In this document: in pieces, positions 1 through 64,000 of the stretch | How the letters are laid out: every line of letters begins with the position of its first letter | Position numbering within the stretch: the first letter of the stretch is position 1 | Source of the DNA: Macrostomum lignano | Taxonomy: Eukaryota | Reading direction: 5' to 3' | DNA length: 64,000 nucleotides | NCBI GenBank assembly: GCA_002269645.1 | Contig: NIVC01000298.1 | Location: 62,001-126,000, forward strand | Notes under the pieces: model-generated | Seen by the model: the letters and a program-made list of their open reading frames with translations, nothing else | Database searches by the model: none | What the model was told of the DNA's origin: nothing | Made by a program: the position numbers and the translations under genes

Positions 1-516
1 AAATATTTAAACTGCTATATTGGGCCTATGACAGATTTTTATTGAGAAACTATCATCATTTCCACAGAGAAAGATAAACATGTGAAGCTTTCGTGAAGAT
101 TACATCTTCATACTACGGGTATCAAATTTTCCTGTATTTGACTGAACGTACGTGCATTTAGTCATAGTCGGGGGAGTGCTTCAACCATTTATCAGGTTTA
201 AATCGGCTGCCGCTTGCATATGTACATCACATGTAAATGAACATGTGGTAAATCTGATGAGGAACTATGCACACATGCGCGAGTTGCCCCGGAAAGAGCT
301 GAGATTGATAGATAATGAAAAATCAGTAGGAAAGAGAGAATGAGGCTGCGTGACCACCCACCCCATTATCCTGTCTTTCCGTTCCATGGCAGCACGTAAT
401 TAAATGTGTCAAGTGTACAATTGATTCAATCGATTACTCGTTTATACGCAAAGCATCGAGAGAGTTTTTAATTGCATCCAAACTTTCTGACTAATGCCTT
501 CGTGTGTTCCAAAGAA

Positions 517-890
517 GGAGACACTGATTCATAGGGTGTGTACATTGACAAATGCAATTACAACACGCAGGGTAGGGTTGGCTTTGGTAGACGCGCGGAT
601 TTGCTTGGTTCGCATTGTTCATATATGTGCATCGAAATTTTTTTCTTGCTAACTGCTTCTATGGGGAGGTGGATGACGTAATCAAGATAGGGTTTTGGTT
701 GGAGGAGGCTCAATATATGGGTCCGTGCTGTGAAGATATCTGTTTATACACTGAAATTGGAGGGGTAGGGGTTGGAATTCCTTGACAGTTAGAAATGGTA
801 AGGTCAGAGAGACAGGGACGAGTGGTTCTGTTCTACATGGGTCTGTGCTGTGAAGACGAGTCTAATATGACCATTGGGTGTTGGCTGTTT
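517..890. repeat. Diverged ~375-bp direct repeat, copy 1 (copy 2 at 2847-3220)
   Basis: Both copies begin GGAGACACTGATTCATAGG.TGTGTACATT.ACAAATGCA and share colinear blocks (GGATGACGTAATC, TACACTGAAA, GCTGTGAAGACGAGTCT, GGCTGTTTT); they bracket the 249-bp array. Confidence 0.8.
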
Positions 891-1149
891 TGCCAATTCA
901 GTAATATACTAAACCTGTCCAGCTGTTTGCCGCATGAGTCACTTTTCTCGGTGGGTGCAGAAGGAGAGAGAGAGAGGTCTGGGAGGGACAGTTTAAATGT
1001 CAATCGAAATCAACGGGCCGCTTCGCCGACTGTATATGTTAAAATTATTATAGCTAGGTTTATAGCAAACTGTACGTTTTAACCCAATATTCAAGAATAA
1101 TCCCTTCCCTGACTTCTTGAGGGGTATTACATGTACCAAATACATACAT

Positions 1150-2680
1150 TTGAATGATGAAACAGCATTTTTGACGATTAAGTTGTAAAAATTATGGTTT
1201 CTGCTGATGAAGTGATTAATTTTGTTCAATAAAGTCAGCATTTTAACGTAAAAAGAGTAAAAACTGTGAAAAATTGACCTTTTTAAAACGAAAATGTGCA
1301 ATTTCTAGTAATTTGGCTTTCAATGAAAATGTCTTGGGTGGAATTCCAACTTGGGCCTGGGTGTGCATATGGAGATCAGTGTGTGACTCATTCCTGCTCG
1401 AAAGCTGTCTCTTGCCAACTTTGAAATCAGCATTTGGACAAATTAGCGGTTGAAATTATGGTTTTTGGGATGAAACTACTAAGTTTGATCAATTCGCATT
1501 TCGCATTTTAACGTTAGAAAATAATAAAACTGTGAAAATTGGCCTTTATTAAACGAAAGAATGAGAAATTCTAAGAATTAGCTTTAAAAAAACCATGGTT
1601 TTAGTGGAAATTGGACTGGCTCGGGTAATCCGTGTGCGAATATAATTCCTGCTCAAAGGTGTCTCAGATCGAGTTCCAGAAGTAGCATTTGTGATAATTT
1701 TGTGTTAAAATTGTGGTTTTTAGTGATGAAACCTACTGATTTCGATCAATAAAGTCTGCATTTTAACGTAAAAATGCATAAAAACTGTGAAAAATTGTAT
1801 TTTCTTATGAAAAATGCTCATTTCTAGCAATTTAGGCTTCAATAGCCATGTCTTGGCTGATTTTGGGCTGGCTTGTGGATGTTTGTGTGGGGTTCATTCC
1901 TGCTTAAAAGCTGTCTAAGGTCAAGTTGAAAGCGATATTTGGACAAATTAGCTGTTGAAAGTATGGTTTCTAGTGATGAAACTACTGATTTTGATCAATA
2001 AAGTCTGCATTTTAACGTAAAAATGCATAAAAACTGTGAAAAATTGTATTTTCTTATGAAAAATGCTCATTTCTAGCAATTTAGGCTTCAATAGCCATGT
2101 CTTTGGCTGATTTTGGGCTGGCTTGTGGATGTTTGTGTGGGGTTCATTCCTGCTTAAAAGCTGTCTAAGGTCAAGTTGAAAGCGATATTTGGACAAATTA
2201 GCTGTTGAAAGTATGGTTTCTAGTGATGAAACTACTGATTTTGATCAATAAAGTCTGCATTTTAACGTAAAAATGCATAAAAACTGTGAAAAATTGTATT
2301 TTCTTATGAAAAAATGCTCATTTCTAGCAATTTAGGCTTCAATAGCCATGTCTTGGCTGATTTTGGGCTGGCTTGTGGATGTTTGTGTGGGGTTCATTCC
2401 TGCTTAAAAGCTGTCTAAGGTCAAGTTGAAAGCGATATTTGGACAAATTAGCTGTTGAAAGTATGGTTTCTAGTGATGAAACTACTGATTTTGATCAACA
2501 AAGTCTGCATTTTAAGGCTAAAATCGTAAAAAAACGGTGAAAAGCTGCATTTTAATGAAAAAAATGTGCATTTCTAGTCATTTAGCTTTCAAAATAACCT
2601 AATTTCTTGTTTGAAATTCCAACTTTACTTTGTGTGGAGAGGTCAGTGCATGATTCATTCCTGCTTCTAACAGATTAAAC
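1150..2680. repeat. ~249-bp tandem satellite, about 3 near-identical central units plus degenerate outer units
   Basis: GATCAATAAAGTCTGCATTTTAACGTAAAAATGC recurs at 1744, 1993, 2243 and as a variant at 2493 (period 249-250); degenerate versions near 1224 and 1488. Confidence 0.9.
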
Positions 2681-2846
2681 CGTCTCAAAGACCAAGTCTG
2701 AAAGCTTGAAGTGAGAAGGCAGGGGAGAGGCAGAATTGAATAGCCTCACGTATTTAAATTTGTGGACTTCACTACTTCTAGTAAACGCAAGGGTGACTTA
2801 TACTATTTACAAAGTTTAGATCAAGTAAATCAGAATTGCATGCGGT

Positions 2847-3220
2847 GGAGACACTGATTCATAGGCTGTGTACATTTACAAATGCAGCTGGGGTTTGTCC
2901 ATGCAGGTAGAGGTTGGCGGACTCGGATTTGCTCAGATTCGCGGGGTTGATATGTGCATTAAAAGTTGGTTTCTTGCTATCTGGGGTGGCATGGATGACG
3001 TAATCGGAGAAGAGAGGGGTTTTGCTGAATGAAGTTTAATATAGGGTCTGTGCTGTGGAAAGATCTGTCTGTACACTGAAAATGGAGAGAGGGTCGAAAT
3101 TCCTTGGCATTTAGAAGGGGGACAGAGAAAACAGGGGCGAGTGTTAAAATTTAGCTCGATTTTGCTATGGAGTCTGCGCTGTGAAGACGAGTCTGGTGAA
3201 CATCGGAGGGGTGGCTGTTT
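2847..3220. repeat. Diverged ~375-bp direct repeat, copy 2
   Basis: Colinear similarity to 517-890, seen by eye. Confidence 0.8.
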
Positions 3221-4060
3221 TCGAACAGGGTTGAATTTGACTATGGTCCGAGTTAAAGGGTGATTCAGCATTCAGTATAGGAGCTTCGAGGGGATGGTTT
3301 ACTGTAATTAAAGCGCGACGAAGCGTCTTGTATCATACCCACTGTCAATAGAAATATAAAGCACTGCTTCAACAGTCTTGTATTTGGGGGGCAGACTTGG
3401 GGAGAGACTTGAATGACGCAACCTCCACCCCATTGCTTGGCGAGAGTTTGTACAGGCCCGCCTCTATATGAAAGTATGTGTATTTTATAAGTGATTTCGA
3501 ATAAATTATCAGCATATTCAAACCTACATTCTCCGAGGGTGAAAATGTACATACCTAATTTTTGGGGTATGTAGCGGATATGAGTATAGAGGCTATCGAT
3601 GTACATATAGACTCCGACCCGTATTATTCAAATCTGTCTCTGAGAATGTACATTGGAAATATACATTACGATGTGAGCTATACAATTAGTTGACTCATTT
3701 GGATGAGATTGTACATGTAGTAGGGTTTCGAGTTGTAATTTTGGTGCGCGCGCGCTGGGGATGACACTGTAGATTAATGCACATGTACATATAGAATTGG
3801 GTATAGACAATTTGGGATAGGGATTAATGTACATGGGATTAATGTACATATCCATTTTGAGATAGATAGGGATTATTGAACATGGAATTAATGTACATAT
3901 GTGGGATTAATGTACATATATGACTACATATACGCATATCACGCTTAGGATACCGTTTTCGTATACTACTTACTTCATTTTTCAGATAGTAGTATAATTT
4001 GCGTTTTTTGCGTCAAAACATCTGAAAACCCAGCTCTATCTGCGTGCTACGTAGTACCTG

Positions 4061-4400
4061 ATGACTCACGCTGGTGTTCCCGCGCTCAGCTGCACTATCC
4101 GTAAACGCCGTCAGATGTTACTTGGCCACTGCCTAAGAAGCCACGGCCGCGGCGAGCAAAATCCTCTGGCGCAGGCTCTCCTGCATCACCCCCCCCCCCT
4201 GAGCGCCTGCGCCGCGTGGCCAAGGTCGAATTGTGACGCTAACGATACGTTTCTGACTGACTTGCAGGCCATCGGGCTCAGCCCCCAGTCCGCCATGATT
4301 TGCCCCTCTCGGTTGTTCTGCGAACGCGTCCGCACAAGTCTAGCTAGGTCTCTTTTGTCTGTGCTACTCTGCGTCGCTATATATATGGAGAATATAATAT
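4061..4400 (+). mobile_element. 5'-truncated non-LTR retrotransposon (RTE-like) 3' fragment
   Basis: Translation TIRKRRQMLLGHCLR...NPLAQALLH..P resembles the post-RT C-terminal motif (IR.RR...GH..R) of RTE-type LINEs; GC-rich island in AT-rich DNA. Confidence 0.5.
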
Positions 4401-5728
4401 ATATTCATGAGCTCAAAGCTGTAGCACTAATTTTGTATGAATTAGTGATATGTAGTATTGTGGGAACTACATGTAATATATGAAATTATACCTGCTCGTA
4501 AATATATTAGCAATAGCACAAACAAATGCAATCATTTATTTCGTAATGCAATGCTATTTCCTATCTTTGTCCAGGAAATAGGCCTAACAATTACGATATC
4601 GTTGAGTTTTACGTTCTGCTGTATACCACAGTGGTCCTTATTGTAAGGTTTATTTACTTAATTCCGTATGATACATCCTAGATAAAGCCATTTAATTTAA
4701 TCTTAATAGAGGATGATGATCAGCGCGACCTGCAGGAGAGAAGAATTATTAAAGATCGATTGATCGAAGGACCCGACTTTAGAATAACAGCTGGGCCTAA
4801 GGAAAAAAACAAATTGTAATAGAATAAAGGTGCAAAGAAAATTAATCTATGAATTAAGTACATTACAGTAATACAAAACAAAATAGACTTTTAAATATTA
4901 TATTACCACTAAGTTTTCTGCAGTTCATTCTCTAGCTTGATCGACCTATACAACTTTAACTAGGCCTTTAGTCAGGCCGGTCAGTCCAGGCAAATTGTTG
5001 TAGGCCTACAAATTGATATTGATACAATATAGGCCTAAATGATCCGACTATGCAGGCATCTTACTTTCAAAATCAAAAGATCATGAAGAAAATTTTTGCA
5101 TGCATGCCTAAGGTTAGACCATAGGTAATAAAGTTATAGGCCTATGGATTCCCAAATTGCCAACTATTTTAAGTATGAGTTGCGAGCAGAGCAGCTAGTG
5201 AAACATAAGACACAGGCTTACCGGATAAACTATGTAATTTGTAATTATATTTATATGAAAAATTTTAGCATTATATTTCCCTTTATTTTCTAATATATTC
5301 TGGAACAATAATAAACATCTGGACTTAGTAGGGGTAGGGGGGGGCCTAGCTAGAACTGACTGAGGCTGGGATGAAGTGGGGCCTAGCTCAAACTCTTGAA
5401 ATAGTTATTTATATTTTTAATTTTTAACCAATAGACTTTAAGCTCAGCATTATAAATTTTATCTTAATACCTAGGCTACTAGGCCTATATTTATCTAGCA
5501 AAGCTAGGCTTATTCAAATAAGTAGGCCTAGGCCATATTAACTAGGGCCCTATTATAGATTCCATTGGAACTTTAAGTTGTATGGCAGGAAATCTTCATG
5601 TTTCTTGCTCCTCCTCTTAATTATTTTTTTAATAATAAATCACCATATTACAAAAATGAATTACAAAGTCATAGGGGTTGGAAGCTAAGGAGTCATCATT
5701 ATTGAATGTTATTGTTGGATACTAAAGT

Positions 5729-5890
5729 AAAAAGTTCAAATTAGAGTTCGAAGTCACAAGAAAGATAATTACATACATAAGATATTGTATGGACGATATT
5801 TACGACAATCATTCTGGTAGGCGATTTGCGTCCACTATTATCCCATCTAATTATCTTTCTTGTGACTTCGAACTCTAATTTGAACTTTTT
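5729..5890. repeat. Perfect 43-bp inverted repeat with 76-nt spacer
   Basis: AAAAAGTTCAAATTAGAGTTCGAAGTCACAAGAAAGATAATTA (5729-5771) is the exact reverse complement of 5848-5890. Confidence 0.95.
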
Positions 5891-5951
5891 TGGTGGTGGG
5901 TCATCTTTTTTGAATGTAAAATAATATAATGAGCCATTTCTACGTGCGCTA

Positions 5952-6049
5952 GAACAAATTTGAAACAAGAAATAATATAACGAACAAAACCATAGTTATA
6001 GGAACAAATTTGAAACAAGAAATAATATAATGAACGAAACCATAGTTAT
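5952..6049. repeat. Two-copy 50-bp tandem duplication
   Basis: GAACAAATTTGAAACAAGAAATAATATAA..AAC.AAACCATAGTTAT at 5952 and 6002. Confidence 0.9.
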
Positions 6050-8671
6050 GCCAAACTAGTCAGTCCATAGGCATAGAAGCATTGTGGCCAAGTCAATAGT
6101 CAAGCCTCCTTGTTCACATTGGCAAGCTTTAGATCCTTTGCATAAAAGTAAATAGGCCTAATTTCACTAAGCTGTACTAGTAACAGATAGTTTCTCTCAA
6201 AGAACAAGCCCTACTAGATAAACTAATAGCATTTGTATCTGCATGTCTAATAGGACTAGCTAACACTAGGCTACTAGCCATTAATGTTAGTAGCATAGTA
6301 GCATTGAAGTTACATAGTTCAATGGTAGCTTGTAGTTTGGCAGCAGGAATAATGACCCATAGTGCCAGAAGGTGTCCTGCCATACTACCTATGAGTGGCT
6401 ATAATGGCAAATAAAAATATTTAGAGTGGGAAATATGAAAATTGCCATCCATAAGGCTTAATATAAAATTATATACATTGTGTAGGCTTAGGAGGGGCCT
6501 ATATGGCTATCTTATCTAAACAAAACATAAAAGCATAAGTCTAAAAATGGCTTTTATGTCAAATAAATTTGGTATAGATGAAACTTCTCACCAAAAGGCC
6601 TTATTGGCATATAGTCATTTGTCACTAAAATATATAATATATTATTTATATACATTATATATAATGGCTAGGTAATCATTATTTTATATCTAAGTCCTAG
6701 GGGCATATGCATTATATCAAAATTTCCAAGTTCAAAAAGACAAAATAAATTAATATAATATTATTTTAAAATAAAAAATTATTAATCCTTAAAAGTGCAA
6801 AAACTGGCTAAAGTAAAATTCATAAAATAAATAACAAGGATTTATAACAAAACAAGCAAGCATATTGAACTATATTTTTATTTTATATTAGTATAAGTGT
6901 ACTAGCTAATATTTAATAGATATGGCCTTGGGATTTAAAATTAAAATGATGAATATTTAATTTGCCAAAAAGTTAAAAAAATCAAAATAACCACTGACAA
7001 ATAAGTCAAATGATAAGTTATATCACAAATATTTATTTTTCTGTCTATTAGACATATGAGACAAAAAGTCATACTAAAAATATATTGGTTTATGAATTCG
7101 AAAGATTTAAAAAATTATTTACACTTTTTTTAAAAGTATTTTTTAATTCAAAGGTTTTTTGCTACTTATAAGGTTTTTTTAATTTTCACCATTTCACTAT
7201 TTAACTAAATAATTTTTAAACTAGTTTTGCCATATTTAGAATAGAACATTCTACATTTTATAATAAATTACAAATAACAAAATCTTCTTATAGAAACAAT
7301 ATAAGACAGTAAGTGCTTTAAACTAAACCAAAAACTGAACCAACCAGAATTTAAAAAAAATATGATTTTTTGGGAAAAAAGACAAATTATTAGTTCATTC
7401 ATTTATAGTTTTATGCATACTTACTTTGGTATATTTATTTTTTTAATATTTTTTTACTTTAATGACAAGTTTATTTAATTTATGTCTTGAATATATAATC
7501 ACACAATCATATGGGGAGATGCACAAAAAGGTGGCACAATTGAAGCGGGAAAGGGCAGTGATTGGGTGGTCACCTCTCTCTCCCAGTGAATTTTTAGAAT
7601 TAGAGCAGCATATTCTGCTTAAATCTCACAAAAATGCATATAACATGCTCAGTATTAAAATATAGCTGGGTCACCCCACAGAGGGATGGGAGGGTAGTCA
7701 CCCCCAAGGGGGTAGGAGGGTGGTCACTTGGGGATAGCCCCCTTTGCCCCCACCTATGCTGCCAAGTTACATTTTACTCCTTTTGTAAATAACCAATTCT
7801 AATATTTGCAAGTTTGAGAATAACACAAAAACAAGTTAAGCTCCTTTCCCTAAACTTGGTTCCTAATTGTATTAAAATTTTTAGGTATATTTAAAAGAAA
7901 AGTTCAACATTCAAATTATTTTGTTATTTTAAACAGACAACTTTTTTGCAAATTTATTAGTAATGTTATTTCTAAAAAATGTAGATTTTTTAATGCATAT
8001 ATTGAACTTTTAGTATGAGAAATAATAATATATAAGTAGAAAGAAAAAATATTTATTTTTTAGTACAAAATCTAGTAAGACCTCTATTTTTAAATAATTA
8101 GGCTTTCTTAACCAAATACAAGCATTTTAGCATTCTAGTCAAAATTCAAAAATATAGCTATGCCATATATTAGCATTAGAACACATAAGTATCTAGCATA
8201 TATGACATGTATATCATATTTACTTCATTAGACAACAGTTATACAAGTTGTCCCATGATGCATATTATGGCAAGGTTATACATCTGACATTTATAGAAGT
8301 CAAATAATGTAAGAAAGTGTCTATGATAGAACTTTGCACAATTATTTTGCTGTTTGTGATAATGTTTTTTTACTATAAAATTTTGGCATAGAGATGGCAG
8401 TTATTTTCTATTTTCTATTATTTTCTATTCGGTCATGATTTGATAGCTAGATGTAAAATATACTTGAATTATCTAAGTTAAGTGTTAAAATAATTTTAAG
8501 CTAATAAATCATTTAAATAAACTTTAGATTAGATAAACAAGCAAACTGCTTTGTGATATATCTTTAAAATTCTTTTTAATCAATGTATAACCCCTTTCTT
8601 GATAAGCCAAGCATTAACTATTATTAAAGACAGTCTAATCTAAAACATGAAGCATTGTGAAGAGAAGACTA

Positions 8672-8976
8672 CAGTCATACATGCCTAACCTCAAAATTTC
8701 ACCCATCTGGTGCAACTTAGTTCTGTCCAGATTTGCGACTTAGTTCCTCTCAATTGCGACTTAATTTTCACTTTGTATATGACTTTTCTTGCCTTTTACT
8801 CTTTTCTTCTCTTTCTCTCTTCTCTCTCCTTGCTTTCCCTTTCTCTTCCTCTCCTTTCTTTTTCCCCAAAATTTTATTTTTTTGCCTTTTTTGATTTTGC
8901 AACTTACCTTGGCTGGCAGCCATTTCACCCATCTGGTTTGGACAGTTTGGATGGGTGTTGGGCATGATGTATGACT
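8672..8976. mobile_element. Possible degenerate Tc1/mariner-type MITE
   Basis: Left end TA|CAGTCATACATGCC, right end GGCATGATGTATGAC(TA): imperfect ~20-bp TIR; internal ATTTCACCCATCTGGT occurs twice. Confidence 0.35.
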
Positions 8977-9604
8977 ACAGTTATCATCTCAGCAACAGTA
9001 TGTATATGTATTTATATATAGTATGAAATACTTTCTTAATGAGAGCCTAAAAAATATACCCCAGTTACCATAACTCGTATCTCAGTTTTTGTATTCTTTG
9101 CTGTGAATTATCATCCAAGTAGTCAATTAATTGATTAAGAAAAGACATGGTGGACACCTGATATTTCTTGATGAGTTCGAACTGAGTCTCTTGACAGCTA
9201 GGACTCAAGGATGGTGCACATCGAGGCAGGTCAACTTGCACAGAACTTGAAGGACAGTTAGACAGCTTGTCCATATCGATCTTTACAATTGGAACTGAAC
9301 CATCGCGCTGGTGCAAGCTTTTTCGAGTCGAAAATTTGTCAAACATTGAGGTTAACTGGATATTCTGTGGACGCTGAGCAGCTGGTAATCTTTAATGGCG
9401 CCAACGCCCATCTTTAAGCCCATGGACTCGCCACAAGGCGGCAGCTATCTCATGGGAATGCTTATTAGTTGCTTGTAGAATCGCTTTTGTCAAAAATAGT
9501 CTATGGTAAATTAATGGTAAAAGAGGCACAAAAGATATACAATTACTAATTAGAGCAAGTTGTGGAAACCGATCGACAGCTAATCAGTATTTACTCGTGG
9601 CAAC

Positions 9605-10180
9605 ATGGCAGACAACTTGAAGCGTATCGTTTGTCTACTCAATCAGACCAATGATTCAGGCGAACAAGTTAACTTTGCTAATAGAAACGATTCCGCTTCC
9701 AAACAGAGTTTATCAACCAAAGATACTGCTGCTGACAGCGAAAACATAGCTAATCTTTGTTTGAATTTGTCATATCGAGATATGTCATCTGTTGCTGTGT
9801 CATCTATTAATGATCTCAATGATCTCAATCTGAGCTTGGACCTGTCGATGAGCCTCGAGACCAGTCGCGGCGATAAGAAACAGCTGCTTAATAAAGAATT
9901 TCAAGTGCCATTGAAGTTGGCCATCGGCGAGAGACTGAAGCAGTTCCAACCGTCTACTACAGCGCCCACTACAGGAGGAATGTCCGAGGTCACCGTGCAG
10001 TCCTCTACTGGTCGCCTGTCGCACGCTGGCGACAACATGTTGCCTAGAAACGGATTCTGCGGAATCCTAAGCGACGAATCCGAGTCGTCGAATATATTTA
10101 AACTCGGCCACAGCAGCAGCTTCTGTTGTCCCGGCAGCAGCAGCAGCGGCATCGGCGGCGCTTCTGAAAGCAATATATGA
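9605..10180 (+). CDS. Hypothetical Ser-rich protein (191 aa), no recognisable domain
   Basis: ATG-initiated ORF in a GC-elevated island within AT-rich DNA; no motif recognised. Confidence 0.3.
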   Translation: MADNLKRIVCLLNQTNDSGEQVNFANRNDSASKQSLSTKDTAADSENIANLCLNLSYRDMSSVAVSSINDLNDLNLSLDLSMSLETSRGDKKQLLNKEFQVPLKLAIGERLKQFQPSTTAPTTGGMSEVTVQSSTGRLSHAGDNMLPRNGFCGILSDESESSNIFKLGHSSSFCCPGSSSSGIGGASESNI

Positions 10181-10833
10181 CCAACTTTTGAACGTATTGC
10201 TGTCATTTTTTGTTACAAAGTGACTGGTGAAATTTTTTTCGGAAGCCAGATAAAAAACGCACGGAGACCGAGAAGTTGATGAAGGAGATGCAGAGACTAA
10301 ACAGAGGGAGAAGAGAGCGACAGATTAAAAGCGAAGAAGCGATCCTTGTCTCTCTGCCATTTTGATTTTTTCGTCGTCAAACGAAAAAGTTGGGTAGTTT
10401 TTTCGATGAATAAATACAAGCGTGGAAGTTTATTTTGCCTATGGCCATTTTTTTGCAGAGTTCTGAAGCTATAAAAATTGAGAAATCTAACTTTACTTCT
10501 CAATCTGATCTTAATTTTTTTATTTTAATTGGCTAGAGCAAAATTTCGGGCCGTTTAAACTATGAGCATAGATCCCATTTAAGAAGCAAAATATGAAATT
10601 ATCTAATAAGTACGTTAGTTACTCTTAGTAGATGACGAGCTCACAGAGTTGCCATAGACAATCCTTTTAGAAGCCATTAACTAAGGCTATTGTCGTTTTG
10701 ACGTCTCTATTAGATTGTACAAACTACAAATGAATATTGTCAGCGTGCAAAAGAACACCACATCATGGTCTAAATAAATGGCAAAAGCTATATAAATAGC
10801 CACTGGTTTAAGTGCATCAATACGTAGCGCATC

Positions 10834-11831
10834 ATGCTGCGTCACTTGAACTGTATGCTCGGCAGTCGAACTGGCACCGCTGCTGAGAGGTCCGAAGCCG
10901 GCGCAGCAGTGCATACAGACAGCGCAGAGCGTCTAGCTACGGCTCTTGGCCAGAACGAGTCTACATCGCCGTCTGTGAAATCGAGAAGTGTCATCACCGG
11001 CGTTGCAGCGAATGGCGATTGTCCTGGTATGTCTCCGGGACCACAAGGTGACGCCTGTCTTGCCGGCCCCGTGAGCTTGTCCGGTGATCTCATCACTTTA
11101 TTGCCGGCAGGAACAGCCAATATTAGCCTCACTTGCCGTCTGTTCTCTAGCTTTGGTAAGCTACTGACTCACTTTGAGGACGATCTTGAGCTGTACCCGA
11201 GCGCCGATGCTGTCCGATCTCTGGTCAGAGATCCCATCGCGTTTGAACTGCCAGAATCTGTCGAGATTTCGCGGTCTCAAACGAAGCAAAGCCAGTCAAA
11301 TATCGAAGAGCTGCAGCAGAAAAACTACTGCAACAATTGGCAGTTTGGAAATCAAAAAAGAATCAAGACAGCCATAGCCAGCGCGTAGTTCGAGTTGAGA
11401 CGCCGTCTGTACTGACCAGTTCAACAATATCCAGCCTATTCAGTGCGACAGCCAATACCAATAGCGCTAGAAAGGCTAATAAAAAGAAAGCAAAATCATG
11501 CTACAATTACGAGTGCGATTTTCGTGTCAATCTTTCGCCTGGTCCCCAGCGGTCCTGCGACTACTATTTTGGTCCGATTAAAGGTCTGCATCCGAGCGCT
11601 GTTCCGCCGCGCTCAGAGACATTGACGCCGTCGTTGCGTCAGCTGCGTGGCAGCAGTCGATGCCAGAAGCTGCAGCGCTGTCGCCCCCTGTCGCCGCCAC
11701 TGCTTCTCGAACTGGACGGTTTTTCTGGCCGCACCGAGGCCTTGGGCTGCGTGCCGTCCGTGCCAGTAGCTCGGCCGCGTCTGGTCACTCATCCAGTTCG
11801 GGGTCCTGGTCGCATCGGGCGTGGACGATAG
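10834..11831 (+). CDS. Hypothetical protein; two overlapping ORFs (10834-11388, 11337-11831), possibly one frameshifted gene
   Basis: GC-rich island; ORFs overlap across an A-run (AATCAAAAAAGAATC ~11350); no motif recognised. Confidence 0.25.
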
Positions 11832-12427
11832 AGCTGTCTTCACACTTCACCCACGTGGTGGTTATAATTTAACATCGTCTGTTAACTATTGAATTCAGAA
11901 AACGCTGAACGCACTTAGCACTGAACGCTTATAACATTTTTATTTATTAACTGTACGATATATAAAACGTACGATGCTGTCTGTCTTGTTGATTGCTTAA
12001 TTATATTCTGTCAAAAATGGCTACTTGTTGCTTTTTAATGCTGCAACTCTATCCCTCCACAGAACTGAGCCGGGTCATAAGTCACGTAAACAAATACGCG
12101 AAATCCTATTGGCTGACTATAATATTTAATGGCAAAGTATAAACTAACGTAACACTGCCGTGGGTTACAAACCCTGTTGTTCTTTCTGTTGCAGCATGCC
12201 AACAAGTCATTTGACTCTATTTTGTGCTTTCTGTCCAGGTGAAACAATGAAAATTAATTTATAAGTCATTTAGCTATTTGATAAAATATCATTATCCAAA
12301 ATGAAACATCCATTATGCAACGTACTAAAGATCAATGACATCCTGATTTTTCAGTGAACCTACTATCGACTCTGCGCCGAACTGAGACTGGATAAACATA
12401 AGTTAAAGTAATCAACCTATGAATAGC

Positions 12428-12903
12428 ATGTCCACTCTGGCTAACAGTCTGATTCGTCAGGGCCTTCGCGGCGCTGTAGGGCGTACGCCTATGATCAGAT
12501 TGGGTCGGGTTAGCGAAGCTACTGGCTGCGAAATCCTTGCCAAAGCCGAGTACGGCAACGCTGGCGGCTCGGTGAAAGACCGGGCCGCTTTGTACCTGAT
12601 TGCCGATGCGGTGAAGCGCGGCCAATTGAAACCTGGCGGCACCGTGGTTGAAGGCACCGCCGGTAATACCGGTATCGGTTTGGCTCACCTGTGCAACGCG
12701 CTTGGGTATAAATGTGTCATATTTATGCCTGAAACTCAGTCTAAAGAGAAAATCGACTTGTTAAGAGTATTAGGCGCCACAGTGTATCCCGTACCGGCCG
12801 TTGCCTACACGGATCCTAATAATTATAATCATCAAGCGAAGCGATTCGCCGAAGGATTGGAGAACTCCGTGTGGACTAATCAGTTTGATAATACCGCTAA
12901 TAG
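12428..12903 (+). CDS. cysK: Cysteine synthase (O-acetylserine sulfhydrylase family, fungal CysB/bacterial CysK type), exon 1 of 3
   Basis: MSTL...GRTPMIRL...GGSVKDR (PLP lysine motif), [22 protein letters not shown]; phase-2 donor AG|GTGAG at 12904. Confidence 0.93.
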
Positions 12904-13035
12904 GTGAGACCATATGCGTGATAAGTATTTGCAGATCCAACTCGTGGGTCTACGTGTAGCCGTATGTGGGCTAGCTAACCAGTTCTTTATCCAGACACAG
13001 TCAACGGGAGGAATTCTTAGATAATACTGGGACCT

Positions 13036-13728
13036 GGAAGTTACAAAACACAGGGAGTGAGATGCCAGATCGCAGATACCGGAAGCTACTGAGGAGATCC
13101 GGAAGTTACAAAACACAGGGAATGAAATGCCAGATCGCAGATCCCGGAAGCTACTGAGGAGATCCGGAAGTCACAAAACACAGGGAATGAAATGCCAGAT
13201 CACAGATCCCGGAAGCTACTGAGGGGATACGGAAGTTACAAAACACAGGGAATGAAATGCCAGATCACAGATCCCGGAAGCTACTGAGGAGATCCGGAAG
13301 TTACAAAACACAGGGAATGAAATGCCAGATCGCAGATCTCGGAAGCTACTGAAGAGATCCGGAAGTTACAAAACACAGGGAATGAAATGCCAGATCACAG
13401 ATCCCGGAAGCTACTGAGGAGATCCGGAAGTTACAAAACACAGGGAATGAAATGCCAGATCGCAGATCCCGGAAGCTACTGAAGAGATTCGGAAGTCACA
13501 AAACACAGGGAATGAAATGCCAGATCGCAGATCCCGGAAGCTACTGAAGAGATTCGGAAGTTACAAAACACAGGGAATGAAATGCCAGATCGCAGATCCC
13601 GGAAGCTACTGAAGAGATTCGGAAGTCACAAAACACAGGGAATGAAATGCCAGATCACAGATCCCGGATGCTACTGAAGAGATTCGGAAGTCACAAAACA
13701 CAGGGAATGAAATGCCAGATCACAGATC
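13036..13728. repeat. 65-bp minisatellite (~11 copies) in cysteine synthase intron 1
   Basis: GGAAGTTACAAAACACAGGGAATGAAATGCCAGATC(G/A)CAGATCCCGGAAGCTACTGA(G/A)GAGAT(C/T)C; e.g. at 13101 and 13166. Confidence 0.95.
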
Positions 13729-14285
13729 AATTTAGAACGGAAACAGGCCATGATGTTAATATACTCTTGCTGTTAGTTTTGCTCCCCTGGCTGTAGCAAA
13801 CGTCTGATACACCTTGTAACTATGAGTCAGGGCAGTTATGTGAATTGTGCATTCATGTGCATGCTAGCGTGTACATCATATTTGTTCGCTACTTTTTAAT
13901 CATAGCACTCTAACACTGCGTGTTGCGCTCTTAGACTAGTCTCATGCAGTCATTTTCCAACTGTTGAGAATCTGTTATCAATTATATAGTATAGTGTATT
14001 TTTACATTTGTGCCTTATCACAGGTAGAATTTTTAGCTTTCTTGAAACGTTTGTTATGCGTTTGTTCGGTTAAACTTAAGTTAAAGTGTGATTAAAGTCC
14101 AACAGGCACCCTTGGGTTATTGGCTTGGTTTACGAGCTAGGAGCGTATCAGGAGTAAAAATTTATTATTAAATTAAATTAAATATTACGAGTGTAAATTA
14201 AAATATACGAGTATATAAGACTTAAACGGCGCTGCGCATGTCTATCTTTAGTTCTTGTTTGAGACTTTAGGTGAAACTTTCAGTG

Positions 14286-14760
14286 CTGAGATTCTTATAA
14301 GGGTGAGGAGGCTTTAAGCGGTGAGATTCTCAGGAGAGTGAGGAGGCTCTAAGGGATATGATTCTCATGAGGTCGAGGAGGCTCTAGGCGGGGAGATTCT
14401 CACGAGAGTGAGAAGGCTCTAAGTGGTGAGATTCTCAGGAGAGTGAGGAGGCTCTAAGCGGTGAGATTCTCAGGAGAGTGAGGAGGCTCTAAGCGGTGAG
14501 ATTCTCAGGAGAGTGAGGAGGCTCTAAGGGGTGAGATTCTCATGACGATAAGGTTCTAAACGATGAGATTCTCATTAGGGTTTAAGGGTAATTAGAATTA
14601 AAGGTGAGATTCTCATGACGATAAGGCTCTAAGCGTTAGATTCTCGTGGGGATTTAAGGGTTATTAGAATTAAAGATGAGATTCTCATTAGGGTTTAAGC
14701 TAAATTAGAATTAAGGGTGAGATTATCATGAAATCTTTATTCCAGACTAAGGAATGAGAT
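14286..14760. repeat. 35-bp degenerate minisatellite in cysteine synthase intron 1
   Basis: GGTGAGATTCTCAGGAGAGTGAGGAGGCTCTAAGC at 14425, 14460, 14495; degrades towards 14760. Confidence 0.9.
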
Positions 14761-14908
14761 TCTTACGTCTGGTTAAGACTCTCAAGAGGTAGAGATCCAT
14801 ATAGGAATCATATAATATTGCTTTACAATCTGGATATACTTGAACTACTCACTATATAGCTACCCAAATACCCCCCAACTAAGTACGCTATGCTCAATTT
14901 CTATGCAG

Positions 14909-15029
14909 GCTGGCCCACTACGAAACCACTGGTCCGGAGATCTGGGAGGAGACCGAGGGCCGGGTTGACGCTGTGGCCTTCGCCACCGGCACGGGGGGTA
15001 CATTGGCCGGTGTTGGCACTTTTCTCAAG
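14909..15029 (+). CDS. cysK: Cysteine synthase exon 2
   Basis: Acceptor TTCTATGCAG; encodes (R)[40 protein letters not shown] including the GTGGT phosphate-binding loop; donor AAG|GTAGG; phases match exons 1 and 3. Confidence 0.93.
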
Positions 15030-15344
15030 GTAGGGAAAATTGTAGTATTTTGTTGGCTAGCTAAAACTGTTAACTTATCGTTTTTTAGATAAGCCGACCT
15101 AGTTATTTCAGTTTCAGGGTAAGGGCTGGTACAAGGTGTGAAATTTCTCTAATAAATTGCTTAGCCCGAGCGGTTAAGATAAGAGTAGCTATAGTGTCCC
15201 CTTTTTGGGTCTAGAGGAGCTTGCAGACAGTTTTTATGAGCAGTTGAATAAAAAATCGATAAAAACTAGGTAGTGCCAGATGACGCGTTCATTACGGGAT
15301 TGAGAGTAATAGAATAAGGCTTGATGCGTATTCAGATACAGATA

Positions 15345-16195
15345 AGGGAAAGGGAGATGCAGACAGAGGAGAGGGAGATACAGACCGGACCGGGGGAGAT
15401 ACAGAGAGTAGGGGAGAGGGAGAGGGCGATACGGACTGGGGAAAGGGAGATACAGACCGAGGGAGAGAAAGATACGGACTGGGGAAAGGGAGATACAGAC
15501 CGAGGGAGAGAAAGATACGGACTGGGGAAAGGGAGATACAGACCGAGGGAGAGAAAGATACGGACTGGGGAAAGGGAGATACAGACCGAGGGAGAGAAAG
15601 ATACAGACAACAGGGGAGAAGGAGATACAGAATGGGGGAGAGGGAGATACAGAGAACAGGGAAGAGGGAGATACAGACTGGGGGGGAAAGGGAGATACAG
15701 AGAACAGGGAAGAGGGAGATACAGACTGGGGGAAAGGGAGATACACAGAACAGGGGAGAGGGAGATACAGACAACAGGGGAGAAGGAGATACAGAATGGG
15801 GGAGAGGGAGATACAGAGAACAGGGAAGAGGGAGATACAGACTGGGGGGGAAAGGGAGATACAGAGAACAGGGAAGAGGGAGATACAGACTGGGGGGAAA
15901 GGGAGATACACAGAACAGGGGAGAGGGAGATACAGAGAACAAGGGAGAGGGTGATACAGACTGGGGGAGAGAGAGAGATACAGAGAACAGGGAAGAAGAA
16001 GATACAGACTGGGGGAGAGGGAGATACATAAATAGAACAAGGGAGAGGGTGATACAGACTGGGGGAGAGGAAGATACAGAGAACAAGAGAGAGGGTGATA
16101 CAGACTGGGGGAGAGGAAGATACAGAGAACAAGAGAGAGGGTGATACAGACTGGGGGAGAGGAAGATACAGAGAACAAGAGAGAGGGTGATACAG
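15345..16195. repeat. Purine-rich hierarchical minisatellite in cysteine synthase intron 2
   Basis: Recurrent GGGAGATACAGA(CTGGGGG/GAACAGGG) subunits in blocks; explains the spurious long ORFs on both strands. Confidence 0.95.
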
Positions 16196-16246
16196 AGAAT
16201 AAGTGAAATTGTAGTTGAAGCTATCTTCATCCCCCGGAACCCCCAG

Positions 16247-16675
16247 GAGCGCAACCCGGACGTGCGCACTTTCCTGCTGGACCCTGAGGGCAGCGTACTG
16301 TACAACTATTTCACCCATGGCGAGTTGAAACGCCAAGGCGACGGGTCCATCACCGAGGGCATCGGGCAGGGCCGGGTGACGCAGAACCTGTCTGGCGCAC
16401 CTGTGGATCACGCGCTTCACATCACCGACGCAATGGCGGTTGAGCACACGTTTCGCCTGCTGCATGAGGAGGGCTTCTTTGTTGGCGCCTCGTCCGGCAT
16501 TAACGTGGCCGGCGCCGTGCAGGCCGCCCGCCAGATGGGCCCTGGTCACGTGATTGTCACCTGCTTGTGCGACTTGGGCCAGCGCTACTACGCTAAATTG
16601 TTTAGTAGAAAGTTTTTGGAATCGAAAAATTTGCTAACGGCGGTGCCAGAGGATTATAGGCAGTGGCTGCATTGA
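16247..16675 (+). CDS. cysK: Cysteine synthase exon 3
   Basis: Acceptor CCCCAG; ERNPDV...DPEGSVLY...SITEGIGQGRVT...EEGFFVGASSGINV...RYYAKLF...WLH*. Joined CDS 476+121+429=1026 nt, 341 aa. Confidence 0.93.
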   Translation, partial: ERNPDVRTFLLDPEGSVLYNYFTHGELKRQGDGSITEGIGQGRVTQNLSGAPVDHALHITDAMAVEHTFRLLHEEGFFVGASSGINVAGAVQAARQMGPGHVIVTCLCDLGQRYYAKLFSRKFLESKNLLTAVPEDYRQWLH

Positions 16676-16871
16676 GTGAGAGCTTGGTTTGTTTAACTGC
16701 AGAATATAAAGCCTAAATAAACTTTCCAATTGCAAATCCGTCTGTCTAACGTGTGTTTTTAATCTTTTTTTTATCCCCAGATGCACGAATAATTATGACA
16801 TGTCACTCACAAACAATGCGCTTATCTACTCTTTTTCAGTAGCAAATTAGCGTTTTTTGCTTTTATATTTT

Positions 16872-17390
16872 TTTTAAGATGGAAGATTGCAGGAAAACTA
16901 AAAAAGTCAAATCCAGTTTGTGTGCATAGCAAGCAAGAGAGATAAGGGAGACCCCTGCCCCCAGCTAGGCCGATAAACAGTTTGGCTTTCCTCTTGCTTG
17001 CTATGTCTCACTGGCCTCTCTCTTTACTGTTCTCTCATTGGCTGAGCTAGATTGGGCCTGCCCCTAGGCTGAGTTTCGTCCGTCTGACTTTAATCTCTCC
17101 CCTTACTGCTCTCTCATTGGCTGAGCTAGATTGGGCCTGCCCCTAGGCTGAGTTTCGTCCGTCTGACTTTAATCTCTCCCCTTACTGCTCTCTCATTGGC
17201 TGAGCTAGATTGGGCCGGCCCCCTAGGCTGAGTTTCGTCCGTCTGACTTTGACCTCTCTCTTTACTGCTCTCTCATTGGCTCAGCTAGATTGGGCCTGCC
17301 CCCTAGGCTGAGTTCCGTCTTGCATTCACTTGTGTACATCGAGTTAATGGTTGTTGTTCATTTTAACCCCATATGCTCCTGAGGCCGCAA
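16872..17390 (+). mobile_element. Dispersed non-autonomous element with ~4 internal 79-80-bp tandem units (copy 1)
   Basis: TCTCATTGGC recurs at 17033, 17112, 17191, 17271; both unique flanks and the units are found reverse-complemented at 32345-32722. Confidence 0.8.
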
Positions 17391-18498
17391 ACCCCGAAGA
17401 TGAGGGGAAGTTTTTGCTGACACGTTAAATTTATATCACACTGCGCAGACAAACTATTGAGAAATGAGTAGGTACTCGACTTTTTCATGACATCAAATCG
17501 CGAGTGAAAAATCTAAGTAGTTATTCTAGCATCTGTGGTTTTACCCGAGGTTGGCTCACACGTTTCTCTATACAAAGTAAAAAACAAAGAGGTAACGGAA
17601 TTGTCTCCAGACATGCCTTACGACCTGCAGTAATTCAGTGTCCCTTATATGCCAGGTGCTTACACAGATCATTTCTGGTAATTTTTGATGCTTCAATTTG
17701 CATACTAGCTAGTTTGCAAATAAATGGATTCTATTTACCGCTGACATATTACTGTAATAATAAATTTGCCGAATTGTTTTTGCGCCCCAATTTAATTCGA
17801 TTAGTTAAAGTTCCGATTTTAATACGCTGTTATTTGTTCCCATTGCTCAAGTCAAGTATTAAGCTTCGTGTCTAAATCGAAGACTTTGAATATGCAATCT
17901 AGAAGAAATTATAATTATTCGCTTTATATAAAACTGATGGACATAATTTTCTGTTTGTCAATTTTTTTCAAAACTAGCTACTCTTGGCTACTTATAGTAG
18001 TAAAATCATGTATTTTCAATGAAAAATCATCTAATAGAATAATTGGCTGCAAGCAAAGTGGTCTGGGTGTATTAGTAATAAAAATTTTATCAAAAGTTTC
18101 TTAACTTCTAATTATTTTTTAAATATTTTTGTTTCCAAGTAAGATAAGGTTTAGTTGTGCACTGCAAATGTTTTCAATAACTTTGAAAAGTTATTTAAAA
18201 TTATATTTATACATAGTAAGTTAGAAGGGTTATTTTACTACTGGTTGTAAGTAGACAGTAATGCGCAAAAAATTTTTGATAGTTTAAATTGGTACGAATC
18301 TTAAATCTACAATAAACTCATAAAAGTTTACTAGTTCCAACTTTAACTCCAGCTTTTGCCGATATGTATCGTAAATAACTTGAAACAGAGTCATTTTGTA
18401 TACTTTTAATTTCATGCTTTATCCACAGCTACGTATTAAGTAAACATCGATGTAGTTACGCGACTAGATTATTGAGTTCAACTTTTTAAAAAGCGCCA

Positions 18499-19504
18499 AT
18501 GAAGCGTAGGAAGATTCAGCAAGAGCCGGAGCAACCCGACGTGTCTCCCTAGAAGCAGCAACAAAACGCAAGCATCGGGCTTCTCAGCAAACGCCACCGA
18601 CGCGTCGGAGCCCGAGAAAAGCTGGCGAGTCTAGCAATCCACCGCCGGCTTCGCTGAATCGATCGGACACTGATCCTGTTGCTTCAGCAGATCCAGAACA
18701 GCAGCAGAGCCAGGTCAAGAGAGTCCCAACAGACGACAGTGTTACAAGCTCCGCTACAGAGCCGATTGCGGAGGAAGAAGCAGAAGAAACGGAAACCGAC
18801 GACAATGACGAGGAGTCGCAGCGGTTGCAGCATTTTCTTACTGGCGGAGCCGTCAGCTCATCGACGGTCGCCTCGACATCCAGTTGTCGCGACTGGCGTC
18901 GCCAGCTCGAGGCTTTGAGGCCTGAGCCGAATCTTGCCCGGCTGCCCTTCAGCTGCCCTCCTAGAGCAGGACACTCTGTACTATTTAGAATCGACAATTT
19001 CTACGAGCAGGCAAGATCCAGCCAGCCGCCACAGCCTTGGCCAACTGAGTTCTCTGACAGATGGGACTCCGGCCATGTTAGAATGCCCTGCTCTCCCCGT
19101 AATGCCAGTCGATGGTCGGCTATTGAGCACAGTTTGAATCAACTTAAGTCAGCAAGATCCATTGGTATAGACGATTTGGCTACGGTGTTGAACGTGTGCA
19201 GCGGGCGTAGGCAGTCTAGCTTGTGCTTGGATAGTCTCAATTGTCTGCTAACTGAGGAGTTGGGTAGGGGAGAGATGCGGCACTTTCTCAACCGTGTCTT
19301 GCCTGGTATGGTGAGGCTGGCCTTGGCTCTGCCGCATCTGGTTACTACGCCTCCGCCTCTGCTGAGGTGCGGCTATCAGCTCAAGGTGACGCTCAGTCAG
19401 CTACAGGTGGCCAGCTTATTGGCTAACGCATTTTTTAGCACCTTTCCTAGGCGAAGCTTTGCTAACAGGGAATACGCCAACTTCCCTACCATACATTTTA
19501 GCAC
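18499..19504 (+). CDS. PARG: Poly(ADP-ribose) glycohydrolase exon 1 of 6 (needs one extra base near 18548 to join the ATG to the long frame)
   Basis: MKRRKIQQ... then acidic disordered N-terminus, then WD..HVRMPCS, LP.MV.LAL.LP, ITL/VTLSQ.QVASLLANAFFSTFPRR, FPTIHF; phase-2 donor AC|GTGAGT at 19505. With +1 nt all six exon phases close (734 aa). Confidence 0.85.
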
Positions 19505-19544
19505 GTGAGTTGGAGTATATTGGCTTTTGTTTACTTTTTTGGGT

Positions 19545-20241
19545 GAAGGATTAGAGACTGAGGGTGAAGGATTAGGGACTGAGGGTGAATGATTAGAGAC
19601 TGAGGGTGAAGGATTAGAGACTGAGGGTGAAGGATTAGAGACTGAGGGTGAAGGATTAGGGACTGAGAGTGAAGGATTAGGGACTGAGGGTGGGTGAAGG
19701 ATTAGAGACTGAGGGTGAAGGATTAGGGATTGAGGGTGAAGGATTAGGGACTGAGAGTGAAGGATTAGAGACTGAGAGTGAAGGATTAGAGACTGAGAGT
19801 TAAGGATTAGGGACTGAGAGTGAAGGATTAGGGACTGAGAGTGAAGGATTAGAGACTGAGGGTGAAGGATTAGAGACTGAGGGTGAAGGATTAGGGACTG
19901 AGGGTGAAGGATTAGAGACTGAGGGTGAAGGATTAGAGACTGAGGGTGAATGATTAGAGACTGAGAGTGAAGGATTAGAGACTGAGAGTTAAGGATTAGG
20001 GACTGAGAGTGAAGGATTAGGGACTGAGAGTGAAGGATTAGAGACTGAGGGTGAAGGATTAGAGACTGAGGGTGAAGGATTAGGGACTGAGGGTGAAGGA
20101 TTAGAGACTGAGGGTGAAGGATTAGAGACTGAGGGTGAATGATTAGAGACTGAGGGTGAAGGATTAGAGACTGAGGGTGAAGGATTAGAGACTGAGGGTG
20201 AAGGATTAGGGACTGGGGCGAAGGATTAGGGTTAGGGTTAG
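19545..20241. repeat. 21-bp minisatellite (~32 copies) ending in TTAGGG hexamers, PARG intron 1
   Basis: GAAGGATTAG(A/G)GACTGAG(G/A)GT repeated; TTAGGGTTAGGGTTAG at 20226-20241. Confidence 0.95.
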
Positions 20242-20395
20242 CGACTGAGGGTTTGAAATCCCTCACAAACCTTAAGGTTTAGTGTTAAGAGTAGATATTT
20301 TACCATTCGAGAGTTATAAGATGGAAGTGGATTATGTAAAGCATTCTGTCAGTTTACGATAAATTAGCACCTTCTGATGTACTACTAATTTTCAG

Positions 20396-20493
20396 CCTGT
20401 TCTCATCCGGAGGTCAAGCCGGTTCAGGTTGCCCCCGCCGAATTGAAAAGCTGAAATGCTTGTTCAACTATTTCCAAAGAGTTACTACTAAAG
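20396..20493 (+). CDS. PARG: PARG exon 2
   Basis: Acceptor ATTTTCAG; (T)LFSSGG...IEKLKCLFNYFQRVTTK matches the PARG EKLKCL..YF..V motif; donor G|GTAAT. Confidence 0.9.
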
Positions 20494-20559
20494 GTAATTA
20501 ATTCATTATCAACACTTTGTTTGGTTAGGGATTAATTTTTTCGACTACTAATGATAATC

Positions 20560-20784
20560 ATAATTGATTGCACCTGCCCTAATGGGCCAGCTATTGCGCG
20601 GCGCATCTGAAGGCTGCGTACGGCTGTTCAGTCCAAAGACTGGGGATCGCCACACACACCCTCAATTACCCCAGCTAATGCTGGCACCCATTTTACAGCT
20701 GGGTGAACTGAAGCAATGCAGAGTTAAGTATCTTGCTCAAGGACACAAACTGTTCCAGTAAGATAGGGAATCGAACCCCGGACT
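20560..20784 (-). mobile_element. tRNA-derived CORE-type SINE, 5'-truncated (B box kept, A box lost)
   Basis: Reverse complement has GGGGTTCGATTCCC, TGTGTCCTTGAGCAAG..CTTAACTCTGCA..TCAGTTCACCCAGCTGTAAAATGG; same family as 22523-22790. Confidence 0.85.
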
Positions 20785-20972
20785 AAAAAGTTAATAAATA
20801 ATCAAAATAAGCAAGCATCAATCCATTGTAATTAGTTTTTCTGATTGCTGATTATTTTGCATATCCAGCTTTTATATTTATATTTATATTTTTTTATTGA
20901 CGGTTTGTCCAAGATTGCTTTGTATTATCCTTGCTTTTTTGGTGTTCCTCCCAGTCAGTCGGTCAGTTTGAC

Positions 20973-21003
20973 TCAGGCTTCGAAGTGAAACCTCTTGCGG
21001 TAT
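20973..21003 (-). CDS. npy: Neuropeptide Y/F precursor exon 2, nested antisense in PARG intron 2
   Basis: Acceptor ATTTCAG|A TAC CGC AAG AGG TTT CAC TTC GAA GCC TGA = (R)YRKRFHFEA*. Confidence 0.8.
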
Positions 21004-21139
21004 CTGAAATATTGATCAAATAATTCTTGTATAAAAATATGTACAAGCGCGCCAACACACGCTCACACAGAGTGTACATAGCGACCATTTGACTTTCGAT
21101 GTGTTGTGAATATGGCGAATATAAAAGAGTTTAAATTAC

Positions 21140-21330
21140 CTGGGCCGTCCCAGAGTGGCATAGAATGCGTTCAACGTTCTCAGGTACTGCTTGAGTTCAG
21201 CCGGACTGCGAAACATGATTGACTTGCTCAAAAATTTACCAGCTGGTACACTTTGGACGCTTTCAATTTGGTTGTTTAGAATTAGAACGAATCCTACCAG
21301 TAGCAGAACAGCTTTGCTAGTAAATTTCAT
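21140..21330 (-). CDS. npy: Neuropeptide Y/F precursor exon 1
   Basis: Signal peptide MKFTSKAVLLLVGFVLILNNQIESVQS; mature-like VPAG...FRSPAELKQYLRTLNAFYATLGRP(R); phase-2 donor inside the penultimate Arg codon (CCC AG|GTAAT), the conserved NPY/NPF intron position. Confidence 0.9.
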
Positions 21331-21613
21331 CTCTATTCGGTTACCGATAATAAAATTGCTTTGTTCCGTGATAGAAGAATTGGAATTGCTTAAAGTTTTA
21401 ATAGACTCTCCCAAAAGCAGGCTGTAATATAACCTCTCCTGCGCACTCGGCTGAGTGCGGTTGACAGTTTAACAGATTATTGAGAGTTCTGTAGAAGACA
21501 GGGGACAAAAGTGAAGTCAGCTAAATTCTGCCTGGTTTTGATGTGTCTTTCTGACTGACTGACTGATTAAATTTTGTTCCAATCATAATTGTTAAAGCGT
21601 ACAACTCTCGCAG

Positions 21614-21807
21614 ATCCTCTGGGCGTTGTCACGTTTAGTCGTCGAGTGATAAACGAACGCATAGACTGGTCAGCTCGGACTGAACTGCTGCCTGATCTGC
21701 TGGCGGCCGCAGAGGGCACCATCGAGGATGACGGCGCCGGCATGCTGGAGGTGGACTTCGCCAACGCCTACATCGGGGGCGGCGTGCTGGGGCGCGGCCT
21801 GGTGCAG
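21614..21807 (+). CDS. PARG: PARG exon 3
   Basis: Acceptor CTCGCAG; (D)PLGVVTFSRR...EGTIEDDG.GMLEVDFANAYIGGGVLGRGLVQ; donor CAG|GTGCG. Confidence 0.93.
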
Positions 21808-21848
21808 GTGCGCTCGGGTTTTTTGGTAATGCAGAGTGAGGCCTCTCA

Positions 21849-22222
21849 GATCCCCAGTTGCTGGGCCAGCCACCTAGATCCACAGTTGCTGGGCCAGCCT
21901 CCCAGATCCCCAGTTGCTGGGCCAGCCTCCCAGATCCACAGTTGCTGGGCCACCAGCCTCCCAGATCCTCAGTTGCTGGGCCAGCCTCCCAGATCCTCAG
22001 TTGCTGGGCCAGCCTCCCAGATCCTCAGTTGCTGGGCCAGCCTCCCAGATCCTCAGTTGCTGGGCCAGCCTCCCAGATCCTCAGTTGCTGGGCCAGCCTC
22101 CCAGATCCTCAGTTGCTGGGCCAGCCTCCCAGATCCCCAGTTGCTGGGCCAGCCTCCCAGATCCTCAGTTGCTGGGCCAGCCTCCCAGATCCTCAGTTGC
22201 TGTGCCAGCCTCCCAGATCCTC
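21849..22222. repeat. 28-bp minisatellite (~13 copies), PARG intron 3
   Basis: CCCAGATCCTCAGTTGCTGGGCCAGCCT repeated. Confidence 0.95.
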
Positions 22223-22286
22223 CTGCTAGCTACGATAAATTTCCCTTTATACATTTAAGTCACTTTCAAATCATCCCAACATGCAG

Positions 22287-22413
22287 GAAGAGATTCGCTT
22301 CCTCATCTGTCCGGAGCTGCTGCTCTCCCGACTGCTGGCCGAGTCCTTGGAGGACGGCGAAGCGCTGTGGATCACCGGAGCCGAACGCTACTCCAACTAC
22401 ACTGGCTACTCCA
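22287..22413 (+). CDS. PARG: PARG exon 4
   Basis: Acceptor ATGCAG; [16 protein letters not shown]...[12 protein letters not shown] completes the GGG-x6-8-QEE catalytic motif; donor A|GTGAGT. Confidence 0.93.
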
Positions 22414-22522
22414 GTGAGTGGCTGCTAAGTTTTTTCTCTAATTTTATTGTCTTGATCCTCATTTGATATCCCTAAAAGTAGTCGTATATTGTCTTATCAT
22501 ATTTATTTATTTCTCAGATTCA

Positions 22523-22790
22523 GAAGGTTGTAGCCCAGTGGTTAGAGCGTCCAAATTACGACTTGAAGGTCTGGGGTTCGATTCCCGATGCCACTCGGAA
22601 CAATTTGTGTCCTTGAGCAAGACGTACGCTTAACTCTGCATGGCCTCAGTTCACCCAGCTGTAAAATGGCTGCCAGCATTAGCTGGGGTAATTGAGGGTG
22701 TGTGTGGCGACCCCCCAGTCCTTGACGCCTTCAGATGCGCCGCGTAATAGCTGCGCTGAGCTGTCGGTTGTACATATATTATTATTATTA
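22523..22790 (+). mobile_element. Full-length tRNA-derived CORE-type SINE, PARG intron 4
   Basis: A box TAGCCCAGTGGTTAGAGC, B box GGTTCGATTCC, CORE-like TGTGTCCTTGAGCAAG...CTCAGTTCACCCAGCTGTAAAATGG (resembles MIR core), (ATT)n tail ~22775-22790. Confidence 0.88.
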
Positions 22791-22971
22791 TCCTTTCTCA
22801 GAATATCTTCTCTCTCGTCTCGCCTATATCGACTCTCCTATCTCATCTCTTCTATCTCATCTCTCCTATCTCATCTCTTCTCTCTCATCTCTCCTATCTC
22901 ATCTCTCCTATCTCATCTCTCATTTCTCATCTCTCATTTCATGGCTCCTTTCTCTCCATCCCAACCAACAG

Positions 22972-23697
22972 GCACATTCCAATGGAACGGAGATCACACC
23001 GATACTCGGCCTCGCGACACCAACCGTCGCCTGGTAACCAAGCTGGTTGCCATTGACGCCAGATGCTACAGTCGCGGTGCCGCAGGCTACAAGCAACAGT
23101 TTAACAAATCCGCTATCGACAGAGAGCTGCACAAAGCTCTCGTAGGATTTGGCGGTCTGGCCAATGTTAAAAATAAATCCAAGCGTCGTCCCGTTGCCAC
23201 GGGCAACTGGGGTTGCGGCGCATTCGGTGGCGATCTACAATTGAAGTCGCTAATCCAGCTGATGGCCTGCGCTGTGACTGGCCGCTCCTGTGTCTATTTC
23301 ACTTTTGGCGACACAGATTTCCAGCACAGGTTGCAGCAGTTTCAAGCTGACTGCAGACGACTGGGACTCACTGTTGGAAGTCTGTATCGACGCCTCATCA
23401 ACTACTGCAAGTTGCCGGCGAAGCAACGCGGCGAATTGTTCACCTGGCTGTTGGATCACGGCGAAGCCTTTCACGAGGTGACACCAAAAGAGGCCTCCTC
23501 CTCCTCGTCTACTGTCAGATTAGTGGATTATGATTACGACTCGAATGACACCGATACTACCAATGATGAAGATCCAGCTGCCGGCGGCTCTCAGCCAACT
23601 GTGGAGCTGCCGTCCAACGCTACGGGTTCTGATGGCACCCTGCTGCATCAGGATGGCGATTTGATGGATCTGGTGCGAGCTGAGGCTAAGATGACTG
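22972..23697 (+). CDS. PARG: PARG exon 5
   Basis: Acceptor CCAACAG; (S)TFQW.G...VAIDA...[10 protein letters not shown]...[22 protein letters not shown]...YFTFGD; acidic tail; donor G|GTGAG. Confidence 0.9.
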
Positions 23698-23719
23698 GTG
23701 AGACTGGTTCGATGGCTGC

Positions 23720-23720
23720 A

Positions 23721-23763
<43 letters not shown>

Positions 23764-23861
23764 GTGTCTGTCTGTCTGTCTGTCTGTCTGTGTGTCTGTC
23801 TGTCTGTGTGTCTGTCTGTCTGTCTGTCTGTGTGTCTGTCTGTCTGTCTGTCTGTCTGTCA

Positions 23862-23901
<40 letters not shown>

Positions 23902-23940
23902 GCCTGTCTGTCTCCTTTACTTGTCTGTTTGACTGTCTGT
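23720..23940. repeat. (CTGT)n microsatellite, PARG intron 5
   Basis: Tetranucleotide array with TGTG interruptions. Confidence 0.97.
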
Positions 23941-24351
23941 TAATATGCATACATGCGCAACAGTCGGCCGAGTCGGCCGATCCGGCCGACCGATTTGGCG
24001 GCCAACCAAGGAGGTCGCAAAAATGCCCACCCAAAAACTTAGTACTTAGTAGTACTAAGTAGCTGACGAGGCATTTTGGCTTAATAAGACAGTTATAGTT
24101 ACTCCTGCCGTTTACCCAAAGTTGCGTTAATTTTGCTTTCGCGTTTTTTTTCATGTAAGTCGCATTTTTGGTCAAAAACTACGTCGCATTTTTGTTAAAA
24201 CTAAGTCGCATGGCCGACCGAATTTCGGAGGTTGCGCATGTATGTTAATATGTATGCATCCATTAGTTAAGGTGTACCGAACAAAACACAGACTACATGA
24301 ACGTCAAGTAAAATTTTTATCGCATAAGCTCGCATTCCCACTTTATTTCAG

Positions 24352-24404
24352 ACCCGATTAGCGACCCACCGAGCAACAGCGAAATTTGCATTGATCCGCT
24401 GTAA
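24352..24404 (+). CDS. PARG: PARG putative terminal exon 6
   Basis: Acceptor CTTTATTTCAG, phase-1 compatible, (D)PISDPPSNSEICIDPL*; supported only by splice signals and phase. Confidence 0.55.
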
Positions 24405-25022
24405 CCTTGTACGAACTGGTATAACCTAATCTAGAATTTGATAGTACAAAAAACTTCTAGCCATTTTTTTAGAAAAATAATAGAATATTTTACTTGTCTT
24501 ATGTTAATTTCTCAATTTTATCACCCCTCGATCTGTAGCTTATACTTACTATACTACTAAACAATGCCTTGTTAAGTAGCATTTTTAGCTTTTATCGTAA
24601 ACTTTTGCATAGCTCGTAGTTTTTTAATTCCAATCATAGGCCTCATGGTGTGTGTATGCTTATTAGTGCATTAATAATGGCCTTGTGATATCCACTGCTT
24701 CAATTTTAGCTCGTACTACTGTAAAATCTGTGTAAATATTAATTTATTTTATAGCAATATAAACATGTACGTATTCCTATGGTGTCATTGGCTTCTATTA
24801 AACCGTTATACGATAACTGTTGCAGAAATTTCCGGACTTTGTTTATATTGTTTACTGACTTTTATTGCTAAAAAATTCATTTCTGTCCGCAAATTTTTGC
24901 CACAGCTGTGGTATTAATTGAATAACTTTAAAAAAATTTTTTGTATAAGGTTTTACTGTCCTCAATTTTATAGACTTGCATTTTTTATTTGCGTTACACA
25001 CTACTATAATCGTAGTGGGGGG

Positions 25023-25811
25023 ATCACAAACCCGAAATATCACAAACCCGAAATAGTGCAAACCCGAAATATCGCAAACCCGAAATAGCACAAACCCGAA
25101 GTATCACAAACCCGAAATATCACAAACCCGAAATATCACAAACCCGAAATAGCATAAACCCGAAATAGCATAAACCCGAAATAGCACAAACCCGAAGTAT
25201 CACAAACCCGAAATAGCACAAACCCGAAATAGCACAAACCCGAAATAGCATAAACCCGAAATAGCATAAACCCGAAATAGCATAAACCCGAAATAGCATA
25301 AACCCGAAATATCACAAACCCGAAATAGCACAAACCCGAAATAGCATAAACCCGAAATAGCATAAACCCGAAATAGCATAAACCCGAAATAGCATAAACC
25401 CGAAATAGCACAAACCCGAAGTATCACAAACCCGAAATAGCACAAACCCGAAGTATCACAAACCCGAAATAGCACAAACCCGAAGTATCACAAACCCGAA
25501 ATAGCACAAACCCGAAGTATCACAAACCCGAAGTATCACAAACCCGAAATAGCACAAACCCGAAGTATCACAAACCCGAAATAGCACAAACCCGAAGTAT
25601 CACAAACCCGAAATAGCACAAACCCGAAGTATCACAAACCCGAAATAGCACAAACCCGAAATAGCACAAACCCGAAGTATCACAAACTCGAAATAGCACA
25701 AACCCGAAGTATCACAAAACCGAAATATCACAAACCCAAAATAGCATAAACCCGAAATAGCATAAACCCGAAATAGCACAAACCCGAAGTATCACAAACC
25801 CGAAATATCAC
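25023..25811. repeat. 17-bp satellite (~46 copies) with two alternating variants
   Basis: AAACCCGAAATAGCA(C/T)A and AAACCCGAAGTATCACA, head-to-tail with no unique spacers. Confidence 0.97.
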
Positions 25812-25982
25812 AACTCCGAGAGTTAACTTAGTCGTAGTTTATTCGTAGAAATCCTTAAAAGTTTCTCCAAAACTCGTCATTTCTAATTGTTTGTACCAAG
25901 CTTATTGTCATGGCAACCATGTAAACGAAATAATTACATCCTGATACATTTTCTTTACATTCTAATTTTCAGTAACCACACG

Positions 25983-26457
25983 ATGTTGCGGCTGATTCCC
26001 GTTGTGCTGTTATTGGCGTCCTGCATCAGACCTATCAACGACCTTGAGATTGTATCGAATCCGCATAATTGCCGGCCTACCTACTTTAACAATAGTACTA
26101 ACGGACACGAGAACTGTCCCAGACCATGCTTCGATCGAGTCCATTTTGCAAGGTTAAGCATTCCGGCAATATGTTCTCGTTGCTGCCGTCATTGGGCTCA
26201 TTATGACTGCCTGCTTCGGCAGCGGCCATGTGCCAGCGTCACATCTACTACAACTGCGACTAGAACTTCACCCAGCAGTTCCAGTCCTACTTCATCACGA
26301 GACTGTCATTTCCCAACTGTCAGCTCTTCGGGGCCGCCAGGGCAAGTGGATGTTGCTAGCGGCACAACCAAAATTGGTTATTTTTATTTCGCCATTTTAT
26401 GCTTTGGTACTGTCATTGGAATTTGTTACTTTCTTTGGGACGTGTTCAGCAAGTCAG
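25983..26457 (+). CDS. Cys-rich type-I membrane protein paralog A, coding exon 1
   Basis: Signal-like MLRLIPVVLLLASC; CPRPCFD-x13-SRCCRHW-x4-C; Ser/Thr stalk; TM YFYFAILCFGTVIGICYFLW; phase-1 donor G|GTGAGT at 26458; acceptor ATTTTCAG just upstream of the ATG. Confidence 0.75.
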
Positions 26458-26896
26458 GTGAGTCGTACAGCTACCTTCGTCCCGTTGAATCCCGGTGAAA
26501 ACGTTACCTTGACAAGAATCGCTAAACAGCCATTGGAAACCACTCACTAGTGACGTTTTAACGACTCAAACGACTGTAATGCTATTAGCATCGTTGTGTT
26601 AGTGCTTAACTTTCTTTTAACCCAAGTAGACTAAATAGAGCTGTTATAAATGTGAAATTCGATTCTAATTCATAACGTGACGCAGATGCAACTCAGTGGT
26701 TCTACAGCGACTCTGTAATACCTCAGATGCGACTTAGAGTCGCATCTAGAGTCACTTTTCTACTTTACCTGTGAAAGTGACGCTTCTTTGCCTAGGTACC
26801 GTCTTCATCGGGAATGCGTGTGACTGCTTGCCTTGATTTGAATTCTTCTGTGAATTGACTAGCAAATTTAATGATATAAATTTTAACGTCTTTCAG

Positions 26897-27309
26897 GTCC
26901 TTTATCTCGTTTAATCATGCTCTTGAAGCGTCAATTTAAGAACAAAAACGAACCAGATCAGTCTGTTCAGGAGACTGAAGCCGCCCAGGCCAAGGATGAC
27001 GGTGATGCACAGGCAGATTCGGCCTTAATTGATAATATTACAGCAGCAGGTGCAGATAACACGGAGTCTAAGAATGACATTAAAACGCGGTCGCCTTCTT
27101 CGAATGCTAATTTTATGCCTGTCGGTGCTCCTGTGGAGAGTCATATCGACGATGATGAGGTGAGCACATTGTATACTACCGGTGGAAATCAGAGAGCTGC
27201 TCCGCAACGAAATCGGACTAAATCTACTAGCAGCAGCCAAGTATTGGGTGGAGAATTTGAAACGGTTCAAGTCCTGTCGCCAGCTTCTACGCGCGTGTCC
27301 CAAAAGTGA
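26897..27309 (+). CDS. Cys-rich type-I membrane protein paralog A, coding exon 2 (cytoplasmic tail)
   Basis: Acceptor TCTTTCAG; phase 1 puts it in frame with ORF 26917-27309; joined 888 nt, 295 aa. Confidence 0.7.
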
Positions 27310-27808
27310 GATTTGAACTCGCGCTAAGCACCGTGGTTGCTAAATCCGATCGCTTGGTGGTTTTCGAACTTGGCTTAGCCACTTCAATCGTATTTTAGAC
27401 ATTGTAAATAATTTAAATATGTCATTTATCATTCCAAAAAAGAAATTATTAATGGTTTTTAATATACATGATGTATATACTCGTACATATGTATTATCAT
27501 TTTATTAAATGCGCACACTTGAGTCTTCAGGTGAAATACTATATTCTTCTCTGCAGATTTCATGTTCAAAATGCTCACGGGGAGAGCTATAAAATTTTCA
27601 ACTGCACTTAAAAACAGGAGGTGAACTTTACTTTCCTAAAAACAAGACTAGCTTTCTGCGTGCTGATTGCATAATTGCAAAACTTGTTTTCTCGTTTGCT
27701 GTTTCGTCTAAAAAATATTCTGTAACTATTTTTTCTTTTGCTTTCTTTCGCTTCGCTTTGTAATTAAACATTATTACAAAATTTACAATCTGCATCCTCT
27801 GTGTGCGC

Positions 27809-30413
27809 TGTTGTGTATTGAACGCGTAGGTTGGTTGCTAGAAAAACTTAGTGAGTCTCGCCGGACCACGGTCTGTATTTATATATTAGCATGCACGCTG
27901 TGAGAAAAATTGGATGTTAGATTATTGCGTAACGCGTTTCGCAAATCAACGTGCCCGACGGGCCGCAAACTGAACACAGAGTTAAGTACGTATGGTCGCG
28001 CACCCACAACATCCTCCCCACATGAGATTCCCCTAAGTAATCGCATGTCAGTTCAGTGCATCATACACGGTTCAGTTCGGGTAGCGCATTGGCGGGCGAC
28101 GCTCGCGCTCTGACCTTCTCAGCACCGGCGGGGGTGCCGGCGGGTCCCCAGCGAGATCATCAGGCGGTCGTGGCGGATCCAACTCCGGGCCGCCGCCACC
28201 TTCGTCGAGCTGCGCGTCGCCATCGTCGTCGCTTCCTTTGCCAGGTCCGGCCGGCACGCAGCGCCGCAGGTGCCACCGCTTGCCGTTTTCGAGCAGCACA
28301 GTTGTCTTGAATCGCTTGCGAACCCGGAACGGCCTGGCGAGCTTCGGCTCCAGCTTGCCAGGTGCCACCGGCTTGGAGATGTGCACCCAGGAGCCGTCTT
28401 GGATGACCGCGGTCCGCGCCGCCGATGCATGCCGCCGACGGTCGGTGTCGCTCTTTGCTCGCTGCTTTGCCTTGGCGACCCGGTCATGAGCCGACGTCGG
28501 CCGCTTGGCTTCCGAGTCCGGTTGGAGTGCGAGCAGCGGGGTGCGCATTGGTCGGCCAGTCATGAGCTCGTGTGGACTCGAACCCGTGACGTGCGTTGGG
28601 GTCGCCCTATAGGCCGCGACGACAGCTCGGACGGCCTTGCAGAAGCTCCACCCGGCGACCAAGTGCGCTGTCACGCCCTCGCCGAGAGTGCGGTTGAATC
28701 GCTCGACGTTGCCGTTTTGTTCTGGACAGTACACTGCCGTTCGCTTGTGTTCGATCGCCAGGCTCGCCAGGTACTCGTCGAACTCGCGGCCGAACTGGGG
28801 TCCATTGTCGGTTGTGATGCTTTTCGGGATGCCCCACCTCGACCAGATGACCTCGAGGAAGTCGACGACTACCTTGGTTGTGACCGATTCTACGAGCGCG
28901 ACTTCTGGCCATCGGCTGAACCGGTCGATGAGCACGATCGCGAATCGCTGGTGACGCGGCGCCGCTCTGAACTCTCCGCAGATGTCGAGCTGCAGCTCCT
29001 GCCAGGCTCCTGCTGGCGTGCTCGGCTGTTGCCTGATCGGCTCGAAGAAGTCCTTGGAGTTGTCCTGGAGTTGTGAGCCCTCGTCACCGAGATGGTTAAT
29101 TTGAAGAGACACACCAAACTTCGAGAAGTCGGAGCGCCCAAGAAGGCTTGAGCTGCCCTCTGTGATCTGGAAACAGACTGAGGCCGTCTTGTCCTTGTAC
29201 ATTACCGGGAGCGTCGCTGTCCCGTAGGTCCTGATGTGCGAGCCGCCGTAGGCCACGAGCCGTGCTGGAGGTCCGCTTCCCTTGGTTGCGTGTCGTCGAA
29301 CTCTCTGGAAGTCGGACATGCTGATCACCGACACGGAGGCACCGCTGTCCAGCGTCAGCGTCAGCAGCTCGTCGCGGACCGCGCATTCGATGTTGTGGAC
29401 GGCAGTCGGATCCTGGTTCGCGACTTGCAGGATGGTGCTCACCTCCTCGCCGACTGTTGCCACCGTCTTGCTTCGGCATACAGCGGCAAAGTGGTTCGGC
29501 TTATTGCAGTTGTTGCACCTTTTTCCCATTGCTGGGCACTTGTGCTCCTTGCTGTAGTCGCCGCCGCATCGCCTGCACTTCTCGCTGTCCTTGCGCGTTT
29601 TGGGCTTGGCTATGACTCTCTGCTTTGAGACGGCGTGCACTGTCTTTTGAGACGCCCCTGATGTGCCGTTGAGGACCTTGGCTTCGTTGATGGCTGTCTC
29701 GATTTGGTTGGCGAGCTGCAGGGACTTCTCCAATGTCAGGTCGTCTGGTTCCATCAGCAGCCTTTCACGGATACGTGACACGCACGTTTTCTCGATAAGC
29801 TGATCGCGGACCATCTCATTTGTCAGGTCCTTGAACGCGCAATCGGCCGCGAGCTGCTGCAGATCTCTGACGAACTGCTGCACCGGCTCCTCTGGTCGCT
29901 GCTCCCTGCACCGAAACCTGTAGCGAGCTCCTATGACGCTCTTGTTCGGCACGAAGATTTTGTCCAGTTCTTCGAGCAGCTTCTTCGTGTCGTTCGCCTC
30001 CACGCTTTCCGCCTGCCGTTGGCCTTCCGGCCCGAGGCAGTGTCGAAGGACGGCCATTTGTCTCGCCTCCGACATTTTGTCCAGTTCCGTTGCTGTTGAA
30101 TAGATCGAGAACTGACTTTTCCACCTTGGCCACGGGCAGCTTGGCTCGCCCGGGCTAGCCAGGTACGGCGTTGGTGGGTTGAGACTGAAGTCTGCCATCT
30201 TCGTCGCCAATGTTGTGTATTGAACGCGTAGGTTGGTTGCTAGAAAAACTTAGTGAGTCTCGCCGGACCACGGTCTGTATTTATATATTAGCATGCACGC
30301 TGTAAGAAAAAATGGATGTTGGATTATTGCGTAACGCGTTTCGCAAATCAACGTGCCCGACGGGCCGCAAACTGAACACAGAGTTAAGTACGTATGGTCG
30401 CGCACCCACAACA
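27809..30413 (-). mobile_element. Gypsy (Mag-like) LTR element lacking RT/RNase H
   Basis: 203-bp LTRs TGTTG...CAACA at 27809-28011 and 30211-30413 (3 differences seen); 5-bp TSD TGCGC at 27804-27808 and 30414-30418; PBS TGGCGACGAAGATGG; PPT TGGGGAGGA. Confidence 0.95.
28072..30198 (-). CDS. Gag-aspartic protease-integrase polyprotein (708 aa), no RT/RNase H
   Basis: Gag with zinc knuckles CRRC..HKC and CNNC..H..VC; protease LDSGAS; integrase core LQLDICG, IDRFSRWPE, TDNGPQF, NVERFN; no YxDD or RNase H motifs. Confidence 0.93.
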   Translation of the reverse strand: MADFSLNPPTPYLASPGEPSCPWPRWKSQFSIYSTATELDKMSEARQMAVLRHCLGPEGQRQAESVEANDTKKLLEELDKIFVPNKSVIGARYRFRCREQRPEEPVQQFVRDLQQLAADCAFKDLTNEMVRDQLIEKTCVSRIRERLLMEPDDLTLEKSLQLANQIETAINEAKVLNGTSGASQKTVHAVSKQRVIAKPKTRKDSEKCRRCGGDYSKEHKCPAMGKRCNNCNKPNHFAAVCRSKTVATVGEEVSTILQVANQDPTAVHNIECAVRDELLTLTLDSGASVSVISMSDFQRVRRHATKGSGPPARLVAYGGSHIRTYGTATLPVMYKDKTASVCFQITEGSSSLLGRSDFSKFGVSLQINHLGDEGSQLQDNSKDFFEPIRQQPSTPAGAWQELQLDICGEFRAAPRHQRFAIVLIDRFSRWPEVALVESVTTKVVVDFLEVIWSRWGIPKSITTDNGPQFGREFDEYLASLAIEHKRTAVYCPEQNGNVERFNRTLGEGVTAHLVAGWSFCKAVRAVVAAYRATPTHVTGSSPHELMTGRPMRTPLLALQPDSEAKRPTSAHDRVAKAKQRAKSDTDRRRHASAARTAVIQDGSWVHISKPVAPGKLEPKLARPFRVRKRFKTTVLLENGKRWHLRRCVPAGPGKGSDDDGDAQLDEGGGGPELDPPRPPDDLAGDPPAPPPVLRRSERERRPPMRYPN

Positions 30414-30988
30414 TGCGCATTTACTGTAATACGATTAATAATCATCATAAGAAAAAATGTATATTTTTACCAGTTATGTTAAATATAAAAATCTCCATGT
30501 CACTTGTCATTCTGCAATCTCTAAACTCCAAGTGTTTTTTAGCTATTCATATTTTTTTATCATTTTTTATGAAATATTTTTTATAAATTTTCACAATCGA
30601 CCTTTTTCTATATTGATAAAGTGAAGCTTTATAGACCAATAAATAAGCGTACAAGTTCCATCTACGGTGGACTTCTTCTGTTTTTCGACTTTGTAGTTTT
30701 TCATTGATTTTATTTGCCATAAATATGCTATTTAACATTCGTAGGTTTTGTTAGAAGCAGAAGCCTATTTCGACTGGATGTTTTTTACAAGCTCGAAACT
30801 TCACATTGTTTAAAACTTGCTAGTCGCTACCGCTGGCTCAAAACTTATTACTAATCCAGCCATGCAGAATTTCAAAGCTTGTAAAAACGTTATGATACTA
30901 TAGGTACCACTGGTATGTATAGTGTAGCATAGTGTGATCAGAAATCTAATAGAAGATTCATATATTTCAGCCGATTGGAATCAAAGCA

Positions 30989-31436
30989 ATGAATTTGCTA
31001 TGGTACTCCGCGTTGACGCTCTCCTTGTCATTTAACTGCGTTGACGCGCCGCCGCAGTTGCAAGTTGACACGAACCTGCCAGATAGTAATTATTACTATA
31101 ACAAACGAACTGACTCACTGGCTAAGTGTCCTGACGTATGCTTTGATCCAAGATTTGTTGAAATGCTGGCAAGGCCGATATTTTATTCAAAATGTTGTCG
31201 TCTATGGAACGATAGTAATTGCATAATGCAAGTCAATGTAAAGAATTCGGATACTACTATGACGGATACTACTAAAAGTACTAGTAGTAGCACTCGCCAG
31301 AAGTGTTCTTGCAGCACAATCCCAGCGTCAATACCAACTCCAACGCAAGAGACTTGCTTATCTGGCTGCTTTTGGACCTTTGTCTTTGTGGTTCCAGTTA
31401 TCGTTTTAGTTGTACTGGATTTCTGTGGAATATCGC
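30989..31436 (+). CDS. Cys-rich type-I membrane protein paralog B, coding exon 1
   Basis: Signal-like MNLLWYSALTLSLSFNCVDA; CPDVCFD-x13-SKCCRLW-x4-C; Thr/Ser stalk; TM CFWTFVFVVPVIVLVVLDFC; phase-1 donor C|GTAAGT at 31437; acceptor TATTTCAG just upstream of the ATG. Confidence 0.75.
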
Positions 31437-31589
31437 GTAAGTATTGGGCATTACTCTCTAGTCTCTAGTAGTCTGCATTATCAATTTTTATATACGAGCT
31501 TTCTTACTTGTCAAAGTCCTGCGTTAAAAATATATAAAAAAAAGATAAAAGGTACTTAGGAATTCCTAAAGCTAAACCCTGAGAAACCC

Positions 31590-31760
31590 TCTTAGACTCA
31601 GCATCTCAGCGATTCCCCAATGAGCTTTGGCATATCAACAATTCTCCCCATGAGCCTTAGCATCTCAGCAATTACCCCGTAAGCCTTGACATCCCAAAAA
31701 TTCCCCCGTAAGCCTTTAGCATCTAGCTCTCAAGATTTTCCCCATGAGCCTTGAAATCCC
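31590..31760. repeat. Degenerate ~30-bp tandem repeat in paralog B intron
   Basis: Recurring (T/G)AGCC(T)TAGCATCTCAGCAATT.CCCC-type units. Confidence 0.65.
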
Positions 31761-31980
31761 ACCTCTGAATTAATCGATTGACGCTCCAGGGGATGTAGAC
31801 CCTATTCTATTACTTATTTTTATAAGCGGAATATGTTGCTATTTTTAATATTTACAGTTTAAAAGATCAAAGCTTTAAATAAGTGAAACGTCCTAATAAA
31901 AAAACCCTTTAAATAGTTAACACTAAATACGCTCGCATATCATAAACAATTAAAAATCTTATTAATATCACCATTTTTAG

Positions 31981-32081
31981 GTCCGTGTACATGGCTGTTC
32001 GTTAAACTACAGAACATCTGTCGCGGTTCACGAAGGCATACTAAATTGTCCATAAGTAGCGGCGATATCATGCAGAGATAA
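31981..32081 (+). CDS. Cys-rich type-I membrane protein paralog B, coding exon 2
   Basis: Acceptor CATTTTTAG|GTCC like paralog A (TTTCAG|GTCC); (R)PCTWLFVKLQNICRGSRRHTKLSISSGDIMQR*. Confidence 0.6.
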
Positions 32082-32344
32082 TGTTTGTGGACATTTTAAC
32101 TGTGATTTTCAGCTTGATTCGATCATTGTCCAGTTGTCCAGGCTGGTCTCTCAATTCTCGTAATAGGGTCCAATTTTCGCCTACCTTCTGCCTGTCGATA
32201 TCTTCTTTTATCCAGAGCAACGAGTACTAGAATAACTAAATATGTCAGTCGCAATTGAAGTTGTGAAAGTGAAAGTCTATTTTTTCTCAGTTGTTTGTCT
32301 GTGCAGTGTTCACTTAAATTCAATGTGACAACTGGATTTTCTTT

Positions 32345-32722
32345 TCCTTAGAAGCAGATGGGGTTAAAATAAACAACAAGCATTCAGCTCGATGTAAACA
32401 AGTGGGCGCAAGACGCACGAAACTCAACTCAGCCTAAGGAGCAGGCCCAGTCTAGCTCAGCCAATGAGAGCAGTAAAGAGAGAGGTCAAAGTCAAACGGA
32501 TGAAACTCAGCCTAGGGGGCAGGCCTAATCTAGCTCAGCCAATGAGAAAGCAGTAAGGGGAGAGGTCAAAGTCAGACACAAGCGGGCAAGAGGAAAGCCA
32601 AACTGTTATCAGCCTGGCTGAGGGCTGGGTTACCACTCCTTTGCTCTCTTGCTCGCCATGCACACGCACTGGATTCGATTTTTTTGTAGTTTTTCTGCAA
32701 TCTTCCATCTTAAATTGATTTC
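32345..32722 (-). mobile_element. Dispersed non-autonomous element with ~2 internal ~80-bp units (copy 2 of 16872-17390)
   Basis: CTAGCTCAGCCAATGAG units and both flanks match the reverse complement of copy 1. Confidence 0.8.
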
Positions 32723-33061
32723 TTTTTTATGACTTCGAGTCTGAGGGAGTATGAAGTCGGTAAATCAAGCTAAAGAGGCTGATTTAATGGGGCTGCTTGC
32801 AGAAAGCCCGAGGCCATTGTTGCAGCTTCAAAACTTTAAGTATCTTGTAAAATTTAATCGATTTTTTATTTTACGGATTATAATGGAAAAAATGAATTTT
32901 TTTACTGAAAAAGAGTACATGAGCGCATTGTTTGCGAGTGACATGTCCTAGTTATTCTATCTAATGTAAGCATCTGTGATAGTTACTCTAATTCTGGGGC
33001 TTGAAAATTTGTTTACCTCAAGGGTTAGTGAAAGAATCCGGCTAATGGCTGCGGGCCAGAT

Positions 33062-34095
33062 GGTTTACCCCCGATTCGCCGAATCCCGATTTGCCGATTC
33101 CCAGCTCGCCGAATCCCGATTCGCCGATTCCTGGTTCGCCGAAATTCCCGAGTCGCCGATTCCCGATTTGCCGAAATTCCTCATTTGCCGAATCCCGACT
33201 TGCCGATTTCCTGGTTCGCCGAAGTTCCTCATTAGCCGAGGTTCCTGATTTGCCGAAATTCTTAATCGCTGCTCTGGAACTTTTTGAACTTTTTTAAAGA
33301 CATAACCACTCAGTTATTCATGAATAATTTCCATATACAGTAGCTAAACGTTGTTTGAACCGTTTGTTCCAGTTTCAAATTGTTCTAGTTTCAAATTGTT
33401 CTAGTTTCAAATTGTTCCAGTTTCAAATTGTTCTAGTTTCAAATTGTTCCAGTTTCAAATTGTTCTAGTTTCAAATTGTTCCAGTTTCAAATTGTTCTAG
33501 TTTCAAATTGTTCTAGTTTCAAATTGTTCTAGTTTCAAATTGTTCCAGTTTCAAATTGTTCCAGTTTCAAATTGTTCCAGTTCCAAATTGTTCCAGTTTC
33601 AAATTGTTCTAGTTTCAAATTGTTCCAGTTTCAAATTGTTCTAGTTTCAAATTGTTCTAGTTTCAAATTGTTCCAGTTTCAAATTGTTCCAGTTTCAAAT
33701 TGTTCCAGTTTCAAATTGTTCTAGTTTCTAGTTTCGTTAATTGGTGTATTGACGATATGTACGACTGGTATTGACTAAAATGTAGAACGCAAAGCACACC
33801 AGGGAAATGCAAAATGAACTTAGCAAAATACAAATCGCTCTAGTGAAATGCAAAACAAACTTAGTGACAAACTAGTTTTATTATGGAAATTATTCATGAA
33901 TAACTGAGTGGTTATGTCTTTAAAAAAGTTCAAAATGTTCCAGAGCAGCGATTAAGAATTTCGGCAAATCAGGAATTTCGGCTAATGAGGAATTTCGGCG
34001 AACCAGGAATCGGCGAATCGAAAAATTCGGCAAATCAGGAAATTCGGCGAATCAGGAAATCGGCCAATCGGGATTCGGCGAATCGGGGGTAAACC
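33062..34095. mobile_element. Long-TIR (foldback-like) MITE with 8-bp TSD
   Basis: Ends GGTTTACCCCCGATTCGCCGA...TCGGCGAATCGGGGGTAAACC; inverted similarity extends ~270 bp (e.g. 33261-33335 vs 33882-33956); TSD GGCCAGAT at 33054-33061 and 34096-34103. Confidence 0.92.
33364..33731. repeat. 16-bp tandem array (~22 copies) in the MITE centre
   Basis: TGTT(C/T)(C/T)AGTTTCAAAT-type unit TGTTCCAGTTTCAAAT / TGTTCTAGTTTCAAAT. Confidence 0.95.
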
Positions 34096-37000
34096 GGCCA
34101 GATGAGAGAGGGAGAGTTAGGGAATAGAGGAGAGAAAGGGGGAGAAGATACAGCAGATAAGATGAGGGATAAAAAGGACAGAAAAGAAGAGAGAAGGGAG
34201 ATGAGAAGAGACTCAAACCCTGAGCAGGCCGGATTGCTATGGTAAAGTTTCAAAAGGACCCGAGGGCAGAGTATGCCGATCCCTAGTCTAATTTCAGTAT
34301 TGACGTATCATGTATAGTAAGTTTATTGAAATTGCCGGTTAAATGTCGAAGAATTCACTGTTGGTATACGAGCGTACGTTTTTCTACTGCTTTGTTTTTT
34401 TAATAAATCTTGTTAATGACTTCGTGATCTGTAGTTTAGGTGCGTAAAAAAATAACCATTTCGAGATTAGCAATAGTTCGAATTAAATAAGTCCTAACAC
34501 TGAGGATTAAAAAAGTTATAAATATCGGAATGGAGATGGACAAAGTGTAAAGATGTAAAAACAGACATTGCAAGTACACACATTACGCTCATAAAACAGT
34601 TAAAAAAATAAATCTTAACCAAATTTTCAACTGATAAGTTTTTTCTTTCTTAGCTGCTCTTAAGAGCCTATGGAAAATCCTAGAAACGCCTTAACTAGCC
34701 ATACTACTTACTTCTTTAGGCTAACTCTACTAATAGTAGCATAAAAGCAAAACTGCGTTACCCTTGATAAAGCACCTACGCTCGTAATTTATGCCCTTTT
34801 TCATGTAAAGTACGAGATATAAAGTACGAGATTTTGAGACACCCGTTATATGCTCGTAATCTACCTTTTTGTGATCGATTTTGTCAAAACTGCAATCAGT
34901 TTTTCACGCGTAAATTCATGCCTATCCATGTCCCTTTATTACCCCAGCTTGAGCCATAGACTAATCTCCGAAAACTGCATTCCATTTTTTTCGCCAAAAT
35001 TGCCGGCAGTTGTCAATACATGTACCCTAATTTTGTACATGTATAATCTATTGTCAAAAGCCTAATTGCCTATTTTTGTTAAAGAAAAACTTTCGCCGAG
35101 TGTATCTGATAACTGAATTTTCGATTCTACACTGTTCTCCAATCTCAGATGTATATTGTTTTACTGTTTTTAAGTTGCTGTTTGCACCATAATCAAGGCT
35201 TTTATTCAGCTTTTAATCAGCTGTGATGTTCGAAAACTTTTTCTACCTACAAGTACACAGTATTCATTGCCTATATTTGAGCTCTGAGCTTAGATAGTGA
35301 AAATGAAGTTAAAATATTTACTGGCAAGTTGCAGGTTTCACTTTTTCGCTACTGTTAATTATTAATTAAATATTTGCAGGAGGGCTGAGGCCACCCTGGC
35401 TATAAGCCTTCAGCGACATCGTCCCACACTACCAGCACTGAGGCAGTTCTGCCCATTCCGCTGACCCCTGAGCACACACAAGCGCGCCAATACTGTACGC
35501 AGGCACGCACTCATACACGCTCACACAGGGTGTACAGCCGTCCTGACTTTCTAATCATCAGGCATGTGCACTCCCAGTGCCTTAGGGGCAATTCCTCATG
35601 GCTGTGGGCCACCAGGCGCGAGAGTCAGGCGCGTGCACCGCTGAGCTGCATGTGCTCTGTTCCCTTAACGATCTTTAGCCTTGTCGTACGAAAACAGGTA
35701 CATGTATATTGTACACTGGTTCTGCATGTGCGAAGATAAATAGAGTCAAAAGACAAAATAAGACGACAAAATATACTTAGCAACATTGAAAAGTCGCCAT
35801 CAGAGAAGATTCCGTCTGTGGTCGCCACTTTTGAGAGTGCAGGTAAAGTCTCAATCTTGCGAGTGACGCAACTCAGCTACGCCGCAGCAGACTTGAGTTG
35901 AGGATCAAAGTGGGGGGAGCGGTATGCGAGGGTTGGACGGATTGAAGCACCCCTGAGTCTTCTCAGTTATTTCAGAATAGTCCAAGAGAAATTGCTCACT
36001 GGCGCATAGAGTGGCGCTTTTCAATTTTGCTGAGTATACATGTAAGTTTCCAACTAAGAATTCTGAGTCTGCGCATGGGTATTCAATATTCTGGATATTG
36101 AATCTGTATTCAATGATAAGATGAGCTAGCAAGATTATACTTACGTAATGTACGAAATTATAATATTCCTGGCGTTGCCTTTTCGATGCACGCATTTACA
36201 TACAGCCACATGCTGTACAGGGGGGGGGACTGAGGTGAAGATGAGATGGTCCAATGGGCTGCAGATGCTCATTGACTCTGATGGGTTTCGGCCCCTTTCG
36301 GGAAGCCTTCGGGCCTCAGGTCTCAGAAATAAATCAATTAGAGTCCTGGCCCCCACTCCTGTCAGATGGTCAGCCCCATGGTAGCTAATTGATCGTGTGG
36401 CGAGCAGTCTTAGGTCCTATAGCTAAGAGAGGGACAGCGAGAGACAAGCAGGGAGAATTTTGAAGGTAGAGATCAGCTAATCCGCAGATTAACTAACCCG
36501 CTGCCACCAGCCCGCGCGTCCTGGCTCACCAAACCGGAACTTTCGAAATCGGGCTTCCGACTAGAGGGGGCTTTGCACTTACCTGCCAACTAGTGTCTTT
36601 TTGCTGTCTATCTCGAAGTCATAGCCGATGATAAGGGACACTGCTGGGACTAGATCGCATTGGCCATGCAGGTACAGAGGGGACTTGTGCAGGGGATTCT
36701 TGCAGTGGCGAGACTATGGGGTAGCTACATGTACTATTACATTGCTAAATACGAAGAATTGTACTTTTGGCCTTCAACGCGCCAACTAGCCTCTCGTAGC
36801 GCTGATGATAGGCTAACTCGAACTTCAGAGACCGCATGATTCATTACCCGAGCCGCTTGGCGAACCTAGAGTGCACAAAGTACATCTCTGGCGCCGATTC
36901 TGCACTACTGGCAATTTTGCTCACTGATTCGATAGATTGATCGACTGAGAACTGCCTTGCCATTGGTCCACTATGACCGGCGCCTACTAGCTAAGCTACT

Positions 37001-37343
37001 CATCTGAGCCATCGGCGAACAAAGAACTAAAACCGATAAAGATAACTGTCAGATTTAACCTTCTCCTTGAATCACTTCACACCTCAGATTAAATTGGAGC
37101 TTCAGACTACTAGCAGTATTATTGAATGATTTCTGCCTCAATAACAGCACTACTGAACAAAGTGAGCAAAAGTGTGCGCCTAATCCAGCTACTGAAACAG
37201 GGGACAGCTAGGAATCTAGGAAGCTAGGACAGCTAGGATAGCTAGGAATCACCCAATCAAGCAAGTCTAGGTAGCCTCTCACCCAACCAAATAGAAACTC
37301 AACAGCCGGAGAACAGGAAATCCACAGTGACCGAATTGGCTTA

Positions 37344-38661
37344 CGAGGGGTGATCAAAAAGTTCTGCAAGTGACCTCACAACTCAGTGTTACAGCAGCCG
37401 AGGCGTCTAATCAGTTTCACATTCCCTCAAAGTACTTTCCACCACTATCTATGCACCTTTGCATGCGTGTGCACCATGTCTGAAAGCAGTTATGGTACTC
37501 CGAAGTTGGTATACCCTGTAGAGCTGAATGTACCGCTTGGGCAAGGTCTTGCATGCGTGAAAACGGCCTCCCAGAAATGACGGATTTGATCCTCGGCAAC
37601 AGCCAAAAGTGGCATGGTGCTAGGTCTGGAGAGTAGGGTGGATGGGGCAGCAGCTGGACCCCCTGCTGCTACAGGTACGCCATAGTTCAGGCCGCTCTGT
37701 GCGGTGCCACATTGTCATGGTGCAGCAGGAGTCGAGGTCCATGCCTGGTTCGCACACGTTCCTGCCGCTCCTGCAGCACGCCTGGCAGAACAGTGTCTGT
37801 GTAGTACCTGGCAGTCACTGCGGCACCCGCTGGAAGGATGTTCACCGATACAACACCCTGAGAGTTGAAAAAAATGGTGAACATCCGCTTCCGACTGCGG
37901 AATCCGGTCTTCAGCACCTTGGGCCTTGGCTCATCTTCTGCCAGCCAGACCATGTTGGACTGCTTATCCTTCATGGTAAAGAAGGAGATACAAAATTCGT
38001 CTCCTGTGATGACATCCGACAGTCGTCGTGGGCCGTGGGGCTCAAACATTTGCACCCACAAGCGACAGATGCGCACCCTCACTGCTTGCTGCTCCGGAGT
38101 GAGAAGATGGGGTACCCACCGAGCGCAGGTCTTTGTGCGGCCCAGTTGCTCATGCATGATGTTATGAGCACTTCCATAGCTGACACCAAGCTCATAGGCA
38201 AGGAATCTCAGCATAATGCTCCAATCCTCACGAATTATTGCATCGGCATGGGCCACGACATCTTCGGTCACGGATGTCCGGGGTCAGCCAGACCTCGGTT
38301 CATCGTTGAAGCTGTCTCAGCCTTCCAAGAAATGGCACAGCCAGCGGGCAACCGTGTCAAATGATGGAGCAGAGTCAGCTAAAACATTCACCAGATCGGT
38401 GTGAATCTCAGTCACTTTGCAACCAAGTTGCATGCACATAAAGATATAGAAGCGAACACTGTCTTTTGATGTTTCCATCAGCTACTGAAAACACATGGAA
38501 AATATATGGCTGTGAAATTTTACGGGAGCACATTTGGAAGCCAAAAATGCATATAAATATAGCAAACAGATATAGCCGCATATGTGTAAGTTTTTGGCTT
38601 TTGCCGATTCTATAACTAAAAGCTATAACAAAAGGTTGCAGAACTTTTTGATCACAGCTCG
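37344..38661 (-). mobile_element. Mariner DNA transposon, decayed
   Basis: Left TA|CGAGGGGTGATCAAAAAGTTCTGCAA; right TTGCAGAACTTTTTGATCACAGCTCG (imperfect, TA not conserved); transposase inside. Confidence 0.92.
37417..38478 (-). pseudogene. Mariner DD34D transposase with stops/frameshifts
   Basis: METSKD...EIH; ARWVPHLL; VITGDE; HHDN; PYSPDLAP; ...GKYFE. Split over several frames. Confidence 0.9.
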
Positions 38662-41600
38662 GGATGATGCTGATGTCACAATCTTCGCAGATAGCTAGCA
38701 GGTGATGTTCTTAATCTTGATGTTCGCTGCTGACGACCGGGGGGATTCGTCCTTGATGAGGATGGGGGGAGTCGCGATCCGGGGATCAAGAGACGACGGT
38801 GCAACGGTTGTTGCCACCCAAACTCACGTGACCAGAAGATCCTATCACTTCCCTTGGGGCCATAAAAATACGACAGGTGCGTTCATAAATCACTCAAAAT
38901 CGCTACATAATGATTTATGACCTTTCGAGTAGAAAAGACAAAAATTACTGAAAAAATACATTAGAAAGCTCTTATTAAGTAAAAGTGAAGATAATGAAGA
39001 GAAATCGCTAATCGCTAATCCCAACGTACTTTTAGGGGTAAAACGCAAAACTGTCAAAGCTGTCACACGCTTGAGTAAACACGAACAATAGGCCCTGACC
39101 TCATAAATCTTGATGGCCTGTCAAAATGATGAGAAAAAAGCTACCGCCCGCATCCTCTCAGACCATCTGGCGCCAGTCTCAGCATTGAGTGAGGCGCAGG
39201 TGGCTGTCAGACCAGCTCGAAAGCAATGATTTATGACCCAAAAGCCGCATCTATGTTATTATAACTACAGGTATGGCAAAATCATATAACTAGTATGAAT
39301 TTTAGGAAAATTGCATAAAGAGAGGAAAAATGCCCATAGCCTGTTGTTAGTAGACTAGTAAGTTTGGAGCCCATGTGCGAGCGTGAATTAAGTTTGGAAA
39401 AAGTGCGTCCTCATAACAAGGACAACTAAAGCAACGTATAAACAGGACGCGAAACTCACACATTTCATTAAAAAAGTTTTGAAGACCACTTTTCGCCGAA
39501 AAATACACTACGGAGATATATTTCAAACTGGGGTGCCATTGTCAGCTGAGTCCAGCTGTCCCAGCGACAGCCTCGAGGAAGTTTTCATTCTTTCAGCACA
39601 AAAATTTTATTGCTTTCGATAGGATTCAGACCAAATGTTCATTCATCTTTTAATATGTTGTGCCTTTCTTATAGCTCTATCAATACTCATAAAGCTTTTT
39701 GTTCAGAAAATTAGGATTTTATGTTAATTTTTTTTGTAAAAGCAGCTAGTCGCGGTGGTTGGCAGCGAACTGGCCAAATGTCATTGGCGGCTCAGGTAGC
39801 CGGTAGACGATGTCAACTGGCAGCGTCATCTCCCGGCCAGTCAGCAGGCAGTGGGGAGAAAACCCAGTTGTAGCGTTAACGCTGCTGCGGTAGGCCAGGA
39901 GACAATGCGGCAGCACCTCTTCACAGTCCTCTGGCTGGACTGACTGCAGGTGGCAGCGGAGCATCTGGTGCAGGTTGCGGTGAAACCTTTCGGTGAAACA
40001 CTGCGGATGGTAGCCGGATGTCCGCGTCTTCTGAATCTCCAGCAGCTGGCACAGGCTCCTGATGACCTTGCCGTCCACGGCCTTGCAACGGTCAGAGTGC
40101 AGAATGCGCGGGGCTCCGAAACACATCAGCCAATTGTCGAACAGGGCCTTGGCGATGGTGGCCGCTTTCTCGTCGGGGATTGGCACCAGCACGATCCACT
40201 TGGTGAAGAAGTCGACAACGGTGAGCAGCCGATCGCTGTCCCGCCGTGACAGTCCGACCTTGACCACGTCGATGCTCACACGCTGCATAGAAAATCCACT
40301 GGCCATAGCTAGTCAAATATTTTAAATGTCGCGGGGGTGGTTCCCTCTCTCTTTGTCGATGTCTACAATCGTCGACGCTTCTGATGAATTAAAATAAGTC
40401 AGAGGTTCGATTCGCTTTTCTCGATCTCTAACCTTCAACAAGGATGTTAATTACTAATTCATGTTGGTTGCTATTTCTGATAGGATATTGATCACGCAAA
40501 TTTGTTAAGCAATTCAGTGAAAATGGAGCCACATGTTACTTATTGATACTGCTGCACTAGTTGACGTTTGTCCAGATTTATCTCTTTGTTAGATCGAGAT
40601 ATTAGTGTCTATAGGCTCGATTGTTGGGGCAAGCTAGAGGAGCAGTTGAGGAGGCGAAGAGGCGGAGGGCTTCAGTCTCACTGAACGCTAGTATATATAT
40701 GATTTATACTATGCGTTTCATTGGTGTTCGCTTCACGCAATAGGATCTCTACTGCCGCACAAGCATGTGCTGTACTTGCCTGATAGAAAAACCTGAAGTT
40801 CGCATTAAAAATAACATTGGGCATAACATGCTTAAATTAAGATCACTTCAATAGTCTGCAGCGGCAGACTCGGTGTCTTGGCGCGCTGGCACACTTGGCA
40901 GGACTTGACCGCCAGACGAACGCTCTCCGCCATCTTCGGCCAGTAGCAACGCTGCTTGAGGGCTGCCAAGGTCTTGTCCTCGCCCAGATGCCCAAGCTCA
41001 TGGACCTCCTCGATGAACTCCTCCTGTCTGCAGCGCGGAATCACAGGCACAGGCTTGGACTTCACCAGCTTGTTCAGGGCGCCGTCGACGAAACACAGGT
41101 CGCCGATCTTCTGTGCCAGAATTAGGCTCTCAGGCGGCAGTCGGTCACGTCTGCTGGCGCTGAACCTTGTCTTGCCGTTGGACAGCAGGCGAAACACCGG
41201 GCCGATGTCTGGATCACGGAGCTGCAGTTCACACAGTGACTGAGACGCATCTGACAGCGCCTCGCCTTCCTGAATGGCCTCGTCACTGATTTCGTCTTCG
41301 CTGGAGTCCTCGCTCTCGCTTGGGCGCGGTTGAAGCTGCTGCTTCCGCCTTGAAGCGCCCTGACGTTCCGGCTCGGCGTTGGTCTGGGCAGCCGCAGAGG
41401 TAGCCGGTGCTGATGTCGCTGCGTTGGTTTGCACGGAGTTGACTCTGACTGCGTCGACCCGGCCAGCAGCCGCCGCAGTTGGCACTCCGTCGGCTCCGTC
41501 TGGTAGGCGGCTGTTGAAGTCTCAGTTGGCGCCACCGCAGTATTCCCTGGCCGACAGACTCGACACTGGCTGGTGCACTTTTGCTCTCACCGAGAGAGGG

Positions 41601-42669
41601 CGTCTGCGTTGCCGTGTTGGCGCCCTCGGCGAAAGATGACCTTGAAGTTGAACTAATCAAGCAGCTGCCTGCAGCCATCTGGCCAGCTGGCCTTCGGGCT
41701 CTTTGAATTCCAGCAGATAGGTGAGCGCCTGCATGGTGATCCACTCGAATAGTGAAGGCGCGTAGCAGCAGGTAGCTCCGGAACTTCTTAACGAACTCGG
41801 CGACCGCCAGGAGCTCGCGCCGCGTCACACAATAGCTGCGCTCGGCTTTGGACAGGGCACAGCTGCCGTAGGCGATGACCCGCTCTTTGCTCGCCTGCAC
41901 TTGCGACAGCACCGCGCCGATTGCGCAGTCGCTCGCCTCGGTGTCGAGGATGAATTCGGAGTCCGACTCGCTTATGTCCAGGAATGCCAGGATCGGAGCT
42001 GACAGCAGCGCTTGTTTCAGCTGGTTGAAGGCCGCTTCGGCTTCTGGCGTCCACTCGAAGTGGTCGGCAGTACCAGGCGGCGCAGAGGCTCGGTGATTTT
42101 GACGTATTAGCGCACGAATCTTCGGTAGTAGGAGGTCATACCGAGGAAGCTCTTGACGTCCTTCGAGCTCGGGGCACCGGCCAGTCCCGCACAGCCATGG
42201 TCTGGCCCTTATCGACGGTGATGCTGGTCTTGCTGACGCGGTGGCCCAGGACTAACATGCTGGTATTTGCGAATCGGCACTTTGACGACTTGAGGCGCAG
42301 GTTGAACTCGCGCAGTCGCTCCAGAACTGACCGCAGCCGATCGTTGTGCTGGCCGATGGTCTGGCCCATCACAATGACGTCGTCAATGAACACATTCCGT
42401 AGTCCGAACTGTAGTGACTTGGCTTGTGTTGTGTGGGGTGCTGGGGGGGGGGTTGCTGCGTACACTTTACCATCGTGCTCTTTAACTCTCTCCTTCGCTT
42501 GTTCTTTTTTTCGCGCACGTGACTAATATGTCTATTTTACAGTCCCCAAATTATTGATCGGTTAAAACACTTTTTCGACAAATACATATATGAATGATTT
42601 TATCATGCTATCGCATAAGCATCTTTCTGCCACGCAAACTAAGTGAAGTCTTTACAGTGGCGACGATGC

Positions 42670-43947
42670 ATGAGCTTGGTTGGCTCAATAGAACCCTATG
42701 AAGAGGGCACTGAAAAGTGGATTCAGTACCAAGAAAGACTGGAGCAGTATTTTGAGGCCAATGATATCAAAGAAGAGAAGAAGCGTGCCGTTCTCCTTAG
42801 CGTCTGCGGCAAGAAGACGTATCAGTTGCTTGCCAGCCTGCTGTCTCCAGAGTCGCCTGCCCAGTCCAGCTACACAGCGATCTGCGCTAAGCTGAAAGAG
42901 AATTTCGACCCTGAGCCCCCTGAGATCGTGCTACGTTACCGTTTCTACTCCAGGAGTCGCCAAGTTGGTGAATCGATTGCGGATTTTCTCGCGGATCTTC
43001 GCAGACTGGCACGGGACTGCAACTTCGGCGGCAGCCTGAATGACATGATCAGAGACCGGCTCGTGCTTGGCATCGCTGACGACAGCATCCAGCGAAGGCT
43101 TCTTTCCGAGAAGAAGCTGACTCTCGAAACCGCAATATCTCTGGCGCAGGCTCAAGCGTCGGCCGCTGAGGGCAATCTCGTGATGAAATCTGCGAGTCAG
43201 GACGCCTTTCAGATAGCACACCAGCCACAGTCCACTAGACGCTGCTTTCGTTGCCGCTCCCAGCGGCACGTCGCGGCGAAGTGCCCGTTTTCTGACAAGA
43301 AGTGCTTCAACTGTTCGAAGGTGGGCCATACGGCTGCTGCCTGTAAGTCTCCTGCGGGTTCGAATCGTCGCATAGACCATAATGTGAGAGAGGTTGAGGT
43401 CGATGAAGAAGAGGCACATTCGCTGCACGTGATGGCTGAACGGTGTGGGAAGATTCCACCGATCGAGACCACGGTCATCATCGAAGGCACGCCAGTTCGG
43501 ATGGAGGTCGACACGGGCGCATCTGTCTCGCTCATATCTTCAGAAACATTTTGCTCAGAGCTGCGGGAAGGACCAAAGCTAGAACCTGCCAACACTAAGC
43601 TGCGCACCTACTCAGGAGAGCCGGTCCCCCTGCTAGGTAAAATTACCGTCCGAGTGCAAGCTGCCGAAGCTGCCAAGGAGCTTCCACTGCTCGTAGTCGA
43701 GGGCTCTGGTTCGAACCTGATCGGCCGTGACTGGCTGGCATGTTTGCCGCTGGACTGGCGCAGCATCAACCAGGTGCGAAAAGATAGTGAGCACCCTGGA
43801 ATCCGCGCCCTGCTGGACCAGTATGCCGAGGTTTTCGAGCCGGGACTCGGCAAGTACGAGCTACAACGGACCGCCTGTGCAGCTGCATCTGAAAGCCGGG
43901 GCCTGGCCTCGATTTTTCAAGGCACGCAACGTCCCGTTTGCTCTTAA
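42670..43947 (+). CDS. Gag-protease of the nested element
   Basis: MSLVGSIEPY...W..Y.ERLEQYF.AN; IRDRLVLG; two CCHC knuckles (CFRC..H...C, CFNC..GH...C); protease VDTGAS; frameshift to pol near 43860. Confidence 0.9.
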   Translation: MSLVGSIEPYEEGTEKWIQYQERLEQYFEANDIKEEKKRAVLLSVCGKKTYQLLASLLSPESPAQSSYTAICAKLKENFDPEPPEIVLRYRFYSRSRQVGESIADFLADLRRLARDCNFGGSLNDMIRDRLVLGIADDSIQRRLLSEKKLTLETAISLAQAQASAAEGNLVMKSASQDAFQIAHQPQSTRRCFRCRSQRHVAAKCPFSDKKCFNCSKVGHTAAACKSPAGSNRRIDHNVREVEVDEEEAHSLHVMAERCGKIPPIETTVIIEGTPVRMEVDTGASVSLISSETFCSELREGPKLEPANTKLRTYSGEPVPLLGKITVRVQAAEAAKELPLLVVEGSGSNLIGRDWLACLPLDWRSINQVRKDSEHPGIRALLDQYAEVFEPGLGKYELQRTACAAASESRGLASIFQGTQRPVCS

Positions 43948-45298
43948 GACTAAGGTGGAGGCTCAGCTCGACAAGGAAATTGAGCAAGGTGTGCTCAGAC
44001 CAGTCAACAACTCGGACTACGCCTCGCCGATTGTGCCAGTGCTCAAGTCGGACGGTTCAATACGCATCTGTGCCGACTTCAAACAAACGGTAAATCTCTG
44101 TGTTAAACCTGACAAATATCCGCTACCGAGAATCGAAGAGCTTTTTGCTAAGCTGGCAGGTGGGAAAAAATTTACGAAGCTCGACTTGTCGCAAGCCTAT
44201 TCTCAACTGCCACTGGACGAAGCAGCCCAAGAGATTTGTACAATTAATACGTCCAAAGGCCTTCTGCGCTACACCCGTCTGCCTTTTGGAGTTGCTCCGG
44301 CCGTCGGTATTTTCCAACGACACATGGACAATCTGCTGCAGTCGATTCCGCATGTCGCCTGTTTTATCGACGATCTGATCATCACCGGTGTTGACGACGA
44401 AAGTCACTTGCGCTCACTAGAGTCAGTGCTCAAGAAATTGCACCAAAGCGGACTGCGCTGCGGCCTGAGCAAGTGCGACTTCATGCAGGACAGTGTCAGC
44501 TATCTGGGCCACCGGATAGACGCTGACGGTCTGCATCCGCTACCGGACAAGGTTCGTGCCATCGCCGACGCTCCAGCACCGCGAGATGTGACACAGCTTC
44601 GCAGTTTTCTTGGACTTGTCAACTATTACGGGAAGTTCATGCCCAACTTGTCCGCGGAGCTGTCGCCACTGCATCGTCTGCTCAACCAAGGTGCCCAGTG
44701 GCGCTGGGGCATTCAACAGGAGACCGCATTTAGGAAGTGCAAGTCGCTTCTCAGCAAAGCGCCGGTCCTCGCGCACTTCGACGAAAGTAAGCCGCTGATC
44801 CTGGAGTGCGACGCGTCGCCCTACGGCGTCGGAGCGGTCATCAGTCATCGAATTGATGGCATCGATCAGCCGATCGCGTTCGCTTCGCGCTCTTTGCACG
44901 ATGCTGAGACCAGGTACTCCCAGTTGGACAAAGAGGCTCTGGCGGTCATTTTCGGAGTGAAGCGGCTTCATGCGTATCTGTACGGCCGAAAGTTTACACT
45001 GATCAGCGACCGCAAACCGCTATTGGGTCTGCTACACGAGTCCAAGCCGATTTCAGCAATGGCATCCGGTCGAATTCAAAGGTGGGCGCTCATCCTGGCA
45101 GGCTACAGCTACACGATGGAGCACCGATCAGGTCGTTCGCTGCTCCGTGCGGACGCGCTGAGTCGACTGCCGCTGCCAGAGAGACCAGCAAAGGCACCGA
45201 CACCAGCCGATGTGGTGCTAGTCATGGACACGCTTGAGGGACCAGTGACTGCCGGAGACATTCGAGCTTTGACTAGAACGGACCCGATCCTGTCCTAG
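43860..45298 (+). CDS. RT-RNase H of the nested element, truncated before integrase
   Basis: ASPIVPV, RICADFK, YPLPRIE, LPFGV, FIDD, LRSFLGLVNYY, CDASPYGVGAV, YSQLDKEALAV, ADALSRLP; in-frame TAG at 45296-45298. Confidence 0.92.
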
Positions 45299-45346
45299 GT
45301 GCTACAGTTCACCGAGTCTGGCTACTGGCCCGAGCGAGTAACTCAG

Positions 45347-46014
45347 GAGCACGATGGTAAAGTGTACGCAGCAACCCCCCCCCCTTAGCACCCCACACAA
45401 CACAAGCCAAGTCACTACACTCCTCCCCAACAACTGCAGAAGCAGGGAACAGGAATTAAAAGAAACTATTTAGTCCGCAACTCAAAGAGCACTAAATAAC
45501 GGAATCACAGTCACTGGTAACATAGTCGATTAGGCTAAAACCGCCGGCAGATGGAAGCCGGCGGTGGTGACTGCCAGCTCTGGAGCAGCGTCGTTTTCGT
45601 GCCACTTTGATGACGGCCGGGAGGTCCAACGGCACATCGACCAAGTTCGCAGACCCGCGGATGCTGTACCGGCTGGCGAAGCTCCAGAGGCTGAGCCGGT
45701 CGCTGATCCGCCGGAAGATCCGCCAGCAGCGGCCGGCGCAGCTGTTGCCCCCGGCCTGGCGGTCGCCTGCGACGCCACGAATGCGAGCGATTGGGCATTG
45801 CCGCGGCGCTCGACCAGGATCCGAACTGAGCCTAATCGACTGTGTTACCCGTGACTGTGATTCCGTTATTTAGTGCTCTTTGAGTTGCGGACTAAATAGT
45901 TTCTTTTAATTCCTGTTCCCTGCTTCTGCAGTTGTTGGGGAGGAGTGTAGTGACTTGGCTTGTGTTGTGTGGGGTGCTGGGGGGGGTTGCTGCGTACACT
46001 TTACCATCGTGCTC
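45347..46014. repeat. ~190-bp inverted repeat inside the nested element (arms 45347-45536 and 45829-46014)
   Basis: 45347-45536 is the reverse complement of the element's own 3' UTR, PPT and first ~70 bp of the 3' LTR, with a few mismatches. Confidence 0.93.

Positions 46015-64000: not shown

What the first reader, a model, noticed from the sequence alone, without database searches (positions are those of the whole stretch)
25983..32081. Two paralogous single-pass membrane proteins define an unrecognised Cys-rich ectodomain
Both have signal peptide, the motif C-P-x2-C-F-D-x13-S-[RK]-C-C-R-x-W-x4-C with identical spacing, a Ser/Thr mucin-like stalk, one TM helix, a splice acceptor just before the ATG and a phase-1 intron right after the TM followed by an exon starting GTCC. 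Outside the motif they are highly diverged, so the motif appears selected. I cannot assign it to a known domain (not EGF, LU/Ly6, TNFR, WAP or ShK spacing). Tails differ greatly (~140 aa versus ~35 aa), as in receptor/decoy or adhesion pairs. The ORF track hides this because each gene is split.
Basis: partly seen in the sequence, partly recalled or inferred. Interest (0 to 1): 0.72.

Follow-up and report, generated by a model that had tools for sequence, protein, structure and literature searches.

The report
Flatworm-only pair of cysteine-rich membrane proteins
Two neighbouring two-exon genes in a Macrostomum lignano-type flatworm genome encode single-pass surface glycoproteins sharing a small cysteine-rich head with no detectable relatives outside this species, so they are a real but ordinary lineage-restricted orphan family, and only one of the two has transcript support.

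Summary
G1 (25983-26457 + 26897-27307, 295 aa) and G2 (30989-31436 + 31981-32081, 182 aa) share a signal peptide, the exact Cys motif, an S/T-rich stalk, one TM helix, a TTTCAG acceptor just before the ATG and a phase-1 intron followed by GTCC. They are homologous: BLASTP E=3e-8.

The window is syntenic, at 90-97% nucleotide identity, with M. lignano scaffold NIVC01000040.1. The G1 counterpart there is a deposited hypothetical protein, PAA92745.1. Its transcript-derived annotation uses the same splice junction.

The head has no hit in Pfam or in PDB sequences. In an exhaustive HMMER scan of 1.84 billion proteins it found only PAA92745.1. AlphaFold models were too poor to use (pLDDT 40-50).

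So the family is unassigned, but it is seen in one species only. G2 has no transcript or database support, and its copy on the other scaffold has lost the ATG and signal peptide.

The G1 head exon is more diverged between the two genomic copies than the adjacent non-coding DNA, which hints at fast evolution. The receptor/decoy idea is untested. Interest is modest.

The parts
25967..25972 (+). TTTCAG acceptor 10 nt upstream of the G1 ATG. It is the putative SL trans-splice acceptor.
   Evidence: Sequence. It matches the [T/C]TNCAG motif reported for M. lignano SL acceptors (PMC8629364). Its use is inferred, not shown.
25983..26457 (+). G1 exon 1: signal peptide (aa 1-14), N-terminal linker, Cys-rich head, S/T stalk and TM helix. 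It ends in phase 1.
   Evidence: The homologous exon in L001 (10001-10487) is part of the deposited model PAA92745.1.
26058..26231 (+). G1 Cys-rich head (aa 26-83). The strict motif is at 26115-26210.
26232..26372 (+). G1 mucin-like S/T/P stalk (aa 84-130), containing conserved Cys108.
   Evidence: 73% S/T/P in the richest 30 aa; alignment.
26373..26447 (+). G1 transmembrane helix (aa 131-155, IGYFYFAILCFGTVIGICYFLWDVF).
   Evidence: KD19 maximum 2.02. Basic residues follow it (KRQFKNK), consistent with the positive-inside rule.
26458..26896 (+). G1 intron, phase 1, GTGAGT...TTTCAG.
   Evidence: The same junction reproduces PAA92745.1 exactly in L001.
26897..27307 (+). G1 exon 2: cytoplasmic tail (about 137 aa, acidic and Ser-rich) and stop TGA.
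   Evidence: It is 96.8% identical to the L001 copy.
27809..30413 (-). LTR retroelement inserted between G1 and G2. It is not part of the genes but separates them. The LTRs are about 204 nt and 99% identical, the TSD is TGCGC, and the internal 712-aa ORF has an integrase core.
   Evidence: It is absent from the syntenic L001.
30965..30970 (+). TTTCAG acceptor 18 nt upstream of the G2 ATG. It is the putative SL trans-splice acceptor. The 18 nt are open and in frame with the ATG that ends the SL.
   Evidence: Sequence; SL sequence and acceptor motif from PMC8629364. Inferred only.
30989..31436 (+). G2 exon 1: signal peptide (aa 1-20), Cys-rich head, S/T stalk and TM helix. It ends in phase 1.
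31073..31231 (+). G2 Cys-rich head (aa 29-81). The strict motif is at 31127-31222.
31241..31354 (+). G2 S/T-rich stalk (aa 85-122) with Cys106/Cys108.
31367..31432 (+). G2 transmembrane helix (aa 127-148).
   Evidence: KD19 maximum 2.67. The tail that follows is basic.
31437..31980 (+). G2 intron, phase 1, GTAAGT...TTTTAG.
   Evidence: There is no transcript evidence.
31981..32081 (+). G2 exon 2: short basic tail and stop TAA.
   Evidence: The L001 copy keeps the frame and the same stop.

Best explanation
G1 and G2 are a tandem pair of lineage-restricted ('orphan') genes of Macrostomum lignano or a very close relative. Each encodes a type I membrane glycoprotein.

Domain order:
- A cleavable signal peptide.
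- A head of about 50-55 residues held by disulfides. It has five invariant Cys (C-x3-C-x17-CC-x7-C) plus one conserved Cys beyond the stalk.
- A Ser/Thr/Pro stalk of about 40 residues, expected to be O-glycosylated.
- One TM helix.
- A cytoplasmic tail: long, acidic and Ser-rich in G1; short and basic in G2.

Inferred mechanism:
- The rigid, glycosylated stalk holds the small head away from the membrane, where it acts as a binding or recognition module.
- Only G1 has a tail long enough to couple to intracellular partners.

Inferred expression:
- Both mRNAs probably get their 5' ends by spliced-leader trans-splicing at a TTTCAG acceptor just upstream of the ATG.
- G1 is probably the downstream gene of a transcription unit that starts with the PARG gene.

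Shown versus inferred:
- Shown: gene structure, paralogy, architecture, absence of detectable relatives, and transcript-derived support for the G1-type model.
- Inferred: topology, disulfides, glycosylation, trans-splicing, the binding role, and activity of G2.
For: - Gene models and architecture.
- Paralogy: BLASTP E=3e-8. The Cys, W, F-D and S positions are conserved although 6 of the 16 identical residues use different codons. Intron position, phase and the following GTCC are the same.
- Both genes are present in tandem in the syntenic M. lignano scaffold.
- PAA92745.1 (BOX15_Mlig023323g2) is reproduced exactly by L001 exons 10001-10487 and 10941-11314, which is the same junction.
- The GenBank annotation of that assembly is built from RNA-seq-guided transcripts cut at trans-splice sites (PMC5730564).
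- 'g2' marks the second gene of a transcription unit. The only upstream same-strand gene is PARG.
- The acceptors match the published SL acceptor motif.
- All three coding indels between the two G1 copies are in frame: 21, 15 and 18 nt.
- No relatives elsewhere.
Against: - No transcript or protein evidence could be examined for the window itself.
- G2 is unannotated everywhere, and its second genomic copy lacks the ATG and signal peptide.
- Between the two G1 copies the overall dN/dS is 0.75 and not distinguishable from 1. Recent purifying selection is therefore not demonstrated.
- Structure prediction failed (pLDDT 49.6 and 40.4), so a folded, disulfide-bonded head is not confirmed.
- Signal peptide, glycosylation and topology rest on simple rules only.
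Confidence: 0.65

Rival explanations
1. Only G1 is a working gene. G2 is a decaying or silent tandem duplicate (pseudogene in the making) that still has an open frame in this copy.
For: - G2 has no hit among 5.8 billion clustered proteins.
- Its exon-1 ORF is not on record.
- The transcript-based annotation of the syntenic scaffold calls PARG and the G1 homolog but nothing at G2.
- That copy has a deletion of about 190 bp that removes the acceptor, ATG and signal peptide.
- An LTR element has been inserted between G1 and G2 in the window.
Against: - The window copy has an intact start, signal peptide, splice sites and stop.
- After deep divergence from G1 (about 30% identity) it still keeps every motif Cys, the stalk, the TM helix and the intron phase.
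- The start-less copy keeps the frame through both exons to the same stop, and its 12-substitution TM patch stays hydrophobic.
Confidence: 0.3
2. The head is a very diverged member of an already described small disulfide-rich family (for example Ly6/uPAR three-finger, a TNFR-type CRD or PSI), too far away for sequence methods to detect.
For: - Small Cys-rich modules diverge quickly, and profiles built from three sequences are weak.
- The structure models were unusable, so fold-level similarity was not really tested.
Against: - No Pfam hit even at E<=10, with full proteins or with the isolated head.
- No PDB sequence or profile hit.
- The Cys count and spacing (C-x3-C-x17-CC-x7-C) fit none of the EGF, TNFR, LU, WAP, ShK, PSI or Kazal patterns tried (patterns written from memory).
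- The exhaustive HMMER scan found no bridging sequences.
Confidence: 0.12
3. Neither ORF is translated. They are chance or relic ORFs inside a long PARG 3' region or a non-coding transcript.
For: - Exons are not more conserved than introns between the two genomic copies.
- dN/dS is about 0.75.
- The deposited protein is only a 'hypothetical protein' predicted from a transcript.
Against: - Two ORFs that have diverged to about 30% identity keep an identical Cys/W motif and spacing, a signal peptide, a stalk, a TM helix, basic juxtamembrane residues and the same intron phase.
- All three coding indels are in frame.
- The motif occurs nowhere else in six frames.
Confidence: 0.04

Closest known systems
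PAA92745.1 / A0A267H3A0, 'hypothetical protein BOX15_Mlig023323g2' of Macrostomum lignano (286 aa)
   Same: It is the counterpart of G1 on a second, syntenic genomic copy (78% aa identity by BLASTP over 95% of G1). It has the same two-exon structure and junction, the same motif, stalk, TM helix and tail.
   Different: - It has a 7-aa deletion after the signal peptide and two insertions in the stalk.
- There are 12 non-synonymous changes in the head, including Pro to Leu in C-P.
- A 1-nt indel truncates the last 13 aa.
- It is uncharacterised and has no domain annotation.
Sialomucin-type type I membrane glycoproteins (for example CD164/endolyn and the CD34 family). This is a comparison by architecture only, from general knowledge.
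   Same: A signal peptide, a small Cys-containing globular part combined with an S/T-rich O-glycosylated stalk, a single TM helix and a cytoplasmic tail.
   Different: There is no sequence similarity (no Pfam hit). The order and size of the modules differ. Membership is not claimed.
Ly6/uPAR (LU, three-finger) surface proteins, including those of the flatworm tegument
   Same: A small disulfide-rich ectodomain displayed on the cell surface, with a CC doublet near its C-terminal end.
   Different: - LU domains have 8-10 Cys, an N-terminal L-x-C-x-x-C type start and a C-terminal CC-x(3-6)-CN, and they are usually GPI-anchored.
- Here there are five or six conserved Cys and CC-x7-C, with no CN and a TM anchor.
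- There is no UPAR_LY6 hit at E<=10.
Single-CRD TNFR-type receptors (for example BCMA/TACI and Drosophila Grindelwald), from general knowledge
   Same: One small Cys-rich module, a linker, a TM helix and a signalling tail. Pairs with long and short tails exist in that superfamily.
   Different: The TNFR CRD spacing pattern is not met. There is no TNFR Pfam hit. No ligand or tail motif has been identified.

Membership tests
G1/G2 family (this locus plus PAA92745.1) | Motif C-[PL]-x2-C-F-D-x13-S-[RKH]-C-C-R-x-W-x4-C in the N-terminal ectodomain | tested here: met
   It is present in G1, G2, PAA92745.1 and the L001 copy of G2, and nowhere else in six frames of the window or L001.
G1/G2 family (this locus plus PAA92745.1) | Signal peptide, S/T stalk, single TM helix, and a phase-1 intron directly after the TM helix | tested here: met
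   The signal peptide was judged by simple rules only.
Ly6/uPAR (LU) domain | Match to the Pfam UPAR_LY6 clan models; 8-10 Cys with C-terminal CC-x(3-6)-CN | tested here: not met
   No Pfam hit at E<=10. The pattern is absent (pattern from memory).
TNFR cysteine-rich domain | Six Cys with TNFR_NGFR spacing; Pfam TNFR_c6 match | tested here: not met
   No Pfam hit. The PROSITE-like pattern is absent (pattern from memory).
EGF-like, WAP, ShK, PSI and Kazal modules | The characteristic Cys spacing of each module, or a Pfam match | tested here: not met
Any family with a solved structure | Sequence or fold similarity to a PDB chain | tested here: inconclusive
   Sequence and profile searches found nothing significant. 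Foldseek gave 0 hits, but the model was low-confidence (pLDDT 49.6), so fold similarity remains untested.
SL trans-spliced, operon-resident genes of M. lignano | [T/C]TNCAG acceptor at the mRNA 5' end with SL-containing reads; repeat-adjusted distance under 1 kb to an upstream same-strand gene | tested here: inconclusive
   The acceptor motif is present 10 and 18 nt before the ATGs. The PARG CDS end maps to roughly window 24.4 kb, so the gap to G1 is about 1.55 kb, of which 789 nt is a 16-nt tandem array. The 'g2' name implies a shared transcription unit. SL reads were not available.
Mucin-like type I membrane glycoprotein (architecture class, not a homology family) | An O-glycosylated S/T/P-rich extracellular stalk next to a TM helix | not testable with these tools
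   The composition fits (63-73% S/T/P). Glycosylation itself needs experiment.

The most novel reading that the evidence does not exclude
The head is a genuinely new disulfide-bonded fold confined to macrostomid flatworms. It is under diversifying selection because it mediates a fast-evolving cell-surface recognition event, for example gamete or sperm-recipient interaction, or pathogen or allo-recognition, in this hermaphrodite. G1 would be the signalling form and G2 a short-tailed modulator. The only hint is that G1's head exon is more diverged between the two genomic copies (93.0%) than its own intron (96.5%) and 3' flank (98.2%) (Fisher p=7e-4). Non-synonymous to synonymous changes in the head are 12:1.
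Probability: 0.12. Interest if true: 0.55.

Novelty: new variant of a known kind. Interest (0 to 1): 0.3.

Why it matters
If both proteins are made, they define a small Cys-rich extracellular module that is absent from Pfam and PDB and has no detectable relatives in 1.84 billion representative proteins. That adds one more taxonomically restricted surface-protein family to a flatworm used as a model for regeneration and sexual selection.

The practical value is limited:
- It corrects or extends the annotation. G2 is unannotated, and G1 in this copy is unannotated.
- It offers a candidate fast-evolving surface protein for RNAi or in situ screens.

It does not bear on a long-standing open question, and orphan genes of this kind are common in flatworm genomes.

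Tried and rejected
- Pfam hmmscan of the full proteins and of the isolated heads at E<=10 gave only sub-threshold noise, all outside the head motif or plainly irrelevant: PRCD at G1 aa 161-198 and a plant F-box propeller model on G2.
- PDB sequence searches found nothing with phmmer. The profile search gave only zinc-finger and WW-domain chance matches with E>=0.06. The 'YYYNxxT' stretch of G2 mimics the WW core, but there is no other WW feature.
- The word-indexed search of 5.8 billion proteins found only PAA92745.1 for G1 and nothing for G2.
- The exhaustive HMMER profile search of 1.84 billion representatives gave two borderline hits (E about 5e-4). Both are internally repetitive, unrelated proteins and were rejected by inspection.
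- AlphaFold2 on G1 ectodomain plus TM gave pLDDT 49.6, and on the G2 head gave pLDDT 40.4. Both are unusable.
The contiguous exon-1 ORFs are not on record.
- Expression data for Mlig023323 were not found in full texts, nor in the stored (truncated) supplement of PMC5816591. A search for a single-cell atlas found no usable resource.
- Rfam gathering and an SL-sequence search of the window both found nothing.
- The idea that the genes belong to the neighbouring LTR element was rejected. The pair exists without the element in L001.
- I ran no further search on the PARG gene merely to confirm the 'g1' name.
Full report
**What is there.**
The region is eukaryotic, with GT-AG introns.
- Joining 25983-26457 to 26897-27307 gives a 295-aa protein, G1.
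- Joining 30989-31436 to 31981-32081 gives a 182-aa protein, G2.
- Both first exons end in phase 1 (475 and 448 nt). Both second exons begin with GTCC. The donors are GTGAGT and GTAAGT, and the acceptors are TTTCAG and TTTTAG.

Each protein has the same order of parts:
- A hydrophobic N-terminus with small residues at -3/-1 (ASC|I in G1, VDA|P in G2).
- The shared Cys motif.
- A stretch with 63-73% Ser/Thr/Pro.
- One strongly hydrophobic segment (Kyte-Doolittle 19-residue maxima 2.02 and 2.67), followed by basic residues.

The tails are about 137 aa (G1) and about 34 aa (G2).

**Is it more than chance?**
- The full motif occurs at 26115-26210 and 31127-31222, and nowhere else in the six-frame translation of the window.
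- BLASTP aligns 46 residues without gaps at 35% identity, E=3e-8.
- One further Cys beyond the stalk also aligns: G1 C108 with G2 C106/C108.
- Six of the 16 identical residues use different codons, and third positions are about 50% identical. The conservation is therefore at the protein level.

**Where the window comes from, and the second genomic copy.**
- G1's only database relative is PAA92745.1, 'hypothetical protein BOX15_Mlig023323g2' of Macrostomum lignano (78% identity).
- The scaffold carrying it (NIVC01000040.1, fetched as L001) is collinear with window 18.3-35 kb at 90-97% nucleotide identity. A PARG gene lies upstream on the same strand in both.
- The window is therefore a second copy of this locus, either a duplicated block or another assembly or haplotype of M. 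lignano or a sibling taxon. Such duplicated blocks are documented for this genome (PMC5730564).
- L001 also contains the G2 counterpart directly downstream. The tandem duplication therefore predates the split of the two copies.
- In the window the two genes are separated by an LTR retroelement at 27809-30413. Its LTRs are 99% identical, its TSD is TGCGC and it has an integrase-bearing ORF. L001 lacks it.

**Transcript support.**
- I rebuilt PAA92745.1 exactly from L001 10001-10487 plus 10941-11314, which is the junction homologous to 26457/26897.
- According to PMC5730564, the GenBank annotation of that assembly derives from an RNA-seq-guided transcriptome. Its transcription units were cut into genes at experimentally mapped trans-splice and poly(A) sites.
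- The G1-type spliced mRNA is therefore supported indirectly.
- The suffix 'g2' marks the second gene of a transcription unit. The only upstream same-strand gene is PARG. This assignment is an inference.
- The M. lignano spliced leader and its acceptor motif [T/C]TNCAG are given in PMC8629364.
- Both genes have TTTCAG shortly before the ATG, ending at 25972 and 30970. This is inferred, because no reads were available.
- The PARG CDS end maps to roughly window 24.4 kb. The PARG-G1 gap is therefore about 1.55 kb, of which 789 nt is a 16-nt tandem array.
- For G2 nothing supports expression:
  - It has no database relative.
  - There is no record of its ORF.
  - There is no gene call at that place in L001.
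- The L001 copy of G2 has a deletion of about 190 bp that removes the acceptor, ATG and signal peptide. It nevertheless stays in frame through both exons to the same stop.

**Is the head a known domain?**
- Pfam gave no hit in the ectodomain, even at E<=10, with full proteins or isolated heads.
- PDB sequences gave nothing with phmmer, and only chance matches (E>=0.06) with a profile.
- An exhaustive HMMER profile scan of 1.84 billion representative proteins returned PAA92745.1 (E=2.6e-31). It also returned two borderline, internally repetitive proteins, which I rejected on inspection.
- Spacing patterns for EGF, TNFR, LU/Ly6, WAP, ShK, PSI and Kazal, written from memory, are not met.
- AlphaFold2 with the three-sequence alignments gave pLDDT 49.6 and 40.4. 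The empty Foldseek result therefore says nothing about fold.
- Conclusion: the head is unassigned at sequence level, and fold-level relationships remain open.
- The family is seen only in this species. The searched collections probably hold little from other Macrostomum species, so 'species-restricted' is an upper bound on its narrowness.

**Evolutionary signals between the two genomic copies.**

| Segment | Identity to the L001 copy |
|---|---|
| G1 exon 1 | 93.0% |
| G1 intron | 96.5% |
| G1 exon 2 | 96.8% |
| G1 3' flank | 98.2% |
| G2 mature ectodomain | 319/320 nt |
| DNA upstream of G2 | 97.2% |
| G2 TM patch (43 nt) | 72% |

- G1 exon 1 against its intron plus flank gives Fisher p=7e-4.
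- In the G1 head, non-synonymous to synonymous changes are 12:1.
  - This gives omega of about 3.5. It is not significant on its own (p=0.19), but the rate is higher than the intron rate (p=0.02).
  - Overall omega is 0.75.
- All three coding indels in G1 are multiples of three.
- This pattern fits a translated gene whose exposed head evolves quickly. With two sequences it is a hint only.
- In G2 the mature ectodomain is almost identical between the copies, whereas the upstream DNA is 97.2% identical.
- A 43-nt patch in the G2 TM helix is only 72% identical (p=8e-8), yet it remains in frame and hydrophobic.
- This mosaic looks like gene conversion or a complex mutation. It is unexplained.

**How it most likely works.**
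- Shown: two tandem paralogs with type I membrane-protein architecture.
- Inferred from established principles (signal-peptide and positive-inside rules, O-glycosylation of S/T/P-rich stalks, disulfide formation in extracellular Cys-rich modules):
  - The head is a compact disulfide-stabilised binding module held away from the membrane by a glycosylated stalk.
  - G1's long, acidic, Ser-rich and probably disordered tail could couple to cytoplasmic partners.
  - G2 has only a short basic tail.
- I put 0.65 on 'real type I surface glycoprotein family, lineage-restricted'.
- I put about 0.3 on G2 being a silent or decaying duplicate.
- I put about 0.12 on the head being a diverged member of a known fold.
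- I put about 0.04 on non-coding.

**Comparison with what is known, and novelty.**
- The only true relative is the uncharacterised PAA92745.1.
- In architecture the proteins resemble sialomucin-type type I glycoproteins and single-CRD receptors. Every tested membership criterion for LU, TNFR, EGF and similar families failed, so no membership is claimed.
- I rate this a new variant of a known kind: a small Cys-rich head on a mucin stalk, with an unassigned head sequence.
- One copy is already deposited as a hypothetical protein.
- Orphan families are common in flatworms, so a specialist would not be very surprised. Interest is 0.3.
- The more novel reading is a new fold under diversifying selection in surface recognition. 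It is not excluded, and I give it about 0.12.

Noticed in passing
window 27809-30413 (-): A short LTR retroelement lies between G1 and G2. It has 204-nt LTRs that are 99% identical, TG...CA termini and a 5-bp TSD (TGCGC). Its single 712-aa ORF gave only an integrase-core hit and no RT. GC is 61%, against about 40% in the flanks. It is absent from the syntenic M. lignano scaffold, so it is a recent insertion, possibly non-autonomous.
   Followed up: partly
window ~50.8-63.3 kb (mostly - strand ORFs): This is a Maverick/Polinton-like element. ORF 51763-53010 matches a double-jelly-roll capsid-like domain (PF21738). ORF 59070-59864 matches a protein-primed family B DNA polymerase (PF03175). ORF 62321-63280 matches an rve integrase. 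ORF 61840-62304 gave a weak match to adenovirus protein X.
   Followed up: partly
window ~40.8-48 kb (+): A GC-rich (51-56%) LTR-retrotransposon pol region. ORF 42643-43947 encodes an aspartyl protease, and ORF 43727-45298 encodes RT plus RNase H.
   Followed up: no
window 25025-25813: A tandem array of 49 copies of a 16-nt unit (CACAAACCCGAAATAG) lies between the PARG gene and G1. It is also present, with a different copy number, in the syntenic scaffold.
   Followed up: no
window 31363-31405 vs L001 12458-12500: A hyper-diverged 43-nt patch (12 substitutions, 72% identity) in the G2 TM helix sits directly next to 320 nt of near-identity (319/320). The patch stays in frame and hydrophobic. 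It may be gene conversion from an unseen copy or a complex mutation. It is unexplained.
   Followed up: partly
window 30848-31042 vs L001 ~12133-12138: A deletion of about 190 bp in the other genomic copy removes G2's putative trans-splice acceptor, ATG and signal peptide. The rest of the reading frame is left open.
   Followed up: yes
window 30971-30991 and 25973-25985: The M. lignano spliced leader ends in ATG (PMC8629364). Trans-splicing at 30970 would put that ATG in frame with G2 with no stop, adding MPIGIKA. At G1 the SL ATG would be followed at once by TAA. This is pure sequence inference.
   Followed up: no
window 27260-27307 vs L001 ~11300-11352: A 1-nt indel plus a substitution makes the deposited homolog PAA92745.1 end 13 residues earlier than G1. 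The extreme C-terminus is therefore not conserved.
   Followed up: yes
window 18.3-24.4 kb (+): A PARG (poly(ADP-ribose) glycohydrolase) gene lies upstream on the same strand. It contains internal tandem repeats at 19.5-20.3 kb and 21.8-22.2 kb whose copy number differs from the syntenic scaffold.
   Followed up: no
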